Source: a phage. Taken from it: a DNA stretch of 64,000 nucleotides. The stretch lies in the sequence record OZ335961.1; one strand, written 5' to 3'. Below are positions 1 to 64,000 of this stretch, piece after piece. Position numbers and translations under genes: made by a program. Every line of letters starts with the position of its first letter. Within the stretch, counting starts at the first letter, position 1. The notes beneath the pieces were generated by a model. It had not been told where the DNA came from. It saw only the letters and a list, made by a program, of their open reading frames with translations, and searched no databases.

Positions 1-323
1 CGATTCAGCAGAGCGTCAATAGAATCACCCAATGCTGTAACAGCTACAAAATTATAATCTTCTTTTAGTTTGTTAATTACGCACAGGGCATCTTTATATG
101 GAGACAAGTAACGAATAAAATCTGATCGATTGTATTTTTCAATTAACTTGACACCAAGTTCTTCATCACAATTAAAGAGTTTACCTGGAGAAATAAATTT
201 CTCATCTTGGATCATTTTTAAAATATGTTCTAACGGAAGATTATATTTCTGAGCAAAATAAGGAAGTCCTGATTGCCAGCTTAAACATACTCCATCAATA
301 TCAGTTAAAATAGTAGGCTTCAT
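1..323 (-). CDS. HAD-superfamily hydrolase-like protein (5' end at ~323, 3' end outside window)
   Basis: Hand-translated from ATG ~321-323: MKPTILTDIDGVCLSW..., with DxDG(V) HAD motif I; not in ORF track because partial. Confidence 0.5.
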   Translation of the reverse strand, partial: MKPTILTDIDGVCLSWQSGLPYFAQKYNLPLEHILKMIQDEKFISPGKLFNCDEELGVKLIEKYNRSDFIRYLSPYKDALCVINKLKEDYNFVAVTALGDSIDALLN

Positions 324-784
324 AGAGAGTCTCTTAATAGGTTTAACACATCAATAAATTCAGCTTCGGTTAGTATTGTATCATCTTTTGTTAGACCACT
401 AGCCATGCTGTGCTTCAAAACTTTTCCTTTCGAGGCTTGTAACGCATCACGAAAGCCCCTATTTTGGAACGCTGCTTCAAAATATGCATTTGTGTATAAT
501 TCTTTCCACGCCGGTGAATATCTTGAAAACGGAACTCCAAGCCAAAAGAGGGTCCCACGGTCCTGAGCTCTAGCACAAGACCTTCCAGCTTGTTGGGCGG
601 CAAGCCCGGATAACCCAAATATACGACGTTGCTGTTCAACATTTTTCACCTTGCATCCTTGGAGGAATCCTTCGAGACCTCCAAATTGAATACCATCCAT
701 AACGAAAGGCCATTGGGCGAAATTACTTAATGCGCATGATGGCCATTTAAAATTGCTTCTTATCTCTAGCTCAGACATTTTCAA
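320..784 (-). CDS. NADAR (YbiA-like) domain protein
   Basis: 154 aa; SNFAQWPF..DG...GLEGFLQGCK resembles the YbiA/NADAR signature SNFaaWP..DG...sEHyFQAqK as recalled. Confidence 0.55.
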   Translation of the reverse strand: MKMSELEIRSNFKWPSCALSNFAQWPFVMDGIQFGGLEGFLQGCKVKNVEQQRRIFGLSGLAAQQAGRSCARAQDRGTLFWLGVPFSRYSPAWKELYTNAYFEAAFQNRGFRDALQASKGKVLKHSMASGLTKDDTILTEAEFIDVLNLLRDSL

Positions 785-977
785 TACTTATAATTTCAAC
801 ATCAGCCCAATGACCATAGCAAGGAAGACGAAATTCAACTGGCCAGTTAGGGTCCTTTTCTAATATAATAGACTCAACTTGTGGTTCTTCATGTTCATCA
901 GTATATGGATTTTTATCTGTTACTTTATATGTGACCTTAATATACTGAATTCCAAAAATCTTATTAATTATATTCAT
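771..977 (-). CDS. hypothetical protein (68 aa)
   Basis: ORF track; co-oriented and tightly packed with neighbours. Confidence 0.4.
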   Translation of the reverse strand: MNIINKIFGIQYIKVTYKVTDKNPYTDEHEEPQVESIILEKDPNWPVEFRLPCYGHWADVEIISIENV

Positions 978-1171
978 ACTAATTCCTTTAATCCGTAAAT
1001 AGGAGATAATTCATCGCCCATACGAAGGTCTTCATTTCCATCTACCCAGGAAACAATATAAGCCTCTTTTATTTGAATACCACTCCATTTAAATGGAGGT
1101 AGAACCTTAGAAATTAATCCAGGTATACCAACTCCCTTTAATTCAACAGTTTGACCTAAAAAGAATTTCAT
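974..1171 (-). CDS. hypothetical protein (65 aa)
   Basis: ORF track; 4-nt overlap with neighbours suggests coupling. Confidence 0.4.
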   Translation of the reverse strand: MKFFLGQTVELKGVGIPGLISKVLPPFKWSGIQIKEAYIVSWVDGNEDLRMGDELSPIYGLKELV

Positions 1172-1458
1172 TAGAACCTCATCTGAAAACCGTGCGATTT
1201 AACATTACCGCCGCCAATATCAGAAATGTTAATTTCACGCGCAATTGAAGGGTCAATGTCAATTTCACGATTGAGTTTAGTGATAGCTAAAGTATCGCGC
1301 CCATTTACAGTACGGAATTCTAAAGGACATACTACATTAACGTAGTTTTTAATCGATTCGCTAGTAGGTTGCAAATGAGCAGGAAGGTCTTTAGGCGCCT
1401 TAGAGAAAACTACTTCGCAGAAGTTTTTACGAGTATCAAAATAAGTAGTCATAAACAT
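1171..1458 (-). CDS. hypothetical protein (~95 aa)
   Basis: ORF track trimmed to internal ATG ~1458 preceded by GAGGAAAA; a UUCG-type hairpin lies just upstream. Confidence 0.5.
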   Translation of the reverse strand: MFMTTYFDTRKNFCEVVFSKAPKDLPAHLQPTSESIKNYVNVVCPLEFRTVNGRDTLAITKLNREIDIDPSIAREINISDIGGGNVKSHGFQMRF

Positions 1459-1498
1459 AGTATTTTCCTCAGTAAGGGGCCGAAGCCCCTTATTTATT

Positions 1499-1864
1499 TT
1501 AAATATCAAATTCGTTAAGAACTACATCAAAGATTGCTTCAAGATGCTCAGGTTTAGCTCTGTTACTCAGAATATGACGAATCCAAGTTTTAACCAGAAG
1601 TTTACGATTAACACCATTCCAGCAAGGATGAGTCCCTAAATCGCGTTGGCGAAAATCATCATCCAGAGCGATTTTAAAAGAAGAACCTTCTTTCGTGATT
1701 GAAACCGTGATGCCATTTTCAAATCGCATATAAACGTAGTTAGGAGTCATATACTGTTCAATTTCGCATACTGATCCATTTTGATGTTTCCAAAGGCAGA
1801 TAGTATCAATAGAACCTGCAATACCGTTAGAAACATATTTACGTTCAAAGTTGATGTAGTTCAT
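1499..1864 (-). CDS. hypothetical protein (121 aa)
   Basis: ORF track; early-promoter-like element upstream at ~1901-1930. Confidence 0.5.
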   Translation of the reverse strand: MNYINFERKYVSNGIAGSIDTICLWKHQNGSVCEIEQYMTPNYVYMRFENGITVSITKEGSSFKIALDDDFRQRDLGTHPCWNGVNRKLLVKTWIRHILSNRAKPEHLEAIFDVVLNEFDI

Positions 1865-1900
1865 TTTTATTCTCCGAGATGTTTAATTGCGGTACAGGTA

Positions 1901-1930
1901 TATAATATCATATCCTGTACCAAAGTAAAC
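1901..1930 (-). promoter_or_regulatory. T4-type early promoter (GTTTAC -35, ~18 bp spacer, TAnnAT -10)
   Basis: gtaaac on the plus strand with a -10-like hexamer 18 nt to its left; precedes ORF 1499..1864. Confidence 0.45.
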
Positions 1931-1932
1931 AA

Positions 1933-2265
1933 TTATTTTACTACTTTCCAATGTTGCATGTCAAGTTTACCAACTTTTTTCATCTTCTCAATTAAGCGTT
2001 CGGCACGTTGGCGAGCTGTAACATAATACCATTCACCTAATTCATTTTGTTCAATTTTTCCAACGATTACTGTATTCAATTCATAAATCCAACCAGTAAA
2101 GAAATTATGAACTTGAATTGTAAAGGTGAAATCTGTTCCCATACCTTCTGTTGTTTCTACTTCAATAACATCACCTTCAACTGCCATTAAAAACCACATA
2201 GTTTCATCATATTTACCATTGAAGCATTTAGTTTTAACTGTAGCGTTCAGATTAATCGTTTTCAT
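1933..2265 (-). CDS. hypothetical protein (110 aa)
   Basis: ORF track; early-promoter-like element upstream at ~2293-2322. Confidence 0.5.
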   Translation of the reverse strand: MKTINLNATVKTKCFNGKYDETMWFLMAVEGDVIEVETTEGMGTDFTFTIQVHNFFTGWIYELNTVIVGKIEQNELGEWYYVTARQRAERLIEKMKKVGKLDMQHWKVVK

Positions 2266-2292
2266 TTTATTCTCCTTTGTTTGTGTAAGATA

Positions 2293-2322
2293 ATACTATC
2301 ACAAAGGAACCATACTGTAAAC
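2293..2322 (-). promoter_or_regulatory. T4-type early promoter
   Basis: Same GTTTAC-N18-hexamer architecture; precedes ORF 1933..2265. Confidence 0.4.
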
Positions 2323-2340
2323 AACTTTGTGCAATCTTTG

Positions 2341-2371
2341 AAAAATAAAAAAGGACTCCCGAAGGAGTCCT
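2341..2371 (-). terminator. rho-independent terminator (UUCG-loop hairpin + U-run)
   Basis: ggactcc-cgaa-ggagtcc perfect 7-bp stem; on the minus strand followed by a U-rich run. Confidence 0.55.
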
Positions 2372-2375
2372 CAAC

Positions 2376-2552
2376 TTATGCTTTCTGCTTACCAAAACGA
2401 GAAGCATCATCTCGAAGAACCGCACGTGCTCGGCGCATGATCTTCTCAACAGTTTGATTGATACGAGAGTTCGACCCACGCTTGTAACCAGCGCGTTTAG
2501 AATCACCAACTTTCTTTTCAACTGCTTTCTTTGCTTTAGCTTGTTTTGCCAT
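2376..2552 (-). CDS. small lysine/arginine-rich basic protein (~58 aa)
   Basis: ORF track trimmed to MAKQAKAKKAVEKK...; followed by a hairpin terminator. Confidence 0.45.
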   Translation of the reverse strand: MAKQAKAKKAVEKKVGDSKRAGYKRGSNSRINQTVEKIMRRARAVLRDDASRFGKQKA

Positions 2553-2949
2553 TATAAATTCTCTTTTAAATGAAAATGCAGGACTTATTGGCATTGCCTG
2601 CGAAAGCCCTCAAGGGGTACTTAGGTTTTGAATATTTACCGACAGGATAACCATAAACCTCGTCAACATACCTTATAGCTCTTATCTGTTGCACACCGTT
2701 AGCTTAAAGGTTCCGGGTTCGATTTCTCGAGGATAAGATATATACTGATGGATATATAGGCCTTGAGGCGTACTCCCGATTGGCCATCACCTCGGGGTAG
2801 CATGCACTTGCCGCTATAAGAATAACATTCAAGAGGTACACCGTAAAACTGCCGGGGTCTTAAAACTATAATGATTCGCAAATCATTAGTCAGACAGTTC
2901 GACGGCTCCTCGATTTTAGCTCACACTAAGGCAGTGAATCTCCAATAAA

Positions 2950-3198
2950 TTACTTCAGTGTTACCACAAAGTGACGAACTGCTTTTCGTGCGGCAGAAGC
3001 CAGAGGCTTAGCATATTTAAGTTCATCTTTTTCCTGAAGCTCAGCAGCTAATGCAGTTTGAGCAGGATTCAGATGTTTGAAATAACGCAGGATTTCAAGA
3101 GCTTCGGCTTCAACATCAATAGATGCGCCATAGTTTTCGTGACCATTATTCCATGCGTTTCGTTGCAGTTCAAGAGCGTGTTGTAATTGTTTAATCAT
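2950..3198 (-). CDS. rIII: probable rIII lysis-inhibition accessory protein
   Basis: 82 aa, immediately downstream of gene 31; matches the size and position of T4 rIII as recalled. Confidence 0.5.
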   Translation of the reverse strand: MIKQLQHALELQRNAWNNGHENYGASIDVEAEALEILRYFKHLNPAQTALAAELQEKDELKYAKPLASAARKAVRHFVVTLK

Positions 3199-3337
3199 TT
3201 AAAAATTCTCGTTAGAGATTAAAACTCGGTAGTCACGTTCTTCTGAATTTCATCTTCTTTCGACAGATCTCTCAGTTGTAGACTACCACATAGAATTGTT
3301 CGGTTAACTTATTATTCCGACACCCAATTCATATTAT

Positions 3338-3345
3338 TATTTATA
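3338..3345 (-). promoter_or_regulatory. possible late promoter TATAAATA upstream of rIII
   Basis: Minus-strand TATAAATA just after the gene 31 stop; long leader to rIII makes the assignment uncertain. Confidence 0.3.
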
Positions 3346-3681
3346 TCACTTATAAAGACACGGAATAGCTTTATAGTGACAGGTAACGAATTTTTGCTTA
3401 ATTTCTTTTGGCTGCTTAAGACCCAGAGCTACAAAAGGATGAGGAACGTTTCGAATTTGACCAACTGGAAGAGAAGTCAAATCACCAACTTCGCAGAAAC
3501 CTTCAGGAACATCAGGACCAACAGAGTGAACTACACACAGTTCAGGAACTTCACCTTGGACGCGTTTACCGATAATAAGTCCTGATTCTGTAACTTCTTC
3601 ATCACCGGCTTGTGCAGGTTCAGAAACTAAAATAACATATTCACCGACAGCACGAATTGGTAGCTGTTGTACTTCAGACAT
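3346..3681 (-). CDS. 31: gp31 co-chaperonin (GroES analogue for capsid folding)
   Basis: 111 aa [22 protein letters not shown]... matches recalled T4 gp31; position between rIII and cd. Confidence 0.85.
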
Positions 3682-3698
3682 CGTTTTTCCTTTTTGTT

Positions 3699-3733
3699 AA
3701 CAGATGAATTAATAATAACAAATAATTCTTAAA
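3699..3733 (-). promoter_or_regulatory. putative MotA-dependent middle promoter for gene 31
   Basis: Minus strand TGCTTTA MotA-box followed ~12 nt later by TATTAT. Confidence 0.35.
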
Positions 3734-3737
3734 GCAT

Positions 3738-4046
3738 TTATTTACCAATAAATTGGAGCAAATGCTCAACTTTCATACCATTAACGGAAATCAATTTATC
3801 AATAGAAAAACCTCGCCATGCACCAAGCTCAACATCAAATACTGGAACCATATCAGTAGATTCTTTCCGAGTAGATTCAGTCAATTTACCGGTTTGCATG
3901 GTTGGCATAAAGTCAGCATCACGAGTACCTTTCATAGTACGAATAGTACCATCAGACTTTTCAAAAACTACGTTTGAAATACCCATGGACAATTTAGTTT
4001 TTAAAATTTCACGAATTGCTACTTTCTGTTCAATTGTCAGTTTCAT
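3738..4046 (-). CDS. hypothetical protein (102 aa)
   Basis: ORF track; between cd and 31. Confidence 0.5.
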   Translation of the reverse strand: MKLTIEQKVAIREILKTKLSMGISNVVFEKSDGTIRTMKGTRDADFMPTMQTGKLTESTRKESTDMVPVFDVELGAWRGFSIDKLISVNGMKVEHLLQFIGK

Positions 4047-4283
4047 TTATTTACCTATTACAGTTTTAATATGAGTTGTTCCACGTTCTTTAAGAGTGGA
4101 AAGCAACTTTTGGCATTTTTCTAAATCAGATTTCCAACTATACGGTCTATCAATACAAACCCATTCTGACTTATAATACTGCTTCCATTTAGAGAAAAAA
4201 TATTTCTTATACTCTACAGCAAATGAAATGTTCTCGTTAGAATAAGAACTAATTGCTGTGAGCTGTACCAAACGAAATTTCAT
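4047..4283 (-). CDS. hypothetical protein (78 aa)
   Basis: ORF track; abuts the cd stop. Confidence 0.45.
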   Translation of the reverse strand: MKFRLVQLTAISSYSNENISFAVEYKKYFFSKWKQYYKSEWVCIDRPYSWKSDLEKCQKLLSTLKERGTTHIKTVIGK

Positions 4284-4864
4284 TATTCACCACAGAATTC
4301 GTTGATATTTTCCCAGTTTAACTTATTTAAGTTTTTCTTAGGAACATTAAACACTTCAATACCTGCATTTCGCAGAATATCATCCCAGCCAGGTTTATTT
4401 TTATCATATGTTTCGCAATAAACCAGCTTTTTAATTCCAGATTGAGCTATCGCTTTTGCACAATCTGGGCAAGGAGAAAGTGTTACATACATAGTAGCAC
4501 CTTCAATTGAAGAACCATTTCGCGCAGCAAACAAAATCGCATTTAGTTCAGCATGAATTTCATTTTTAGACGACCATTCAGAATGAGCGCTACGGTGTTC
4601 TTTCGCCAAGACAAAACGATCAGTTGAACCAAACGATACACATTCAGGCTTATGACCTTGAATGATAGTATGTTTAGGTTTATTCAGTAACCAACCTTGC
4701 TCAGCAGCATAATCACAGCAGTTCACGCCCCCGGCAGGTGAACCATTATATCCGGTAGAAATAATACGTCCATTCTTTTCAATTACTGCTCCTACCTTCC
4801 AGGAGCAACATTTTGATTCTTGTGATACTAAATACGCAATTTGAAGTACTGTACTCGCTTTCAT
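4283..4864 (-). CDS. cd: dCMP deaminase
   Basis: 193 aa; HAELNAI ... PCPDCAK zinc-binding cytidine/dCMP deaminase motifs; size and position as T4 cd. Confidence 0.85.
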   Translation of the reverse strand: MKASTVLQIAYLVSQESKCCSWKVGAVIEKNGRIISTGYNGSPAGGVNCCDYAAEQGWLLNKPKHTIIQGHKPECVSFGSTDRFVLAKEHRSAHSEWSSKNEIHAELNAILFAARNGSSIEGATMYVTLSPCPDCAKAIAQSGIKKLVYCETYDKNKPGWDDILRNAGIEVFNVPKKNLNKLNWENINEFCGE

Positions 4865-5199
4865 TTCATAATCACCAAATAAGCAGATTTAGCAGTTTCA
4901 ACACGATAAATTTCGTGACGAAGTTTAGTTATACTTTTAATAACAGAACTAATTATATTCTGCCCGTCTTTAAAGCGGTTTTTCTTATCAATAAAAATTG
5001 CGCCAACCATCTTTTTGTGAAGCTCAACCGGATACTTCGTCACAATAATAGCATCATACACAGAAGGATGAATACTATTCACTAGAGTGTCATTCATTAA
5101 AGTTATTCTAATGAACTGTGCTGTGTCAGAGTCAAGCGCTCTATGATCGCCAGTATCATTTTCAAGACAAGTATCAATTATATCAGTTAAATTCATCAT
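4861..5199 (-). CDS. hypothetical protein (112 aa)
   Basis: ORF track; cd-pseT interval. Confidence 0.5.
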   Translation of the reverse strand: MMNLTDIIDTCLENDTGDHRALDSDTAQFIRITLMNDTLVNSIHPSVYDAIIVTKYPVELHKKMVGAIFIDKKNRFKDGQNIISSVIKSITKLRHEIYRVETAKSAYLVIMK

Positions 5200-5432
5200 A
5201 GTACGCCATACACCCTTTGTGCTTCAACTAATCCATCAAAATCCAATTTGAGATGTGTTATTTGGTCACCATCACCTGGATTCACAATTACTAATACTGA
5301 ACGAGGAGTTTCGGTAATAACACGAACCGATGTTTCTGGAAATCGTTCAGAAACCTTATTTACCAATTCCTGAGCAAATAGTTTAACTTTTTCTTGGAAT
5401 TCTTTAACAGTAATTGGTTTTTCGCTTAGCAT
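5196..5432 (-). CDS. hypothetical protein (78 aa)
   Basis: ORF track; cd-pseT interval. Confidence 0.45.
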   Translation of the reverse strand: MLSEKPITVKEFQEKVKLFAQELVNKVSERFPETSVRVITETPRSVLVIVNPGDGDQITHLKLDFDGLVEAQRVYGVL

Positions 5433-5953
5433 GTTGATCCCAGCTCCTTACTTTCAACGTTTTTAACTAATTTGACAGAAACTAATTCAGCATCTTGAGT
5501 AATCATTACCGGACCTTCTTCATACTCTTCGAGATACTCTAGAGCTTTCTTTTTAGCTTCTTCCTTCGTATCAGTTTGAGCATAGATATAAAACATACAA
5601 CCAGTAATACCTACTACTTTCCACTTAATTTCTTTATCAGCTTTAATTTCAAATTTACTGACAGAGTCATCTTTTTGAACTTCTTCGAAAAAAGAATATT
5701 CTAACATATAAGCAATTGAAAATAACGGGCTAACTTTATAGGATTCGCCCATTACATCAACAGCTTTATACCAGCAATCATCAATTTCACGTTTAATGCT
5801 AATAACATTTTTCGCAGGATCTATTTTTACTTTAAATGAATTTTCCCCAATAAACTGAGCAATTCGTTTATTAGCCCCACAGGTTTCATTAAAAATATCT
5901 TTATATCCAGCTTTAAAGCGATAAACCTTATCTTCTTCAAACCATTCGCTCAT
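5426..5953 (-). CDS. hypothetical protein (175 aa)
   Basis: ORF track; early promoter-like element upstream at ~5983-6012. Confidence 0.55.
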   Translation of the reverse strand: MSEWFEEDKVYRFKAGYKDIFNETCGANKRIAQFIGENSFKVKIDPAKNVISIKREIDDCWYKAVDVMGESYKVSPLFSIAYMLEYSFFEEVQKDDSVSKFEIKADKEIKWKVVGITGCMFYIYAQTDTKEEAKKKALEYLEEYEEGPVMITQDAELVSVKLVKNVESKELGSTC

Positions 5954-5982
5954 TTCAATTTCCTCATTTGTTTTGGTAGAGC

Positions 5983-6012
5983 TATAATATCACAACTCTA
6001 CCGTAAAGTAAA
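5983..6012 (-). promoter_or_regulatory. T4-type early promoter
   Basis: GTTTAC -35 and TATTAT/TATAAT-like -10; precedes ORF 5426..5953. Confidence 0.45.
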
Positions 6013-6015
6013 CTG

Positions 6016-6291
6016 TTAAATTGCCTTGAATTCTGATGTCTGTGATTCAAAGCGAATATCGCCTGTGATGACTAGCTCAGCGTCAAGACCAAATACGACA
6101 ATGATATGCGCGGAACCTGGATACAGCGTAATGGCAATAGAATCCACCTGGTCTGGAAGCAAAGTGTTCAATACATGAGTCACTTGAGCATGAATTCTAA
6201 GCTCAGCTGCGTTATCAAGCTTTTCAAACATATTATTAGCAATAATTTGACTAAACACTACTTCTACGATTTTAGAATAAGTCGGAAACAT
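6016..6291 (-). CDS. hypothetical protein (91 aa)
   Basis: ORF track. Confidence 0.45.
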   Translation of the reverse strand: MFPTYSKIVEVVFSQIIANNMFEKLDNAAELRIHAQVTHVLNTLLPDQVDSIAITLYPGSAHIIVVFGLDAELVITGDIRFESQTSEFKAI

Positions 6292-6293
6292 AT

Positions 6294-6494
6294 TTACCTC
6301 ACATAATTTTCTTCAAGCCAATCAATAACATCCAACGCATTATCAAAAGTTGAACCATCTACTCTGTCTTCTGTTTCATAATCAAGAACATCTAAGCCTA
6401 CTCTTCCATCAACAATAGGCCATAAACAAAATAGATATTTCTTTTCTTTTTCAATTTTATCACAAAGTTGATAAATCTTTTCTATGTTATTCAT
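6294..6494 (-). CDS. hypothetical protein (66 aa)
   Basis: ORF track. Confidence 0.4.
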   Translation of the reverse strand: MNNIEKIYQLCDKIEKEKKYLFCLWPIVDGRVGLDVLDYETEDRVDGSTFDNALDVIDWLEENYVR

Positions 6495-6683
6495 AAGTTT
6501 TCCATGGTAAAGGCAGTTTAGTTTTCTTTACTGTTAGTTCAACATCAGGATTCTTTTCTCTTAATTTAAGACATTCCTCCCAAGCTCTGATTTCACTAGT
6601 GAATACACAAAATTGCCCATTACTAGTACCAACTAAACCGCTATTTACAATAACAATAGACCAAGTTTCATGATGCCAAGCCA

Positions 6684-6684
<1 letters not shown>
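6487..6684 (-). CDS. hypothetical protein (65 aa)
   Basis: ORF track; abuts the pseT start. Confidence 0.4.
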
Positions 6685-7905
<1,221 letters not shown>

Positions 7906-7909
<4 letters not shown>

Positions 7910-8136
7910 CTATTTTTCTCAACCAATGATTGAATATAATCATGTAGGTCTTTAGATGCTTTACCCCACTTATTTTGGTATTCATTTTTAAGATTAGCAC
8001 GAGATTGAGCTAATAAAACATCATTAGTTGGAGGTAAAGATTCTAACCGCTGAATCTGGCGTCCGTAAATCATTGCAGCCATCTCGGATTCATAAATCAA
8101 TCCTTTGAGATGTTCAAATTGATGCCATGAAATCAT
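7906..8136 (-). CDS. hypothetical protein (76 aa)
   Basis: ORF track; pseT-alc interval. Confidence 0.45.
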
Positions 8137-8432
8137 TTACATTTATCCTCTTTTAGCTCTTGACGATAATAACATATCATAGTTTTCTGATCATGCACAT
8201 ATCGTTTTACATCATTAAGCCAAATACGAAATTCCTGGGAATCTTCAAATGGCATACCGACCCAAGCTTTACCATCGATAACTTTAACTTGCCAAGATAG
8301 TTTAGCTTCATCATATGACTTTATCTGCACAGGCCAATTAGGATGAACTGTTTCTTTCTTTACTTCTAGAGGCTTTGTCGAACAACCAACTAGAAGACCA
8401 ATAGATAATATTACTGCTGATAGTTTAATCAT
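8133..8432 (-). CDS. o-spanin-like outer-membrane lipoprotein (Rz1 equivalent)
   Basis: N-terminal signal peptide with lipobox LLVGC; directly downstream of the i-spanin-like ORF; corresponds to the T4 pseT.2/pseT.3 spanin pair. Confidence 0.5.
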   Translation of the reverse strand: MIKLSAVILSIGLLVGCSTKPLEVKKETVHPNWPVQIKSYDEAKLSWQVKVIDGKAWVGMPFEDSQEFRIWLNDVKRYVHDQKTMICYYRQELKEDKCK

Positions 8433-8782
8433 TTAGAAAGGTCCTGGATGTCTTCTGCGAACTTGTTGAAGGAGTTGTTGATTTGTTTTTCAACCAATCC
8501 TGGCTTATGAGCCACCACATCCGCCTTCTTTGCGTCTTTGCGCAGTTTTTCATTTTCACGCTCAATAGCAGCAATTGCCTCACGATTTTTATTATTCATC
8601 GCATCAATATAATTATACTGAATTCGCAAATTATTTAATGCTAAAGCGTTTTCATTGGCCGTTTTTGTAATTTCAGTAACCGATGTTTCTAATCTTTCTA
8701 CCTTATTTTTTAAAATAATAGATGTTCCGCCAAATGCTATTACAAGTAATAGCAATCCAGCTGTAAAATTACTTACATGCAT
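8429..8782 (-). CDS. i-spanin-like protein (Rz equivalent)
   Basis: N-terminal transmembrane helix followed by long coiled-coil-like charged region; 4-nt overlap with lipoprotein gene. Confidence 0.5.
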   Translation of the reverse strand: MHVSNFTAGLLLLVIAFGGTSIILKNKVERLETSVTEITKTANENALALNNLRIQYNYIDAMNNKNREAIAAIERENEKLRKDAKKADVVAHKPGLVEKQINNSFNKFAEDIQDLSK

Positions 8783-9276
8783 AAAGTTTTAATAACCTCT
8801 ACAATATCGTCTTGAGAAAGACCGTTAATTAAAATATGATGTTCAGCCGGAGATTTAGAAATTTTAAAGCATGCCTCAACATCTTCTGCCATATCCGATG
8901 CGCTACGATTTGGATTACTAATTCCAAGACGATGTTTTCCCGTCAAAGGATTAACGATGATGTAGCATTTACAATTATTGATATGAACATTAGGTTGAGT
9001 CTGATTAATGAACACATCACAATCATATTTCGCAAGCTGATTTTCTAAAAAGACTTTCATCTCCTCAACTGCATCAGGAAGCATATCACGGGCTTGCTCA
9101 AGACGACGATTTCGATATTCTTTAATGGTCGTTTTCCGCTTGACTTGCTTAGCTAAATCTTTCTTAAGATCGGTGATATATCCAACTCGACGATTTCCTT
9201 TAAATACAGAAATCCCATCTGTAGTATCACCGTATGCTTCAACGACCATCTCAGTAGTAATAAGCTGCAAATCCAT
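8773..9276 (-). CDS. alc: Alc (host transcription termination/unfolding protein)
   Basis: ~167 aa in the T4 alc position adjacent to rnlA; early-promoter element upstream at ~9308-9337. Confidence 0.6.
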   Translation of the reverse strand: MDLQLITTEMVVEAYGDTTDGISVFKGNRRVGYITDLKKDLAKQVKRKTTIKEYRNRRLEQARDMLPDAVEEMKVFLENQLAKYDCDVFINQTQPNVHINNCKCYIIVNPLTGKHRLGISNPNRSASDMAEDVEACFKISKSPAEHHILINGLSQDDIVEVIKTLCM

Positions 9277-9307
9277 CATAAAGTCCTCATGTTATGTCAG
9301 TAAGACT

Positions 9308-9337
9308 ACTATAACACAACACGAGGGACTTGTAAAC
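9308..9337 (-). promoter_or_regulatory. T4-type early promoter upstream of alc
   Basis: GTTTAC -35, TATAGT -10, 18 bp spacer. Confidence 0.45.
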
Positions 9338-9340
9338 AGC

Positions 9341-10928
<1,588 letters not shown>

Positions 10929-10955
10929 AATAAAATGGGCCTTGCGGCCCACTCC

Positions 10956-12125
10956 TTAAAAATATTTTTTAAAACTCATCATAACTTTATCATCAACATC
11001 ATTATCAATCTGTGCTACAAGGTAAGATGACAGTTCTACTTCCTGTGGCGCGGATTGAACATTATCAGAATTAAGGTATTCACGAATCCAAGGATACGGA
11101 TGTTTAACCGGAGCATCGGTAATTGGGCATGGAAGACCACACTGTTTCATACGAGATACAGTTAAGTAATCAATAAAGCTCCACATGCTATTTGTATTTA
11201 ATCCAGGAACATCGCCATCTTTAAATAAATGAACTGCCCAGTCTTTTTCTTGACGGTTAACTTCCATGAAAATATCAACTGCTTCTTGTTCACACTCTTG
11301 GGCGATTTTAACCCATTCATCACCATCAGTGCCAAGTTGAAGTTGACGAATAATATATTGGGTGCCTTTAAGGTGAAGCTGCTCATCACGTGCAATGAAC
11401 TTCATAATCTTGGCATTACCTTCCATGATTTCCATGTTCTTATGGAAGTTAAAGGTACATGCGAAAGATACATAAAAACGAATAGCTTCCAGTGCATTGA
11501 TTACATGAAGGCAAAGATAAAGAGATTTCATTAGTGCTTGTTTAGTACATTCAACAACTTTGCCTAACTCTTCTTTGCGAAATCCTTCTGATAAAATTCC
11601 TTCATAATCTTCAACCGCATTCTGATATTCACGAGTCTTAACTAGAACGTCATCATAATAACGACCAATAGATTCAGCACGTTTCATGATAGCTTTATCT
11701 AATACAATCTCATCAAATACCTTTGACGGATCAGTATAAAGATTTCGCATGATATGAGTATATGAACGGCTGTGAATAGTTTCACTAAAAGTCCATGTAG
11801 CAACCCATGTATCAAGACTTGGATCTGAAATTAACGACATAAGTACAGCAGACGGTGCACGACCCTGAATGCTATCTAGAAGTGATTGATACTTCAGGTT
11901 ATTAGTAAAAATATCTTGCTGATATTGAGGAAGCTTGTTAAATTGCGCAGCATCCATCATCAAGTTTACTTCTTCAGGACGCCAGAAAAATGATAATTGC
12001 TTTTCGGTTAAATCTTCAAAAACTTTATGGCGTTGAATATCATAACGCGCAATACCAAGACCTGAACCGAAGAACATAGGTTCTTTTAAAACATCAACTG
12101 GATTTGTATTAAAAACTGTAGACAT
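10956..12125 (-). CDS. nrdB: ribonucleotide reductase small (beta) subunit, uninterrupted
   Basis: ~389 aa from MSTVFNTNPVDV...; diiron-tyrosyl radical R2 family; continuous ORF, no intron. Confidence 0.9.
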   Translation of the reverse strand: MSTVFNTNPVDVLKEPMFFGSGLGIARYDIQRHKVFEDLTEKQLSFFWRPEEVNLMMDAAQFNKLPQYQQDIFTNNLKYQSLLDSIQGRAPSAVLMSLISDPSLDTWVATWTFSETIHSRSYTHIMRNLYTDPSKVFDEIVLDKAIMKRAESIGRYYDDVLVKTREYQNAVEDYEGILSEGFRKEELGKVVECTKQALMKSLYLCLHVINALEAIRFYVSFACTFNFHKNMEIMEGNAKIMKFIARDEQLHLKGTQYIIRQLQLGTDGDEWVKIAQECEQEAVDIFMEVNRQEKDWAVHLFKDGDVPGLNTNSMWSFIDYLTVSRMKQCGLPCPITDAPVKHPYPWIREYLNSDNVQSAPQEVELSSYLVAQIDNDVDDKVMMSFKKYF

Positions 12126-12856
12126 TAATTTTTCCTCTTTAAAATTCTGCCGTGTTTCCAACCTGGCGGTATAATATCATCTTTACCTATAAGCGTGCAT
12201 TCACTTCCATTATTAATCCATTTCTTACCGCGGATTCCTTTATAATCTCTTGGTTTTATTTTGTCAAACTTTGCATCAAGTTGATATGACCATCTAAATC
12301 CATAAGCATATTGAAATTTACCCTCGGCGCAATATTTGATATTTGACCCGTTTCCATTAACTGACCGGGACGCTGCTGCAATAGAGTGAAAAGTTTCTAT
12401 GAAATCCCCATCTAATGAGAATTTATGTATTTCTACAGATGGGCACGCATATCTATTCACGTTAGATACATGTTGTTTAGTTTCGTTTTTATGATGCTTA
12501 CCTAGCATTCCTTTAGGATGAGGATTATTTTTCCAATATTTCTTAAAGAACTCAGAATTAGCTTTAGCAAATAATTTTCTGTGTAAGCTGTACAATCTAT
12601 TATTAATTCTATTGCCAGCTTTATCTGTTGCCATTAGCGTTAATGCAGAGGCAAGTCCAAAATGGCCTTCATTTATCTTACACAGTAATAGATGTGCTAT
12701 AAAATGTTCTCTAGCTGTTAATTCAACTAAATTTTCTTTATCATCAGAACCTCCCATGCATCTAGGGATTATATGATGTGTCTCTTTATATTCTGATAAA
12801 GATTCCCGAGCCTGAGCTCGGGAAATTAGGTCGTTATAGATTTTTTGATAATTCAT
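12125..12856 (-). CDS. mobE: HNH homing endonuclease (Mob-type)
   Basis: 243 aa; HHIIPRCMGGSDDKENLVELTAREHFIAH HNH core; sits between nrdA and nrdB as T4 mobE does. Confidence 0.7.
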   Translation of the reverse strand: MNYQKIYNDLISRAQARESLSEYKETHHIIPRCMGGSDDKENLVELTAREHFIAHLLLCKINEGHFGLASALTLMATDKAGNRINNRLYSLHRKLFAKANSEFFKKYWKNNPHPKGMLGKHHKNETKQHVSNVNRYACPSVEIHKFSLDGDFIETFHSIAAASRSVNGNGSNIKYCAEGKFQYAYGFRWSYQLDAKFDKIKPRDYKGIRGKKWINNGSECTLIGKDDIIPPGWKHGRILKRKN

Positions 12857-15120
12857 TATAATTTACACGCTGCGCAATCATCGGCTTTTGGAGCTTCTAT
12901 TTCATAATCATCAGTACCAGAACCATCGCGAGTATTATGATAATAGAAATTTTTAATGCCATAATACCATCCGTATAGCATGTCATCAATCATTATTGAC
13001 ATTGGAACCTTTCCTTTTGGAAAAATCTGCGGGTCATAATATGTATTCGCTGAAGCTGATTGACATACCCATTTCAGCATAATAGCTACTTGCGTAAGAT
13101 AAGGTTTATTACCTTTCTTAGCTAATTTCCACGTATAATCATATAGGTCTATGTTATGCTCAATATTGGGCACGACTTGATTAAAGGAACCCTCTTTTGA
13201 TTCTTTAACAGAGACTGGTCCACGTGGAGGCTCGATACCGTTTGTACTGTTAGAAACTTGGGAAGATGACTCACATGGCATAAGTGCTGATAATGTGCTA
13301 TTACGGATGCCAAAGAGCTTAAGGTCTTCCCGCAGCGACGACCAGTCACAAACGTATTTTGGAGCTGCGATTTGGTCAATCTTTTTATTGTACCAGTCGA
13401 TAGGTAATTCGCCTCGAGACCAACGAGTGTCTGAATAATATTCGCAAGGTCCTTTTTCTTTGGCGAGTTTAATGGATGCTTTAATGAGTCCATACTGCAA
13501 TCTCTCAAATAGTTCATGTGTTAAATCGTTAGCATCTTCATAAGAAGCAAAATTACTTGCCAGCCAAGCTGCATAGTTAGTAACACCTACGCCAAGGTTT
13601 CGACGCTTTTTAGCTTTTTCTGCTTCAGGAACTGGATATCCTTGGTAATCCAAAAGATTATCAAGAGCACGAACTTGGACTTCTGCCAATTCATTAATTT
13701 TATCTTGGTCTTGCCAATCGAAGTTATCTAACACAAATGCAGATAACGTGCACAATCCAATTTCAGCATCAGGACTATTCACATCATTTGTTGGAATAGC
13801 AATTTCACAGCACAAGTTACTCTGACGAATAGGTGCCTTTTCACGAATAAATGGCGTATAGTTATTCGTATTATCAATGAACTGCACATAAATCCTTGCT
13901 GTTCCTGAGCGTTCAGTCATAAGTAATTCAAACAGTTCACGGGCTTTAATACGCTTTTTACGAATATTAGGGTCTTTTTCTGCGGCTTCGTATAATTCAC
14001 GGAAACGGTCTTGGTCTTTAAAATAAGAATAATAAAGTTCGCCACCCATTTCATGCGGACTAAACAAAGTAATGTAATCGTTCTTTCCGAATCGTTCCAT
14101 CATTAGGTCATTCAGTTGAACGCCATAATCCATATGACGGATACGGTTTTCTTCTACACCTTTGTTGTTTTTCAAAACGAGAAGATTTTCAACTTCCAAA
14201 TGCCAAATAGGATAATAAGCAGTAGCAGCGCCGCCACGAATTCCACCCTGTGAGCATGATTTAACAGCAGTCTGAAAATGTTTCCAAAAAGGAATAACAC
14301 CAGTATGACGTACTTCACCTGTGCCAATCTTAGAACCTTCGGCACGAATCATACCAACGTTAATACCAATTCCAGCACGTTTGGAGATATATTCAACAAT
14401 TGAAGCGGAAGCCTTATTGATAGACTTTAATGAATCACCTGCTTCAATAACAACACATGAACTAAACTGTCGAGTTGGAGTACGACAACCAGCCATAATA
14501 GGAGTTGGCAATGAAATCTGTCGAGTAGATACTGCTTCATAAAAACGAATAACGTGTTTTAGTCTATCAACAGGTTCATCTTGATGCAATGCCATTCCAA
14601 TAGTCATAAATGCAAACTGTGGAGTTTCATAAATTTGACCAGTGGTTTTATCTTTAACTAGATATTTTTCTTTTAATTGCATCGCCCCGGAATAAGTAAA
14701 TTCCATATCCCGCTCGTGCTTAATTTTTGATTCTAAAAATGTAATTTCTTCTGCTGAATATTTTGACAACAGTTCAGGGTCGTATTTACCTTCATTTACA
14801 CAGTAAGAAATATGGTCAATAAATGAACGTGGTTCATATTGTCCATAAACATGCTTACGAAGAGCGAACATTAAACAGCGTGCAGCTACGTATTGATAAT
14901 CAGGCTCTTCAACTGAAATAGAATTCGCAGCAGCCTTAATTACAATGGTTTGAATGTCATCAGTGGTCATTCCATCACGGAGATATGATTTAATATTTTC
15001 ATATAATTCATAAGGATCTACAGATGTTCCTTCAGCTGCCCAAGATAAAACTTTAATAATTTTTTGCGGGTCAAAGCTCTGAGAAACACCACTACTTTTG
15101 ATAACATTAATTAATTGCAT
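12856..15120 (-). CDS. nrdA: ribonucleotide reductase large (alpha) subunit
   Basis: 754 aa; ATP-cone N-terminus and C-terminal Cys-containing tail (DDCAACKL); class Ia R1. Confidence 0.95.
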   Translation of the reverse strand: MQLINVIKSSGVSQSFDPQKIIKVLSWAAEGTSVDPYELYENIKSYLRDGMTTDDIQTIVIKAAANSISVEEPDYQYVAARCLMFALRKHVYGQYEPRSFIDHISYCVNEGKYDPELLSKYSAEEITFLESKIKHERDMEFTYSGAMQLKEKYLVKDKTTGQIYETPQFAFMTIGMALHQDEPVDRLKHVIRFYEAVSTRQISLPTPIMAGCRTPTRQFSSCVVIEAGDSLKSINKASASIVEYISKRAGIGINVGMIRAEGSKIGTGEVRHTGVIPFWKHFQTAVKSCSQGGIRGGAATAYYPIWHLEVENLLVLKNNKGVEENRIRHMDYGVQLNDLMMERFGKNDYITLFSPHEMGGELYYSYFKDQDRFRELYEAAEKDPNIRKKRIKARELFELLMTERSGTARIYVQFIDNTNNYTPFIREKAPIRQSNLCCEIAIPTNDVNSPDAEIGLCTLSAFVLDNFDWQDQDKINELAEVQVRALDNLLDYQGYPVPEAEKAKKRRNLGVGVTNYAAWLASNFASYEDANDLTHELFERLQYGLIKASIKLAKEKGPCEYYSDTRWSRGELPIDWYNKKIDQIAAPKYVCDWSSLREDLKLFGIRNSTLSALMPCESSSQVSNSTNGIEPPRGPVSVKESKEGSFNQVVPNIEHNIDLYDYTWKLAKKGNKPYLTQVAIMLKWVCQSASANTYYDPQIFPKGKVPMSIMIDDMLYGWYYGIKNFYYHNTRDGSGTDDYEIEAPKADDCAACKL

Positions 15121-15437
15121 AAGTCCTCAACTTGAAAATCGTCTTTAAACAATCGGTTAACTATATGAGCTATTATATCACCATGACACGGCTTTGGTTT
15201 ACATGTGCATCCTATCCTCATTCCACGTAAAGGCTCTAAATGTGCTTTAGTTATTTCTCCGGATTTAATTCGACGTATAAAATCTTTTTTGAATAATTCA
15301 ATGGCAGCCTCCCGGCTGCCAGCATCTTTACCGACGTAATTTCCCCAAAATGTACCACGGTGAATATTAACATCAAAGTCGGATTTATATTTATTCACTA
15401 CCTGACATAGACGGCCCGCGCGGTGATAATTCGTCAT
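15111..15437 (-). CDS. hypothetical protein (108 aa)
   Basis: ORF track; nrdA-td interval; contains CTCKPKPCH Cys/His cluster. Confidence 0.45.
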
Positions 15438-15666
15438 ATTGTTTTTCCGTTAAAACAGTAATATCATAATAACAATCAGAAGAAGTTTTAACTGTAGAAA
15501 TTTTATTATCAAAATACTCACGAGTCATTTTATGAGTATAATATTTTTTGCCATAAATGATAATAGGCTGATTTGGTCCTGGAACTTCTAACTCGCTTGG
15601 ATTAGGAAGTGTAAAAAGAACTACACCAGAAGTATCCTTAAATCGTAAAATCATATATCCTCTCAA
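15391..15666 (-). CDS. hypothetical protein (91 aa)
   Basis: ORF track; nrdA-td interval. Confidence 0.4.
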
Positions 15667-15677
15667 TTAAATTAAAA

Positions 15678-16537
15678 TTACACCGCCATCTTTCCTTTAA
15701 TTGGCGGGTGAGATACATAGTTGTTAAGAACAAAATTATGCGGCTTTGCGAATTGACTCAACCAAAATACCTGCGATTCTGTGTCCCATTCATCAAATTC
15801 ATCTGGAAATTTTAATTGTAATTCGCATAAATCCATAGGTTCACGACGCAAAATTTCTTTACATTGTTCTACGTGATTCATATAGATATGAGTATTACCA
15901 CCAGAAAATATCAAATCTCCTGGAATAAGATTACACATCTTAGCTACAATATGAACTAATGCAGCATATGACGCAATATTAAATGGAAGACCGAGGAAAA
16001 CATCTACTGAACGTTGATACCACTGCAAATCCAAATAGCCATTACGCACATTAAATTGATAGAACATATGACAAGGTGGTAATGCCATTTGCTTGAGTTC
16101 AGCTGGATTCCATGCTGAAACAATTTGACGTCTATCATTTGGCAGTTTTTTAATACGATCAATAACTTCTATAATTTGGTCTACACCGCCAAAATCGCGC
16201 CACTGTTTTCCATAAATTGGACCAAGTTCACCGCTATGGTATCCTAAATCTTTTGCTTGGTTTTCGTAATTTTCATCCCAGACCGTTTTGCCTTGAATTA
16301 ATGAATCATGTTGAATTAATCGCAAATCATTGACATTTGTGCTTCCCGATAAAAACCATATTAGTTCAGCAATGCAAGCTTTCCAGGCGAGCTTCTTAGT
16401 CGTTACTGCAGGAAAACCTTTAGTTAAATCCCAGCGTAATTTAGTACCGAACAAAGCAATTGTTCCTGTGCCTGTTCGGTCATCGGTTTCATAGCCATTT
16501 TCCAGGATATCTTTAATTAAAAATTGGTATTGTTTCA

Positions 16538-16538
<1 letters not shown>
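15678..16538 (-). CDS. td: thymidylate synthase, uninterrupted
   Basis: ~286 aa from MKQYQF...; catalytic PPCH motif and C-terminal GKMAV; continuous ORF, no intron. Confidence 0.9.
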
Positions 16539-17570
<1,032 letters not shown>

Positions 17571-17581
17571 ATTATCTCCTA

Positions 17582-17914
17582 TTAAAAAGGATCAGGAACA
17601 TATCCACTAGCTTTAATCATTTTAACTAATGTTACCATTCCTTTGTTAACTGCTTGTGAGATTTCATCAAAAACTTCATCATTAAAAAGTTCTAGCACAC
17701 CCTTCTGAACTTTTAATTTACAGCCAACAATTTCGTCATCGCCTATAGTAAATTCATTACCGCCAATTCCACCGAAAAACTTAATTACGCCAGTTAACTG
17801 TCTTCCACGAGAATATGGGTCGTGTGATAAAGTAATATGAGTCACCCCAGGTACAGTTTTAAATTGACAGCGGATGTTTACTTGAGCAATTCCAGTTACA
17901 TGAATGTCAGACAT
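17582..17914 (-). CDS. hypothetical protein (110 aa)
   Basis: ORF track; frd-32 interval. Confidence 0.45.
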   Translation of the reverse strand: MSDIHVTGIAQVNIRCQFKTVPGVTHITLSHDPYSRGRQLTGVIKFFGGIGGNEFTIGDDEIVGCKLKVQKGVLELFNDEVFDEISQAVNKGMVTLVKMIKASGYVPDPF

Positions 17915-17924
17915 AATATTTTCC

Positions 17925-18167
17925 TCAAACAGACTTTTTCACAATTTTCCAATCAGCTTTAAACTGTTCAACATCAGAATGGTAAATCCAGAATCCTGCG
18001 CTTTCTCCATCCTCATAAAGAGGGCATCCATCGCATTCATCTTCCCATCCCATATCACGCAAAAGATGTTCAGCTTTTTCAACAAGTTCAGAATCTTTAC
18101 CGATGATATTAAAATACCATTTACCTCTAACTTCTGAATCTTTAATGCTCTGACGTTGTAATCTCAT
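17925..18167 (-). CDS. hypothetical protein (80 aa)
   Basis: ORF track; early promoter upstream at ~18194-18222. Confidence 0.45.
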   Translation of the reverse strand: MRLQRQSIKDSEVRGKWYFNIIGKDSELVEKAEHLLRDMGWEDECDGCPLYEDGESAGFWIYHSDVEQFKADWKIVKKSV

Positions 18168-18193
18168 TTTATTCTCCTTAGTTGATAGGGTAA

Positions 18194-18222
18194 TAGTATC
18201 ACACTACTACCCTTCTGTAAAC
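18194..18222 (-). promoter_or_regulatory. T4-type early promoter
   Basis: GTTTAC -35, TACTAT -10; precedes ORF 17925..18167. Confidence 0.45.
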
Positions 18223-18602
18223 TACTTTTTGAAAGTTTTTCGCAAAAGTTCAATGATTTCATCTACATTGTTTTCGTCAACAATGCAATGAATTTTTGTT
18301 ACGCCAGAAACCTTGTCTTTGACTTCATCTTCTTCAGAAGTCGGTTCTTTATACTCACGAAAACAATGAAATTCATCTTCGCAAATTTCTAAAAGTCTAT
18401 CTTTAAGGTAAAAATGCTTTCCATTTGCGCATTCAATGTGTTTTACGGCTTTATATCCATTAGCGACTGAAACTTCTTTAACTTCAAACCATCCGCCATT
18501 ATCTCGAATAGCTTTAACTATTGATGAATTGGAACGTGGGCTATAATTAATAAATGTATCAATAAGTCTTGGAACAAGTTCATACTTTCGACCAGTATAC
18601 AT
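18222..18602 (-). CDS. hypothetical protein (126 aa)
   Basis: ORF track. Confidence 0.5.
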   Translation of the reverse strand: MYTGRKYELVPRLIDTFINYSPRSNSSIVKAIRDNGGWFEVKEVSVANGYKAVKHIECANGKHFYLKDRLLEICEDEFHCFREYKEPTSEEDEVKDKVSGVTKIHCIVDENNVDEIIELLRKTFKK

Positions 18603-18646
18603 TGTGTTTTCCTCATTTTAACGGGGCTGTAATAGCCCCTTGATAA

Positions 18647-18895
18647 TTATTGTTCAATCAATCCCATGTAAAATTCTGTGTCTTCAGAATCCATACCATC
18701 ACAATATTCATTAGCCATAAAGCGGGTGAGGTCTTCAAGAGGACCTTCAATAACGATTTGAATACTCCAAAACTTAGAATCTTGCACGCTTGCGATACTA
18801 AGTTCAGGATAACGATTACGAATAATTTCTTCAATATATTCAAAATCAACGATGTCAATATCAACTTTAGCCATATTATTTTCCTCTTTAATCAT
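18647..18895 (-). CDS. hypothetical acidic protein (82 aa)
   Basis: ORF track; early promoter upstream at ~18918-18947. Confidence 0.45.
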
Positions 18896-18917
18896 CAGCA
18901 GTATTGCCGATAGTTGT

Positions 18918-18947
18918 ATAGTACCACAGTATGCTTTGGTTGTAAAC
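18918..18947 (-). promoter_or_regulatory. T4-type early promoter
   Basis: Near-identical copy of the motA promoter element; precedes ORF 18647..18895. Confidence 0.5.
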
Positions 18948-18949
18948 CG

Positions 18950-19000
18950 TTTTGTGAAAAAAAAAATTTTTGAAATAAAAAGGGGACCTCTAGGGTCCCC
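18950..19000 (-). terminator. rho-independent terminator after gene 32
   Basis: ggggacc-loop-ggtcccc hairpin followed on the minus strand by a 10-nt U-run. Confidence 0.6.
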
Positions 19001-19022
19001 AATTAATTAGTAATATAATCTA

Positions 19023-19931
19023 TTAAAGGTCATTCAAAAGGTCATCCAGGTCTGTGTCATCAGCACTAGATGAACTGCCAGAGCTCGAGCTCATAAAATC
19101 ATCTTCAGTTTTTGTATTGAAGTCATCAACATTAAATGCATCCAAATCATCAGCAACTTTATCAGCTTTCTTAGCGGCAGTCGCTGCGGCACCACCCATA
19201 GCAGCAGTTCCCATAACTTGACTGAACTTAGTGCTCAGTTCTTCAAACGATTTGAATTTATCTTTAGAAGTCATTTCAGAAAGGTCAACCATTTGTTCGA
19301 ACAATTCTTTCTGGAAAGATTCATCATCAATGTTTGGAATCGCAGATTGATTCAGGAATTTAGATTCGTCGTAGTTACTAAAACCAGAAACTTGTTTAAC
19401 TTTCAGTACAAAGTTAGCACCTTCCCACGGACAAGTTACATCAACCGGAGTTTCACCCATTTCAACATCAACTGCAATCATTGCATTGATTTTATCCCAG
19501 ATTTTCTTACCAAAACGGTATTTAAATACTTTACCTTCATTTTCTGGAGCAGCTGGGTCTTTTACTACAAGAATGTTAGCCCAGTAAGAAGTTTTACGTT
19601 TAACAAGACCGTACTCTTTATTGTCAGTGTTGTACAAATCATTTTTACTGATGTACTGACATACTGGACAAGAATCGTAATCACCGTGGGTAGATGAACA
19701 GTTTTCAATATACCATTTACCATTTTTCTTGAAACCGTGATTTACAAGAATTGCGAATGGTGCTTGTTCATCATTTTTAGACGGAAGAAAACGAATTACT
19801 GCTTGACCGTTACCCGCATTATCGAGTTTCAGTTTCCACTCGCCTTTATCTTCAGAAGAAAAACCACCTTTGTTTCCAGCCAGTTTAGCCATTTGTGCAG
19901 CGAGTTCAGCAGTAGATTTACGTTTAAACAT
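19023..19931 (-). CDS. 32: single-stranded DNA-binding protein gp32
   Basis: ~301 aa; Zn-binding Cys/His cluster, acidic Ser/Asp-rich C-terminus; matches recalled T4 gp32. Confidence 0.95.
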
Positions 19932-19999
19932 TTTTATTTCCTTTTTAATTTAATTAACAGTTGGTGCTATGACGATGTATGACCTCATAGCTGGTCAGT

Positions 20000-20032
20000 G
20001 AGATAATTATAATCTATTTATAATAAGCAATT
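20000..20032 (-). promoter_or_regulatory. gene 32 promoter region: MotA-box middle promoter overlapping a late TATAAATA
   Basis: Minus strand reads aaTTGCTTAttaTAAATAgatTATAATtatc; AU-rich leader follows, consistent with the gp32 translational operator. Confidence 0.5.
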
Positions 20033-20684
20033 AATACTTGCAAGATTTCACAGTTTCAATAAAAACACTTTTAGCTTTCTGCGAATCAATATTTAAAATT
20101 TTTCTATAAGCCTTTAACTTTATAGAATAATTATTCCAGACTAAATTATCAGTCTGTTCATCATGTTTATCGATTATATTTAAAAACGAATCAAGCAAGA
20201 TAAACGTCTCAAACGAAATTATATTCGATTGAAGTAGTTTAAAAATATAACTTGATTGAACTTTTGGATTATACTCAAAGATTTCTTTAAAAGCAGAAAC
20301 TTCAACTTTTTTACTAAAATAATAAATGTTGCGAATATCTTCTTCAAACTTAAATTTAATTTGCTTTAAGCGTCCGATATATTCACGATAAAACACAAGT
20401 GCATCAGCGTCAGAGATGTCACCAATCCAAGCATCTTGGTTAGCAACGAGATTGCTTATAAAGATTAAAGCAAGTTCCTTTAATTTATATTTTTCTGATA
20501 ACTTCTGGAAAAAATACTTATCCCTTCGCTTTTGATAAGCGGCATCAGACACCCGCATGCACCAATTATACTTAATTACATCATACTTTCCATTCATATG
20601 TTGTTTTATCATTAAGTATAATTTATAAACTGATTTACCATCAATGTATCTTTCACCACCAGCAGGCATGCGGAGTTTAATCAT
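20031..20684 (-). CDS. 59: gp59 helicase loader
   Basis: 217 aa, same size and position as T4 gp59 between 32 and 33. Confidence 0.8.
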   Translation of the reverse strand: MIKLRMPAGGERYIDGKSVYKLYLMIKQHMNGKYDVIKYNWCMRVSDAAYQKRRDKYFFQKLSEKYKLKELALIFISNLVANQDAWIGDISDADALVFYREYIGRLKQIKFKFEEDIRNIYYFSKKVEVSAFKEIFEYNPKVQSSYIFKLLQSNIISFETFILLDSFLNIIDKHDEQTDNLVWNNYSIKLKAYRKILNIDSQKAKSVFIETVKSCKY

Positions 20685-21019
20685 AGTAGAAAATCTAATG
20701 TATTAGTTTTTTCACAACGAACAACAGAAGGACGTAAAAGATTTTCGTCAATAGCTTCTGACTGAATTTTTTCAATTATACCCGAAGGAATAAATTTAGC
20801 AAATTGAGTTTCAGGAATAGAATTTTCTTCTAAGAATGCTGTTGTAGCTTCAAGATAACTCATTCCAAACTCTTCTACCATTTTTTCAATTATAAATCCA
20901 TTTTCTTGACGGTCAAGAAGCTTTGCAATTTCATCTTTTTCTTTCTTAATTGAAAGTTCTTTTTCTGAAAGACCGGTCTCATCGACCGGACGAATATCAT
21001 TTAGAGAAAACTGTGTCAT
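20681..21019 (-). CDS. 33: gp33 late transcription co-activator
   Basis: ~112 aa from MTQFSLNDIRP...; position between 59 and dsbA. Confidence 0.65.
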   Translation of the reverse strand: MTQFSLNDIRPVDETGLSEKELSIKKEKDEIAKLLDRQENGFIIEKMVEEFGMSYLEATTAFLEENSIPETQFAKFIPSGIIEKIQSEAIDENLLRPSVVRCEKTNTLDFLL

Positions 21020-21266
21020 AAAGTTCAACTACCTCTTCAGTTTCAGCTTCAAACACATCACGGTTATCTTTATGATACAAAGCTAACAGACGATTAAACA
21101 TCTTGCCATCAACACCAAGTTCATCTTTGGCACGAATTCGAATATCTTTAATCAATTCATTATAACCAGAAATTTTCAGTTTATGATCAGATGCTTCTTT
21201 AATAAATTTAGCCAAGTCTTCGCCATGGATAGCTTCATCAAATTCAACCATTTCTTTTTTAGCCAT
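20997..21266 (-). CDS. dsbA: double-stranded DNA-binding protein
   Basis: 89 aa; size and position as T4 DsbA, overlapping the gene 33 start. Confidence 0.65.
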   Translation of the reverse strand: MAKKEMVEFDEAIHGEDLAKFIKEASDHKLKISGYNELIKDIRIRAKDELGVDGKMFNRLLALYHKDNRDVFEAETEEVVELYDTVFSK

Positions 21267-21274
21267 TATTCACC

Positions 21275-22192
21275 TCAAAATTCATTAATGCTATTAGTTA
21301 ATTTAGAAAGACCCGCTTTTACAAAATATGAATAAATTTTGCCACGCGGTGGTAATTTATATGAATTATAGTAATTCACAATGTTTGAAGCAATATTATC
21401 AGGAATATAATCAAAATCAATTAGAACTAAATTTTCTTTATAACGATTATATTCAGATTCTGTGAGAAGCACCTTAGCTTGCTCACGGTCATTAGCAATA
21501 GCTTCAACAATAGAGGTTTTCATTGAAGGAGTTCGTTCACCTTCAACTCTGGTAAACCAAAAGTCAGATCGTACTTTAACTGAAGCAACGTTATCCTTTT
21601 TGTCGCCTTTAAGGATTTTAGTCATACAGTCAATTTCAGCAGAACCGCTTTTAATTTTAACCCATTTCTTGTGCATCGGTGACCATTGCTTAACATTTGG
21701 GTATTTGTGAAGTTGAGTAAAGTCACCATCCGACGAAATGATTAAAATCTTATGTCCTTCTAAAGAGAACTTTTTAACAAGAACAGCGATATGATCATCT
21801 GCTTCATACTTATCAATATCCATAACGATGTATGGCATATAAGCTTTCAATTCATCTATAACTTTATGACTGGATTCAAAATAACCTTCCCAGTCCCAAG
21901 TAGATTCTTCTCGTGCTTTTCCACGGTTTTTCTTATAATAATAAGCGAAATCACGGCGCCAGTATCCAGATTTAGCGTTATCAATACACAGCACAATTTT
22001 AGTGTATCCAAGAGTTTTTGCTTTTTTGACATTAAACTTAATTGAGTTCAATATCAAATGACGAACCATCGATAAATTAATTTTTTCTTTATCTGGGAAG
22101 TTTACCAGAGCAGTTGAAAGTGCAATCTGACTAAAGTCAATTAAGCAAATTCCTTCTTTGTAATCTTCATCCAGCATCATTTCTAAATCCAT
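21275..22192 (-). CDS. rnh: RNase H (5'-3' exonuclease/flap endonuclease)
   Basis: ~305 aa from MDLEMMLDEDYKEGICLIDFSQIA...; FEN-family acidic residues; matches recalled T4 RNase H. Confidence 0.9.
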   Translation of the reverse strand: MDLEMMLDEDYKEGICLIDFSQIALSTALVNFPDKEKINLSMVRHLILNSIKFNVKKAKTLGYTKIVLCIDNAKSGYWRRDFAYYYKKNRGKAREESTWDWEGYFESSHKVIDELKAYMPYIVMDIDKYEADDHIAVLVKKFSLEGHKILIISSDGDFTQLHKYPNVKQWSPMHKKWVKIKSGSAEIDCMTKILKGDKKDNVASVKVRSDFWFTRVEGERTPSMKTSIVEAIANDREQAKVLLTESEYNRYKENLVLIDFDYIPDNIASNIVNYYNSYKLPPRGKIYSYFVKAGLSKLTNSINEF

Positions 22193-22222
22193 ATGAACCC
22201 CGTTCAATTAGTGAGATTTCTA

Positions 22223-22252
22223 TTATATACCATCTAAATCTTAAAGTAAACA
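22223..22252 (-). promoter_or_regulatory. T4-type early promoter upstream of rnh
   Basis: GTTTAC -35, TATATA -10 in the rnh/gene 34 divergent intergenic region. Confidence 0.45.
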
Positions 22253-22254
22253 AG

Positions 22255-22262
22255 TATAAATA
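22255..22262 (+). promoter_or_regulatory. T4 late promoter TATAAATA for gene 34
   Basis: Exact TATAAATA ~35 nt upstream of the gene 34 ATG. Confidence 0.6.
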
Positions 22263-22296
22263 CTTATTATTGAAAACACAATAGGAGCCCGGGAGA

Positions 22297-25200
22297 ATGG
22301 CCGAGATTAAAAGAAAGTTCAGAGCAGAAGATGGTCTGGACGCAGGTGGCGATAAAATAATCAACGTAGCTTTAGCTGATCGTACCGTAGGAACTGACGG
22401 TGTTAACGTTGATTACTTAATTCAAGAAAACACAGTTCAACAATATGATCCAACTCGTGGATATTTAAAAGATTTTGTAATCATTTATAATAATCGTTTT
22501 TGGGCAGCAACGGATAATATTCCAAAACCTGCTGGAAGTTTTAATAGAATTCGTTGGAAAGCATTACGTACTGATGCCGTATATACAACCGTATCATCTG
22601 GACCGTATCAATTAAAATCCGGAGAAGCAATTTCAGTAGATACATCAGTTGGTAATGACATTGAGTTTACTTTACCACCTTCTCCGCTCGATGGAGAAAC
22701 AGTAATAATTCAAGATATCGGTGGAAAACCTGGTATAAATCAGGTTAAAATAAGTTCTTCAAATCAGAGCATTGTTAATTTTAGAGGTGAACAAGTACGT
22801 TCAGTTTTAATGACTCATCCAAAGTCACAGATGATATTCATTTTTAATAATCGTTTGTGGCAAATGTATGTTGCTGATTATAGCAGAGAAGCTGCAATTG
22901 TTACTCCATCGACTGCGTATCAAGCACAATCTAATGATTTTATCGTGCGTAGATTTACTTCCGCAGCGCCGATTAATATTAAACTTCCGAAATTTGCTAA
23001 TCATGGCGATATTATTAATTTCGTTGATTTAGATAAATTAAATCCTCTTTATCATACAATTGTCACGACATATGATGAAACAACTTCAGTACAAGAAGTT
23101 GGAACTCATTCCATTGAAGGCCGTACATCGATTGACGGTTTCTTGATGTTTGATGATAATGAAAAATTATGGAGATTGTTTGACGGGGATAGTAAAGCGC
23201 GTTTACGTATCATAACGACTAATTCAAACATTCGTCCAAATGAAGAAGTTATGGTATTTGGTGCGAATAACGGAACAACCCAAACAATTGAGCTTCAGCT
23301 TCCAACTAATATTTCTGTTGGTGATACTGTTAAAATTTCCATGAATTACATGAGAAAAGGCCAAACAGTTAAAATCAAAGCTGCCGGTGAAGATAAAATT
23401 GCTTCTTCAGTTCAATTGTTGCAATTCCCAAAGCGTTCAGAGTATCCGCCTGAAGCTGAATGGGTGACTGTTCAAGAATTAGTTTTTAATGGTGAAACTA
23501 ATTATGTTCCAGTTTTACAGCTTGCTTATATTGAAGATTCTGACGGAAAATACTGGGTAGTACAACAAAACGTTCCAACAGTTGAAAGAGTTGATTCTTT
23601 AAATAATTCTACTAGAGCAAGATTAGGCGTAATTGCTTTAGCTACACAAGCCCAAGCTAACGTCGATTTAGAAAATTCTCCACAAAAAGAATTAGCAATT
23701 ACTCCAGAAACATTAGCTAACCGTACTGCTACAGAAACTCGTAGAGGTATCGCAAGAATAGCAACTACTGCTCAAGTAAATCAGAACACTACATTCTCTT
23801 TTGCTGATGACCTTATCATCACTCCTAAAAAGCTGAATGAAAGAACTGCTACAGAAACTCGCAGAGGTGTTGCTGAAATTGCTACGCAGCAGGAAACTAA
23901 TACAGGTACTGATGATACTACAATCATCACTCCTAAAAAGCTTCAAGCTCGTCAAGGTTCTGAAACATTATCGGGTATTGTAACTTTTGTATCTACCGCA
24001 GGAGCTACTCCAGCCTCTAGTCGTGAATTAAATGGTACAAATGTTTATAATAAAAATACTAATAATTTAGTTGTTTCGCCTAAAGCTTTGGATCAGTATA
24101 AAGCTACTCCAACACAACAAGGCGCAGTAATTTTAGCAGTTGAAAGTGAAGTAATTGCTGGACAGAGTCAAGAAGGATGGGCAAATGCGGTTGTAACGCC
24201 AGAAACGTTACATAAAAAAACATCAACTGATGGAAGAATTGGTTTAATTGAAATTGCTACGCAAAGCGAAGTTAATACAGGAACTGATTATACTCGCGCA
24301 GTCACTCCTAAAACTTTAAATGACCGTAGAGCAACTGAAAGTTTAAGTGGTATAGCTGAAATTGCTACACAAGTTGAATTCGACGCAGGCGTCGACGATA
24401 CTCGTATCTCTACACCATTAAAAATTAAAACTAGATTTGATAGTACTGATCGTACTTCTGTTGTTGCTCTGTCTGGATTAGTTGAATCAGGAACTCTCTG
24501 GGACCATTATACCCTTAATATTCTTGAAGCAAATGAGACACAACGTGGTACACTTCGTGTGGCTACACAAGTTGAAGCTGCTGCAGGAACATTAGATAAT
24601 GTTTTGATAACTCCTAAAAAGCTTTTAGGTACTAAATCTACTGAAGCGCAAGAAGGCGTTATTAAAGTTGCAACTCAAGTTGAAACTGTTACTGGAACGT
24701 CAGCAAATACTGCTGTATCTCCAAAAAATTTAAAATGGATTGTGCAAAGTGAACCTACTTGGGCAGCAACTACTTTGGTAAGAGGTTTTGTTAAAACTTC
24801 ATCTGGTTCAATTACATTCGTTGGTAATGATACAGTTGGTTCAACACAGTCATTAGACTTGTACGAGAAAAATAGCTATGCAGTATCGCCATATGAATTA
24901 AACCGTGTATTAGCAAATTATTTGCCGTTAAAAGCAAAAGCTGTAGATAGTAATTTATTGGATGGTCTAGATTCATCTCAGTTCATTCGTAGGGATATTG
25001 CGCAGACGGTTAATGGTTCACTAACCTTAACACAACAAACGAATCTGAGTGCCCCTCTTGTATCGTCTAGTACTGCTACGTTTGGTGGATCAGTTTCGGC
25101 AAATAGTACATTAACTATTTCTAATACTGGAACGGCAACTCGTCTGATTTTTGAGAAAGGACCTCAAACTGGGACGAACCCAGCTCAAACGATGACAGTC

Positions 25201-26166
25201 AGAGTGTGGGGAAATCAATTCAGCGGTGAATCGGACACAACACGTTCTACCGTATTTGAAGTTAGTGATGAAACGTCTAGTCATTTTTATTCTCAGCGTA
25301 ATAAAGCTGGTAATATAACATTTAATATCAATGGTACAGTAACGCCGATAAATGTTAATGCTTCAGGAACATTGAATGCGAATGGCGTAGCAACATTCGG
25401 CAGTTCGGTTACTGCTAATGGCGAATTTATCAGTAAATCATCGAATGCTTTTAGAGCAATAAACGGTGATTATGGATTCTTTATTCGTAATGATGGTGCT
25501 AACACCTATTTTATGCTTACTGCATCTGGTGATCAGACCGGTGGATTTAATGGATTACGTCCTTTAACTATTAATAATGCATCTGGTCAAGTAACGATTG
25601 GTGAAAGTTTAATCATTGCCAAAGGTGCTACTATAAGTTCAGGCGGTTTAACTGTTAACTCGAGAATTCGTTCTCAGGGTACTAAAACCTCTGATTTATA
25701 TACCCGTGCGCCAACATCTGATACTGTAGGATTCTGGTCAATCGATATTAATGATTCAGCCACTTATAACCAGTTCCCGGGTTATTTTAAGATGGTTGAA
25801 AAAACTAATGAAGTGACTGGGCTTCCATACTTAGAACGTGGTGAAGAAGTTAAATCTCCTGGTACATTGACCCAGTTTGGTAACACACTTGATTCGCTTT
25901 ACCAAGATTGGATTACTTATCCAACGACTCCAGAAGCACGTACCACTCGCTGGACACGTACATGGCAGAAAACCAAAAACTCTTGGTCAAGTTTTGTTCA
26001 GGTATTTGACGGAGGTAACCCTCCTCAACCTTCAGATATAGGAGCGATCCCATCTGATAACGGAATAATAGGTAATCTTACTATTCGCGATTTCTTACGA
26101 ATTGGTAATGTTCGCATTATTCCTGACCCAGTGAATAAAACTGTTAAATTTGAGTGGATTGAATAA
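22297..26166 (+). CDS. 34: long tail fibre proximal subunit gp34
   Basis: 1289 aa, same length as T4 gp34; internal repeated modules; late promoter TATAAATA upstream. Confidence 0.95.
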   Translation: MAEIKRKFRAEDGLDAGGDKIINVALADRTVGTDGVNVDYLIQENTVQQYDPTRGYLKDFVIIYNNRFWAATDNIPKPAGSFNRIRWKALRTDAVYTTVSSGPYQLKSGEAISVDTSVGNDIEFTLPPSPLDGETVIIQDIGGKPGINQVKISSSNQSIVNFRGEQVRSVLMTHPKSQMIFIFNNRLWQMYVADYSREAAIVTPSTAYQAQSNDFIVRRFTSAAPINIKLPKFANHGDIINFVDLDKLNPLYHTIVTTYDETTSVQEVGTHSIEGRTSIDGFLMFDDNEKLWRLFDGDSKARLRIITTNSNIRPNEEVMVFGANNGTTQTIELQLPTNISVGDTVKISMNYMRKGQTVKIKAAGEDKIASSVQLLQFPKRSEYPPEAEWVTVQELVFNGETNYVPVLQLAYIEDSDGKYWVVQQNVPTVERVDSLNNSTRARLGVIALATQAQANVDLENSPQKELAITPETLANRTATETRRGIARIATTAQVNQNTTFSFADDLIITPKKLNERTATETRRGVAEIATQQETNTGTDDTTIITPKKLQARQGSETLSGIVTFVSTAGATPASSRELNGTNVYNKNTNNLVVSPKALDQYKATPTQQGAVILAVESEVIAGQSQEGWANAVVTPETLHKKTSTDGRIGLIEIATQSEVNTGTDYTRAVTPKTLNDRRATESLSGIAEIATQVEFDAGVDDTRISTPLKIKTRFDSTDRTSVVALSGLVESGTLWDHYTLNILEANETQRGTLRVATQVEAAAGTLDNVLITPKKLLGTKSTEAQEGVIKVATQVETVTGTSANTAVSPKNLKWIVQSEPTWAATTLVRGFVKTSSGSITFVGNDTVGSTQSLDLYEKNSYAVSPYELNRVLANYLPLKAKAVDSNLLDGLDSSQFIRRDIAQTVNGSLTLTQQTNLSAPLVSSSTATFGGSVSANSTLTISNTGTATRLIFEKGPQTGTNPAQTMTVRVWGNQFSGESDTTRSTVFEVSDETSSHFYSQRNKAGNITFNINGTVTPINVNASGTLNANGVATFGSSVTANGEFISKSSNAFRAINGDYGFFIRNDGANTYFMLTASGDQTGGFNGLRPLTINNASGQVTIGESLIIAKGATISSGGLTVNSRIRSQGTKTSDLYTRAPTSDTVGFWSIDINDSATYNQFPGYFKMVEKTNEVTGLPYLERGEEVKSPGTLTQFGNTLDSLYQDWITYPTTPEARTTRWTRTWQKTKNSWSSFVQVFDGGNPPQPSDIGAIPSDNGIIGNLTIRDFLRIGNVRIIPDPVNKTVKFEWIE

Positions 26167-26174
26167 GAGGTATT

Positions 26175-27290
26175 ATGGAAAAATTTATGGCAGAGTTTGG
26201 ACAAGGATATGTCCAAACGCCATTTTTATCGGAAAGTAATTCAGTAAGATACAAAATAAGTATAGCGGGTTCTTGCCCGCTTTCCACAGCAGGACCGTAT
26301 GTTAAATTTCAAGATAACCCAGTTGGAAATCAAACATTTAGTGCAGGTCTTCATTTAAGAGTTTTTGATCCTTCTACGGGAGCATTAGTTGATAGTAAGT
26401 CATATGCTTTTTCTACTTCAAATAATACTACATCAGCTGCTTTTGTTAGTTTCATGAATTCTTTGTCAAACAATAGACTTGCTGCTATATTGACTAGCGG
26501 AAAGGTTAATTTTCCTCCTGAAGTGGTATCTTGGCTAAGGAAAGCAGGAACTTCAGTTTTTCCATCAGATTCAGTATTGTCAAGATTTGACGTATCATAT
26601 GCTGCTTTTTACACTTCTTCTAAAAGAGCTATTGCATTAGAACATGTTAAACTAAGTAATAGAAAAAGCACAGATGATTATCAAACTATTTTAGATGTTG
26701 TATTTGACAGCTTAGAAGATGTTGGGGCGACAGGATTTCCTAAAAGAACATATGAAAGTGTCGAGCAATTTATGTCAGCGGTTGGTGGAACTAATAACGA
26801 AATTGCGCGATTGCCAACTTCAGCTGCTATAAGTAAACTTTCTGACTATAATTTAATTCCTGGTGATGTTCTTTATCTTAAAGCACAGTTATATGCTGAT
26901 GCTGATTTACTTGATCTTGGAACTACAAATATATCCATTCGTTTTTATGATGCATCAAATGGATATATTTCTTCGACACAGGCTGAGTTTACTGGACAAG
27001 CTGGATCTTGGGAATTAAAGGAAGATTATGTAGTTGTTCCTGAAAATGCAGTCGGATTTACGATATATGCACAGAGAACTGCTCAAGCTGGTCAAGGCGG
27101 CATGAGGAATTTAAGTTTTTCTGAAGTGTCAAGAAATGGCGGCATTTCAAAACCTGCCGAATTTGGCGTCAATGGTATTCGCGTTAATTATGTCTGTGAA
27201 TCGGCTTCACCTCCAGATATAATGGTACTTCCTACACAAGCATCGTCTAAAACTGGCAAAGTATTTGGGCAAGAATTTAGAGAAGTTTAA
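26175..27290 (+). CDS. 35: long tail fibre hinge protein gp35
   Basis: 371 aa; MEKFMAE... as recalled for T4 gp35; SD-ATG immediately after gene 34. Confidence 0.85.
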   Translation: MEKFMAEFGQGYVQTPFLSESNSVRYKISIAGSCPLSTAGPYVKFQDNPVGNQTFSAGLHLRVFDPSTGALVDSKSYAFSTSNNTTSAAFVSFMNSLSNNRLAAILTSGKVNFPPEVVSWLRKAGTSVFPSDSVLSRFDVSYAAFYTSSKRAIALEHVKLSNRKSTDDYQTILDVVFDSLEDVGATGFPKRTYESVEQFMSAVGGTNNEIARLPTSAAISKLSDYNLIPGDVLYLKAQLYADADLLDLGTTNISIRFYDASNGYISSTQAEFTGQAGSWELKEDYVVVPENAVGFTIYAQRTAQAGQGGMRNLSFSEVSRNGGISKPAEFGVNGIRVNYVCESASPPDIMVLPTQASSKTGKVFGQEFREV

Positions 27291-27293
27291 ACT

Positions 27294-27321
27294 GAGGGAG
27301 CCTTCGGGTTCCCTTTTTCTT
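27294..27321 (+). terminator. rho-independent terminator after gene 35
   Basis: gggagcc-ttcg-ggttccc hairpin followed by tttttcttt. Confidence 0.55.
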
Positions 27322-27329
27322 TATAAATA
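27322..27329 (+). promoter_or_regulatory. T4 late promoter TATAAATA for gene 36
   Basis: Exact TATAAATA ~25 nt upstream of the gene 36 ATG, just after the gene 35 terminator. Confidence 0.6.
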
Positions 27330-27352
27330 ATATTAAAATAAAGGGGCATATA

Positions 27353-28003
27353 ATGGCTGATTTAAAAGTAGGTTCAACTGTGGGTGGATCTGTCATTTGG
27401 CATCAAGGAAATTTTCCATTGAATTCAGCCGGTGACGATGTACTCTACAAATCATTTAAAATATATTCAGAATATAATAAACCGCAGGCAGCTGATAACG
27501 ATTTCGTTTCTAAAGCTAATGGTGGTACTTACACCGGTCCAGTTACTATTAATTATGGTGTAAATAGTTATCTTCAATTAAGTAATAATGAAACCCCCAT
27601 TCGAATTCGTTCTGGTGGCGGTACCGGTAATACTCTTGTAGTTGGCGGCTCTTCTGGCGGTATTAGTTTTAGACCTGCAGGTAGTGAAATCACAACTGGA
27701 CAAATTACTATTACGCCAGAAGGTTTGACAACATTTACTAGGGCTGTAACGGCTCCATCTGTAACTGTTACATCTACTCCTTCCGCAGCATCTGATGTTA
27801 CTCGTAAAGATTATGTTGATGGAGCAATAAATACTGTTACAGCAAATGCAAACTCTAGAGTGTTACGATCTGGTGACACCATGACAGGTAATTTAACAGC
27901 GCCAAACTTTTTCTCGCAGAATCCTGCATCTCAACCTTCACACGTTCCACGATTTGATCAAATTGTTATTAAAGATTCTGTTCAAGATTTCGGCTATTAT
28001 TAA
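27353..28003 (+). CDS. 36: long tail fibre distal connector gp36
   Basis: 216 aa; own late promoter TATAAATA at ~27322; precedes gene 37. Confidence 0.85.
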
Positions 28004-28011
28004 GAGGACTT

Positions 28012-30978
28012 ATGGCTACTTTAAAACAAATACAATTTAAAAGAAGCAAAACTGCAGGTCAACTTCCTGCTGCTTCAGTATTAGCCGAAGGTGAATTGGC
28101 TATTAATTTAAAAGATAAAACAATTTTCACAAAAGATGACTCAGGCAATGTTATAGAATTAGGTTTAAAATATGGAGGAACAATTGATGGTTCTTTAACT
28201 GTTAATGGAAATATAATTGGAAATTTAACAGGTAACGCTGCAACTGCAACGAAATTAAAAACAGCACGAAAAATTAATGGTATATCCTTTGATGGGTCAA
28301 AAGATATCACGCTAACTCCATCTGACATAAATGTCAATAGCACAACGTTTATAAAAAATAACGGCGAATTACCGGTTGATGCTAATTTAGATACGTATGG
28401 GCCTGTTGAAGAATATCTTGGAGTTTGGTCGAAAGCAACTTCAACCAACGCTCAACCAGCAAATAAATTTCCAGAAGAAAATGCTGTAGGTGTGCTAGAA
28501 GTATTTGTGGCCGGTCAATTTGCTGGTACTCAGCGTTATACAACTAGATACGGAAATGTTTATATTCGTTCCTTGACTGCTACATGGAACGGAGTAAACG
28601 GTCCGTGGAGTGTGTGGCGAAATATTCAATCCGGTACTCGTCCACTGTCAACAACAATTGATCTTAATGATTTAGGAGGAGCTGAACACCTTGGTTTGTG
28701 GCGAAATAGTTCAAATTCCATTGCTACATTTGACAGAAATTTCCCAGAAGAGGGGTCGTCAGCTCAAGGTCTTTTGGAAGTATATGAAGGTGGAAACTAT
28801 TCTCGTACACAAAGATATACAACCAGATTTGGTGTTGTTTATACTCGTTGTCTTGCTGCCGCGTGGGATTCTACTGCGCCTAAATGGGGACCGTGGCAAC
28901 AAGTCGGTAATGTCACACCAGCGACTTTTTATGATGGAGATCTGAATGATTTTAAAACTCCTGGGTTATATAATATTTTAGGCACTGATGCCGTTATTAA
29001 TTGTCCTACAGGCGAAGGTTTACCAGCCGTTATTGTTGGTTTGCTGGAAGTTAAACAGCGTGCTTCTGGTGGTGCTATTTTCCAAAAATTTACTACTGCC
29101 GGAACAGGTGCAACTACCCGCGATCGTATTTTTGAGCGCGCATATACCGGCGGTGTGTGGGGTGAATGGAACGAAGTATACACATCTTATTCTCTACCAA
29201 TTACTTTGGGTATGGGCGGTATTAAATCTAACTTAGCAGAGTTAGACTGGCAAGCATTTGATTTTGTTCCTGGTAGTATGTTTAGCGTTCCTTTGAACAA
29301 AATAAAGAACATGCCAGCTAATATGGATTGGGGTACGATTAACGGAAACTTAATTATGTTTTCTGTTGGTCCTAGCGAGCACACCAGCACAGGACGTACT
29401 GTTCAAGTTTGGCGTGGAACTGTATCCCAGACAAACTATCGTTATTTTGTCGTTCGTGTATTCGGTAATCCAGGGAGTAGAACATGTACAGTTCGACGCG
29501 TTGTTCTTGAAGACGGATCACATACTTGGACTGCTAAACAAGATTTTAATGGCGCAGTTAACTTTAACTCTACTGTTAACCTTAATAACACTACCACATT
29601 TAAAACAGAAGTTAAATTCCGCTCGTTGAATGCATTCCGTATGTATGGCGGAAAATTTGGTACATTTTTACGTAATGATGGAGAGAGTCTTTATATTCTT
29701 TCCACCGACGAAGATGATCAAGATGGAAACTTTAATACAAATAGACCTTTCCGTTATGAATTAAGAACTGGTGATGTTACTTTAGGTGGTACTAGTGGTG
29801 CTAACGTTTTAAAATTAAAACGTGATTCTCTCACCGCATTTTTTGGTGGTGATATTAACATGAAAGGCTTGCTGACTTTTGACGCCGGACGTTTAGGATC
29901 ACGAGATTATTTTAAATTTAACCATTGGGGTGATAGTAATAATGCGCGTGATAACATTATTCAGTTAGAAGACAGCAAAGGCGCTCATTTTTCCACTGAA
30001 CGTACTTTAGCGACTGGTGCAATTAAGACTAAATTTTTTGGTGAAATTGAATCCGATGGTAAATTGGTTATTAAACGTCCGGGTGATTCTATTGTATTAT
30101 CAACAACTGCTAGTAATTCTTTGCATATTCGTGGTGACATAGACGGGACTGGTAACTGGTATATTGGTAAGGGTGGTGCTGATAATGGATTAGCGTTATA
30201 TAGTTATGCTACTAATGCTGGTGTATACATTACAAACGCAGGAGATATCACGCTAAGTCCAAAAGGCGTCGAAATGGCCCATGTCAATAACGTTCGATTA
30301 TATGTTCACGGTGAACGTTGGACTGCTAGTCAACCAGGTGATTGGGGTAGTCAGTGGCAAGTGGAAGCGCCAATATTCGTCGATCATGGTTATGTTTCAC
30401 AGGATTGTTATTATCCAATTATTAAAGGAAGAAGTGTAATCACCAATCAAGGGTTTGTAACTGCCGTCGATCTTGGTATTCGTCGTGTCAATAACAATTG
30501 GGGACAAGCAATTATTCGTGTTGGATCTGCGGAGGCATCGCCAGCGGCTGGACACCCTAACGCGGTATTTGAATTTCATTACGACGGTACTTTCTATTCT
30601 CCTGGTAATGGTAACTTTAACGATGTGTATATTCGTTCCGATGGTCGTCTTAAGATTAATAAAAAAGAGCTAGAAAACGGAGCACTTGAAAAAGTATGCC
30701 GACTGAAAGTTTATACATACGATAAGGTTAAGTCTATTAAAGATCGTAGTGTTATTAAACGTGAAGTTGGTATTATTGCTCAGGATCTTGAAAAAGAATT
30801 ACCAGAAGCTGTGTCTAAAGTTGAAGTTGATGGATCTGATGTTCTGACAATTTCTAACTCCGCTGTGAATGCTCTTTTAATTAAGGCTATCCAAGAAATG
30901 AGCGAAGAAATTAAAGAATTAAAAACGCCTTTCTTCACTAAAATTGCTCGCAAAATTAGTAATTATTTTAAATTCTAA
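28012..30978 (+). CDS. 37: long tail fibre distal subunit gp37 with C-terminal intramolecular chaperone-like domain
   Basis: 988 aa; N-terminus similar to gp36/gp34 junction motifs; C-terminal ~113 aa starts at an SDGRLK-type motif. Confidence 0.9.
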
Positions 30979-31010
30979 CAACAAGGGGCTTTGCCCCTTT
31001 GGAGAAAATT

Positions 31011-31811
31011 ATGGCAGTAGTTGGTGTTCCCGGTTGGATTGGAAGTTCATCTGTAAATGAAACAGGACAACGATGGATGAGTCAAGCGGCTGGTCAATTA
31101 AGATTGGGTGTTCCTTGCTGGATGAGCCAATTCGCCGGACGCTCAAGAGAGATTATTCATACCGTAACAGCAAACCATAACTTTAATGGTCAATGGTTCC
31201 GCGACCGTTGCTTTGAAGCTGGCGGTGCACCCATTGTATTCAATATTGTTGGTGATATCGTTTCTTATTCTAAAGATGTGCCACTTTTCTTTATGTATGG
31301 GGATACGCCTAATGAATATGTTGTTCTTAATATTCATGGTGGTGTTCATATGTGGGGTCGTGGTGGTAATGGTGGATACACTCACTCAGGAGGCGACGGT
31401 AACGGTACACAAGGCGGTCATGTTATTCAAAATGATATCGGTGGACGGCTTCGTATTTGGAACTACGGTGTTATAGCTGCTGGGGGTGGCGGCGGTGGTG
31501 GTATTGCATATCGTCCACACTCAGGGGCAAACTGGCAAGATATCGGCGGTGGTGGTGGTCGACCTTTCGGTGGCGCTGGCGGCGGCGGTTATTCCGGTGG
31601 TGCTGCTTCGTATGAAGGTCCGGGTGGTGGTTATGACTATGGTAACGCACACTCCGGCGCAGGCGGTAATGCTGGTGCTGCTGGTCAGAATGCATGGTAT
31701 GACGGCGGTAAAGTTCTTAAAGTTGGTGTTGGTGGTGCGTCTGGTCATGCAGTGTTTGGGTCTTCTCCAACTTGGGGTGCTGTTGGAACAATTTACGGAC
31801 CAAGAGTATAA
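31011..31811 (+). CDS. 38: gp38 tail-fibre adhesin (T2-type, glycine-rich motifs)
   Basis: ~266 aa from ATG with GGAG SD; multiple poly-Gly tracts (GGGGGGG, GGGGG) separating short variable segments. Confidence 0.8.
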
Positions 31812-31841
31812 TTTGAATAAATATCTTTAAAAGGAGGGTCT

Positions 31842-32498
31842 ATGGCAGCACCTAGAATATCATTTTCGCCCTCTGGTATTCTGTTTGGTGTTCTGGATCG
31901 CTTGTTCAAAGATAACGCTACCGGGAAGGTTCTTGCTTCCCGAGTAGCTGTCGTAATTCTTTTATTTATGATGGCGATTGTTTGGTATAGGGGAGATAGT
32001 TTCTTTGAGTACTATAAGCAATCAAAGTATGAAACATACAGTGAAATTATTGAAAAGGAAAGAAACGCACGCTTTGAATCTGTCGCCCTGGAACAACTCC
32101 AGATAGTTCATATATCATCTGAGGCAGACTTTAGTGTGGTGTATTCTTTCCGCCCTAAAAACTTAAACTATTTTGTTGATATTATAGCATACGAAGGAAA
32201 ACTACCTTCAACAATAAGTGAAAAATCACTTGGAGGATATCCTGTTGATAAAACTATGGATGAATATGCAGTTCATTTAAATGGACGTCATTATTATTCC
32301 AACTCAAAATTTGCTTTTTTACCAACCAAAAAGCCTACTCCCGAAATAAATTACATGTACAGTTGTCCATATTTTAATTTGGATAACATCTATGCTGGAA
32401 CAATAACCATGTACTGGTATAGAAATGATCATATAAGTAATGACCGCCTTGAATCAATATGTGCTCAGGCGGCCAGAATATTAGGAAGGGCTAAATAA
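31842..32498 (+). CDS. t: holin t
   Basis: 218 aa, same length as T4 holin T; single N-proximal TM segment with large C-terminal domain; follows gene 38. Confidence 0.8.
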   Translation: MAAPRISFSPSGILFGVLDRLFKDNATGKVLASRVAVVILLFMMAIVWYRGDSFFEYYKQSKYETYSEIIEKERNARFESVALEQLQIVHISSEADFSVVYSFRPKNLNYFVDIIAYEGKLPSTISEKSLGGYPVDKTMDEYAVHLNGRHYYSNSKFAFLPTKKPTPEINYMYSCPYFNLDNIYAGTITMYWYRNDHISNDRLESICAQAARILGRAK

Positions 32499-32771
32499 TT
32501 ATTTGTTCGTATACATCTCTAGATATCGATATACACCCTCAAAACCCTCGTTGAATTCGTCGATGAGGGTTTTCTTATCTTCTTGAGTTAATTCAGAAAC
32601 AATTTTACGGAATGAATTCTGATTCAACTTTCTACCTTCATGCGTTACTCCAATCTCATTCAGAAATGCAATAAAATTAGCGCGATTCTCAACAATATCT
32701 TCTCTGGAAAATTTAATCAAAATAGACGCAACAGTAATAATTTCACGAACTGTATCAATATTTTTATTCAT
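32499..32771 (-). CDS. asiA: anti-sigma-70 factor AsiA
   Basis: 90 aa MNKNIDTVREIITVASILIKF... matches recalled AsiA; convergent with t. Confidence 0.85.
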   Translation of the reverse strand: MNKNIDTVREIITVASILIKFSREDIVENRANFIAFLNEIGVTHEGRKLNQNSFRKIVSELTQEDKKTLIDEFNEGFEGVYRYLEMYTNK

Positions 32772-32801
32772 TAACTATACCACTCAATTAGTTGACTTTA
32801 C

Positions 32802-32832
32802 TATAATATCATCAGACGCTTGATTTGTAAAC
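32802..32832 (-). promoter_or_regulatory. T4-type early promoter upstream of asiA
   Basis: GTTTAC -35, TATTAT -10, ~25 nt before the asiA ATG. Confidence 0.5.
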
Positions 32833-32932
32833 TGGTCTGTGTTATTTTCTTCAAAAATTTTTTCTACGAATTCCTTGAACGACTCACGTTCCTGAGCTAC
32901 ATTATGCTCGATTACCTTTTCAAGATTATGAC

Positions 32933-33211
32933 TCATTCAAAATAATCTTCAATTTCATAATCATGGACATAAACCATTATAGTTTTTAATACATCATCAA
33001 TACTTTTTCCTGGAGCTGGAATTACGTAAAAATATCCTGCTTTTGAGAGGTCTTTATAAGTTCCAACTAAGAAATCATTATTCTCAAGATGTAGTTCTTC
33101 AACTAATTCATTAACAATTGAGTGGTATAAATTTGGTAGAAACTTATATAGCTTTTCTAGAATATCAATTTTGATTGTGTATTGAACCACAGACTGAGAA
33201 TCAATAATCAT
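32933..33211 (-). CDS. arn: probable Arn (anti-restriction, McrBC inhibitor)
   Basis: 92 aa acidic protein in the asiA-motA interval; size and position as T4 Arn. Confidence 0.5.
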   Translation of the reverse strand: MIIDSQSVVQYTIKIDILEKLYKFLPNLYHSIVNELVEELHLENNDFLVGTYKDLSKAGYFYVIPAPGKSIDDVLKTIMVYVHDYEIEDYFE

Positions 33212-33294
33212 AGACCTTCCCCTTATGTTTCTGTTTGCGATTAGATTCTTTAAACGCTTTCTTCTTATCCTTATGGACAGAAGCTTTATTAAAA

Positions 33295-33513
33295 TTATGT
33301 TTTGCGACTAAATTGTTCATAGTGCTGAATTACCTCTCTCAAACATTTGCATGTGAATGAAAACTTTTTAGCTACACCACATTCAAATATATGTTCTCTT
33401 AAATCACGTGTATCAGTATATCCCATCTCAACGATAAAATGTCTTATTAAATTTTTATCTTTATCATTAAGAGAATTAAAATAATCGGATTTTGAATTAA
33501 TTTCCCTGGCCAA
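33295..33513 (-). CDS. hypothetical protein (72 aa)
   Basis: ORF track; arn-motA interval. Confidence 0.45.
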   Translation of the reverse strand: MAREINSKSDYFNSLNDKDKNLIRHFIVEMGYTDTRDLREHIFECGVAKKFSFTCKCLREVIQHYEQFSRKT

Positions 33514-33793
33514 ATTGAATCACCTTCAGTTGACGTTTTAGTTCTTTTATCATTTCTTCGTTCATCGCAATATAAAGATCACGTAAAGCTGGTTTTAGCA
33601 TTCCATTTATTGGAGAACTAAATGGACATACATAATCTTTTCCTACAAGCTTTTTAGTGAATTCCATATCGCAGAACTTAAATCCTGGTTCATTGGCATA
33701 AATTCCCCAATTAGTTGACATCATTTTATTGGCATATTCCAATGCCTGGATTTGATTCATAATTCCATCAATTTGAAACTTTTTAATATTCAT
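33497..33793 (-). CDS. hypothetical protein (98 aa)
   Basis: ORF track. Confidence 0.45.
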   Translation of the reverse strand: MNIKKFQIDGIMNQIQALEYANKMMSTNWGIYANEPGFKFCDMEFTKKLVGKDYVCPFSSPINGMLKPALRDLYIAMNEEMIKELKRQLKVIQFGQGN

Positions 33794-34254
33794 TAGTAAA
33801 GGTCCTCAGAGTAAAGTTCTTTTTCACTACCACCGCGTTCAATACGTACTTGTCCAGCATAAGTTGCAATAATCATTGCTTCTTCACGTGTCCAATAATT
33901 ACTATACTGATCAATAAACCCTTGGTCATCATCACAAACTTGCTGAGTAACTAATTGAGGTTTAACTACATCTAAAACTTCTGCCATATCTTTAGAATAA
34001 TGACGAGCACCTGGAATAACAAGAGTTCGTCCATCTTTTAATTTAAAACGGTTGGCTGCGCAAACAATTCGTCGTTGATACTTTTGGTTTTTATCCCAGT
34101 ATGCGGTCTGCCAACAGATTTCAGGAACTTCATCTAAAACATTTTGTTCTGTGTATTCACCACTGTAAGAAGCTAATTTAGCAGCCAAACTTTCTGGGGT
34201 CTCACGTGACAAAGCTTTATCTAACAGAGCTAAACGTTCTTTAAAAGTTTTCAT
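33793..34254 (-). CDS. hypothetical protein (153 aa)
   Basis: ORF track. Confidence 0.5.
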
Positions 34255-34580
34255 TTAAACCATCCTTTAATACGCTGCCACAAAGTTTTCTGTTGAGCTT
34301 TGTTAACACCAATTGATCGAATAACTGGTTGAGATTCCTGGAATTCTTTATAATCAGCAAGGTAAATTTCGTAAGCTGCATCCGTAAATGAACTTATCGC
34401 CGCCATAAAATTATTGCGAATACCTACTGGAGCATCTTTACTTTCACGAATAATCATGTATTTACCAGTCTTAATCTTTACAATACTTCCAAGATAAGCT
34501 CCATGGTACCAGATGTCCCACCCCTCTTGAGTGGGTTCTGCACAACGACGAAGTTCATTAACAATTTCTAACTTGTTCAT
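34251..34580 (-). CDS. hypothetical protein (109 aa)
   Basis: ORF track. Confidence 0.45.
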
Positions 34581-34590
34581 TATTTATTCC

Positions 34591-35226
34591 TCACAGTTCA
34601 GATGCTACGGTGATTACTGCTTCAATGTTTTCTGCCGAGCGTTTAATGTCAAGATACACATTACCGTTTTTAGCGATTTTACATGACATTCCAATATCAG
34701 TAAATTTCTGAATATGATGTTCCATCATTTTGTATCCAAAAATTCGCATATTTCCGTTGTTGTTAATTTCAAAATTGCGAATTCCGTGAGTGCGTTTTTC
34801 TAAAATAGCAAGATAGTTACTACGGTAAGTTTCAACTTTTTTAAGAACAAATCCATTTTCATCTAAAAGTTTTAACATGAGGTCTTTATCTTCTTCCATA
34901 TCGGAAGTAATCTCACGAGCTTTACGAGTTGCTCGTTTTTTCAGTAGTTCAGGAGCATTTTCCTGCGCGTATAAAGTTGCTGCATTTGAAATAATATCCT
35001 GAGCTTCACCTGTAATGATTAATCCATCACCAGATTTCTCCACCAGGCCTTTTTTAATCAATACCCCAATATTACTATTAACTACTGCGTTACCTAAATC
35101 TGGATGCACCTCACGAACTTCTGCAGCTGTAATGAAATCTTTCTTAGCAATGGTAATTAAAATCGCAGCAGTTTTTTCATTCAGAACATCGTTAGAAGCT
35201 TTGATGATGTAAGTTACTTTAGACAT
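34591..35226 (-). CDS. motA: middle-transcription activator MotA
   Basis: 211 aa as T4 MotA; consensus early promoter upstream at ~35268-35297. Confidence 0.8.
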   Translation of the reverse strand: MSKVTYIIKASNDVLNEKTAAILITIAKKDFITAAEVREVHPDLGNAVVNSNIGVLIKKGLVEKSGDGLIITGEAQDIISNAATLYAQENAPELLKKRATRKAREITSDMEEDKDLMLKLLDENGFVLKKVETYRSNYLAILEKRTHGIRNFEINNNGNMRIFGYKMMEHHIQKFTDIGMSCKIAKNGNVYLDIKRSAENIEAVITVASEL

Positions 35227-35267
35227 TTTCTAATCTCCGTAATTCTGTATCAGTAGTTGATAGTTGT

Positions 35268-35297
35268 ATAGTACCACAGTATGCTTTGGTTGTAAAC
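35268..35297 (-). promoter_or_regulatory. T4-type early promoter upstream of motA
   Basis: GTTTAC -35, TGG-TACTAT extended -10; conserved downstream CTATCAACTAC box. Confidence 0.55.
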
Positions 35298-35309
35298 CGT
35301 TTTGTGAAA

Positions 35310-35349
35310 AAATTTTTGAAATAAAAAAAGGGAGAGCCGAGGCTCTCCC
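35310..35349 (-). terminator. rho-independent terminator downstream of gene 52 and the coupled small ORF
   Basis: gggagagcc-ga-ggctctccc 9-bp stem followed on the minus strand by a U-run. Confidence 0.55.
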
Positions 35350-35357
35350 TAAAATTA

Positions 35358-35504
35358 CTGCATGACTGTGATAACTGTCATGATAACACGTTGAATTCCG
35401 AACGCAAGAAGACCTCCTGCTACGGCAGGAACAACACCTAAACCCGCCAGTAAAATGCTACCAGATACTAATGCAGCGCTTGTAATACCAATGAATGGAC
35501 TCAT
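35358..35504 (-). CDS. small hydrophobic protein (~48 aa)
   Basis: Hand-translated MSPFIGITSAALVSGSILLAGLGVVPAVAGGLLAFGIQRVIMTVITVMQ; start overlaps gene 52 stop (ATGA); hairpin terminator downstream. Confidence 0.4.
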
Positions 35505-36829
35505 TTGATTTCCTCTAAATCTTTAGTGTATTCTGTAACTACATCAGTAGTTTTCCAATATTCGTTTTCTTCTTTTTTGGCTTTAGCTTCTTCAGCAAGT
35601 TTTTTTGCTTCGTCAGAAGTCATATGAAAAATATTCATTCCAACTAGTTTATCAACATAAGAAGAATACATATCAATTTTAGAAAGTTCTTCTGTCAGTT
35701 CTTTGCGAGTTTTACCTTGTACAACAATTTCACCTGAAATTACTTTCTTAATGAAATGCGCCTTGGCAAAGGCTAAACGAAATGCTGATTCAGTTTCTTT
35801 TATTTTGTTATCAATTCGTTTTTGGACATAAGTTTTACGAACTTCAACGAAGTCTTTGATTAAATCAACTACGTTATCGTAAACTTGTAGCTTTCCTTTC
35901 TCATTAATAACGGTGATATTCTGGGAACGACGCTCAATCAACCCGAAGTCTTTCATAATTTTCGCGTGCCGTTCTTCTTCGTTATCACTCAAAGAGTATT
36001 CTTTACGGAATTTAACTTTGAATCCAAAACCATGCTCACCACAAGCATCATCCCACGTAATGAAGCCTTTATCTTCAAGCGGGTCTAAAATTTTGCTCAC
36101 GTAAGTTTCACGATCATACTTATATGGAATCTCAGTGATATTCATTTGAGTTCGTGAAGTAAACTTGTACGTTCCACGAATTTCATATTGACCATCAATT
36201 TCAACGACTTCACCACGAAATTCTGGGAATTCTACCTTCGGTTTAGTTACTTTCTTTCCTTGAAGAGCTTGCAATACAGCTTTCTTGACAGAAGAAACAC
36301 TATGAGGAAGAATGTAAGTTGCATAACCAGTTGCAATACCGGAAACACCATTAAGAAGAACAGTAGGAATAATAGGCAAATAGAAAGCAGGCGGAATGTG
36401 TTCTTTATCTTGATGTACCGGAGCATATTCAGTATCTTTATATACGTTATAGAAATTTTTACTTACACGAGCAAAAATATAACGACTTGCCGCTGCTTTT
36501 TGAACGGTACGAGAACCAAAGTTTCCTTGACCATCTAACAAAGGAAAGTTATTATTCCAAGTGTTAGCCATCAAAGCGCCCGCGTCTTGTGCAGAGTTTT
36601 CACCATGATGATATCCAAGGTCCGCTACACCACCTGCAATAGAAGCGAGTTTGTGAAACTTATCTTTATTTCCTCGTGCCAAATCAAGAGCTCGAGCAAT
36701 AACAAATCGTTGAACTGGCTTAAATCCATCAATCATATTTGGGATAGCACGATTTTCAACCGTGTACATAGCATAAGCCAATGCTTCATTATCAATGATA
36801 CTTTTTAAATCGCGATTATTCAGTTGCAT
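35501..36829 (-). CDS. 52: DNA topoisomerase II medium subunit gp52
   Basis: 442 aa as T4 gp52; GyrA-like N-terminal domain with active-site Tyr region. Confidence 0.9.
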   Translation of the reverse strand: MQLNNRDLKSIIDNEALAYAMYTVENRAIPNMIDGFKPVQRFVIARALDLARGNKDKFHKLASIAGGVADLGYHHGENSAQDAGALMANTWNNNFPLLDGQGNFGSRTVQKAAASRYIFARVSKNFYNVYKDTEYAPVHQDKEHIPPAFYLPIIPTVLLNGVSGIATGYATYILPHSVSSVKKAVLQALQGKKVTKPKVEFPEFRGEVVEIDGQYEIRGTYKFTSRTQMNITEIPYKYDRETYVSKILDPLEDKGFITWDDACGEHGFGFKVKFRKEYSLSDNEEERHAKIMKDFGLIERRSQNITVINEKGKLQVYDNVVDLIKDFVEVRKTYVQKRIDNKIKETESAFRLAFAKAHFIKKVISGEIVVQGKTRKELTEELSKIDMYSSYVDKLVGMNIFHMTSDEAKKLAEEAKAKKEENEYWKTTDVVTEYTKDLEEIK

Positions 36830-36833
36830 AAAT

Positions 36834-36974
36834 TTACCATACTAGTGAATGTAGTGCCATAATAACATCAGAAATGAAAAGCACGACTTGAATTAATCCG
36901 AACATTACTCCATAATATAGTGCTACCAATAAAGTAGCAAGGGCTAATGAATAGCCCAAGATTTTCTTAATCAT
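36834..36974 (-). CDS. small hydrophobic peptide (~46 aa)
   Basis: Hand-translated MIKKILGYSLALATLLVALYYGVMFGLIQVVLFISDVIMALHSLVW; below ORF-track size cutoff. Confidence 0.3.
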   Translation of the reverse strand: MIKKILGYSLALATLLVALYYGVMFGLIQVVLFISDVIMALHSLVW

Positions 36975-37125
36975 TAGTAGATAACAACACAAATGTTAAA
37001 TATGCACACATACCCTGGGCTAAAGCTTGTGAAAACACACTGCTAGCATCGATACAGATAGTTAAAACACATGCTACTATCCAACAAATAAATGAAATAA
37101 CTCCTAATAATTTTGCAATATTCAT
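36967..37125 (-). CDS. small hydrophobic peptide (~52 aa)
   Basis: Hand-translated MNIAKLLGVISFICWIVACVLTICIDASSVFSQALAQGMCAYLTFVLLSTND; SD GAGGAAAA before ATG. Confidence 0.3.
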   Translation of the reverse strand: MNIAKLLGVISFICWIVACVLTICIDASSVFSQALAQGMCAYLTFVLLSTND

Positions 37126-37212
37126 ATTTTCCTCACTGGCGTCCGAAGACGCCTTTGGTTTTAAGATTGTTACGATAGAACTGCATCACATGTTCGTTAT
37201 GGAAATTACTCA

Positions 37213-37668
37213 TTAATATGCCTGCAAAACAAATTTAAAGTTATCAGCCAACATACGGTTCATTTCTTCAAGCGTTTGATACTCAGAATGATGATTACGA
37301 GTAAACGCCAAAGCTAACTGACCTTTTCCAAATCCCGTCGTCAGAGGTTTCATCTTAGAAGCAGGCAAATAAAATACTGTGTATGGAACATTGTTATTTG
37401 CAATAGTACGCGCAAGCTGAGACCGACGTTGACGAATATGACTTAGAACTGCACTGAACCCTTGCTTAGAACGCTGATTACCTACATAAAATCGCGCAGA
37501 TACACATGGACTATCAAATGGACCACCAAATTTGCTCACTAAAAAGTAAAATCCAGGTTTAGACAAAATGTCTTTATGCGGAGTTCCAAAAACCCATTCA
37601 CCGCCCTTGATTGTACCAATAACGGTTGCGCCTGCATTATTCAGATCAGTAACAGTCATGTATTTCAT
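37213..37668 (-). CDS. ndd: nucleoid disruption protein Ndd
   Basis: ~151 aa from [18 protein letters not shown]...; matches recalled T4 Ndd; ORF track over-extends the N-terminus. Confidence 0.7.
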
Positions 37669-37728
37669 ATTAATTTCCTCTAAATTATTTTCTACTCCAA
37701 GGCCGCATGAATACACACGGCCAATAAA

Positions 37729-37944
37729 TTAATCGTCACAGTCGACGCTCAATTCCCAGAACTCTTCTACGGTATAAGTTTCAGTATCATTTTCAATACA
37801 GAAACGCTCATTACTGTTGTTTTCTAAAGTAGCGTTAACTGTCATTTTCTCGCTAGTGCTCTTAAGAGGTGAAATACGAATTAACTGATCACCATTATCT
37901 AAACAAAAAATTTCACCAACTTTTACATCTTTAAAAATTTTCAT
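37729..37944 (-). CDS. hypothetical protein (71 aa)
   Basis: ORF track. Confidence 0.45.
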   Translation of the reverse strand: MKIFKDVKVGEIFCLDNGDQLIRISPLKSTSEKMTVNATLENNSNERFCIENDTETYTVEEFWELSVDCDD

Positions 37945-38059
37945 AATTCACCTCAAGGAGTATAAAATCCGAATGCAGTTGTTGACCATCCCATCCAATA
38001 CGGAAAATTTGCACCAATGTAAAACATGAGAATATAAAACCAACCGCTCAGCAAATTCA

Positions 38060-38278
38060 TCATTTTACACCATTCCAAATTGTTTCAACTACAGATTTTA
38101 AGCCATTTTGGTGAATATCCATTCCGACAACTGCCATCAAATAAATTCCAACTACAACTGAACCTAAGGCGAAAATCAGCATGAAAATGAATAAAGCCGG
38201 AAAAATATTATCGAAAAACCATTCAACAAATGTAAAAGCACTGCGTTTACGCTTCATATTTTCCTCACATAAATCCAA
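38060..38278 (-). CDS. small membrane protein (72 aa)
   Basis: ORF track; central hydrophobic stretch FPALFIFMLIFALGSVVVGIYLMAVV. Confidence 0.45.
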   Translation of the reverse strand: MDLCEENMKRKRSAFTFVEWFFDNIFPALFIFMLIFALGSVVVGIYLMAVVGMDIHQNGLKSVVETIWNGVK

Positions 38279-38378
38279 AGTAAGCGTTTAATACATCAAT
38301 CATTAAAACGATTGGGAATATACTCAAAACTACTAGTATTATAACTACATTCCATATAGCTTTAACAATCTTTTTCAT
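38265..38378 (-). CDS. small membrane peptide (~37 aa)
   Basis: ORF track trimmed to MKKIVKAIWNVVIILVVLSIF... with GGAGG SD; an early promoter element lies inside the longer track ORF. Confidence 0.4.
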   Translation of the reverse strand: MKKIVKAIWNVVIILVVLSIFPIVLMIDVLNAYFGFM

Positions 38379-38406
38379 TTTCTGTTCCTCCGTAGTTGAT
38401 AGGGTA

Positions 38407-38436
38407 ATAATACCACAGAGGAACAGTCTTGTAAAC
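38407..38436 (-). promoter_or_regulatory. T4-type early promoter
   Basis: GTTTAC -35, TATTAT -10; precedes small membrane ORF 38265..38378. Confidence 0.45.
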
Positions 38437-38621
38437 AACTTTTTTAAAAATATTCGTAATAAATGTGAATACCAACTACTACCGCTGAAACTTGCGCAAC
38501 CCACCACGCACAAGCAATAAGCACAGAATTCAAAATTTTCATAATAACCTCATCACAAAAGTAAATACTAAACAAATCAATGGAATACTAATTAACCAAA
38601 CAAAACACCACCATAATGAAC

Positions 38622-38894
38622 TCATAGTTCAATCTCAGCGATTTTCATTTCATTACTATTAATAGCCGCTTTAAGACTATCTGAAAGAATTACATCCCAG
38701 TGGTCATTCATATGACCATTAACTAAGCGTGTAATTTCTTCGGGAGTTGAAAAATAAGGCGTATCAGACTCCCAGTGTGATAATCCCAAACGAGTATAAA
38801 TCATGCCTTCATCATCGCTAGAATATTCAACTGACACAAACTCATCAGTTATTTTATGTTTAGCGTAATAAAATTTAAATTTCATTTTACTCAA
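38622..38894 (-). CDS. hypothetical protein (90 aa)
   Basis: ORF track. Confidence 0.45.
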   Translation of the reverse strand: MSKMKFKFYYAKHKITDEFVSVEYSSDDEGMIYTRLGLSHWESDTPYFSTPEEITRLVNGHMNDHWDVILSDSLKAAINSNEMKIAEIEL

Positions 38895-39097
38895 TAATCC
38901 GCTAAAAGATCGACGATTGTATCACGAAGACATTTATTCGCAATACGTTTAAGAGCAATTTCAGTTTCTGGAGCATTTTGAATAATCATCGAATTCAATT
39001 CAGCCTCAGCAAACTGAAGTTCTTTAACTAATTCAGCTTTATATTTTCCTTGCCCTTTCTTAGCTTTTGCTCGTTTTAATTCAGCCGTAGTAAACAT
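38891..39097 (-). CDS. hypothetical protein (~68 aa)
   Basis: ORF track trimmed to internal ATG with GGAGAA SD; early promoter at ~39132-39161 lies inside the longer track ORF. Confidence 0.45.
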   Translation of the reverse strand: MFTTAELKRAKAKKGQGKYKAELVKELQFAEAELNSMIIQNAPETEIALKRIANKCLRDTIVDLLADY

Positions 39098-39131
39098 TTT
39101 ATTCTCCAAATCCGTATCAGTTGATAGTTGT

Positions 39132-39161
39132 ATAGTACCACAGTCCTTGTGGTATGTAAAC
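39132..39161 (-). promoter_or_regulatory. T4-type early promoter
   Basis: Near-identical copy of the motA promoter element; precedes ORF 38891..39097. Confidence 0.5.
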
Positions 39162-39177
39162 CGTTTTGTGAAAATTT

Positions 39178-39735
39178 TTAAATGGAAAGATACCATCCGT
39201 TGTAGTTGCTTTTTCTTACAACCTTACGAAGGTCTTCTCTATCACCGATGAACTTCGGAGTGTACTGGATGACACCTGGATGAATTTCTTTAGTGTTGAA
39301 TATAATTATACAGTCAGCGACCTGATGATTCAGAATGGGCCCTAGATTTATTCCAGAACCATATGGATACTCTCCGCTGCATCCTGTTGTTACAGAAATC
39401 CAACGTGAGTCAGTTTGATGTGTCTTAACTTCTACACGAATCCCGCAGTATCTTGGATGCGCCAATACATCCCATGCGTATGTATACGGGTCATTAACAT
39501 CCTCTTGGCCTTTGTTAACATACCCGCTTAGCCAATCTGCTACAAAAAACTCTGCGTACACCGCGATACGACATCTTTCGATAACTTCTGCTTTATCCTG
39601 GTTCGGGTTTTGTTTTAAAGAGTATCTTGTTGTATCAGCAATTTTGACCTTCATTTCACTAGTCAAGTCACTGTTCGATAGGGTAAATGTCGGAATCTGA
39701 AATAGTCTCTGTAAACCCGGATTCGTTTTCTGCAT
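39178..39735 (-). CDS. denB: probable endonuclease IV
   Basis: 185 aa, size and position of T4 DenB between ndd and rIIB. Confidence 0.6.
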   Translation of the reverse strand: MQKTNPGLQRLFQIPTFTLSNSDLTSEMKVKIADTTRYSLKQNPNQDKAEVIERCRIAVYAEFFVADWLSGYVNKGQEDVNDPYTYAWDVLAHPRYCGIRVEVKTHQTDSRWISVTTGCSGEYPYGSGINLGPILNHQVADCIIIFNTKEIHPGVIQYTPKFIGDREDLRKVVRKSNYNGWYLSI

Positions 39736-39997
39736 TTAGACTTTCCTTTTTACCGCTGAGATAAGCGTTATATACTTTAAGAGTGCCGTAATAAATTCGG
39801 TCATTTTCATCTAAAGACTCACGGTCAAGTTCATCGAGTTCCTTTTTATCCATGACTATAATATCATTGCAGTAAAGAAACCCAAGTTTTTCGTGACCAA
39901 ACTCAAATTTATTGCAGTACACAATATTAGCGTGATGATTTCCGTGCAGTTTAATCTCTTTTATGTCGGAATCACCGATATTCATACAATAAATCAT
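39668..39997 (-). CDS. hypothetical protein (109 aa)
   Basis: ORF track; overlaps the denB 5' end, so boundaries are uncertain. Confidence 0.35.
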   Translation of the reverse strand: MIYCMNIGDSDIKEIKLHGNHHANIVYCNKFEFGHEKLGFLYCNDIIVMDKKELDELDRESLDENDRIYYGTLKVYNAYLSGKKESLNAENESGFTETISDSDIYPIEQ

Positions 39998-40035
39998 AAT
40001 TTTTCCTTAAAACAAAAGGGCCGAAGCCCCTTATT

Positions 40036-40230
40036 TTATTTGAATTGTGCAATTCTTTTTTCTAAACAATCTGCGTAAGATTTCATTGAGATGAACTGTG
40101 AAAGCAGTAATTCTTGCTCAACTTCATTAATCGTTAGAAACTTTGTGCTTTCTAAAAATTTGCTCAGTGCATTAATTTTGAGCATTAATTGATCGTATTC
40201 TTCTTTTACTCGTGCTTGATAACCTAACAT
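40036..40230 (-). CDS. hypothetical protein (64 aa)
   Basis: ORF track; AAGGAAA SD; flanked by hairpins. Confidence 0.45.
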   Translation of the reverse strand: MLGYQARVKEEYDQLMLKINALSKFLESTKFLTINEVEQELLLSQFISMKSYADCLEKRIAQFK

Positions 40231-40258
40231 AATTTTCCTTAGTTAAGGGCCGAAGCCC

Positions 40259-41197
40259 TTATTTAAATTGTTCAGTAACGTCTTCAACTACTTCGTATTG
40301 GCAAGTACGCATTTTAGCATCGTTGTAATCAATCGGAATTGATACTACATCACGCGGATGCACTTTAACTTTTACAACTCGGCTGGTTGAACTGCCAAAG
40401 TGACGAATATAAGATTTAGAACATACATGCAGACCGCGAGAACAAGTTTGTGTATCATCGTCATTCACACGAGTACGTGGCATTTTAACTACTTTACCAG
40501 GACTGTTATCAAAAGTATTTGAATGGCAGTCAAAGTAATTACTGCGAACTACTTTCCAAGCATAGAAGTAGCCGTCTTCCGTAATTTCAATATCGTTTGC
40601 TACCAAGAAATCAAAGAGTCGAGATACCGCCTTTTGGCTCGGGTTTTCTAACAGATTTTCCAAGAACGGAAAATAAAATTCAAAGTTTTCGCCTTTTTCC
40701 ATCGAATCGAGAATACGATCAACTAAACCAGACCGCAATTCAATATTTTGATAGAACAAGCTTCCACCTTCAATTCGAACATCACCAGAAATATATTTTT
40801 CAACAGCGCGACGAACGTTAATTTTTTGCGCTGCTTCTTCCAATTTATCTGCAACAAGCAGATTAAGAATTTCCTGGAAGTTTGAATGAGTATTAGGAGT
40901 TGCGTTATAAGTTACACCGTCAACAGTAATTGAAATGAATTTTTTAGATGCATTCCAAATAATGTCAGATTTAGCAACTGGAGCAATAGCTGTATCGCTA
41001 TTAACTTTAACAGTAATGTCACCGCTAATAGTAACTTTGGAACGCTCAGCTTCTTCAGCATTTTTCAAAACACGACGGATTGTGTCAACCGATACACCTT
41101 GCCAATCAGCCAATTCCTGTTGGGTGTAATTACCACTTAAATACAGTTTAACAATTTCAGCTTGTTCGTTTTTGGTCAGGCATTTAATATTGTACAT
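40259..41197 (-). CDS. rIIB: rIIB (rapid-lysis/membrane integrity protein)
   Basis: 312 aa, same length as T4 rIIB; directly downstream of rIIA. Confidence 0.8.
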   Translation of the reverse strand: MYNIKCLTKNEQAEIVKLYLSGNYTQQELADWQGVSVDTIRRVLKNAEEAERSKVTISGDITVKVNSDTAIAPVAKSDIIWNASKKFISITVDGVTYNATPNTHSNFQEILNLLVADKLEEAAQKINVRRAVEKYISGDVRIEGGSLFYQNIELRSGLVDRILDSMEKGENFEFYFPFLENLLENPSQKAVSRLFDFLVANDIEITEDGYFYAWKVVRSNYFDCHSNTFDNSPGKVVKMPRTRVNDDDTQTCSRGLHVCSKSYIRHFGSSTSRVVKVKVHPRDVVSIPIDYNDAKMRTCQYEVVEDVTEQFK

Positions 41198-41208
41198 AAT
41201 TTTCCTTA

Positions 41209-43386
41209 TTAGGCCGCAAGGGCCTTCATAGTTTTAGCGATTTGGGAAACTTCATCATCACTTAAAGAGTTGCGATAACCGATGAAGTCGGAAACAATAC
41301 GGAATTTCTTGGTAAACTCAGCAACCATTTTATCACTGTTTTTTGAAGCATTATTTGATAATACATCAAAAAGATTAGTTACTGTCCAGATGTCATGACC
41401 GATGGTATCTTTTCCACCATTGAAATATACACCCTGTAATGAACTAACCATATTAGCGAGTCGTGTATATTCTTCAGAAACTTCATCTACACTGAAGTAC
41501 TTCATCATAAAATCTAGTTCAGGATACTTGATAATTTTATCAATATATCGTTTAGCTGAACTTGAATAACCTACATACTTATCATAATCTACATCATCAA
41601 AAGCATCTACATATAAATCACGCAAAGTTTCAAAAATACATTGGCACTGACCAAGTTCTTTTACCTTTTTCTGCAAAAGCGGACGAATAACATAAAATTC
41701 ATTAATGCCAATAAGATTAGCCATACGAATCAAAATATTCGTAGATGGATGACAAAGCGATGTAGTACCATCCATAGAGAAAATATCAGAACGATGCATG
41801 TATGCTACATAACCAGTAATTTCATCTGCTTCTGACGTAAGTGTAAACAATTCCTCTTTTTCCCAGCGCCCGTCTTTAATTTCAAACTTAAATGCAGTGG
41901 CAGCTTTAGGACGAGGAGCTGTACTTTTTACTGCCTTTGGAATATAACTTTTAACTAAAGCTTCAATTTCTGACAAATAATGAATGTTAACTTCATCACT
42001 TTCAAACATTGCCATAATATCAGGGAGTAAATCAATCTGCGATTCTACTTCCGGATTAATAAACAGAAGACGCTCATTGTGATGAATATTCAAAGTGTTA
42101 TTAAATTCGCTATCATCTAATGCACGTGCTAATCCACGGACAATATTAACACGATTTTTAATATTATCAATAACAATATTAATTTTTGTCGTATTAATAC
42201 CAAACAGACGATAACTTGATGCAACGGCTGAAGTTTCATGGCTTTGCTTAATGCGTTTCAGTCGAGGGTCAAGATTTACTTCATACACAACTCCTGCATT
42301 GCATAACTTACTGTCAGGTTCAAACATGCTCTGCATCTTCTTATATGACAGATTTTTAGTCGTAAATTTGACTGAATTACTAATCATATAATCTCGAGCA
42401 GAATATCCCATCTTCATCAATTCACGGTATGTATGACGAGGAGACGTAGATTCTTTAAATCGTTTTACATCTTCATTGAATGCCTTCTCACTAAGCTCTT
42501 TAACACGCTCAATAATATTTTTACGAGTACGATCATCTAGTGAAAGAGCTTCGCGTGATGGAGCAATATCCAGTGAACCCATTGGAAACTTAATGTAATT
42601 CACTTCATTGCGGATGCTTAACCAGTTACGGTCTCTAATAACACCATCGATAGGATAAACAATACCACCATAGATAGCATACAATCCACCACGATCTGGC
42701 CAGTATCTTTCTGGATTTACGCCGTAATAGTCATCAAAATCCGGAAAATAATCAATTTCGCGGTCAAGACCATTAATGATAGCCAAATCTTTGAATGGTC
42801 GCATGATATAAGAAACTTCATAAGCAAAGTTTCTAAAGTCTTTTTCTTCAACTGGAACTACGATTTCAATACCAGTTTTATCATCTGGACCCATTTCTTT
42901 TACAAACGTAGGTTTAATCTGCGGACCGTCACCATCCATGTAAGCTACATAACCACGAATTTCACCTTTATGATATGAAGTAATACTAAACGTATCAGTA
43001 TAACTAAACGGAGATTTAGAACCTAAACCAAATCCACCAATGAAATCGTTAGATTCAGCCTTAGATGAACTGAAGTATGAATTATACAACCCAGGAGAAT
43101 TATCATCACCCTGAATATCAAAATCGCTCATACCTGGACCAAAATCTCGACAAACAAATCGCGGATCTAATCGTCCTGGAACTTGAATGATAAATTTTTC
43201 AGGATTTCCATTGAGAGCATGGGCATCAATCATGTTGGTAATTAATTCACGAACTACTGCGCGAATCTTGTTTGTATACAAATCAGATGACAGAATTTTG
43301 AATACTTTAGGAGATGCTGTGATGCTAAATGCTTTTGATTTAGAACCATTACCAAGAATTGTTTCTTTTTCAGTGGTGATAATCAT
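41209..43386 (-). CDS. rIIA: rIIA
   Basis: 725 aa, same length as T4 rIIA; GHKL/HATPase-like N-terminus. Confidence 0.85.
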
Positions 43387-43396
43387 AATTTCCTCA

Positions 43397-43600
43397 TTAA
43401 TTCATATTGCGTTTAATAACTTCAGCAACTTCTAGTAGTTCATCTTTAGTTGCAGTGTCGGATTGAATTTTATCTCTAATATCCTTAAAGCGGTTTTTAA
43501 ACTCTTCGGCTTCTCCCATATCGAAAAAGCGTTGAATGATTCTATATTCTCGATGAACTGCTTTATCAAAAAGTTCTAAATTTACTCTATATGATTTCAT
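43397..43600 (-). CDS. hypothetical protein (67 aa), rIIA.1 position
   Basis: ORF track; consensus early promoter directly upstream. Confidence 0.5.
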
Positions 43601-43625
43601 TTCAATATCCTCATTTGCCCAATTA

Positions 43626-43655
43626 ATTATACCACATCCTTGTGGTAAAGTAAAC
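43626..43655 (-). promoter_or_regulatory. T4-type early promoter (consensus)
   Basis: Minus strand reads GTTTAC-tttaccacaaggatgTGG-TATAAT; precedes the rIIA.1-position ORF. Confidence 0.6.
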
Positions 43656-45472
43656 TACTGGCTCATCCATTCTTTACGAAGGTCAGCATTATCCCCCATG
43701 AGCATTTCAAAAAGCTCTTTCCAGTTCTCAGGAAGTTTAACAACATCATATACCGGATTTTGAATCATCTCACGATATTCAGATTTTTCCAAAGAGCCAA
43801 GTCCCTTAATATAACGGATGCTATGTTTAGGTAGAGCATCTTTGGCACTCTCATATTCAGCGACTGTATAAAACCATTCTTGTTTTTTACCGACCTGAGC
43901 GATGATTACAGGAGTTTTGACGAAGCGAATTCTTCCTTGTTCAAACAGTTCTGGCCAATTACTAAAAAATCCGAGCAGAGAAGGATAAATGCTTCCTAGA
44001 CCATCATGGTCAGCATCAGTCATAATAGCAATATTATGATAATTCAAGTTTTCAGCCTTTTCACCAAGAACTAATCCAGTGATTGCGCAAATATCAAACA
44101 GTTCTTTGTTTTTAAGCATATCAGCATATGACATACCCCAACTGTTGAGAACTTTACCACGTAATGGATAACCACCATGAAGTTCTTTATCACGAACATC
44201 AATAAGATATCCGATAGCAGAATCACCCTCAGTCAAGAAAAGAGTAGTGTCAGCGTCTTTACCACAAAGATTCGCTTTAATATGTTTATGAACTTTAGCT
44301 TTAGAAGCCTTTTTAGCTGCTTTAGTTTCTGCTGCTTTTTCTGCTGCCAATTTACGAGCCAAGGCAGCTTCAATAATTGGCATTAAAATTGCTTCATTAT
44401 TTAAAATAGCGCGTGAAATCTTTTTAGCATCAAGCTGAATATGACTACGAATTTCACCAAATGGAGAAGTCAAACGCTCTTTAGTCTGAGAATCAAATCG
44501 CATGTTTTTCATATCACGAACAAACATAACGATAGTCAAACATTCTTTAACACGTGCTTTAGTTACATCAATTTTGAATTTACGTTTGATTTGTGGAATA
44601 AGGTCTTCACAAATATCATCCATAACACAATCAATGTGATGGCCACCATTCTTAGTATGAATGTTATTGACGTATGTTAATTGACGAAAACCATCCGGTG
44701 AACGACCAACCGCAATAGAACAATTTTCTTGTTCTTGAACAATAGCATGCTCATCATATTGGCGTGCATATTTCTTAAAATTACCCTGAACCTTTTTACC
44801 ATTAAAGGTAAATTGAATATCAGGATAAACTACTGCAAGTGTCTGGAGACGATCCAGTGTAATGTCAAGATAAACTTGAGATAGCTCATTAGTTTCAAAT
44901 GACATAAAATCAGGAATGAAAGTAACGCGAGTTCCTTTCCATTTTCCAGGAATATCTTCCCATGATTTATTTTCCATGCCATTTGAACAACGAACTACAA
45001 TATTATTTTGACCGTCGCCAGTTTCACCGACAAACATCACAGAAAAAATGTTAGTTAAACTAGAACCAACACCGTTCATACCGCCAGTGACACGTTCTTT
45101 ATCATCACCGAAATTACCACCTGCTTTTGGAATAGTCCAGGCAGCAACAGGACCAGGAATTTCTTCACCAGTAGGTGTTTTAACCATCGCTTGTGGAATA
45201 CCACGACCGTTATCTTCAACTGTTACTTGATTGTTTTTAATAGTAACATTAATTTTATTTGCGAATTTAAACTTAGTACGAATACCTTCATCTACCGAGT
45301 TATCGATAATTTCATCAATAAGCTTAACAAGACCAGGTACATACTGAACACTTTCCCATTTACCAAACAGAAAGCGCTCATGCATTTCATTAGCGGAAGA
45401 GCCAATGTACATGCCGCTACGCTTTTTGATATGTTCAATATCGCTCAGAATTTTAATTTCATTCTTAATCAT
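43655..45472 (-). CDS. 39: DNA topoisomerase II large (ATPase) subunit, unsplit gp39
   Basis: ~605 aa from MIKNEIKILSDIEHIKKRSGMYIGS...; GyrB-like ATPase and TOPRIM domains in one ORF. Confidence 0.9.
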   Translation of the reverse strand: MIKNEIKILSDIEHIKKRSGMYIGSSANEMHERFLFGKWESVQYVPGLVKLIDEIIDNSVDEGIRTKFKFANKINVTIKNNQVTVEDNGRGIPQAMVKTPTGEEIPGPVAAWTIPKAGGNFGDDKERVTGGMNGVGSSLTNIFSVMFVGETGDGQNNIVVRCSNGMENKSWEDIPGKWKGTRVTFIPDFMSFETNELSQVYLDITLDRLQTLAVVYPDIQFTFNGKKVQGNFKKYARQYDEHAIVQEQENCSIAVGRSPDGFRQLTYVNNIHTKNGGHHIDCVMDDICEDLIPQIKRKFKIDVTKARVKECLTIVMFVRDMKNMRFDSQTKERLTSPFGEIRSHIQLDAKKISRAILNNEAILMPIIEAALARKLAAEKAAETKAAKKASKAKVHKHIKANLCGKDADTTLFLTEGDSAIGYLIDVRDKELHGGYPLRGKVLNSWGMSYADMLKNKELFDICAITGLVLGEKAENLNYHNIAIMTDADHDGLGSIYPSLLGFFSNWPELFEQGRIRFVKTPVIIAQVGKKQEWFYTVAEYESAKDALPKHSIRYIKGLGSLEKSEYREMIQNPVYDVVKLPENWKELFEMLMGDNADLRKEWMSQ

Positions 45473-45541
45473 CACTTATCCTCGTTTGGTTTCGGGAATA
45501 TTATACTCCAATAATCATAAAGCTAAAGGCCCGAAGGCCTT

Positions 45542-45802
45542 TTATTTAAAACGGATAGTTGAATCCTTGAAGAATAGACCAGAACATACGGTTCCTTCTA
45601 CTTTCTGCCCGGTAGGTCCAATAGCGCGAAATCCAGTATGTTGGAAATCATTTTCAGAGCAACCGAACCAGTTATATCCAGTGATTTCAATATTAGTAAA
45701 ACCGCTTGAAGACAAAACTTTGGTTGCATTATCAGCATCAGTGCATCCTGCTAAAGACACTGCTAATACTAATGCCGCGATAGAACGATTAACATATTTC
45801 AT
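45542..45802 (-). CDS. putative lipoprotein (~86 aa)
   Basis: Signal peptide with lipobox SLAGC; hairpin downstream. Confidence 0.45.
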   Translation of the reverse strand: MKYVNRSIAALVLAVSLAGCTDADNATKVLSSSGFTNIEITGYNWFGCSENDFQHTGFRAIGPTGQKVEGTVCSGLFFKDSTIRFK

Positions 45803-45806
45803 AATT

Positions 45807-46178
45807 TCACTCAAATTTAATGGCTTGAAGGAGACTAATAATTCTCAAGCGACTTCTTTCATCTTTAACTGTAAAAGAAAGAGGGTCACCAGATTTCATA
45901 GTGATAGTACATTCAAAATCAAAATCTTCAGGAACTTCTTCGAAGAAGTCAAATTCTTCATCATAAATTAGAACATTACTCTGAAAACTGTGAAGAATTT
46001 TTCCATCATTTCCAGATGCTGTACTAATCATTGTAACATTATGGCCTTTCATATCTTCAACGATAAATTCACTTGTAGATATTACGACATTAATAGAACC
46101 ATTCCTATAAATAGAAGAAAGTAGATATTTCTTTTCTTCACCTTCGCGAACACGATATTTCTTACCGATTTTAAACAT
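45807..46178 (-). CDS. hypothetical protein (~123 aa)
   Basis: ORF track; track start appears to be GTG, trimmed to ATG. Confidence 0.45.
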   Translation of the reverse strand: MFKIGKKYRVREGEEKKYLLSSIYRNGSINVVISTSEFIVEDMKGHNVTMISTASGNDGKILHSFQSNVLIYDEEFDFFEEVPEDFDFECTITMKSGDPLSFTVKDERSRLRIISLLQAIKFE

Positions 46179-46180
46179 AA

Positions 46181-46357
46181 TCACCCTTTAAGTAAGTCGT
46201 AAAAACCACCATTCACATGCTTAGGAGCAGAAGGCCGACGAGTAGACAAACGATGACATTTAGGGCAAACATCATTTTCTCGTTCAGAAATCTTTTTAAT
46301 TTTTTCATATTTATGGCCGCAATCTTCGGATTGGCATTTATAATCATACATTGGCAT
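46181..46357 (-). CDS. FmdB-like zinc-ribbon small protein (~57 aa)
   Basis: Hand-translated MPMYDYKCQSEDCGHKYEK...CPKCH; two CxxC pairs; below ORF-track cutoff. Confidence 0.4.
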   Translation of the reverse strand: MPMYDYKCQSEDCGHKYEKIKKISERENDVCPKCHRLSTRRPSAPKHVNGGFYDLLKG

Positions 46358-46359
46358 AA

Positions 46360-46779
46360 TTATTCCTTAAAGTGAGCTTTCAACATCTGGTACAAGGACC
46401 ATGCCTGTTCATTATTTTCAATAGTAACTTTCATGACAGGAAATGCTGTGAAATCTTCTATTTGTTCTTGCTCTTCCTGCTCTTGCTCTTCAGCTGCCTG
46501 ATATGGATTTTCAACTTCATTAAAGAATTCAGCTTCATTCGATGAAAGCCAAATAAAATCTTCATCCAAAATATCTTTACCAGAAGATAGTACTAAATTT
46601 CCAGCAAATGACATAATTTTAATAGGACGCCCAAGAGCATCCACATCTAAAATTTTAAAAGGATGCATACCTAAACGGCGTGCATAGATTCCGTTATCAG
46701 TATGGTCTTTAATAAAATTTTCTTGAGCTTGTTTATTTTTAAATTGATACCATTTATTAACTTCAAATTTAATAGCCAT
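46360..46779 (-). CDS. hypothetical acidic protein (139 aa)
   Basis: ORF track; poly-acidic [10 protein letters not shown] tract. Confidence 0.5.
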
Positions 46780-46994
46780 TAATAAATTTCCTTCCAGTAA
46801 GTTGTACCGTCTTCAGTGATTTCACGGAATACACCGTAAATTGGTTGTTTATCACCAACCTTTTCATACACATAAACCGAAGTCAAGTGAGTAAACTTAA
46901 CGGTATGTTCCTTTTGAACTACTACCAAATCTGGATCGAATAACACATCTTCAAATTCGTCATTAGTGCAGTTCTGAACAATTTTACGTTTCAT
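46779..46994 (-). CDS. hypothetical protein (71 aa)
   Basis: ORF track. Confidence 0.45.
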
Positions 46995-47166
46995 TACAAT
47001 TTCCTCATTAATTGAACATTGGAGCGATGCGTTTCAGAAGAGTGGCAGCACCTTTGGCAAATTTTCCATTTTATTCTCCAAGTTATTTTCTGTATCAGTA
47101 GTTGATATTGATATAGTACCATAATCAACTACTGATGTATATAGTTTTATGAAAAAATTTTAAACT

Positions 47167-47655
47167 TTATGCATAGAGAGCTTTGCTGTAATGTTTAATC
47201 CAGCTTTCAGGAATGACTTTGTATGTTCCTAAAAATACCACATTATACAGCTTAACACCGTCTTCTACCCACTGATCGGTAATGTATGCGCACATAGCAC
47301 GAGTATAAACAGCCACACCATCATCTTTGATAAATTTAAATTCACAGGGAGCAATGAACTTAATAGCCTGACCGAGTTTCCACTTAAAGTCTACACCTAC
47401 ATGTGACGTATCAATCGTTTCAATTCCTTTAGCAGGAACAGCTTTCAAAAACGCAGACTCAAGAAATTTCGCACGAACATAGCCAAACTGAGGTTTAGAC
47501 TTTCCATCTTTAGGAATGATACGCACTTTTACTTCAGAATCTTCATCTTTAACACCATGTTTAAGCTGAATGCTTACAATTTCAACCAATTTTCCTGCTG
47601 CTTTAGAACGGGATTTATCAGATACACGAGCAATTTCACCAATATTAATAATCAT
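47167..47655 (-). CDS. hypothetical protein (162 aa), possibly MotB-like
   Basis: 162 aa as T4 MotB; C-terminal motif shared with the next ORF. Confidence 0.45.
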   Translation of the reverse strand: MIINIGEIARVSDKSRSKAAGKLVEIVSIQLKHGVKDEDSEVKVRIIPKDGKSKPQFGYVRAKFLESAFLKAVPAKGIETIDTSHVGVDFKWKLGQAIKFIAPCEFKFIKDDGVAVYTRAMCAYITDQWVEDGVKLYNVVFLGTYKVIPESWIKHYSKALYA

Positions 47656-47699
47656 AGTTATCTCTCACTTGTTAAAAAGATTTTATACTCCACGGGACC

Positions 47700-47729
47700 A
47701 TTATACTCTGGTCCCAAGAGTTTGTAAAC
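47700..47729 (-). promoter_or_regulatory. T4-type early promoter
   Basis: GTTTAC -35, TATAAT -10; precedes ORF 47167..47655. Confidence 0.45.
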
Positions 47730-47731
47730 TA

Positions 47732-48274
47732 TTAATTCAAAATAGCTACCACTGCACTACGAGGTACTACGCTAAAATCACCTGCATGAACAACGTTCAG
47801 AAGTTCAACGCCATCTTCAATCCACTGGTCTGTTACCCAACCGCAGACCGAAATAAATGGGGTCTTAATAGCTACAGCACGAGTTAGAAGGTCAGTAGGA
47901 TCGCATTCTTGGAAGAGGATAAGCTCTGCTTCAAAGACTATAGTTTTAATTACTTCATCATTATCTAAGCGTTGTGCTCGAATCACGTAAGCTTTATTCT
48001 TATCATGCCAATTACTTTTTGAAAAACTTTTAACCACAAACTCACCTTCACCAAAAACACTAGTCAATGCTTTATAACCCAAACTTAATTCAGTAGTTTT
48101 AATTTCAGTTTCAACCAGTTTGTAGGTTTTGCCAATTTCGATGGTCCGAGCAGTCATAAAGGTTTCCTTAATTTCTAATGGTTTAACAAGAGTGCCGTAC
48201 ATGCTTGCTATATCCATATCAAATATTTTATCTATAGGATTTGGGGTGTATTCAGGATTATAATTAAATTTCAT
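47732..48274 (-). CDS. hypothetical protein (180 aa), paralogue of 47167..47655
   Basis: Shares C-terminal ITDQW(V/I)EDGV(K/E)L(Y/L)NVV motif with the adjacent ORF. Confidence 0.5.
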   Translation of the reverse strand: MKFNYNPEYTPNPIDKIFDMDIASMYGTLVKPLEIKETFMTARTIEIGKTYKLVETEIKTTELSLGYKALTSVFGEGEFVVKSFSKSNWHDKNKAYVIRAQRLDNDEVIKTIVFEAELILFQECDPTDLLTRAVAIKTPFISVCGWVTDQWIEDGVELLNVVHAGDFSVVPRSAVVAILN

Positions 48275-48276
48275 AA

Positions 48277-48777
48277 TTATCTCATTTCAATAAAATCTAT
48301 AAGTTCAGCATGGGATTTACGGAACATTACTTGATGCCCGCCAATGATAACTTGGTCATCTGGCACTTCGTATACAGCAAGATAAAATCCTTTAGAAGAT
48401 AATTCTTCACGCTCTTCTCGTGTGAACCATCTCATCATATCATATTCGCTAGCGAAAGCAAAATGATAAAGAGCTATAAACCATCCTGGAATATGATATT
48501 CTACTCCAACATAATCTTTCTTGAACTTAGTATTAATTACTATATTAGCGTTTTTAACTAATAGTTTATCTTCATGTGGTACAGGAATTCTTTTATTATC
48601 ATCGCTATGATGCATAAAATTAGGTCTACTATAACCTACACGTAATAGCCACTCTTCGCTCCATGAATCTATTATACTCCTGTACGGCGTTATTTGAACA
48701 CAAAGATTTCGACGTATTGTTATAGCATCTTCATAATCAAGAATACTAAACGATGATTCAACACGATAAATTTTCAT
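48277..48777 (-). CDS. hypothetical protein (~166 aa)
   Basis: ORF track trimmed to MKIYRV... with GAGGA SD; promoter element at ~48805-48834. Confidence 0.5.
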   Translation of the reverse strand: MKIYRVESSFSILDYEDAITIRRNLCVQITPYRSIIDSWSEEWLLRVGYSRPNFMHHSDDNKRIPVPHEDKLLVKNANIVINTKFKKDYVGVEYHIPGWFIALYHFAFASEYDMMRWFTREEREELSSKGFYLAVYEVPDDQVIIGGHQVMFRKSHAELIDFIEMR

Positions 48778-48804
48778 TTTATTATCCTCAGTAGCTATGG
48801 TGTT

Positions 48805-48834
48805 ATAATACCACAACTAACCGAGGAAGTAAAC
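48805..48834 (-). promoter_or_regulatory. T4-type early promoter
   Basis: GTTTAC -35, TATTAT -10; precedes trimmed ORF 48277..48777. Confidence 0.45.
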
Positions 48835-48840
48835 AACTTT

Positions 48841-49524
48841 TTATCGTTTTGTTTGAAGAGACAGAGGATCGCACTCTTCCTCTGACGGAGCATCTTCAAG
48901 ACCCATAGCATATCGCAAAGCATACTTCATCATCAGGATGTCTTTTGCACAGTCATGAATAGAATCATGTGCAACGAATCCATCTAAAGTTCCCTTTGGA
49001 AGAGGACACGTGGTCATATCACGAACAAGCAGAAGTGCTTCAATTCTGGTACGAATATCACGCTGATTCCAGAATTTACATGGTTCTAACTTAAATGTGT
49101 CAAGTTCATTCTCGGAAACGCCGTTAAGACGTTGAATATCGCGAATGAGATCGACTAAAATTGGAAAATCAAACGACATTCCACGGCACCAGCCTTGAGA
49201 TTTCCAAGGATCGATATTATGCGCATTGATGTAATCATTAAATTTTGCAATACCATCGATAGTGCTTACATCTTCATCTGATGGCGCAATATTTTTTCGA
49301 GCTTCAGGAGATTGATTTTTCCACCATTCGATAGTGCTTTTAGTAAAAAGACGTTGTCCTTTTTGGCTTTTTAAATCAAATTTGATTTTAATGCCACGCG
49401 AAACTAATTCATCAAATGTTTCAACTACTTCTGGATTAGGGTCAAAGGCAATAACAGCCAAATCAATAACAGCTGCCTTTTCACCGCTTCCCATTGTTTC
49501 AAAATCTATAATAAAATCAAACAT
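48841..49524 (-). CDS. dexA: exonuclease A (DEDD 3'-5' exonuclease)
   Basis: 227 aa as T4 DexA; N-terminal DFET Exo I motif. Confidence 0.8.
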   Translation of the reverse strand: MFDFIIDFETMGSGEKAAVIDLAVIAFDPNPEVVETFDELVSRGIKIKFDLKSQKGQRLFTKSTIEWWKNQSPEARKNIAPSDEDVSTIDGIAKFNDYINAHNIDPWKSQGWCRGMSFDFPILVDLIRDIQRLNGVSENELDTFKLEPCKFWNQRDIRTRIEALLLVRDMTTCPLPKGTLDGFVAHDSIHDCAKDILMMKYALRYAMGLEDAPSEEECDPLSLQTKR

Positions 49525-49799
49525 TAAATTTTCCTCGCTAAATCGCGAATTTGACCTACAGTATAATCTTGGATATAAACTTTATTAATGGGCTCATCAA
49601 TAAATTTTGCCATAGATTCAATATCTTTTTGTATCTCTTCAAGACTGTATACTATCTTTAAAGCTTTTTCGCGAATAGTAACATTATCAGGTCCTGAATT
49701 TTCTTGAATGACAGCTTTAACGTTTGTCATAAGAGATTTAAACTGATGCAAACTTAATTCAATCATTAATAACCGCCTTATAAAGATGGCTAATTTCAC
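49524..49799 (-). CDS. hypothetical protein (91 aa)
   Basis: ORF track. Confidence 0.4.
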   Translation of the reverse strand: MKLAIFIRRLLMIELSLHQFKSLMTNVKAVIQENSGPDNVTIREKALKIVYSLEEIQKDIESMAKFIDEPINKVYIQDYTVGQIRDLARKI

Positions 49800-50004
49800 C
49801 TAAAACATAATCACTGATTGTAACAGTTTTCACTTCACCGCAAAAGAATTCTAATGCAATCAAATCTCGTTCAATTTCTTCCAATTGAAGCATTAACTTG
49901 CCTGATTCAATTTTCACATTTTTGCGATTTTTACTATAAGCTATTTCATAAATTTCGCTCACTTTATCTTGAAGCAGATAAAACTGGTCTTTAGTTATTT
50001 CCAC
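49759..50004 (-). CDS. hypothetical protein (81 aa)
   Basis: ORF track; overlaps previous ORF. Confidence 0.4.
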   Translation of the reverse strand: MEITKDQFYLLQDKVSEIYEIAYSKNRKNVKIESGKLMLQLEEIERDLIALEFFCGEVKTVTISDYVLGEISHLYKAVIND

Positions 50005-50025
50005 GAATAGCTTCCTCGAATTTAA

Positions 50026-51345
50026 TCATACGTAAAACACATCATAACGACCACGAGTGACACCAACATAAAGAAGCTGCTGAGCTAGTTCAGCGTCTGC
50101 GTAATGAATACAAGGTGTATAGATGAAAGCACGGTCTACAGACATACCCTGAGCTTTATGGAATGTTGATGCAGGAAGTGCTTTCACTTTACTAAACTGT
50201 GATTTAGCATCCCAAAAATCACTCCACGGAGCTTTTCCACCTTTATTCCAATTTTTATAAGTTTCTGCCGTTTTACCTAAAAATAGGTTAAATTTATACA
50301 GCTCTTCATCAGATGAAATTATTTTAATCTTTTCACGATAATATTCATCATCGCCGTAAGTTTCTACTGTTAAATCCCAATGACGAATTAGATATTCTCC
50401 AGAAACACCACGAGCTTTAACAAATGTTGATGTATACTCTGCTTCTATAATACGAACTAATTGCCCGTTATTAAAAATAATTTCTGACACAGGCTTTCCA
50501 TCAATTTTATATGTTTTAATTAATGGTTCCTGCATTACAATAATTTCACCAACGATAAAATCTTTATCAGTTTCAAAAATCTTTTTGCGAATAATGCTAT
50601 TTAACTTGTCGACAGATTTATTCGTAAATGCCATTACGCGATTTTCAAACAAATCATCTAGTGATTTTACGATTGAAAAATAATTTACCATAAAATCGCG
50701 TAAAGCGGTATCACCAGTAAATCCACGTACTCCATGCCCGTCAACAACTTTATCATAAATCCACTTACCATTACGAACATCAGTAGCTACATCAATAATA
50801 GGAGCATTACTGCGTTTAACTTCAGTGAGTTCACACTGATAAAAATCTTTGTGCGTAAAGAATGGACTGATATAAGCAGTGTTTTCTCCTGGGTCAACGG
50901 GTCTAATTTGCTTATTATCGCCTATTCCAATTATAGTACACCATGGCGGGATAGTTGAAAGCAGAATTTTAAATAGCTTTCTATCATACATTGACACTTC
51001 GTCGCAGATTAATACTCTACATTTAGCTAAATCCGGCACTTCTTTTTGTTCAAAAAGAACGTTTTCTTCATATGTTACTGGGTTAATTTTGAGAATACTG
51101 TGAATAGTACTCGCTTCTTTCCCTGACAGTTTTGAAAGAATCTTTTTAGCTGCATGAGTAGGAGCTGCTAAAATAATGCCAGTTTCGCCCGTAGATATTA
51201 AGGCTTCAATGATGAACTTAGTAAGAGTAGTCTTACCAGTACCAGCAGGTCCATTAATAGTTACATGATGTTTCTTTTCTTTAATAGCCCTCATAACGAT
51301 GTTAAAGGCATTTTTCTGACCTTCGGTCAAATCATCAAATGTCAT
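50026..51345 (-). CDS. dda: Dda DNA helicase (SF1B)
   Basis: 439 aa; Walker A GPAGTGKT, Walker B CDEVSM; matches recalled T4 Dda. Confidence 0.9.
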   Translation of the reverse strand: MTFDDLTEGQKNAFNIVMRAIKEKKHHVTINGPAGTGKTTLTKFIIEALISTGETGIILAAPTHAAKKILSKLSGKEASTIHSILKINPVTYEENVLFEQKEVPDLAKCRVLICDEVSMYDRKLFKILLSTIPPWCTIIGIGDNKQIRPVDPGENTAYISPFFTHKDFYQCELTEVKRSNAPIIDVATDVRNGKWIYDKVVDGHGVRGFTGDTALRDFMVNYFSIVKSLDDLFENRVMAFTNKSVDKLNSIIRKKIFETDKDFIVGEIIVMQEPLIKTYKIDGKPVSEIIFNNGQLVRIIEAEYTSTFVKARGVSGEYLIRHWDLTVETYGDDEYYREKIKIISSDEELYKFNLFLGKTAETYKNWNKGGKAPWSDFWDAKSQFSKVKALPASTFHKAQGMSVDRAFIYTPCIHYADAELAQQLLYVGVTRGRYDVFYV

Positions 51346-51653
51346 CGTAAATTCCCTGCAATTGGTATACTAACAATACGCCCAGTATCTAAAATTCGCC
51401 GATATAATCTTTGTGTGTCTACATCAGGCTTAACATGTTTAACTTCTATTTTATTAAACCAAAACTTACGTGGAGTCTCGACTAATCTCGGAATTCCCAT
51501 ACCTAAAGCTAGTCGATACTGATCTTTAAGAGTTGTAAATACTTTATCAGCAATCTCCCTTTCAAAAAATACAGCAGGACGATGTTCATCAAGCGGAACA
51601 GGCACTGCAAATCCATCTTTATCTCTATACACTATCGCATATACATAAAACAT
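51342..51653 (-). CDS. hypothetical protein (103 aa)
   Basis: ORF track. Confidence 0.45.
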   Translation of the reverse strand: MFYVYAIVYRDKDGFAVPVPLDEHRPAVFFEREIADKVFTTLKDQYRLALGMGIPRLVETPRKFWFNKIEVKHVKPDVDTQRLYRRILDTGRIVSIPIAGNLR

Positions 51654-51654
51654 A

Positions 51655-52401
51655 TTATCCTCGGATAAGTTTAAAAATTGAACAATTTAGCGGGTATCCT
51701 CTTTTCAGTTTAAGTTTATCAATAAAAGACAAGTTTTGATACCGCTCTACACCTTGAATAATTTTATCACACATATCATATTGCATTTCTGCTTCTGACA
51801 ACTTTTTCACAGTTTTCCAATCCGAGCCTTTAAGAAGAACGTTCAATTTAACAACTTCAGCGCCTTCTGCTATACGAGAACCATCAATACGAGCTTTGAG
51901 TGCTATAATCGTTAGCTTAACGTCAGAGGTTTGTTTTGATTTAGAAAGCTGAGAAATGTGTTCAATTCGGTTTTCACGTTTTTTCTGTATAGCTTTAATT
52001 TGATTATAAGTCTTTTTGATTTTAGCCCATTTCTTTTCATCTAAATTTAGTTTATGAACTTTTTTCGCAGATGAACGACCAATTCGCAAAGCAAATAAAT
52101 CACGCTTTTCAATCAACTCTTCTAAAGTATAATCAGAACGAAATGTATTATACTTTTTCTTTACTGCAATAACATTCCCTTTAATGTATCCAACGTTATT
52201 ATCAAAACGTTCTAATGATAATTTCTCTCCTTCAATACGATTATCAAAAGGTTCTCCCGAGTAAGCGCAAACTTTCTGATCTAAAATGTTCTTAATATAA
52301 TTGAAGTCTAAGTTAAAATCTTTAGAACGTCTTTTAGCAGATGCCTGAGTGTGCTCTAGACGACGTGTAATTTTACGAATTTGATTTTTAGACAGTTTCA
52401 T
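51655..52401 (-). CDS. hypothetical protein (248 aa), srd position
   Basis: ORF track; early promoter upstream at ~52432-52461. Confidence 0.5.
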   Translation of the reverse strand: MKLSKNQIRKITRRLEHTQASAKRRSKDFNLDFNYIKNILDQKVCAYSGEPFDNRIEGEKLSLERFDNNVGYIKGNVIAVKKKYNTFRSDYTLEELIEKRDLFALRIGRSSAKKVHKLNLDEKKWAKIKKTYNQIKAIQKKRENRIEHISQLSKSKQTSDVKLTIIALKARIDGSRIAEGAEVVKLNVLLKGSDWKTVKKLSEAEMQYDMCDKIIQGVERYQNLSFIDKLKLKRGYPLNCSIFKLIRG

Positions 52402-52431
52402 ATTTTTCTCACGGACGGGTTAACTACTTAT

Positions 52432-52461
52432 ACTATAACATTTTTACTTCAGCTTGTAAAC
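52432..52461 (-). promoter_or_regulatory. T4-type early promoter
   Basis: GTTTAC -35, TATAGT -10; precedes ORF 51655..52401. Confidence 0.45.
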
Positions 52462-52517
52462 AACTTTATGAAAAATGCTTTAAAACTTTCATGGTATAAT
52501 GAATCTAAGTCCTTCCA

Positions 52518-53120
52518 TTATAGATTAAATCCTTCAAAATCAAGAGTATAGATAGTGTATGTTGAATACTTTTTATACTCGTATCTATCCGCAATTCTAA
52601 ATACACTTCCAGCTGGTATCATTACTTCTTGTTCATCTGAAACTAATTCCATATTACGATAGCGATGGCTATCTGGAAACTTAAAACTTGGACTATATTC
52701 TTTACAACGTAAAGCTTTTATAGCATACTCCTGAAAATTAAACACCATAGGAGCTTTGAATTCAAAAATAACTTGTGTGTTGTATTCTAATCCAGAAGCA
52801 AAATGTAGAGCTATATTTTTATCATATGAAGCTGATACTACTTTATCAAATGTAATAATATCAATTCCTTGATTTAACACCTGCTTAGTCTCAACTGGAA
52901 CACCTCTCCAAAGAGGTTTATCGTTTGGAACCAAACGAGATTTGATTATTTCATTTAACCAAGAATGATCGTCTGGCTTATTAGTAATACAATGAATTAA
53001 AAGTTCAATTTCGGATAAATTAAATCCTTCGGAAAGTAATTCTTCACGAATAGAAGCACGCACCGATGCATCCATTGATTTGATTTTAAAATCTTTTAAT
53101 TGCATTGCTGAATATTTCAT
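52518..53120 (-). CDS. modA: ADP-ribosyltransferase
   Basis: 200 aa; ART R-S-E signature (LWRGV, SAS, EQEVMIP); size as T4 ModA. Confidence 0.65.
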   Translation of the reverse strand: MKYSAMQLKDFKIKSMDASVRASIREELLSEGFNLSEIELLIHCITNKPDDHSWLNEIIKSRLVPNDKPLWRGVPVETKQVLNQGIDIITFDKVVSASYDKNIALHFASGLEYNTQVIFEFKAPMVFNFQEYAIKALRCKEYSPSFKFPDSHRYRNMELVSDEQEVMIPAGSVFRIADRYEYKKYSTYTIYTLDFEGFNL

Positions 53121-53752
53121 TCAACTACCTCAATATCATACACTTTAAATGTTCCAAATGAATCGTGTAATTTTTCTTTTGAAATAGAAGTTATTTTATA
53201 CTTTCCAATTGGAATCATCCATTCTTGTTCACGTACAATCATCATTAAGTTATCAGTACGTTCTGAATCTAATCCATCAGTATCTTCATATGTATACTTA
53301 AACTCAGTATTAGGAGAAGAAAGTATAATATCGCTGATATGGTCAGAATAATTAAAAGCTTTATCAGTTTTTAAGCGAAATATTATTTCAGTGGAATATT
53401 CAACATAAGAAAAACCGCATGCTGTGTGCAAACTAGTAGTAAATGAATCTACTCTATTCGTTGAAAACACTTCTCCAACTTGTAAATCTTTAATGAGTTC
53501 TTTTGTCGATTTTGATATACCACGATATAGCTGATAAGGCGATTTAGTTAAATGCTTTTTAACGATTTTATTCAACTGCCGATGAAGGGCTTCATTCTTT
53601 TTGGCTTCCATACATTGCCAAAGAACTGACTGTTCGAAGTCAGTAAATTTTTCACAGACCTTTTTATACATATCATATTGAAAATCGACACTTTCAGCTT
53701 TTATAGATAACTGTTCAACATCTGCGAGATTAATAATCATGATAGCCTCCAT
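53117..53752 (-). CDS. modB: ADP-ribosyltransferase paralogue
   Basis: 211 aa; LYRGIS, STN, REQEWMIP motifs; adjacent paralogue of the previous gene. Confidence 0.6.
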   Translation of the reverse strand: MEAIMIINLADVEQLSIKAESVDFQYDMYKKVCEKFTDFEQSVLWQCMEAKKNEALHRQLNKIVKKHLTKSPYQLYRGISKSTKELIKDLQVGEVFSTNRVDSFTTSLHTACGFSYVEYSTEIIFRLKTDKAFNYSDHISDIILSSPNTEFKYTYEDTDGLDSERTDNLMMIVREQEWMIPIGKYKITSISKEKLHDSFGTFKVYDIEVVE

Positions 53753-53766
53753 ATACTTCAGAAGCT

Positions 53767-53796
53767 ATCATATCATTGTTAGGAAGGAAAGTAAAC
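53767..53796 (-). promoter_or_regulatory. T4-type early promoter upstream of modB
   Basis: GTTTAC -35 with weaker TATGAT -10. Confidence 0.4.
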
Positions 53797-53807
53797 AACT
53801 TTTTGAA

Positions 53808-53990
53808 TTATTTTGCCCAGGGAGCCCAGGGCGGAGGGTCAAGATGGTATGAAGCTAGTTCTTCTAGAAGAGCATCTGGGGCTTCAATTCCATAATTCTG
53901 TAATACTATACGGTACTCTTTCTTATAATCACTAGAATCATTCTGGATATTCGTAGAATGATTATCTTCTAACATCTCAAATAAATCCAT
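53808..53990 (-). CDS. hypothetical protein (60 aa)
   Basis: ORF track. Confidence 0.4.
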   Translation of the reverse strand: MDLFEMLEDNHSTNIQNDSSDYKKEYRIVLQNYGIEAPDALLEELASYHLDPPPWAPWAK

Positions 53991-53998
53991 ATTAATTC

Positions 53999-54481
53999 CT
54001 AGCGATAAAAACCAAAATAACGATTAGCTTCAATAATCTTTCTTTCTTCTTCAGACATTCTCCAGCGTAGTCCAACATCAAAATGAGCCCAGACCATCTT
54101 AACAAATGCATTTATATCTTTAATATCTTCAATAATGAATGATTTACTTTTAGAAGGTTGACCTGCTAAATTAAGTGCTAATTTAACTTTATCGTCTTCA
54201 AACAGGTCAAAAAGACCATATTCATGGGCTCTTTTATAGCCTTTAATAGTTAAAGCTTCAGAAGAAGAAAAAGGTGAATCAGTATTCTGCAAAATATCTT
54301 CAGTATGCTTTATAATTAGAATAACATTTTCTGGATATTTTCTTTCTTTTATATCTTTAATTAAAAAATCCGGATTTTCTGCTAAAGGAATAATTAATGA
54401 GCACTTTTTATCAAGTGTATTTACCGATTTACCTTCTTTAGACATAAATTCTATTGAATAATGTTTTGCTACTTCAATCAT
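53999..54481 (-). CDS. hypothetical protein (160 aa)
   Basis: ORF track; size close to T4 Mrh, not verified. Confidence 0.45.
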
Positions 54482-54634
54482 GTGATTTCCTCTTGCCTAC
54501 TAATGGGCCGTCAGGAATTTTGTTTTCCTGGATATATTTCTCATTTTCTTCCATCATTTTACTGCCAATTTTAAGAAGCAAATCCAGTGCTTCATTTGCT
54601 TTAGCCTTGGCCTCTTCTAATGTCATATCTCTGT

Positions 54635-54838
54635 TCATGATTTATCCCCATAGATATCTCTCATCAATTTAAGCGCTGAGCGTTCTAATTTCTTTTCTTT
54701 CTCAGCACTAATCATTGATTTCATCCATTCTTCTGATTCGTTCTGCATTTCTTTATTTGCTTGTTCAACCCAACCATCGTCAATGTACATTGAGTTTGGT
54801 CTATTAAACCATTCAAGCATTTTCTTCAGAACTTTCAT
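54635..54838 (-). CDS. hypothetical protein (67 aa)
   Basis: ORF track. Confidence 0.4.
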
Positions 54839-55310
54839 TTGTTTTACCTAAAACAACAGTAGGAGCATCATCAAATTCATGAATTTTTAGCAAATTTGGA
54901 TGTAAAATATTCCACACAGAAGAAATAAAGTATGATAAAGCATCTTCACTTGCAATTATAAATTTATTTCCTTTATCTATTTTCCAACTATATACTGAAT
55001 CATACGAATAAAAAGATAAAGGTTTATCATTATATTGTTCTGCGCTAACATTAATGTATTCTGATTTAGTAAATGCTTCAATTGCTCTAAACGGAATATT
55101 TGGTACAGTTTCAATAATACCAATCTTTTTAAGTTTTATTTCAGCATCTTCTGGAACTGGCATTGAAACGAAATTTTCTACGAGATACATTGGGTCACAA
55201 TAACCCTTATCAATCATTACTGCTACGGTAATTGGAACGTCTTTAGCAAACGACAAACTATTACTGCTAATATACATTTCAAACAAAATCGCTTCCATAA
55301 TTTTCCTCAA
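54813..55310 (-). CDS. hypothetical protein (165 aa)
   Basis: ORF track. Confidence 0.45.
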
Positions 55311-55645
55311 TCACAAGATGTAGATGAACAACTAGAATCACAAGAACTTCCACACGAATCGCCTGCCCATACATGAACAGGAACATTAGTGTCATATGAA
55401 TCAGAATTAGACTGTGTATTCTGCGCATTAGATGATGCAGGTGTTGACCAGCGCCAAGGATTTTTATAATATTCTTGGGCTTCTTCATAAGTCATAGTAA
55501 CTGCTTCTACTGTTCCATCTCCCATATAAACATATTCAACTACAGTTAAAGGAAGGTAGTCATTTGAAATAGGAACTACACCTTCTCCGGGAGTTGTAGA
55601 GAAAAAATCCGTAAAGAAACTTTTAAACCAATTAAAGATAAACAT
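55307..55645 (-). CDS. hypothetical protein with Cys/Ser-rich C-terminus (112 aa)
   Basis: ORF track; C-terminal [18 protein letters not shown]. Confidence 0.45.
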
Positions 55646-55857
55646 TACAAAAAGCCTCTTTGAAATTCGACTCTTTGAAATCCACCCCAGTCAGTGTATC
55701 GCATTTCAGCATTGAACTCGACTGAACCATCTGTATGCATCATGAATGAATGCGTGACGATATCACAATCCCAGCTTTTCATACCCCATTTATCAGAGAT
55801 AGCTTTATCAAGAACCTTCTGGAGGTCTTCATTTGGTTTAATCCAACGATTTAACAT
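55645..55857 (-). CDS. hypothetical protein (70 aa)
   Basis: ORF track; consensus early promoter upstream at ~55884-55913. Confidence 0.4.
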   Translation of the reverse strand: MLNRWIKPNEDLQKVLDKAISDKWGMKSWDCDIVTHSFMMHTDGSVEFNAEMRYTDWGGFQRVEFQRGFL

Positions 55858-55883
55858 AGTGCTCTCCTCTATAAGATAATTCT

Positions 55884-55913
55884 ATTATACCATACTCATT
55901 GTGGAAAGTAAAC
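55884..55913 (-). promoter_or_regulatory. T4-type early promoter (consensus)
   Basis: GTTTAC -35, TATAAT -10; immediately downstream of the soc terminator. Confidence 0.5.
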
Positions 55914-55921
55914 CGGTAAAA

Positions 55922-55947
55922 TGAAAAAAGGACTCCCGAAGGAGTCC
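55922..55947 (-). terminator. rho-independent terminator after soc
   Basis: ggactcc-cgaa-ggagtcc hairpin identical to the one at 2354-2371, followed by a U-run. Confidence 0.6.
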
Positions 55948-55953
55948 CTGAAT

Positions 55954-56199
55954 TTATTCACCAGTTACTTTCCACAAATCTTCGTTTGCAGCAATCCACG
56001 CAGCACGTTGATTTTCTTCATATACAGTAGTATATGCTGCTTTTTCTGAAGGGAATATCTGATAATGAGCGCCAGAAATTTTGTGAACGTCAGAATAAAG
56101 AGGGAAAGCTACAGAAATTTCTTTTCCTTCAATTTTCTTATTTCCATCTAATTTCTGCTCAAATGTTTTAATATTAACATAACCGCGAGTACTAGCCAT
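55954..56199 (-). CDS. soc: small outer capsid protein Soc
   Basis: ~80 aa MASTRGYVNIKTFEQKLDGNKK... matches recalled Soc; late promoter upstream and strong terminator downstream. Confidence 0.8.
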   Translation of the reverse strand: MASTRGYVNIKTFEQKLDGNKKIEGKEISVAFPLYSDVHKISGAHYQIFPSEKAAYTTVYEENQRAAWIAANEDLWKVTGE

Positions 56200-56219
56200 G
56201 TAATTCTCCTTTTATTTAA

Positions 56220-56227
56220 ATTACATG
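56220..56227 (-). promoter_or_regulatory. T4 late promoter TATAAATA for soc
   Basis: Minus-strand TATAAATA ~20 nt upstream of the soc ATG. Confidence 0.55.
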
Positions 56228-56271
56228 ACTATTTATAATAAATTCTCACAGCTTTTAAGCTGTCGTTTATA

Positions 56272-56790
56272 TTAATAGCCTCGGTCTTGACGAGCGAAGT
56301 TTTCGGCATTTTTTAGATAATAAAGTTTAAAGATTTCTTCAGCCGTAAGACCGAGACCTTGGAACATGTTCAGAACAAAATGAAGAATATCAATCATTTC
56401 GAATTTAATTTCCAACTGATCTTGTGGAGATAAGTCAGTAATCAGAGTTTCACGGCGTTCACCATGTTGAGATTTCCACGGCTTCCATACAGCAGATGCA
56501 TCTTTTTCGCCATTGCTCATACCACCAAGAGAAGTCAGAAGTTCGCGGAATTCATCATCAATATAATCTTTTTGATTACGCAGCCAATCAACAACTTCAC
56601 CTGCAGTAGCCAAATCATCAGGATGACGGTTATATTCAGGTTTATCTTTAGCTAAACGAACCTGCAGAGATTTCTGCATATCAAGCATAACTTGCAGCGG
56701 GTCTTTTTCATCACCGAGAATATCCCAGTATTCATTTTGAGCTTTATCAGCGCCTTCAATCAGTTGACTACATTCGTTGAAATGTGGCAT
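56272..56790 (-). CDS. 56: dCTP pyrophosphatase gp56 (MazG-like)
   Basis: 172 aa; size and position as T4 gp56. Confidence 0.8.
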   Translation of the reverse strand: MPHFNECSQLIEGADKAQNEYWDILGDEKDPLQVMLDMQKSLQVRLAKDKPEYNRHPDDLATAGEVVDWLRNQKDYIDDEFRELLTSLGGMSNGEKDASAVWKPWKSQHGERRETLITDLSPQDQLEIKFEMIDILHFVLNMFQGLGLTAEEIFKLYYLKNAENFARQDRGY

Positions 56791-56791
56791 G

Positions 56792-57442
56792 TTATTTTTC
56801 CTTTCTTATGAAGTTTTCTATCATATGTCTATAGCAGATATTAGGATAACCTGCCTTGACAGCTATTTTATTAAATTTTGTGCGCTTAGGTCTATTATTA
56901 TAAACCCATAATTCATAAAGCGCATCATAACTATTCCATATTTCTCCTCGCCTAGGATTTGGTAAACCATATCGAGGCGAATTTTTACCGCTAAATCTTC
57001 CTTTTCGGGCTTTACTCATATTAGTCTTGGCTTCATCGGATATAATTTTACCTTTATGAGCTAGACGCATTTTGGCTTTAGTTTCTTCTGGAGTCTTTTT
57101 GCCTTTAATCCATGACGGCTTACCATATCTAGGATTATTTTCACCCGAGAAAAGAACAGAGTTTTGGATTTTAAGGGTTTCTATTAATCTACTTGTTAAT
57201 TTAACACCTTTATTATATCGCATTAAATTTACAGCATAATGCAATCCTCTCACATCTGGATATATTTTAGTTAATAATCTATGAGCTATAAAATGCTCAC
57301 GCGCAGTTAACTCAACAAGATTGTTTTTGCCATCTGCTCCTCCCATACATCTAGGAATTATATGATGGCGTTCTTTATATCCGCCAAGATGCCGGCATTT
57401 AGCTTTTGTAATTAAAGCCGAGTAAATTTTTTGGTAATTCAC
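56792..57442 (-). CDS. HNH homing endonuclease (Mob-type), paralogue of 12125..12856
   Basis: 216 aa; N-terminus nearly identical to the nrdA/nrdB endonuclease (MNYQKIY..HHIIPRCMGG..NLVELTAREHFIAH); C-terminal NUMOD-like repeats (NPRYGKP, NSPRYGLP). Confidence 0.75.
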   Translation of the reverse strand: MNYQKIYSALITKAKCRHLGGYKERHHIIPRCMGGADGKNNLVELTAREHFIAHRLLTKIYPDVRGLHYAVNLMRYNKGVKLTSRLIETLKIQNSVLFSGENNPRYGKPSWIKGKKTPEETKAKMRLAHKGKIISDEAKTNMSKARKGRFSGKNSPRYGLPNPRRGEIWNSYDALYELWVYNNRPKRTKFNKIAVKAGYPNICYRHMIENFIRKEK

Positions 57443-57512
57443 ATATATCCTTTCAATTCATGGATTAGTAGATTAATTATACAATAAATATATAAAGCAA
57501 TAAGGAGGATAT

Positions 57513-57713
57513 ATGGTACAAAAATTAATGGCACTTGTAGATGCCATAAAAGGTAATAAAAGACGTATAGCTTTTACTATTTCTGCTATGATAGGAATTT
57601 TACTTTGGAATTTTGTTTTATCGCCAGTTGCTATTGCTCATGGTGTTAGTATTCCAGTAATTACTCTCGATACATTCGTAGATTTAGCATTTGCTTTAGT
57701 TGGGTTAATTTAA
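57513..57713 (+). CDS. small hydrophobic protein (66 aa), opposite strand to neighbours
   Basis: ORF track; canonical SD AAGGAGG 7 nt before ATG; two predicted hydrophobic segments; 3' end converges on the primase stop. Confidence 0.45.
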   Translation: MVQKLMALVDAIKGNKRRIAFTISAMIGILLWNFVLSPVAIAHGVSIPVITLDTFVDLAFALVGLI

Positions 57714-58738
57714 ATCTTAGCATATTTAGATAGCCGCATTTTGGCCATCAACCCTTGGGCAATATTATTTTTCATATATTCCATAATTTGTTCAGGGGTT
57801 GCACCTTCCTTTCTAATCATATCATTAACATCTTTTGATTTCCAGGGAGATTTGTCCCAAAACATAACCCTTTCTCCTGCATCAACCAATTTAGTCATTC
57901 GTTTAATAGTATCAGGGTGACGAGGTTCATTATCTAAAACCCATACACGTCTATCTTTAAATGGAACAATTTCTAGGTCTAATTGACCACCCGTAATAGC
58001 TATACCATTTTCAATAAAAAGTGAATCTATAGGTCCTTCTAGAACATATACATCACCATCTTTGACTCGTTCAACTCCATAGATTTTTGTTGCCTCAGGA
58101 TAAGCTTTGATGGTGATATATTTTTGAGGAGCATCTTTCTTTAATGCACGTCCTTGAAAAGACTCAGCTTTTCCGTTAGCATTATAAATTGGAATAACAA
58201 GACGAGGCTCAGATATTTCCTTTTTATATGTTCCTGGCGCTATACTATTAACTAATTTAGGCCATTCGGTTGTAAACCAAAGATATTTCCATTTATCCTT
58301 TGGAATACAACGAGCTTTTACATATTTTATAATTGGATGGTCTTCCGCCAGTTTATCTAATCTAATGCATGACGGAAGAGATTTAATTATTTTCTTCTCA
58401 GGCTGCTTAGGAAGTTCTTTAGGTTTTTCTACTGGACGACTTTTACCTTTTTCTTTTCTTATTTCAAAGATATACTCACGATATAAATCAGGTTCAAACT
58501 CCTTTAAATATATTCCGATTGGTGCATGATAGTTACAGTTATAACAATGAATATTTCCTTCATTATTATCACCATAATACCATCCACGGGCTTTATTTTG
58601 GTCGGTTTTTGAATCTCCACAAACAGGGCATCTAAACCGTAATTTAAAAGTTGAACTATTATTTACTTGTGCGAATTTAGGTAAATGAGCCAATGCACGG
58701 TATGCAAACTCATTATCAATCCAAGGTATTGATGACAT
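57710..58738 (-). CDS. 61: DNA primase gp61
   Basis: 342 aa as T4 gp61; N-terminal CPVCGD...CYNCNYH zinc ribbon; TOPRIM core. Confidence 0.9.
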   Translation of the reverse strand: MSSIPWIDNEFAYRALAHLPKFAQVNNSSTFKLRFRCPVCGDSKTDQNKARGWYYGDNNEGNIHCYNCNYHAPIGIYLKEFEPDLYREYIFEIRKEKGKSRPVEKPKELPKQPEKKIIKSLPSCIRLDKLAEDHPIIKYVKARCIPKDKWKYLWFTTEWPKLVNSIAPGTYKKEISEPRLVIPIYNANGKAESFQGRALKKDAPQKYITIKAYPEATKIYGVERVKDGDVYVLEGPIDSLFIENGIAITGGQLDLEIVPFKDRRVWVLDNEPRHPDTIKRMTKLVDAGERVMFWDKSPWKSKDVNDMIRKEGATPEQIMEYMKNNIAQGLMAKMRLSKYAKI

Positions 58739-58743
58739 TTTTA

Positions 58744-58905
58744 CTCTTCTTTTTCTTTAGATTCCTCTTTTTTCTTTTTAGGAATCTGTTCAGGACCTTT
58801 ATTTACTACAGCGCCTGACGTTGTTCCAGTGGAGATATTTTCAGGATTACCACCTGAGTCTCCAGCTACCATATCTTCTTTAATAAATTCTTTATATGTT
58901 TTCAT
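58744..58905 (-). CDS. small low-complexity protein (~54 aa)
   Basis: Hand-translated MKTYKEFIKEDMVAGDSGGNPENISTGT...KKKKEESKEKEE; start abuts upstream stop; below track cutoff. Confidence 0.3.
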
Positions 58906-58906
58906 A

Positions 58907-59533
58907 TTAACCTCTATTCATAAAAGCATTAAAAATTTGGTCATCAATAGAAACATTTACTTTAGACTGTTTTTCTGATGGTAATTCATATCCACATATT
59001 ACAATTTTGTGATCAATATCAAAATACACAGAAGCAATATGATTAATGATGTTTTCAGTAAAGTCTAAATCAACATCAATATCTTTTTGACCACAGCCCA
59101 AAGGATAAATAATGCGAGTAATTCGATTATCTTTAACAAAGATTCCACCGACATACTCTGTTCTGCGTTTAAAATCTACACGCCGACGAAATGAAAAATA
59201 TTCAGGCTCTTTATGAGCTCTGCTCATAGGACACAACGAGTAACTAGAATAAGAGATGTCAAATCCTACGCCTTCAATATGAGCCAAAGTATCATGATTA
59301 AACCAATTATAATCGTACGCCAAATCCATTAGATTATAATATGTAAAAGGCACTGGATTAACATCATTAGTCACAAGCACGTAATTAGCAATTGCTATAA
59401 TTTCATTGTTTTTAACGAATACAAACCGTGATTGATGGGAATGACCTGGACCCGCGTTTTCACGATTAATGATATAACACTGGGCACCTTTATATTTGTA
59501 TGTATCTTTGCACTTGTGCATTTGATAGAGCAT
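58907..59533 (-). CDS. hypothetical protein (208 aa)
   Basis: ORF track; 61.x position. Confidence 0.5.
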   Translation of the reverse strand: MLYQMHKCKDTYKYKGAQCYIINRENAGPGHSHQSRFVFVKNNEIIAIANYVLVTNDVNPVPFTYYNLMDLAYDYNWFNHDTLAHIEGVGFDISYSSYSLCPMSRAHKEPEYFSFRRRVDFKRRTEYVGGIFVKDNRITRIIYPLGCGQKDIDVDLDFTENIINHIASVYFDIDHKIVICGYELPSEKQSKVNVSIDDQIFNAFMNRG

Positions 59534-59826
59534 TATTCACCTACCACTTCAGCGATGATATTTTTATTATTAAAGTTTTTATCACAATACAGAACATAAT
59601 TATACTGCATTACACCACCAGATTTAAGCTGTTTTTGCACTTCAGCTTTCATTTCAGGACGATCACGCTCAACGATATTCATAATATCCGCTTCAATTTG
59701 AATTTCAACTTCAGTCTGATCTGCAGTCATAGACCATTCGCACAAATCTTTGTCATAACCCGCCATAGCAGGCTGAGCAGCGCAAGAAGATAAAGCAAAA
59801 ATTGCAGCAAAGATAAATTTTTTCAT
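59533..59826 (-). CDS. sp: spackle periplasmic protein (superinfection exclusion / lysozyme inhibitor)
   Basis: 97 aa with N-terminal signal peptide MKKFIFAAIFALSSCAAQPAMA; size and position as T4 Sp. Confidence 0.7.
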   Translation of the reverse strand: MKKFIFAAIFALSSCAAQPAMAGYDKDLCEWSMTADQTEVEIQIEADIMNIVERDRPEMKAEVQKQLKSGGVMQYNYVLYCDKNFNNKNIIAEVVGE

Positions 59827-59854
59827 GATAATCTCCTCAGTAGTTTATGTTTAT

Positions 59855-59884
59855 ATAGTATCTCAATTTCCAACAAAAGTAAAC
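59855..59884 (-). promoter_or_regulatory. T4-type early promoter upstream of sp
   Basis: GTTTAC -35, TACTAT -10. Confidence 0.5.
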
Positions 59885-60138
59885 TATTTTATTTCCTCAA
59901 GTTCGTTAATCAATAAAAGTTCTCTGACGCTAAAAACAAAGAAAAATGTGTTCCCATCAACCAGAGCATGACCGCTAATAGAACACCCTCTGCGGAATTT
60001 AGAAACTTCACAATCTAGAACTGTAAAGGGTTTTAATCCTATGACTTTAGCTATGCGTCTATTCAGTTCACAACCACTTGCGAATTTTTCCAAATCTTCT
60101 TCTGATTTAAACTGATATTCTCTATTAACTAGCATCAT
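59884..60138 (-). CDS. hypothetical protein (84 aa)
   Basis: ORF track; early promoter upstream at ~60170-60199. Confidence 0.45.
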   Translation of the reverse strand: MMLVNREYQFKSEEDLEKFASGCELNRRIAKVIGLKPFTVLDCEVSKFRRGCSISGHALVDGNTFFFVFSVRELLLINELEEIK

Positions 60139-60169
60139 TTTCTTTTCTCCGCGATTAGCTGATAGAATT

Positions 60170-60199
60170 ACTATAACACAACTCTATCAGCTTGTAAAC
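60170..60199 (-). promoter_or_regulatory. T4-type early promoter
   Basis: GTTTAC -35, TATAGT -10; precedes ORF 59884..60138. Confidence 0.45.
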
Positions 60200-60201
60200 T
60201 A

Positions 60202-60486
60202 CTATTTTACTAGCATCAATAACTGTTTCTCTAACTTAATAATTTTACGAAAGTATCTTTTGCATTGACGAATCTGCCGCTTCGTAGGGCGCACAGCAAA
60301 CTTAATAAATTCCACTCGACCAAATGGAGGACTTTCTTCTGCTGGAATATCTAACACCAATTCCCACGTATCTGCAACAAGTGCTTTGAATTGAGTATTT
60401 TTCCTGACATTATACGGAGTAGGTTTAAATAAAACAATATGCATATTACCCTCGGCAATCCACTTCACATACTTTCTTGTCATCAA
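60202..60486 (-). CDS. hypothetical basic protein (94 aa)
   Basis: ORF track; Lys/Arg-rich C-terminal half. Confidence 0.45.
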   Translation of the reverse strand: MMTRKYVKWIAEGNMHIVLFKPTPYNVRKNTQFKALVADTWELVLDIPAEESPPFGRVEFIKFAVRPTKRQIRQCKRYFRKIIKLEKQLLMLVK

Positions 60487-60628
60487 TGAAAGCTTTAACT
60501 AATGCTTTATTAACTTCAGCATATTGAGTAGTAGCCCATTGAACGTCATCTTTCATCATTGTGATTTCTTTAGTAAACATGCTTTCATTCTTAAACCACC
60601 CCATAAAAACTACCTTTACCAATTCCAT
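60446..60628 (-). CDS. dmd: Dmd (inhibitor of RnlA/LsoA toxin RNases)
   Basis: 60 aa MELVKVVFMGWFKNESMF...; size and position immediately upstream of gene 41 as T4 dmd. Confidence 0.7.
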   Translation of the reverse strand: MELVKVVFMGWFKNESMFTKEITMMKDDVQWATTQYAEVNKALVKAFIDDKKVCEVDCRG

Positions 60629-60657
60629 AACAATCTCCTCATTTAACCAACAAGACT

Positions 60658-60687
60658 ACTATACCATAGTCTTGTCGGCTTGTAAAC
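60658..60687 (-). promoter_or_regulatory. T4-type early promoter upstream of dmd
   Basis: GTTTAC -35, TATAGT -10; overlaps the gene 41 stop region. Confidence 0.45.
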
Positions 60688-62114
60688 TAAAATTTTAATT
60701 CATTTGCCAAAGCATCTAACTGAGCTCGAGCGGATTCGTTTCTTTGATAGCGGTTCTGTTCAGCCTGAATCTGCTGTGAACCTGCTACTTCGTTCACTTC
60801 GGTTGGAGTAGAATCTTGCTCAATTTCTACCCATTTTTGATTTCCTTTTTGAACACCCATCAAAAACTTATTCCATTTATTCTTATCACCATATCGTGAT
60901 TTGATTTGCTTAATGAGTTGTTGTTCAGCGGCTGCTAACTCCTCGGTTTCAATGACCGCAAGCATAAAATCGGCTGTTGCTGGAAGACCGGCAGATTCTG
61001 CAATATCGCTCATGTTAACATCAGAAGAATCCCAAGCTTGCTTACCAACCTGTGCTGCAGTCCAAAGAACAGTTTCGGTTTCAACAGCCAGAGCACGCAA
61101 TTCTTCTGCGATGGCTTTAACAGTTGTGTAACTATTTTCTGAATAAACTCTGATGCGACAAGATTTACAAATACCCAGATAGTCAACAATAATGATTGTT
61201 GGAACAAAATTCTTCTTGAGCTTTAATTCGTTTAAAAGCGATCGAAATGTATTAGCGTCTGCTCCACCAGTAGGATATTGCTTAACGATTAAACGACCGA
61301 GAGTAGATTTCTCACGCCATTTTTCCATTTTTCCTTTATACTCAGCGTAAGAAATATGCCCATCATCAATGTCATCAAGAGAAACATCAAGCATGTTAGC
61401 GTCAATACGCTTAGCACAAACTTCTTCTGCCATTTCCATGGAAATGTAAAGAACATTATGTCCGAGCTGCAAATAATCTGCTGCCAATGAACACAGACCT
61501 AATGACTTACCGACGTTAACACCAGCCATTAAAACGTTCAGTGTTCCAGTTTCAGCTCCACCTTTAGTAATTTTATTTAGAATTTTGAGTCTAAATGGAA
61601 CCTTACGAGCTTTATTCATATAAGATAGCCAACGTGCTTCGTAGTCATCCATCCAATCATGACCAACGTAACTATCAAATGAAATTGATAATGCTTGGCG
61701 CATGATGTCAGGAATAGCACCTACATCTGGCATTTTCTTATTTCGTTTTTCCGGAGGAAGCTCAGCATTAGTTTGAATTTCAATTATTTTAGACGTAGCA
61801 TTAAACATCGCCCTTTGCTGAACATATTTTTCTGTTTCTTTTACTAACCAGCTATGGTCTTCTGGAGAATCGGCTAGTTTCGAAATAAGTGTTTTTACAC
61901 CAGAATATTCTGTTTCAGTAAATGAACTATTTTCTAATGCAACATTTAACGCATTAATAGATGGAACGCTATGGTATTCATTAACATGAGATTTAATTAA
62001 TTTGAATGTATTTTTAGCTGGACCACTTTCAAAATATTCTGAATCCATATATGGCCAAACTTTTGAAAAATAAGCTTGATCAAATATGAGATGAGAAAGA
62101 ATAATTTCTACCAC
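60687..62114 (-). CDS. 41: replicative DNA helicase gp41 (DnaB family)
   Basis: 475 aa as T4 gp41; Walker A GVNVGKS. Confidence 0.9.
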   Translation of the reverse strand: MVEIILSHLIFDQAYFSKVWPYMDSEYFESGPAKNTFKLIKSHVNEYHSVPSINALNVALENSSFTETEYSGVKTLISKLADSPEDHSWLVKETEKYVQQRAMFNATSKIIEIQTNAELPPEKRNKKMPDVGAIPDIMRQALSISFDSYVGHDWMDDYEARWLSYMNKARKVPFRLKILNKITKGGAETGTLNVLMAGVNVGKSLGLCSLAADYLQLGHNVLYISMEMAEEVCAKRIDANMLDVSLDDIDDGHISYAEYKGKMEKWREKSTLGRLIVKQYPTGGADANTFRSLLNELKLKKNFVPTIIIVDYLGICKSCRIRVYSENSYTTVKAIAEELRALAVETETVLWTAAQVGKQAWDSSDVNMSDIAESAGLPATADFMLAVIETEELAAAEQQLIKQIKSRYGDKNKWNKFLMGVQKGNQKWVEIEQDSTPTEVNEVAGSQQIQAEQNRYQRNESARAQLDALANELKF

Positions 62115-62123
62115 ACTTACTCC

Positions 62124-62486
62124 TTAAAAGAATTTAAATTTTTTCTTTGACCTTTTATTAAATGCATCTTGTAGTTGCATTGTAATACATTTTTCTACAT
62201 GAGGAGCTAACTCAGCTTTTCTTTCTTGGTCAAGAACAGCAAAGTCCATTACGACTTTTCCATCAACCCAATCTAATTTTGTCACATACACAATGTGTGT
62301 AGAACCATCTTCTAGTTTAATGACAATCTCCTGGATAACATTTTCCATGGCAGATTTAATTATCTTAAGAGATTCACTAAAAAGACGTTCTTTTCTTTCT
62401 TCTTCCCCCTCCGAAGAGGGGGATTCATCGATAATTTCTAGATCTAAATCTAAATCATCTTTATTCATTAAATTCTTCCATATCAC
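62124..62486 (-). CDS. 40: hypothetical protein (120 aa), gene 40 position
   Basis: ORF track; located between 41 and uvsX as T4 gene 40. Confidence 0.5.
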   Translation of the reverse strand: MIWKNLMNKDDLDLDLEIIDESPSSEGEEERKERLFSESLKIIKSAMENVIQEIVIKLEDGSTHIVYVTKLDWVDGKVVMDFAVLDQERKAELAPHVEKCITMQLQDAFNKRSKKKFKFF

Positions 62487-63642
62487 TTAACTGATCTAGG
62501 TCAGTTTCTAAATCAGCTGCTGATTTACTTTTACTTTCTGGAGATTTAAATTTTTCAACCTTTGAGTTAATCAATTCATCAACTTCAGCTTCAACAATTT
62601 CATTACTATCAATAGCACCTAACTGATAAGCACGTTTAATAGCATCTCGGAATGGTTGATGCTTAAATAAAGGACCCCAGAATGTAGTGCAATTGGTATC
62701 TTTTGCACGCCAAGATTTTTCTTCGCGAATCATCTCGCCAGTTTCTTCGTCAAGAAATTCACGAGCATACCAGCCATTTTTAGGTTTTACCACAAATCCT
62801 AATTCAAGAGCCATATCTAACAATCCAGAATAAGGATCGATGCCACCGTCAAATTTAACATCAATAAAGAATTTACTTTTTTCTTTAACTGTACGAGATT
62901 TTTCTACATTTAAAACAAATTGATACCCCTGAAGATCGGAACCATCTTTAATCTGGCGCTTACCGATAATGAATACAGTATCAGCCGAATACATTACGCC
63001 TGTACCACCTGTCATCACGGTTTTACTAAACATTTCAATTGTTTCAATTGTATGGTTAACCGCAACACATGGAATGTTTTTAATACTAAAATAAGGAGTA
63101 ACAATACGGAATAATGACTTCAGTGATTTAGCACGAGTCATATCTGCCACAGATTTTTCATTCAAGGCATCTTCCGTTTCTTTCTTAGAAGCCATATTAC
63201 CGATTGAGTCGATGAATACAATAACTTTTTCACCACGCTCAATAGCTTCAAGCTGATTCACCATATCAATTTTCAGCTGTTCAACTGACTGGATTGGTGT
63301 ATGAATTACTCGTTCCGGGTCAACTCCCATGGATCGCAAATAAGCTGGAGTAATACCAAATTCGCTATCATAGAATAGACATACCGCGTCAGGATATTTG
63401 TTCAAATACGCCGCAACCATAGTCAAAGACATATTTGATTTAAAGTGTTTAGAAGGACCTGCAAAAATGGTTAAACCAGACTGCATACCACCATCAATCG
63501 CACCAGAAATAGCGATATTAAGCATTGGGATTTTTGTACGAATTACATCCTTTTCATTAAAGAATTTAGATGTAGTCAGTTCAGCAGTCATTTTAGAAGT
63601 GGAAGCTTTAATCAAACGGGATTTTAAATCTGCAATAGACAT
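62461..63642 (-). CDS. uvsX: UvsX recombinase (RecA family)
   Basis: ~391 aa; Walker A GPSKHFKS; acidic C-terminus DLETDLDQLSDMEEFNE; matches recalled T4 UvsX. Confidence 0.9.
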   Translation of the reverse strand: MSIADLKSRLIKASTSKMTAELTTSKFFNEKDVIRTKIPMLNIAISGAIDGGMQSGLTIFAGPSKHFKSNMSLTMVAAYLNKYPDAVCLFYDSEFGITPAYLRSMGVDPERVIHTPIQSVEQLKIDMVNQLEAIERGEKVIVFIDSIGNMASKKETEDALNEKSVADMTRAKSLKSLFRIVTPYFSIKNIPCVAVNHTIETIEMFSKTVMTGGTGVMYSADTVFIIGKRQIKDGSDLQGYQFVLNVEKSRTVKEKSKFFIDVKFDGGIDPYSGLLDMALELGFVVKPKNGWYAREFLDEETGEMIREEKSWRAKDTNCTTFWGPLFKHQPFRDAIKRAYQLGAIDSNEIVEAEVDELINSKVEKFKSPESKSKSAADLETDLDQLSDMEEFNE

Positions 63643-63719
63643 TCATTTTTTCCATAGGCATCATTATATTTTCCTCACTGGTTAAAGATAGAGTAATTAT
63701 AACACAATAAATTTAGGCA

Positions 63720-64000
63720 TTAATCAACTGCTATTGGATGAATAGCATTAAACTTATGAAATGCTTCTGATTTTTCTTTGCGCGAAACACACATACGAAG
63801 AACTTTTAATGGCTCGTCTTCTTCACCCAACGATTTTCTCTTTTCAATATTCGATGTTTTCCAACGAGCTTGCTCTGGAAACTCTCTATTGATTTGCTCA
63901 AGAGCTCTATTATGTTTTGAATTACTACGAATTGAACTACATCCGCCAGGAGCTTGCGCTTTTCCGGATACAACCAGATATTTGAACAAGGCCAAATGTG
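63720..64000 (-). CDS. C-terminal part of an upstream gene (5' end likely outside window)
   Basis: Open reading frame runs to the window edge; internal ATG at 63995 may not be the true start. Confidence 0.35.
   Translation of the reverse strand, partial: HLALFKYLVVSGKAQAPGGCSSIRSNSKHNRALEQINREFPEQARWKTSNIEKRKSLGEEDEPLKVLRMCVSRKEKSEAFHKFNAIHPIAVD

Follow-up and report, generated by a model that had tools for sequence, protein, structure and literature searches.

A conserved block of small membrane-protein genes between gene 52 and denB in a T4-like phage genome

The 64-kb window analysed here, i.e. the whole stretch of 64,000 nucleotides from sequence record OZ335961.1, represents a Tequatrovirus (T4-like) genome. 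Its hyperplastic region contains, with the topoisomerase gene 52 on one side and denB on the other, the T-even accessory block 52.1-ac-stp-ndd-ndd.1-ndd.2-ndd.2a-ndd.4-ndd.5-ndd.6 (Table 1). The block is transcribed leftward as a tightly packed array, the genes of which are translated from strong Shine-Dalgarno (SD) sites or by stop/start coupling. The region shares 97.7% identity with phage ime09 over 2.6 kb and 99.0% identity with Shigella phage sb2 over 1.8 kb, and the 586 phage records matching it belong for the most part to T-even relatives.

Table 1. Genes and regulatory cassette of the 52.1-ndd.6 block in the window, with amino-acid identity to the T4 product, profile matches, in-frame pN/pS and occurrence among 45 related loci
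Feature	Position	Strand	Product or content	Identity to T4	Profile matches	pN/pS	Related loci
52.1	36834..36974	-	46-aa small membrane protein, directly upstream of topoisomerase gene 52	97%	DUF7396, 81.9 bits (cutoff 27), residues 1-46 of 46; phrog_3595, E=1.2e-25		40/45
ac	36967..37125	-	52-aa two-helix hairpin membrane protein; wild-type allele gives acridine-sensitive infection (T4 literature)	96%	phrog_2501, E=3.7e-25	0.04	
stp	37133..37213	-	26-aa hydrophilic peptide within the cluster; anticodon-nuclease activator	100%	PF08133, 75.3 bits (cutoff 25)		
ndd	37213..37668	-	nucleoid disruption protein, 151 aa, soluble; context gene	96%		0.11	
ndd.1	37729..37944	-	71-aa acidic soluble protein, not membrane; context gene		phrog_2183, E=1e-37		
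ndd.2	37953..38063	-	36-aa uncharged aromatic-rich peptide; conserved motif G-x-N-x-P-Y-W-(L/M)-G	97%	phrog_4135, E=1.7e-24, full length	0.14	23/45, other genera among them
ndd.2a (full-length form)	38060..38257	-	65 aa; basic N-terminus, one long transmembrane helix, C-terminal GLKSVVExIWNG		DUF7248, 71.8 bits (cutoff 27); phrog_2401	0.10	27/45
ndd.4	38265..38378	-	37-aa single-pass membrane peptide; KK..K N-terminus, conserved F-P and D		phrog_3098, E=3e-21, full length		40/45
PeSL-type cassette	38382..38435	-	early promoter and stem-loop ahead of ndd.4				
ndd.5	38444..38542	-	32-aa single-pass peptide, restricted to Tequatrovirus	100%	phrog_5011, E=3.6e-26, full length	0.11	14/45, Tequatrovirus only
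ndd.6	38539..38625	-	28-aa single-pass peptide; two conserved Cys (WC...IC)	92%	phrog_8851, E=4.8e-16, full length	0.21	22/45, other genera among them

The block genes correspond one-to-one to the T4 annotation with 91-100% amino-acid identity, and order, strand, spacing and PHROG and Pfam families are the same as in the T4 52.1-ndd.6 block (NC_000866, 165209-166996). A PHROG family was found for every ORF, and five of them (52.1, ac, stp, ndd.2a, ndd.4) have a Pfam family as well. DUF7396, DUF7248 and PF08133 were detected by profile matches in this analysis, and PF26944 and PF26889 are precomputed assignments: the former is carried by close homologues of the Ac protein of the window, and ndd.4 probably belongs to the latter, judging from a natural Ndd.4-Ndd.2a fusion protein (P0017).

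An earlier note, made from the letters of this DNA, had listed five short hydrophobic ORFs in the interval. All five are present on the minus strand, 52.1, ac, ndd.2 and ndd.4 exactly at the positions it had given and ndd.5 one base off. A sixth ORF, ndd.6, was omitted from that list, and the 65-aa product of ndd.2a is a membrane protein as well. The comparison with the T4 genes ac, stp and ndd.x, which the note had recommended, settles the identity of the ORFs. Since all of them are annotated in T4 and have PHROG and Pfam families, they were not overlooked, and it is highly probable that the small hydrophobic reading frames are the real, conserved and long-annotated T4 genes 52.1, ac, ndd.2, ndd.2a, ndd.4, ndd.5 and ndd.6.

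The window differs from T4 in a few details. The ndd.2a gene is intact, whereas a 1-nt deletion splits it into “ndd.3” and “ndd.2a” in the T4 reference, and the Ac protein is one Thr longer than its T4 counterpart (...LLSTND). Because the upstream in-frame ATG of T4 ndd.4 is replaced by ACG, the gene starts at the conserved MKK in the window. Furthermore, two extra soluble ORFs are located between ndd.6 and denB.

The seven genes encode proteins of 28-65 aa, nearly the entire sequence of which consists of one or two transmembrane helices. The GRAVY values of the small membrane ORFs range from 0.6 to 1.9, and the best 19-residue Kyte-Doolittle window reaches 2.2-3.05 in all of them but ndd.2 (1.17), the product of which has no charged residues and is 33% aromatic. 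AlphaFold2 models predicted helices at residues 3-24 and 28-50 in Ac (mean pLDDT 78) and a single helix at residues 4-64 in Ndd.2a (mean pLDDT 83.5), the C-terminal motif of the latter being conserved across genera. For Ndd.2a, Ndd.4 and Ndd.5 an N-in/C-out orientation is predicted, and for Ac a hairpin. Pairwise comparison among the seven peptides revealed no paralogy (no z > 3). Two larger membrane ORFs had also been reported for this interval; ndd.2a is indeed hydrophobic, but ndd.1 encodes a soluble protein (GRAVY -0.49). Similarly, where acridine-resistance and restriction-modulating peptides had been brought up, one of the ORFs is T4 ac, but Stp, the restriction-modulating peptide in question, is not a membrane peptide (GRAVY -1.03).

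The legacy T4 labels for Ndd.2, Ndd.2a, Ndd.5 and Ndd.6, those of outer-membrane or periplasmic proteins, are less plausible than an insertion into the inner membrane. The sequences were inspected by eye for a cleavable signal peptide or a lipobox with adequate n- and h-regions: Ndd.2, Ndd.2a and Ndd.6 have plain transmembrane helices, and in Ndd.5 a lipobox-like LIAC occupies residues 8-11, but the segment in front of it is only 10 residues long.

Between positions 36830 and 38630 the minus strand contains six ATG-initiated ORFs that are 26-70 aa long and reach 2.0 or more in their best 19-residue window, and the plus strand none, compared to 0.44 ± 0.66 such ORFs (maximum 3) in 500 dinucleotide-preserving shuffles. 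Within the genus Tequatrovirus the in-frame pN/pS amounts to 0.04-0.34, ndd.4 excepted, and the other two frames of ac, stp, ndd.2, ndd.2a, ndd.5 and ndd.6 show values of at least 0.76. In ndd.4 pN exceeds pS, owing to three I/V or A/V polymorphisms, all of them conservative, while synonymous changes are nearly absent. Between genera, where synonymous sites are saturated or nearly so in most pairs, dN/dS does not exceed 0.64 (52.1, 0.10-0.42; ndd.4, at most 0.15), and the families recur with conserved motifs in 14-40 of the 45 related loci. Taken together, the sequence comparisons point clearly to protein-level selection on the small genes across T-even genera.

The reading frames are thus conserved in related phages, a lack of which the earlier note had named as evidence against its reading; the small membrane peptides that it described have genuine coding frames. 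That the ORFs arose by chance in A+T-rich sequence, T-rich codons encoding hydrophobic residues, would fit their shortness, the non-detection of their proteins by proteomics and the presence of about 16 further such ORFs per strand in the rest of the window, but in view of the excess over shuffled sequence, the in-frame purifying selection, the amino acids conserved between genera despite saturated synonymous sites, the strong SD sites or overlapping stop and start codons, and the genetic and expression evidence for ac this explanation is effectively refuted and retains next to no probability. The hydrophobic ORFs outside the cluster lack a ribosome-binding site, with motA.1 (35355..35504) as the single exception, and look like out-of-frame noise. 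Identity and coding status of the small membrane-protein genes can be regarded as highly probable.

The SD sites of ac (GAGG), ndd.2a, ndd.4 and ndd.5 (GAGG) are strong and rank among the top 0.2-3.5% of positions, that of ndd.4 being the strongest in the region (-9.5 kcal/mol). The statement that each of the small ORFs has an SD-like sequence does not hold for 52.1, which has none (anti-SD duplex +0.9 kcal/mol), and the site of ndd.6 is weak; both overlap an upstream stop codon instead, 52.1 that of ac by 8 nt and ndd.6 that of the preceding ORF by 4 nt (ATGA). ATGA overlaps were also detected between ndd.2 and the stop of ndd.2a and between ndd.5 and ndd.6, and the start codon of stp shares 1 nt with the stop codon of ndd.

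Ahead of ndd.4 a promoter scan revealed the sequence TTTACA-17-TATTAT with a TG extension at 38435..38407 (10/12 matches). It overlaps a 15-bp stem (38426..38382) with its 5' arm at 38412-38426; the 3' arm contains the ndd.4 SD. The hairpin has a predicted stability of -23.2 kcal/mol (z = -4.2; 0/200 shuffles equally stable), and the stem is kept in 14/14 Tequatrovirus loci through G-C/G-U changes. The cassette matches the PeSL promoter consensus TTTACW-N17-TAYWAT (T4/PST; PMC4122927) and resembles the PeSL (promoter-early stem-loop) cassettes of T4-type phages in combining an early promoter with a stable stem-loop, in its location in the hyperplastic region and in its position at the ndd.4/ndd.5 junction (Arbiol et al. 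2010, PMC2839356; Comeau et al. 2014, PMC4122927). PeSL-mediated gene shuffling is known from this region, and the exchange of cassettes has been illustrated with this very junction (PMC4122927). In the cassette of the window, the 3' arm would additionally sequester the ndd.4 SD on read-through transcripts. With its own early promoter inside the stem-loop and a ribosome-binding site that the stem would mask on read-through, ndd.4 would be expressed as protein chiefly from the short transcript made locally.

In T4 the transcripts of all these genes are classed as “early” (PMC9697503, Table S2). Shotgun proteomics in the same study detected the Ndd.1 protein early in infection and did not detect the proteins of 52.1 and ndd.2-ndd.6 (PMC9697503), as is to be expected since each of them provides only one long and very hydrophobic tryptic peptide (26-49 residues). 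No T4 ribosome-profiling study was found in a literature search. In the CRISPRi-ART knock-down the ndd.x genes were scored as “Not Fit”, i.e. without fitness effect, the HIDEN-SEQ transposon screens classified ndd and ndd.1-ndd.6 as “Non-essential”, and the T4 deletions GT7 and sa-delta-9 are viable without the whole block (PMC6071114 for sa-delta-9). The small membrane-protein genes of the block are thus early and dispensable, and a phenotype is known for Ac alone.

Plasmid-expressed Ac was shown to render E. coli about 1000-fold more sensitive to acriflavine, and the exchange G38R abolishes the phage phenotype and leads to acridine resistance (bioRxiv 10.1101/2025.06.30.662393). Gly38 is present in the Ac protein of the window and invariant in the Ac alignment, and the phage PP01 variant with the same extra Thr retains the phenotype (bioRxiv 10.1101/2025.06.30.662393). 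Ac would raise the intracellular acridine level, and the route proposed in the preprint is an inhibition of AcrAB-TolC efflux, which its authors favour over increased uptake (bioRxiv 10.1101/2025.06.30.662393). Homologue searches in a k-mer index gave, for Ac and Ndd.2a, nothing beyond near-identical Tequatrovirus proteins. An exhaustive HMMER search with Ac yielded only three genuine clusters at 50% identity; its additions were a single cluster, 53% identical, and two long proteins that are spurious. Due to the lack of wider genuine matches in these searches, Ac appears to be confined to T-even phages.

The uncharacterised members of the block may, as a tentative proposal, be small transmembrane modulators of host envelope proteins. 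They would insert into the host inner membrane in the first minutes of infection and each would act by helix-helix contacts with a component of the host envelope, the resulting benefits being conditional and invisible on laboratory hosts. It seems rather unlikely, if conceivable, that the block goes further and forms a phage “toolkit” of small transmembrane regulators each binding and disabling a different host inner-membrane machine, with Ac directed against AcrAB-TolC, the others against lipid synthesis, transporters or membrane-embedded abortive-infection effectors and, in a sub-variant, 52.1 partnering the adjacent topoisomerase at the membrane. Such a toolkit would be the viral equivalent of the small-protein regulators of bacteria, AcrZ among them.

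AcrZ, a small regulator of the bacterial inner membrane, is a 49-aa peptide binding to AcrB. The phage peptides may be likened to regulators of this type in their size, their one or two transmembrane helices and the absence of any other domain, and Ac has been proposed to act on the very pump of AcrZ, AcrAB-TolC, its binding being putative. Unlike the bacterial AcrZ, the phage peptides are confined to T4-like phages. Smith-Waterman alignment revealed no similarity to AcrZ: Ac scored no better than shuffles (p = 0.46), and the best of the seven peptide-AcrZ pairings was that of 52.1 (p = 0.017, uncorrected for 7 tests).

The T4 proteins Imm, Sp, RI, RIII and holin T are membrane proteins of about 80-220 aa with functions in superinfection exclusion or lysis timing. 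The peptides of the block share with them the envelope insertion and the dispensability under some conditions, but these proteins are larger and have defined roles, and family scans showed no sequence relationship between the two groups.

It is improbable that the peptides are dedicated anti-defence or defence-modulating factors acting on membrane-bound host immune effectors, the role for which the earlier note had considered them candidates. The genes are early and dispensable on laboratory hosts; they belong to a hyperplastic, variable part of the genome and adjoin stp, which is known to modulate the EcoprrI/PrrC system, and gene content varies between phages in a way typical of arms-race genes, Ac paralogues and other small transmembrane families filling the same slots. 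However, PADLOC profiles gave only a sub-threshold transmembrane match for ndd.4 (KwaA, E=0.0085, 13.8 bits), and 52.1, ndd.4 and ac are strongly conserved and not diversifying. The HIDEN-SEQ screens of T4 took in RexAB, RnlAB, CBASS, DarTG and clinical isolates; their text names no hit in the block, and in one resampling table, from a conditional comparison, the ndd genes shown (ndd.1-ndd.6) are unaffected (adjusted p = 1.0). Taking furthermore into account the null result of the CRISPRi knock-down, a defence-modulating role of 52.1 and ndd.2-ndd.6 finds no support beyond the neighbouring stp, the product of which is not hydrophobic.

A still smaller probability applies to a membrane-remodelling or superinfection-exclusion role, in which at least one peptide reprogrammes lipid synthesis or permeability of the host membrane and does not address specific protein targets. 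With the sa-delta-9 deletion, which extends from 52.1 to denB inclusive, T4 is reported to lose its stimulation of phosphatidylglycerol synthesis and to have its burst size reduced by half (Kutter et al., PMC6071114), and altered permeability was an early explanation of the Ac effect. Since ndd, stp, ndd.1 and denB are missing from this deletion as well, its phenotype is assigned to no single gene. Moreover, profile searches with the peptides revealed no enzyme-like domain, and the authors of the Ac preprint prefer the blockage of efflux. Sequence searches with the peptides against NCBIfam and PDB gave no meaningful match either.

It appears very unlikely that the T4 type II topoisomerase encoded next door has a membrane partner in 52.1, and perhaps in Ac, which would tie the acridine phenotype to this enzyme. 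In the window, 4 nt separate 52.1 from gene 52 downstream of it, with the same layout in T4 and the related loci inspected, and the two genes are neighbours in 40/45 loci; across genera in which gp52 retains 69-81% and Ndd 63% identity, the 52.1 product retains 89-93%. Acridine-resistance mutations are cited as mapping also to the topoisomerase genes 39 and 60. The high identity of 52.1 may, however, reflect recent recombination (nucleotide identity 87%, pS only 0.36-0.38), and the partner role is putative. While topoisomerase mutants of T4 have a DNA-delay phenotype, deletions removing or truncating 52.1 are viable.

We retain the modulation of host envelope proteins as the preferred, tentative reading for the small membrane proteins other than Ac, the only one of them with an assigned function. 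As each ORF is already annotated in T4 and has a PHROG family to itself, the block carries little weight as a discovery, and its genes are reasonable targets for small-protein methods such as Ribo-seq, tagged expression and partner screens. The reading by hand recovered true genes that are often passed over when relatives are annotated automatically; several GenBank records, for instance, lack 52.1, stp and ndd.6 in their annotation. An ORF of 37 aa with a TTG start (38362..38475), which is annotated in ime09 and RB68, was rejected as a gene because it spans the intergenic promoter and stem-loop.

Based on nucleotide comparisons the window represents a T4-like (Tequatrovirus) genome: positions 36700-39300 share 97.7% identity with phage ime09 and positions 36830-38630 share 99.0% with Shigella phage sb2, the region being matched by 586 phage records, almost all of them from T-even phages of Escherichia, Shigella or Yersinia. 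According to both the sequence reading and the ORF listing, every gene of the interval lies on the minus strand. Gene names were taken over from the annotated T4 reference and from curated relatives after direct comparison, and each of the small genes shares 91-100% amino-acid identity with T4. The five short hydrophobic ORFs listed in an earlier note thereby correspond to 52.1, ac, ndd.2, ndd.4 and ndd.5; all were present at the positions it had given, except that ndd.5 was one base off. None of this is new: 52.1, ac and ndd.2-ndd.6 have long been annotated in T4, and both the hyperplastic region that holds them and this type of promoter/stem-loop cassette were known.

Genes and signals of the region with the distribution of the gene families among 45 loci
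Feature	Position	Strand	Product	Loci with family (of 45)	Remark
motA.1	35355-35504	-	49 aa
52.1	36834..36974	-	46 aa	40
ac	36967..37125	-	52 aa	18	paralogous type included
stp	37133..37213	-	26 aa	22
UUCG hairpin	37138-37153	-
ndd	37213..37668	-	151 aa
ndd.1/ndd hairpin	37690-37722	-
ndd.1	37729..37944	-	71 aa
ndd.2	37953..38063	-	36 aa	23
ndd.2a	38060..38257	-	65 aa	27
ndd.4	38265..38378	-	37 aa	40
early promoter and stem-loop	38382-38435	-			nested, upstream of ndd.4
ndd.5	38444..38542	-	32 aa	14	Tequatrovirus only
ndd.6	38539..38625	-	28 aa	22
soluble ORF	38622..38885	-	87 aa		phrog_2390; 4-nt overlap with ndd.6 start
soluble ORF	38891..39097	-	68 aa		between ndd.6 and denB
denB	39178..39735

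A PHROG family exists for every gene of the block. The Pfam assignments are DUF7396 for 52.1, DUF7248 for Ndd.2a and PF08133 for Stp, and precomputed hits assign Ac to PF26944 and Ndd.4 to PF26889. In contrast to the window, T4 lacks both soluble ORFs. Both occur also in ime09 and vB_SsoM_113, and the 87-aa ORF in RB68 and Bas41 as well. A TTG-start ORF of 37 aa (38362-38475, minus strand) figures as a CDS in the annotations of ime09 (as "ndd.5") and RB68 (as a hypothetical protein); it crosses the intergenic promoter and stem-loop, overlaps both neighbours and is probably an annotation artefact.

As judged from the sequence comparisons, the block members are protein-coding genes. Comparison of the window with 14 Tequatrovirus loci yielded in-frame pN/pS ratios of 0.04 (ac), 0.05 (stp), 0.10 (ndd.2a), 0.11 (ndd.5), 0.14 (ndd.2), 0.21 (ndd.6) and 0.34 (52.1). 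Both alternative frames reached at least 0.76 for all of these genes except 52.1, in which one alternative frame was similarly low (0.26) with few substitutions. The exception is ndd.4, where pN (0.020) exceeded pS (0.006) within the genus owing to three conservative, apparently recombining polymorphisms (I/V, V/I, A/V) and almost no synonymous change; these counts are too small for a call of diversifying selection, and between genera ndd.4 is strongly constrained.

Iterative profile searches among all small ORFs of 45 loci showed that distant T-even genera retain these families (Table) though their Ndd proteins are only 46-66% identical. Conserved motifs include ...VLFISDVI...SLIW in 52.1, KAIWN...FP...D in Ndd.4, GLKSVVExIWNG in Ndd.2a and WC...IC in Ndd.6. 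Codon-level cross-genus dN/dS was 0.10-0.42 for 52.1, at most 0.15 for ndd.4, at most 0.33 for ndd.2a and about 0.6 for ndd.6, with synonymous sites saturated or nearly so in most comparisons. The earlier note had made its reading depend on the conservation of the frames in related phages, which was found both within the genus and in the cross-genus families.

In the loci L008-L014 and L033 from other T-even genera (L012, in which only residues 32-46 aligned, excluded), 52.1 shares 86-93% amino-acid identity with the window, compared with 69-82% for the adjoining gp52 and 60-63% for Ndd. Its nucleotide identity in L008 and L010 is 87% (pS about 0.37). Such values would indicate either an unusually strong constraint or a recent recombination of a short segment.

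The T4 reference (L003, 3933-4129) carries a 1-nt deletion just past the start codon of ndd.2a, a gene whose 65-aa ORF is uninterrupted in the window and most relatives. The "ndd.3" of T4 (26 aa), a PHROG singleton in the CRISPRi-ART table, is the out-of-frame N-terminal part of this gene, and the T4 "ndd.2a" (40 aa) a restart at an internal Met. Clusters at 90% identity contain 95 and 109 members for the 65-aa form and one for T4-like short forms. One record of phage T2 (PV648363.1; locus positions 305-700 and 1540-1740) has nonsense codons at ac codon 11 and ndd.2a codon 45. These lesions of laboratory strains are exceptions.

Further variants were observed in relatives. The Stp C-terminus ...KTKGVFGRQ is replaced by ...NNLKNFGILGFKK or ...GSKNS in T2, vB_EcoM_F1 and BCPEco_001. 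Further small membrane ORFs with two helices occupy the same slots. One of them, an Ac paralogue (MKFVHGIAFFCWFF...ETSVFLQASAQG...), lies beside ac in Bas41 (L045, 607-762) and vB_SsoM_113 and apparently in place of ac in RB68; a 57-aa family (...FERLCKMCGVY) is located between ndd and stp in ime09 (L001, 1007-1180) and directly after ndd in other genera; and other genera also contain a third family, marked by a GVWVPS motif. Gp120 of Shigella phage Sf25 (P0017; 62 aa, precomputed Pfam hits PF26889 and PF23906) is a natural in-frame fusion of the N-terminal two-thirds of Ndd.4 with the C-terminal half of Ndd.2a, which presumably arose by deletion between the adjacent genes.

The genes are tightly packed: three spacers measure 60-80 nt, and all other intergenic distances lie between -8 and +8 nt. 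Strong Shine-Dalgarno (SD) sequences precede ac, ndd.2a, ndd.4 and ndd.5 (anti-SD duplexes of -6.2 to -9.5 kcal/mol, top 0.2-3.5% of positions). Those of 52.1, ndd.6 and stp are weak or lacking, and their starts overlap the stop-codon region of the preceding gene by 8, 4 and 1 nt, respectively, which implies translational coupling. The last stp codons, directly upstream of the ac SD, form a tetraloop hairpin (GGCGUC-UUCG-GACGCC; -12.2 kcal/mol, z = -2.8), which, to judge from protein sequences, is probably absent from phages with the alternative Stp C-terminus. The 60-nt ndd.1/ndd spacer contains a 9-bp G+C-rich hairpin (GGCCGUGUG...CAUGCGGCC) within a 76-nt segment folding at -16.8 kcal/mol (z = -2.65); since no T-run follows, a role in RNA stability or processing is possible.

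Upstream of ndd.4 lies a 65-nt spacer with a T4-early-type promoter (TTTACA-17-TATTAT plus TG extension). A stem-loop (15-bp stem, -23.2 kcal/mol, z = -4.2) encloses this promoter; it carries the ndd.4 GGAGG in its 3' arm and is kept in 14/14 Tequatrovirus loci. Because RNA started at the enclosed promoter would not include the 5' arm, the stem-loop may block ndd.4 translation on read-through RNA only. This arrangement fits the published promoter-early stem-loop (PeSL) cassette, for which Comeau et al. 2014 (PMC4122927) give the T4/PST consensus TTTACW-N17-TAYWAT; their paper also describes the ndd.4/ndd.5 junction.

All membrane topologies given here are inferred. AlphaFold2 places helices at residues 3-24 and 28-50 of Ac (mean pLDDT 78), suggesting a helical hairpin in agreement with a published ESMFold model (bioRxiv 10.1101/2025.06.30.662393). 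Ndd.2a is modelled as one continuous helix (residues 4-64, mean pLDDT 83.5). Its N-terminus bears KRKR, an apolar stretch spans 29 residues, and its C-terminal segment is amphipathic and conserved; the positive-inside rule predicts N-in/C-out for this protein. A basic N-terminus and a single predicted transmembrane segment characterise both Ndd.4 and Ndd.5; Ndd.6 carries one C-terminal Arg. For 52.1, either a hairpin turning at the conserved YYG or one long helix is conceivable. On inspection, the peptides of the block showed no convincing signal peptide or lipobox, and the labels "outer membrane" and "periplasmic" in T4 annotations are legacy predictions. The earlier view of the short ORFs as membrane peptides is supported.

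In T4, RNA-seq puts every gene of the block among the early transcripts; by shotgun proteomics Ndd and Ndd.1 were detected and the small hydrophobic products were not (PMC9697503 Table S2), as expected because each yields a single hydrophobic tryptic peptide of 26-49 residues. The genes ndd through ndd.6 were scored "Not Fit" by CRISPRi-ART (PMC11879866 supplement) and "Non-essential" by HIDEN-SEQ; in one conditional comparison of the latter, the ndd genes shown (ndd.1-ndd.6) had adjusted p = 1.0. Viable T4 deletions of the GT7 type (PMC9712115) and sa-delta-9 (PMC6071114) lose the whole block. Within the block a phenotype is on record for Ac only: wild-type ac renders infection acridine-sensitive, plasmid-expressed Ac sensitises E. 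coli about 1000-fold to acriflavine, and the substitution G38R confers resistance; blockage of AcrAB-TolC efflux has been proposed (bioRxiv 10.1101/2025.06.30.662393; repeated in PMC13250531). The window's Ac retains G38 and has the common extra Thr, a variant functional according to the same preprint. An exhaustive HMMER search confined Ac to a handful of T-even clusters. Besides Ac, the best-studied phage has six further, uncharacterised small membrane proteins that are conserved and under selection.

The analysis shows which genes make up the block, that they code for proteins, in what order they lie and which expression signals they carry. For its uncharacterised members we tentatively favour a scenario, possible if short of probable, in which the peptides would enter the inner membrane early and exert their effect by packing their helices against components of the host envelope; Ac may act on drug efflux. 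No similarity to the host pump-binding peptide AcrZ was found for the block's peptides, nor did pairwise comparison reveal paralogy among them. Context and gene turnover would speak for dedicated anti-defence roles; however, negative screens and zero family matches make these unlikely and leave the defence-modulating function suggested earlier unsupported, and the restriction-related peptide here, Stp, is not hydrophobic. A general remodelling of lipids or permeability seems quite improbable; it would be consistent with sa-delta-9, a multi-gene deletion with which burst size falls by half and the phage no longer stimulates phosphatidylglycerol synthesis (PMC6071114). Invariant adjacency and the unusually high conservation of 52.1 would suggest a partnership with the topoisomerase, to which we assign a very remote chance.

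That the ORFs arose by chance is hardly credible: the minus strand of 36830-38630 contains six strongly hydrophobic small ORFs (ATG start, 26-70 aa, best 19-residue Kyte-Doolittle window at least 2.0) and the plus strand none, compared with 0.44 +/- 0.66 (maximum 3) in 500 dinucleotide-preserving shuffles, so that the cluster is well above chance. The product of ndd.2 falls under the hydropathy cut-off; it has no charged residues and is one-third aromatic. Hydrophobic ORFs of this kind also occur in other parts of the 64-kb window; they have no ribosome-binding site and resemble out-of-frame noise, motA.1 being the exception. This Gly/Ala/Val-rich, hydrophobic ORF has a good SD site and shares 4 nt with the 3' end of gene 52, so that small membrane-protein genes flank gene 52 on both sides.

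Follow-up and report, generated by a model that had tools for sequence, protein, structure and literature searches.

Free-standing endonuclease genes of phage T4, together with the intron-encoded enzyme I-HmuI, are the closest described counterparts of the gene analyzed here. I-HmuI, an HNH nicking endonuclease of solved structure from an intron of Bacillus phage SPO1, has an N-terminal HNH domain, an extended linker/repeat region, and a C-terminal helical DNA-binding domain. T4 SegF, which belongs to the GIY-YIG family, is encoded between soc and gene 56, targets gene 56, and shows intronless homing and localised marker exclusion. T4 MobE is encoded at the nrdA/nrdB locus, with its site ~120 nt from its own gene, and T4 MobD (nrdC.11/mobD.1) is a 259-aa protein encoded at another locus. 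Seven T4 free-standing endonuclease genes, among them mobA, mobC, mobD, and mobE, are promoterless, and MobA nicks DNA (PMC2988022), as does MobE.

We analyzed a stretch of 64,000 nucleotides of phage DNA (OZ335961.1), referred to as the window. The window comes from a T4-like phage (Tequatrovirus), with Escherichia phage Killian as its best DNA match over positions 55900–58900 (97.2%). The features needed for the comparison are as follows.

60687–62114, minus strand: gene 41, helicase
between 41 and 61, minus strand, in this order: dmd, 61.4, an 84-aa ORF (59884–60138), sp, 61.2, and 61.1
57710–58738, minus strand: gene 61 (DNA primase), upstream neighbour, outside the element
56792–57442, minus strand: predicted Mob-type HNH homing endonuclease ORF, 216 aa, GTG start
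56272–56790, minus strand: gene 56 (dCTPase/dUTPase), downstream neighbour and presumed target gene
55954–56199, minus strand: soc
12125–12856, minus strand: MobE-like HNH endonuclease, paralog of the 216-aa ORF, 243 aa, HNH plus NUMOD1

A preliminary description of this DNA had placed a second Mob-type HNH endonuclease gene between gene 56 and the primase gene; the ORF list contains exactly this 216-aa minus-strand ORF with its GTG start, and its product matched PHROG 655 ('homing endonuclease') with an E value of 1e-59 over residues 1–210. We divided the protein into the following parts.

residues ~20–60: predicted HNH beta-beta-alpha core
residues ~100–162: two NUMOD3-like repeats with two NxPRYG motifs
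residues ~164–215: three-helix C-terminal module, MobD-like

The HNH motif of the protein, HHIIP…NLVELTAREH, includes the conserved His/Asn/His catalytic motif of the HNH nuclease superfamily, and H26, H27, N41, H50, and H54 were invariant in an alignment of 44 homologous sequences. The Pfam HNH model (PF01844) scored the ORF below threshold (14.7 bits against a gathering cut-off of 21.4; E 0.035), and the MobE-like ORF also fell just below this cut-off (20.3 bits); such scores are typical of Mob-type domains and do not outweigh the motif and homology evidence. The NUMOD-like repeats that had been proposed were borne out by Pfam NUMOD3 (PF07460), which passed its cut-off (26.7 versus 20.4 bits, residues 107–126), and inspection of the translation by eye revealed a second, degenerate repeat at residues 131–148 as well as the two NxPRYG motifs. 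The ORF product has at least 2,990 relatives among database proteins (E ≤ 1e-5), most of them matching over the N-terminal ~150 residues only. An AF2 model had a mean pLDDT of 78, with the beta-beta-alpha core at 91–96 and the C-terminal three-helix module at moderate confidence. A PDB sequence search gave no significant match, searches of solved structures gave nothing significant beyond weak helix-turn-helix or winged-helix and HNH matches, and no NCBIfam family matched the protein. With this domain and homology evidence, we consider it very probable that the 216-aa ORF is a Mob-type mobile endonuclease cassette.

The endonuclease between nrdA and nrdB to which the preliminary description had compared this ORF is real, lying between NrdA (12856–15120) and NrdB (10956–12161) with HNH and NUMOD1 matches. 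Near-identity of the two N-terminal cores, as had been claimed, holds for the catalytic core (29 of 33 residues identical at positions 22–54), with 44 identities in the first 60 residues, but does not extend to the overall alignment, which is 51% identical over 130 aa; as had also been proposed, the C-terminal halves differ and are in fact unrelated. Compared to T6 and RB59 MobE, the N-terminal HNH region of the 216-aa protein is 44–45% identical over 165–174 aa. The 216-aa gene further resembles T4 mobE in being a free-standing, promoterless cassette just upstream of its probable target gene and in being polymorphic among T-even relatives. It differs from MobE, however, in its locus (56/61 rather than nrdA/nrdB), in its C-terminus (NUMOD3 repeats and MobD-like helices, compared to NUMOD1 in the MobE-like ORF of the window), and in having its own ribosome-binding site (RBS) and GTG start with no overlap with the upstream gene.

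T4 MobD is collinear with the 216-aa protein over its full length (34% identity, E 9e-34), and the two share the C-terminal module with the motif W..YD.LY.LW...NRPKR..F....GYP, although the middle region of MobD is longer and different. The gene is already annotated in many GenBank records, under the names 'homing endonuclease', 'HNH endonuclease', 'mobE', or 'mobile endonuclease D' (one record, H32, reads 'putative mobile endonuclease D'), and its biology is standard for T-even free-standing homing endonucleases; the 'mobE' label (VR5, YP11) overstates the kinship, and the gene is not MobE. Our literature searches found no paper analyzing this particular gene or insertion. SegF, in contrast, belongs to an unrelated catalytic family and lies on the opposite side of gene 56, but likewise flanks gene 56 as a free-standing gene, and its intronless homing and localised marker exclusion are the behaviour expected of the 216-aa ORF; SegF itself was not found in the 64-kb window. 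I-HmuI would be expected to share the modular layout of the 216-aa protein, as judged from the model, but its gene is intron-encoded, unlike the gene described here, and the searches we ran detected no sequence or fold match between the two proteins.

To set the boundaries of the insertion, we aligned the window with Killian, ELT1, EC121, fPS-2, and T4. The cassette is intergenic and free-standing, contains no intron or intein, and has the same orientation as genes 61, 56, and soc. Its boundaries and the nearby expression signals are listed here.

57447–56799, minus strand: insertion cassette relative to the empty site, 649 bp, placement ambiguous by 7 bp (flanking repeat)
57448–57454, minus strand: upstream GAAAGGA copy, the original gene-56 Shine-Dalgarno, with the HNH GTG 5 nt downstream
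56799–56805, minus strand: downstream GAAAGGA copy, in the last HNH codons (…RKEK and stop), serving as Shine-Dalgarno for gene 56
57476–57500, minus strand: T4 middle-promoter motif, with MotA box TTGCTTTA at 57500–57493, an 11-nt spacer, and −10 TATAAT at 57481–57476
57528–57547, minus strand: terminator-like hairpin and T-run, between the end of gene 61 and the middle promoter; an annotated terminator in fPS-2 at the homologous position

The 7-bp direct repeat GAAAGGA thus stands on both sides of the 649-bp cassette. The empty site reads …AATTGAAAGGA joined to AAAATA(AC)ATG…, placing the cassette between the gene-56 Shine-Dalgarno and the gene-56 ATG, and the empty site rebuilt from the window is the actual sequence in two locus records (L011 and L027). 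A single nucleotide separates the HNH stop codon from the gene-56 ATG. The cassette therefore captures the resident RBS for the HNH GTG and brings a second copy for gene 56, so that both genes keep translation signals. We read the MotA-type middle promoter by eye, consistent with a 'predicted middle promoter' annotated at the homologous position in the fPS-2 record; a generic sigma-70 scan, in which counts were at shuffle level, did not detect it. Because this promoter is also present in phages that lack the HNH gene, it is gene 56's own, and the cassette is promoterless, using the middle promoter and RBS of gene 56. RNA folding of the translation-initiation region gave a z-score of −1.4 with no convincing RBS-sequestering hairpin, and we make no claim for hairpin-based translational control. 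In the T4 RefSeq record, oriA is annotated 22 nt into gene 56, and the gene-56 transcript is given as the primer RNA; the equivalent of this point (T4 16763) is window position 56768, and the cassette puts 649 bp more between it and the middle promoter.

The preliminary description had also given the T4 interval as carrying 69/dam, had reported no methyltransferase-sized ORF here, and had suggested that a mobile endonuclease may have remodelled the locus. The absence was confirmed: apart from the HNH gene, the 56–61 interval of the window contains just one 66-aa plus-strand ORF, and tblastn with T4 Dam found no match within the 64-kb window. This account of T4 was correct for dam, which occurs alone between 56 and 61, but not for the former '69' region, now segF, which lies between 56 and soc. 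The proposed remodelling was not supported. In our alignment, HNH and dam are two separate indels ~60 bp apart, with the ~0.9-kb dam cassette of T4 and ELT1 located ~60 bp further upstream of the HNH insertion point and missing from the window, Killian, fPS-2, and EC121. All four combinations exist: dam without HNH in T4 and T2, in both of which dam adjoins gene 56 directly; both genes in ELT1 and IME537, where the same HNH gene occupies the same position right beside an intact dam; HNH without dam in the window, Killian, and fPS-2; and neither gene in EC121 and many others, which is the commonest state (~299 of 514 records). The ELT1 and IME537 arrangement is the one that the preliminary description had set as grounds for refutation. 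T4-type dam was present in just 184 records, compared to ~514 closely matching locus records (≥90% identity), and absence of dam is therefore the majority state regardless of HNH. Thus, dam absence is an independent, older polymorphism and not a consequence of the HNH insertion.

We also asked whether dam might reside elsewhere in genomes carrying the HNH gene. A query spanning the dam–HNH junction matched 238 records at 239 places, showing that, at megablast sensitivity, records with the HNH gene have no second, separate T4-type dam segment; this option was rejected, although the genome from which the window comes could encode a divergent Dam outside these 64 kb. Separately, GATC is strongly under-represented in the whole window (positions 1–64000), with 80 sites observed compared to ~210 expected from mono- or trinucleotide composition.

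A link between the two genes would arise if homing from a dam-less donor co-converted the dam region, so that the endonuclease spread the dam-less state and remodelled the locus in this way. The dam 3' end is just ~60 bp from the insertion point, and dam is present in 3 of 34 Tequatrovirus-type records with HNH (the dam–HNH junction occurs in ELT1 and in IME537, which is present twice) compared to 181 of 480 without it, with an odds ratio of 0.16 and a nominal p of 3e-4 that, because the records are phylogenetically non-independent, is no true probability. This negative association is a lead only and may simply be linkage. The prevalence of records with neither gene argues against co-conversion as the source of dam loss, and the promoter regions of dam-positive and dam-negative haplotypes show many differences, suggesting old alleles rather than fresh deletions. 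Moreover, ELT1 and IME537 carry the cassette in a dam-positive haplotype with the junction ≤15 nt from the GTG, showing that upstream co-conversion can be very short. We therefore regard spread of the dam-less state by the endonuclease as very improbable. Similarly doubtful is a broader proposal, in which the site would be the gene-56 start/oriA and homing from dam-less donors would drive Dam loss or shuffling and would shift the oriA primer promoter by 649 bp in several T4-like genera.

The distribution of the cassette gives a clearer picture of how it spread. A query with the locus matched 668 records, 514 of them at ≥90% identity, and the cassette was found at ≥90% DNA identity in 56 of these ~668 phage records, always at this site. 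T2, T4, T6, and the RB phages were all missing from the 59 records matched by an HNH-gene query, in agreement with the proposed insertion relative to T4 and T2. The same insertion site is used in Killian, ELT1, fPS-2, Mexia, VR5, SSE1, AV111, and PYPS2T, and it is occupied in Tequatrovirus of both dam-negative and dam-positive background, in Mosigvirus (SSE1, AV111), in Klebsiella T4-like phages (Mexia and 21 others, ~90.5% DNA identity), and, by a 79%-identical ortholog, in Dhakavirus VR5. Compared to the window, the Mosigvirus cassette is ~99% identical, whereas divergence is 25–40% across the end of gene 61, the intergenic region, and gene 56; identity begins at ATGAATTGAAAGGA and is lost past nt 33 of gene 56. 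In the comparison with Mexia, cassette nt 1–313 and 537–654 are 1–3% diverged, the centre is ~25% diverged, with nearly all changes in third codon positions, and the flanking genes 61 and 56 are ~25–45% diverged. Between backgrounds, the common flank is just ~15 nt upstream and at most 33 nt downstream of the cassette. These alignments show that the cassette, as judged from its sequence and that of its flanks, has moved as a unit among dam-positive and dam-negative Tequatrovirus, Mosigvirus, and Klebsiella T4-like backgrounds.

The diverged segment in the Mexia comparison corresponds to window positions 56907–57129 (ORF nt 314–536), the central NUMOD3 region, which is ~25% diverged from the Mexia record (L006) with almost all changes synonymous. 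The HNH gene is mosaic when compared with the Klebsiella-phage copy, a pattern suggesting that older alleles of the endonuclease gene have recombined within it.

Is the gene itself responsible for this movement? It could instead be an inactive or domesticated passenger, spread by general recombination between co-infecting phages or mobilised in trans by a SegF-type enzyme that cuts gene 56. T4 offers a precedent for such trans-mobilisation of a defunct endonuclease, that of I-TevIII by MobE (PMC2790892); gene 56 is a known SegF target, Mexia, fPS-2, and PYPS2T have a second endonuclease gene beyond gene 56, and the length of the A-run at the HNH 3' end varies (A4, A5, A6), altering the C-terminal tail in a way that could be early decay. 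However, all HNH motif residues are intact, and between the window and Mexia copies dN/dS is 0.10 (41 synonymous versus 16 nonsynonymous codon differences). In addition, the alignments of all 56 copies at ≥90% identity span the full 651 nt, the tract common to different genera ends within 33 nt of the gene-56 start although a SegF-type break deeper in gene 56 should lead to co-conversion of a longer part of this gene, and the window and most phages with the HNH gene lack segF. A passenger role is thus unlikely. The low dN/dS of ~0.1, taken with the divergence pattern of cassette and flanks, indicates a protein that is probably functional and under purifying selection, with recent lateral spread of its gene.

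The sequence around the insertion point offers a candidate for the homing site. In every high-identity cassette-bearing copy whose junction we read, spanning Tequatrovirus, Mosigvirus, and Klebsiella-phage backgrounds, 'AC' precedes the gene-56 ATG and codons 2–4 are CCA CAT TTC.

56790–56776, minus strand: cassette-linked variant, the first 15 nt of gene 56 (ATG CCA CAT TTC AAC), together with 'AC' at 56792–56791

Most Tequatroviruses without the cassette instead begin gene 56 with ATG GCN YAC TTT. The EC121-type empty site reads …GAAAGGAAAAATAATGGCATACTTT…, and the PD112/L011-type empty site reads …ATAACATGCCACATTTC…. Past these 15 nt, gene 56 of the window is equally close to that of EC121, which lacks the cassette, and that of Killian, which carries it. 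The CCA CAT TTC-type flank is the natural sequence of Klebsiella-type loci without the cassette (L026, L027), and the flank type of cassette-bearing phages also occurs in a few dam-positive Tequatroviruses without the cassette (L011 and ~6 records such as PD112 and CE1). Because it occurs in cassette-free loci, the variant is either a co-converted allele of the donor lineage or the scar of a precise loss across the 7-bp repeat, and it may simply be the donor's natural allele. The VR5-type ortholog lacks the CCA CAT TTC flank, and these substitutions are therefore unnecessary for self-protection.

The stretch across the insertion point, comprising the RBS and the MAHFNECSQLI codons, is conserved in all invaded lineages, which is what the target of a homing endonuclease would be expected to look like. 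We infer both a cleavage activity and a target site for the 216-aa protein, and we lean toward the view that the protein is currently active with a target within roughly 20–35 nt of the insertion point, a position read from flank haplotypes in which later recombination could have trimmed longer conversion tracts; the ~120-nt distance between MobE's site and its gene also speaks for caution here.

The best explanation for these results, and one we hold to be likely, is that the ORF represents a T4 Mob-type (HNH) homing endonuclease gene, which is free-standing and spreads by intronless homing. According to this model, gene 56's MotA-dependent middle promoter would drive joint transcription of the HNH gene, gene 56, and soc, and the HNH protein would be translated weakly from the GTG start. 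During mixed infection, the protein would bind the conserved RBS/first-codon stretch of gene 56 in a co-infecting genome that lacks the cassette, presumably using its NUMOD3 repeats and C-terminal helical domain, and would nick one strand at the gene-56 start, as its family members T4 MobE and MobA do. Recombinational repair from the cassette-bearing genome would then copy the cassette into the recipient. The host allele would be protected because the insertion splits the site, possibly aided by the linked changes in gene-56 codons 2–4.

The nuclease could alternatively serve mainly the phage, either as a weapon that partially excludes competing T4-like genomes at gene 56 or by acting at oriA. 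The insertion point is ~25 bp from the T4 oriA coordinate, homing endonucleases are known to cause localised marker exclusion, and a 2026 paper reports promotion by SegB of the amplification of anti-defence loci (PMC13096335). Selfish homing, however, fully explains both the presence/absence pattern and the lateral transfer, and exclusion arises as a side effect of homing, not through a mechanism of its own, making a primarily phage-serving role highly improbable.

The cassette adds one more well-delimited free-standing endonuclease gene to those behind T-even genome mosaicism, leaving current understanding unchanged. The locus is well suited as a model of intronless homing by a putative HNH nickase, in that its boundaries are unusually clean, the RBS is taken over and replaced, nearly identical copies occur in genera with strongly diverged flanks, and some phages have an endonuclease gene on each side of gene 56. 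For annotation, the lesson is that the gene should not be called mobE and that the absence of dam should not be attributed to the insertion.

Phages with endonuclease genes on both sides of gene 56 include fPS-2, PYPS2T, and Mexia. In fPS-2 (L004, 1826–2662) and PYPS2T, a different, 278-aa HNH gene lies between soc and 56, the position of segF in T4, and the corresponding place in Mexia (L006, 3661–4350) is occupied by a segF-like gene; the window has no gene between soc and 56 (55954–56790). The 278-aa protein of fPS-2 and the window protein have a C-terminal module of ~49 aa in common (47% identity, E 1e-10).

The HNH ORF has at its 3' end an A-run whose length differs among phages: A5 for the window, A4 for SSE1 and AV111, and A6 for PYPS2T. 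With the A4 run of Shigella phage SSE1 (L050) and Escherichia phage AV111 (L052), isolates from China and Denmark (locus positions 401–1450), the stop is lost, HNH and gene 56 share one reading frame, and a 1173-nt (390-aa) CDS named 'homing endonuclease' is annotated in both records. With the A6 run of Yersinia phage PYPS2T (L051, 401–1084), the ORF is 227 aa and overlaps gene 56 by 31 nt. One further record (L040, IMGVR_UViG_2974741249_000001) appeared to have an HNH gene with a split gene 56, but consists of scrambled, duplicated fragments and was not used as evidence; at positions 1000–4700, fragments of genes 61 and 56 surround an HNH copy that is truncated at its N-terminus and joined to a remnant of gene 61. 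This record is probably a chimeric assembly of mixed phages with and without HNH, or else a set of recombination scars.

The 66-aa plus-strand ORF between the cassette and gene 61 (57513–57713, plus strand) encodes a conserved hydrophobic protein that matches PHROG 2024 (E 1e-29) and is preceded by a strong AAGGAGG Shine-Dalgarno. The ORF and gene 61 are convergent, with a 4-nt overlap at the gene-61 stop. Identity is 89–95% in Tequatroviruses and 44–51% in other genera, and the ORF is annotated as hypothetical in Killian, EC121, fPS-2, VR5, and Mexia; it is unannotated in the T4 RefSeq record although T4 encodes a version at 89% identity.

Follow-up and report, generated by a model that had tools for sequence, protein, structure and literature searches.

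The immunity and exclusion proteins of phage T4 are products of early, minus-strand genes, and both Imm and Sp are small T-even envelope proteins. Gene t encodes the T4 holin, and t-null phages do not lyse. The T4 antiholin RI is also small, with a cleavable signal peptide; its N-terminal hydrophobic segment is followed by a Pro-x-small-x-small motif and, in the periplasm, by a folded domain of roughly 70 residues through which it binds holin T, and its gene lies on the early strand. Outside the T-even phages, class II holins and pinholins (lambdoid S21) are hydrophobic proteins of about 65-70 amino acids (aa) that are expressed late. The T4 gene soc is a late gene that lies amid early genes, on the same strand as these neighbours, and has its own late promoter box. 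Finally, a family of small proteins without assigned function, catalogued as PHROG 2024 and including RB69ORF029w and RB32ORF030w, is annotated next to gene 61 in the genomes of hundreds of T-even phages.

A small open reading frame (ORF) found in the window (the whole 64,000-nt stretch of phage sequence record OZ335961.1 that was analysed) is an ordinary member of this last family, from which nothing distinguishes it (Table 1). Its 66-aa product, by translation MVQKLMALVDAIKGNKRRIAFTISAMIGILLWNFVLSPVAIAHGVSIPVITLDTFVDLAFALVGLI, matches the PHROG 2024 HMM with E = 1.3e-29, its residues 2-66 covering the whole profile of 65 positions, and tblastn found the ORF in 693 phage records, near full length in 686 and always beside the 3' end of gene 61. 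The opposing outcome named in the initial annotation, a conserved and known T-even gene of established function, applies as far as conservation and cataloguing go (RB69ORF029w, RB32ORF030w, PHROG 2024) and does not apply to function. Besides RB69ORF029w and RB32ORF030w, the homologues include an ORF of T4 itself (NC_000866 17738..17938). Three subfamily sets (T4/RB69; Dhakavirus and Klebsiella phages; Jiaodavirus, Moon and MY742) are mutually only 17-22% identical, and all of them lead to PHROG 2024 with E = 1e-15 to 1e-29 (1e-15 to 1e-26 for subfamilies B and C), giving this family a spread over at least seven Tevenvirinae genera, with a length of 63-66 aa and a constant position and orientation beside gene 61.

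Table 1. Location of the small ORF, its signals and its neighbours in the window.
Feature	Coordinates	Strand	Remarks
Small membrane-protein ORF	57513..57713	+	66 aa, ATG start, TAA stop at 57711-57713
Shine-Dalgarno AAGGAGG	57502..57508	+	4 nt (ATAT) before the ATG of the ORF
T4 late-promoter-like box AATAAATA	57483..57490	+	A(-13) variant of TATAAATA
Predicted transmembrane helix	57567..57638 (codons 19-42)	+	Hydrophobicity, AlphaFold2 helix 16-42, invariant columns
C-terminal short amphipathic/hydrophobic helix LDTFVDLAFALV	57666..57701 (codons 52-63)	+	Hydrophobicity, AlphaFold2
Terminator-like hairpin and U-rich tail	57518..57547 (stem-loop 57547..57528)	-	Within ORF codons 2-12
MotA-type middle promoter	57476..57500	-	TTGCTTTA at 57500..57493, 11-nt spacer, TATAAT at 57481..57476
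Primase gene 61	57710..58738	-	Convergent partner; stop overlaps the ORF stop by 4 nt
HNH/NUMOD3 homing endonuclease gene	56792..57442	-	Variable left neighbour, outside the unit
soc late box TATAAATA	56237..56230	- (descending coordinates)	Motif scan of the window
sp	59533..59826	-	In the window

Outside this family, the searches found little. A profile search with the type A alignment against 1.84 billion representative proteins gave only seven hits, all of them family fragments except a marginal match to a 1255-aa protein, which was taken as noise; types B and C were missed by this search and were found through the primase 3' ends in other genera. A related-locus search with the single protein returned only five IMG/VR loci. 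Pfam gave no match above threshold (DUF6124 was sub-threshold, at 13.7 bits against a cut-off of 27), and the PADLOC defence and anti-defence models gave none for representatives of the three subfamilies at E <= 1. From BFVD, Foldseek recovered, apart from members of the family, only two phage proteins of 63 aa (E = 0.1-0.3), and from the PDB nothing meaningful; homology to characterised proteins was thus absent from Pfam, PADLOC, PDB and BFVD. A known RNA element in the region was considered as well and rejected, Rfam having no match on 57300-57900. No study of the ORF, RB69ORF029w or RB32ORF030w was found in the searchable literature.

The ORF is encoded on the strand of the tail-fibre genes 34-38, with all the surrounding early genes on the opposite one. 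The statement that it is the only plus-strand ORF in about 30 kb stands if credible genes are meant, for about 31 kb, and fails as a count of ORFs: further plus-strand ORFs of at least 90 aa occur between 32.5 and 64 kb, all of them within minus-strand genes and with the appearance of shadow ORFs. Within the first 27.5 kb of the annotated close relative WL-3, no CDS but the homologous gene lies on the plus strand, which, together with the shadow character of the other frames, leaves the present ORF as the block's single credible gene of that strand. The AAGGAGG noted before the start codon is present, with a measured spacer of 4 nt (ATAT) in place of the 7 nt given initially, and the stop codon converges on that of gene 61, as had been noticed, with an overlap of 4 nt. 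An (A)GGAG(G) element occupies the same position in all 12 copies of the ORF that were compared, the start codon is conserved among them, and the predicted 5' leader is unstructured, which would leave the start accessible. Its length alone is not significant in the AT-rich DNA of the window; what exceeds chance is the open frame of 63-66 codons with codon-periodic substitution throughout 693 records and several genera. Taken with the hydrophobicity of the product and the ribosome-binding site, this conservation bears out the initial description: the gene is real, lies on the switched strand and encodes a small hydrophobic protein.

The copies compared show a genuine, vertically inherited Tevenvirinae gene under purifying selection on its protein. 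The dN/dS values are 0.09-0.26 against T4, JK45 (an RB69-type copy) and VR26a, spanning Tequatrovirus, this RB69-type copy and Gaprivervirus. Differences from JK45 at the three codon positions number 31/13/42, and 11/4/39 and 17/6/44 within type B pairs, the second position being the least variable. Synonymous sites between lineages are saturated (dS > 1), yet the frame of 63-66 codons is open in every lineage examined. Five columns are invariant across the subfamilies (W32, N33, P38, G44 and P48), and A40 is nearly so. VR26 has two tandem paralogs, and Karamvirus PG7 lacks the gene. The copies of T4_ev240 and ECCR664 carry a frameshift in the A-run at codons 15-17, which may be either a sequencing error or a sign of dispensability in culture. 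As a whole, the locus is best explained as a genuine Tevenvirinae gene encoding an inner-membrane protein of about 7 kDa, a reading to which a probability of roughly 70% is given.

What accompanies the ORF constantly is the gene 61 3' end, whereas the HNH gene and dam on its other side are later insertions. Convergence with gene 61 was observed in Tequatrovirus, Mosigvirus, Gaprivervirus, Dhakavirus, Moonvirus and Kanagawavirus and in the unclassified Biddle and MY742; the 4-nt stop overlap recurs in T4, RB69, JK45, VR26, LHE83, Biddle, Moon and MY742, and the ORFs of PEi26 and Jiaodavirus KP01 adjoin the primase end, in KP01 with an 18-nt gap and no overlap. On the left side, the HNH/NUMOD3 gene of the window occupies the place that dam has in T4, gene 56 directly adjoins the ORF with nothing between in RB69, JK45, VR26 and T4_ev240, and other genes are found in Moon and MY742. 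Upstream of the ORF, the HNH-free T4_ev240 has an identical sequence, indicating that the endonuclease gene was inserted beside a pre-existing ORF.

The early and middle transcripts of T4 all run counterclockwise, which is the polarity opposite to that of the ORF (PMC2988020); because only late T4 transcripts run on the ORF strand, it is probably a late gene. Upstream of it lies a AATAAATA box, the A(-13) variant, which nine of the 50 T4 late promoters listed in PMC2988020 have, and transcription would start about 6-7 nt downstream of this box, near 57496-57497. Hence, the locus combines a box of the TATAAATA type with a polarity compatible only with late transcription. Of 12 copies examined, 10 have an (N)ATAAATA box whose end lies 16-22 nt ahead of the ATG. 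It is a perfect TATAAATA in Klebsiella phage Biddle and Enterobacter phage MY742, AATAAATA in RB69, JK45 and LHE83 as in the window, and CATAAATA in P896, the same as in VR26. Counting against a late reading are the rarer deviations at position -13, with G in the T4 copy, whose box at NC_000866 17709-17716 reads GATAAATA, and C in VR26 and KP01. Moon has only a near match to the late box, and the second VR26 paralog, which directly follows the first gene, has no box. In the window, WATAAATA is depleted (12 sites against 21.7 +/- 4.9 expected), and other copies of it precede the tail-fibre ORFs starting at 22297 and 27353, ORF 31842 and soc. A plus-strand TATAAATA at 46106 was considered as a second such case and rejected, having no credible ORF downstream.

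It is therefore very probable, judging from sequence signals, that the ORF is a late gene, whose own AATAAATA box would direct gp55-modified RNA polymerase to transcribe it clockwise and whose unstructured AAGGAGG leader would allow efficient translation. A parallel is soc, whose box is TATAAATA where that of the ORF is AATAAATA; both boxes lie 20-30 nt before the start codon and within the early/middle region, but soc is codirectional with its early neighbours, whereas the ORF runs opposite to its own and head-on with gene 61. The searchable literature yielded no T4 Ribo-seq data, no mapping of transcription start sites and no strand-resolved 5' ends, and the T4 multi-omics paper contains no analysis of antisense transcription or unannotated ORFs.

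The minus strand carries signals of its own in the same region. The hairpin within the first codons of the ORF (-8.2 kcal/mol, z = -2.5) is probably the 3' end of the gene 61 mRNA, which would thus end inside the 5' end of the ORF; a terminator is annotated at the matching place in the fPS-2 record, and no such hairpin is evident by eye in JK45 (RB69-type) or VR26. Back-to-back with the plus-strand late box and Shine-Dalgarno lies a MotA-type promoter, predicted to drive the HNH gene and gene 56. It matches a feature of the fPS-2 record labelled "predicted middle promoter", and it shares homology with the sequence preceding T4 gene 56, in which record X01416 places P(M) 16.53. On the plus strand, no intrinsic terminator was found for about 4.5 kb after the ORF, so that late transcription is expected to run on, in antisense, into genes 61-41.

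These neighbours and signals allow other explanations of the locus. The minus-strand hairpin and middle promoter, the lack of an annotation in the T4 reference records and the frequency of shadow ORFs in an AT-rich genome would all suit a chance open frame in the gene 61 3' UTR and gene 56 promoter region, but such a frame would not stay open for 63-66 codons in all lineages examined at dS > 1, vary least at the second codon position, keep its Shine-Dalgarno and start codon or be duplicated in tandem in VR26, and on this purifying selection and these conserved start signals the idea is rejected as barely credible. Hardly more can be said for the suggestion of the initial annotation that the ORF is cargo of the HNH cassette next to it, or serves that cassette in immunity or exclusion. 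The two genes physically adjoin each other in the window and small membrane proteins are frequent among phage accessory genes, but the HNH-containing arrangement occurs in only 30 of the 569 records matching a 1.1-kb query, against 693 records with the ORF, which is present without the endonuclease in T4, RB69, JK45, VR26, LHE83, Biddle and KP01; the identical upstream sequence of T4_ev240 also speaks against it. With a left neighbour that varies between dam, the HNH gene, nothing and others, the ORF is not inherited together with the endonuclease, and this distribution rules out its being cargo. As for immunity or exclusion, no evidence for such a role was obtained: imm (in WL-3) and sp (in the window, 2 kb away) are early genes on the minus strand, whereas the ORF is on the late strand with a late-type box, and no similarity to Imm or Sp was seen, without a direct comparison. 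Improbable, but less so, is that the selected function is a late antisense RNA against the primase, sp, dmd and helicase genes, the ORF being secondary; early mRNAs would then be silenced or processed, or the transcription of early genes would suffer collisions. The convergence with gene 61 kept in every genus examined and the missing plus-strand terminator agree with this, as does the transcription of both T4 strands at several sites and different times (PMC2988020). However, an antisense RNA needs neither a protein under purifying selection, with third-position bias and residues invariant at 17-22% identity, nor a conserved strong Shine-Dalgarno, and the synteny is trivially explained by the overlapping stop codons, which leave no intergenic room for insertions. 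An antisense role can exist alongside the function of the protein, not in its place.

The encoded protein has a GRAVY of 1.28, and its best 19-residue segment scores about +0.4 kcal/mol on the summed Hessa scale. The two hydrophobic segments initially reported are there as a description but not as two transmembrane (TM) helices, since only residues 19-41 score as autonomous; the C-terminal 17-21 residues, with two Asp inside, score +4 to +6.5 on the same scale, and in the type B paralogs this segment is barely hydrophobic. AlphaFold2, with a 16-sequence alignment, gave helices at residues 2-12, 16-42 and 52-63 with a mean pLDDT of 80 (85-89 in helix 16-42). The predicted TM helix ends in a conserved W32-N33 ... 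P38-x-A40-x-A42 motif, the latter part of which belongs to a conserved turn, P38-x-A40-x-small-(H/Q/N/Y)-G44-x-x-(I/L/V/T)-P48. By the positive-inside rule, K13, K16, R17 and R18 before the TM helix place the N-terminus inside, and the C-terminal helix is predicted on the periplasmic side. The likely arrangement is thus an N-in insertion with an amphipathic helix (2-12), a basic stretch (K13-R18), the TM helix (19-42), a turn at the periplasmic face and an acidic amphipathic helix (52-63). In virion proteomics of the close relative fD1, the homolog g032 was not detected, which is nearly uninformative because the protein has only one usable tryptic peptide (LMALVDAIK).

An anchored protein is not the only product that this sequence could yield. 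Residues 1-42 may instead be a long Sec signal, cut by signal peptidase I after A40-I41-A42 to release a 24-residue periplasmic peptide, HGVSIPVITLDTFVDLAFALVGLI, a conserved amphipathic peptide that would act on the envelope. The N-region is positive (K13, K16, R17, R18), the Pro at -5 is invariant as a helix breaker, the Ala at -3 is nearly so (Leu in RB69 and JK45), and the residue at -1 is small (A, T or S) in every subfamily (P38-V-A40-I-A42|H43 in the window), giving the putative motifs PVAIA|HG, PIALA|HG, PIAAT|HG, PLAST|HG, PFALA|YG and PVAAS|NG, a site judged solely by the -3/-1 rule. The segment past it is conserved (G44, P48, D/E53), and the signal peptide of RI, with its similar FVLSP...A c-region, also favours cleavage. 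Nevertheless, a hydrophobic core of about 18 residues (about 7-15 in a cleavable signal) after an N-region of about 18 is longer than in typical cleaved signals and resembles a signal anchor, the invariant W32-N33 in the core is unexpected for a disposable signal peptide, and the AlphaFold2 helix continues through residue 42, so that release of the peptide is considered unlikely. Much less likely still is a holin or pinholin. The small size, the hydrophobicity and the probable late expression are those of class II holins, and automatic labels read "Holin" in OE5505 and "putative holin" in KP1079, but the product has only one convincing TM helix, with no robust second one, and ends in ...DLAFALVGLI, with no K/R/E and hence without a hydrophilic, charged tail at that end; Pfam gives no holin match, and the genes beside the ORF are those of the primase and the HNH endonuclease in place of a lysis cassette. 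T4 already uses holin T, and with gene t as the holin gene and no lysis in t-null phages there is no room for a redundant one; in the window, ORF 31842..32498 is taken to be holin t because it comes after the tail-fibre block. For want of the charged tail and of the lysis-cassette and holin-family features, the holin identity is rejected.

For the membrane protein that is preferred here, a function is proposed only tentatively. So small a protein can do little but bind another membrane component, and its size, hydrophobicity, timing and conservation pattern suggest, as a guess of low confidence, a small TM modulator that would act on the envelope during late infection. Contacts would be made by the conserved W32-N33 and the Pro/Gly turn, and the most plausible targets would be the machinery of lysis or lysis inhibition, or an inner-membrane protein of the host. 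RI is a T4 analogue by description; sequence homology to characterised families was not detected with Pfam or the profile search. Both proteins are small, with an N-terminal hydrophobic segment followed by Pro-x-small-x-small and a C-terminus predicted to be periplasmic, and both are candidates for action at the envelope; in contrast to RI, the ORF product has only about 24 residues past the membrane, and its gene is on the late strand.

T4 is among the best-annotated viruses, yet this conserved gene is absent from its reference records (NC_000866 and AF158101), and it is also missing from the annotations of JS98, VR7 and PEi26. Because of this absence, knock-down screens, proteomics databases and expression atlases have probably missed it, and with a single usable tryptic peptide standard proteomics would miss the product even if it were in the database. 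The result is thus a corrective one, in which the feature is real, belongs to a catalogued family and is excluded as homing-endonuclease cargo. It is possible, though doubtful, that the overlooked late gene brings both a new component of late envelope control, as the 66-aa product or the 24-residue peptide, and antisense transcription into the primase-helicase operon; such control might concern, for example, lysis timing, lysis inhibition or protection from a membrane-acting host defence. With the gene recognised, the T-even repertoire gains one late protein that is targeted to the membrane.

The window originates from a T-even phage (Tequatrovirus), with Escherichia phage WL-3 and Yersinia phage fPS-2 as nearest relatives around the ORF (98.5% identity over 1.1 kb), and its right half is an unbroken minus-strand block of early/middle genes. 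The ORF beside primase gene 61 is present as described in the initial annotation, with the AAGGAGG motif and the stop converging on that of the primase; 4 nt and not 7 nt separate this motif from the ATG. Its standing as the only plus-strand ORF of the region holds for annotated genes, the homolog gp030 being the sole plus-strand CDS within the first 27.5 kb of WL-3, and fails for open frames in general, as other plus-strand ORFs of at least 90 aa exist in the block. All of these lie inside minus-strand genes, and the one that was translated resembles a shadow frame. The earlier observation is confirmed with these small corrections.

Features of the ORF region and its surroundings (window coordinates, except for the T4 homolog)
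Feature	Position	Strand	Remark
Late tail-fibre genes	22.3-32.5 kb	+	
Early/middle gene block	~32.5-64 kb	-	includes rIIA, gene 39, dda, modA/B, soc, gene 56, primase 61, sp, dmd, helicase 41, uvsX
HNH/NUMOD3 homing endonuclease (PHROG 655)	56792..57442	-	place held by dam in T4
MotA-type middle promoter, TTGCTTTA-N11-TATAAT	57500..57476	-	just beyond hairpin
Late-type box, AATAAATA	57483-57490	+	ends 22 nt before ATG
Shine-Dalgarno, AAGGAGG	57502-57508	+	4-nt spacer to ATG
ORF	57513..57713	+	ATG start, 66 aa, TAA stop 57711-57713
Terminator-like hairpin and U-rich tail	hairpin 57547..57528, element 57518..57547	-	inside ORF codons 2-12
Primase gene 61	57710..58738	-	stop overlapped 4 nt by ORF TAA
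T4 homolog, 66 codons	NC_000866 17738..17938 (T4 locus L001 3739..3939)	+	89% identical to window ORF

Comparison of its homologs shows that the ORF is a real gene. The window protein was matched by tblastn in 693 of 50,697 phage records (686 near full length), and the primase gene adjoins the match in every row among the matches listed. Compared with the copies of T4, JK45 (RB69-type) and VR26 (Gaprivervirus), the window copy has dN/dS values of 0.09-0.26, with synonymous sites saturated, and codon-position differences of 31/13/42. Further homologs, which tblastn with the window protein did not pick up, were located in other genera by inspection of the primase 3' end and correspond to types B and C, the window, T4 and RB69 copies being type A. 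Type B occurs in Dhakavirus (LHE83, JS98), in Klebsiella phages such as Biddle and Marfa, and as the second tandem copy in VR26, and type C in Jiaodavirus KP01, Moonvirus Moon, Kanagawavirus PEi26 and Enterobacter phage MY742. Both types share no more than about 17-22% identity with the window protein and match PHROG 2024 ("unknown function") with E-values of 1e-15 to 1e-26, the window protein itself matching at E = 1.3e-29. Type B pairs have codon-position differences of 11/4/39 and 17/6/44. Across types A and B, W32, N33, P38, G44 and P48 are invariant and A40 nearly so, and the type C copies retain W-N and the P..A..G motif. An Rfam scan of the ORF region gave no match.

VR26 has tandem paralogs between gene 56 and gene 61 (2495..2692 and 2701..2901 of its locus L005), type A followed 8 nt on by type B, with a late-type box on the first only, which suggests a two-gene late operon. 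P896 has kept the first copy, and of the second a remnant that corresponds to its C-terminal part. The loss of a single base in the A-run of codons 15-17, in the basic cluster, frameshifts the ORF in T4_ev240 (L002 2480..2500) and in ECCR664 (L006 2455..2475), and represents either homopolymer sequencing errors or a sign of dispensability in culture. Enterobacter phage PG7 (Karamvirus; L018 1653..1937) is without the small ORF and has a MazG-like pyrophosphohydrolase gene after the primase gene on the same strand; its relative MY742 combines the MazG-like gene with the small convergent ORF. Together, the frameshifted copies and the absence from PG7 suggest that the ORF is dispensable under some conditions.

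The T4 copy shares the AAGGAGG motif, likewise overlaps gene 61 by 4 nt, sits in a 310-bp "gap" between dam and gene 61 and is unannotated in NC_000866, AF158101 and the 1984 record X01416, as are the homologs in JS98, VR7 and PEi26. Named entries exist as RB69ORF029w in RB69 and RB32ORF030w in RB14/RB51.

The left neighbour of the ORF is an HNH/NUMOD3 endonuclease gene in this window and 29 other records, dam in T4, dam and HNH in ELT1, gene 56 directly in RB69, JK45, VR26 and T4_ev240, and a MazG-like gene in Moon and MY742. In the window, the stop of the HNH gene abuts the start of gene 56, and no dam homolog was found anywhere in the 64 kb. The sequence upstream of the ORF is identical in the window and in the HNH-free T4_ev240, indicating that the HNH gene is an insertion next to an ORF that was already present. 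The suggestion that the ORF is endonuclease cargo is rejected on these grounds and on the variable neighbour, and its interpretation as an immunity gene is not supported.

The ORF is probably a late gene, judging from its strand and its upstream sequence. In T4, early and middle transcripts all have the polarity opposite to that of the ORF, and late promoters have an 8-bp TATAAATA box at about -10, which is perfect in 32 of 50 listed sites and has A at -13 in 9 of the 50 (PMC2988020). In 10 of the 12 ORF copies examined, the ATG is preceded by an (N)ATAAATA box whose end lies 16-22 nt upstream of it. The box reads AATAAATA in the window, RB69, JK45 and LHE83, GATAAATA in T4, CATAAATA in VR26, P896 and KP01, and the perfect TATAAATA in Biddle and MY742, with a near match only (ATTAAATA) in Moon and none for the second VR26 paralog. 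Its surroundings are otherwise poorly conserved. The distance of the box is constant to the ORF and not to the minus-strand middle promoter, as it lies within the spacer of that promoter in the window and upstream of the MotA box in RB69 and JK45; in T4, no MotA box was found near the GATAAATA box. WATAAATA is under-represented in the window (12 sites vs 21.7 +/- 4.9 in shuffles, 100/100 of which had at least 12), and several of the 12 sites are just upstream of ORFs read as late, including two tail-fibre ORFs (starts at 22297 and 27353), soc, and the ORF at 31842, which we take to be holin t. The 5' leader of the ORF is predicted to be unstructured. No direct expression evidence for the ORF was found in the literature searched.

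On the opposite strand, the HNH gene and gene 56 are under the control of the putative middle promoter. Its counterpart by homology is the sequence preceding gene 56 in T4, for which X01416 lists P(M) 16.53. The window promoter interdigitates within 35 bp with the late box and Shine-Dalgarno sequence, in a back-to-back middle/late promoter pair. The hairpin (-8.2 kcal/mol, z = -2.5), at the same place as an annotated terminator in fPS-2, is likely the end of the gene 61 mRNA, and this stretch would then encode protein on the plus strand and terminate transcription on the minus strand. By eye, no such hairpin is apparent in JK45 (RB69-type) or VR26. No intrinsic terminator was predicted on the plus strand in 57713..62200, ~4.5 kb past the ORF, so a late transcript would run antisense to genes 61, 61.1, 61.2, sp, 61.4, dmd and 41. 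Such antisense transcription may affect regulation, but it cannot account for the selection on the protein sequence. Elsewhere in the block, a perfect TATAAATA at 46106..46113 (+), inside a minus-strand early gene (45807..46184) and with no credible plus-strand ORF downstream, could act as a late promoter in antisense direction or could have arisen by chance.

The window protein is highly hydrophobic (GRAVY 1.28). Two hydrophobic segments had been proposed, and residues 19-41 are the only stretch scoring as an autonomous transmembrane helix; the segment at the C-terminus contains two Asp and reaches +4 to +6.5 kcal/mol in a simple Hessa sum. AlphaFold2 with a 16-sequence alignment (mean pLDDT 80) gave helices at 2-12, 16-42 and 52-63 and a loop at 43-51, the same topology as an earlier run with 6 sequences (pLDDT 73). 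The basic cluster K13-R18 ahead of the hydrophobic helix predicts a cytoplasmic N-terminus, which would place the last ~24 residues in the periplasm. Conservation is highest at the periplasmic helix end and in the turn after it, W-N-x4-P-x-A-x-(A/S/T)-(H/Q/N/Y)-G-x-x-(I/L/V/T)-P. This motif also fits the -3/-1 rule for signal peptidase I, with Pro at -5, and a secreted 24-residue peptide freed by such a cut is a live alternative; however, the hydrophobic core is 18 residues long and contains the invariant W-N, both of which argue against cleavage.

Sequence and structure searches found no homology of the window protein to characterised proteins. A few family entries carry automatic "holin" labels, a function rejected here for a protein without a charged C-terminal tail or lysis-cassette context. 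The small size would allow hardly more than binding to another membrane component. Because of the probable late timing, the role tentatively favoured, with a probability of about 0.2-0.25, is to modulate an envelope process late in infection, for example lysis timing, lysis inhibition or a target in the host inner membrane. In the relative fD1, the homolog went undetected by virion proteomics, which says little because the protein gives only one usable tryptic peptide. The ORF is a member of a catalogued, uncharacterised Tevenvirinae gene family, and is of note mainly as a gene missing from the T4 reference annotation and as the one gene of the early region that lies on the late strand.
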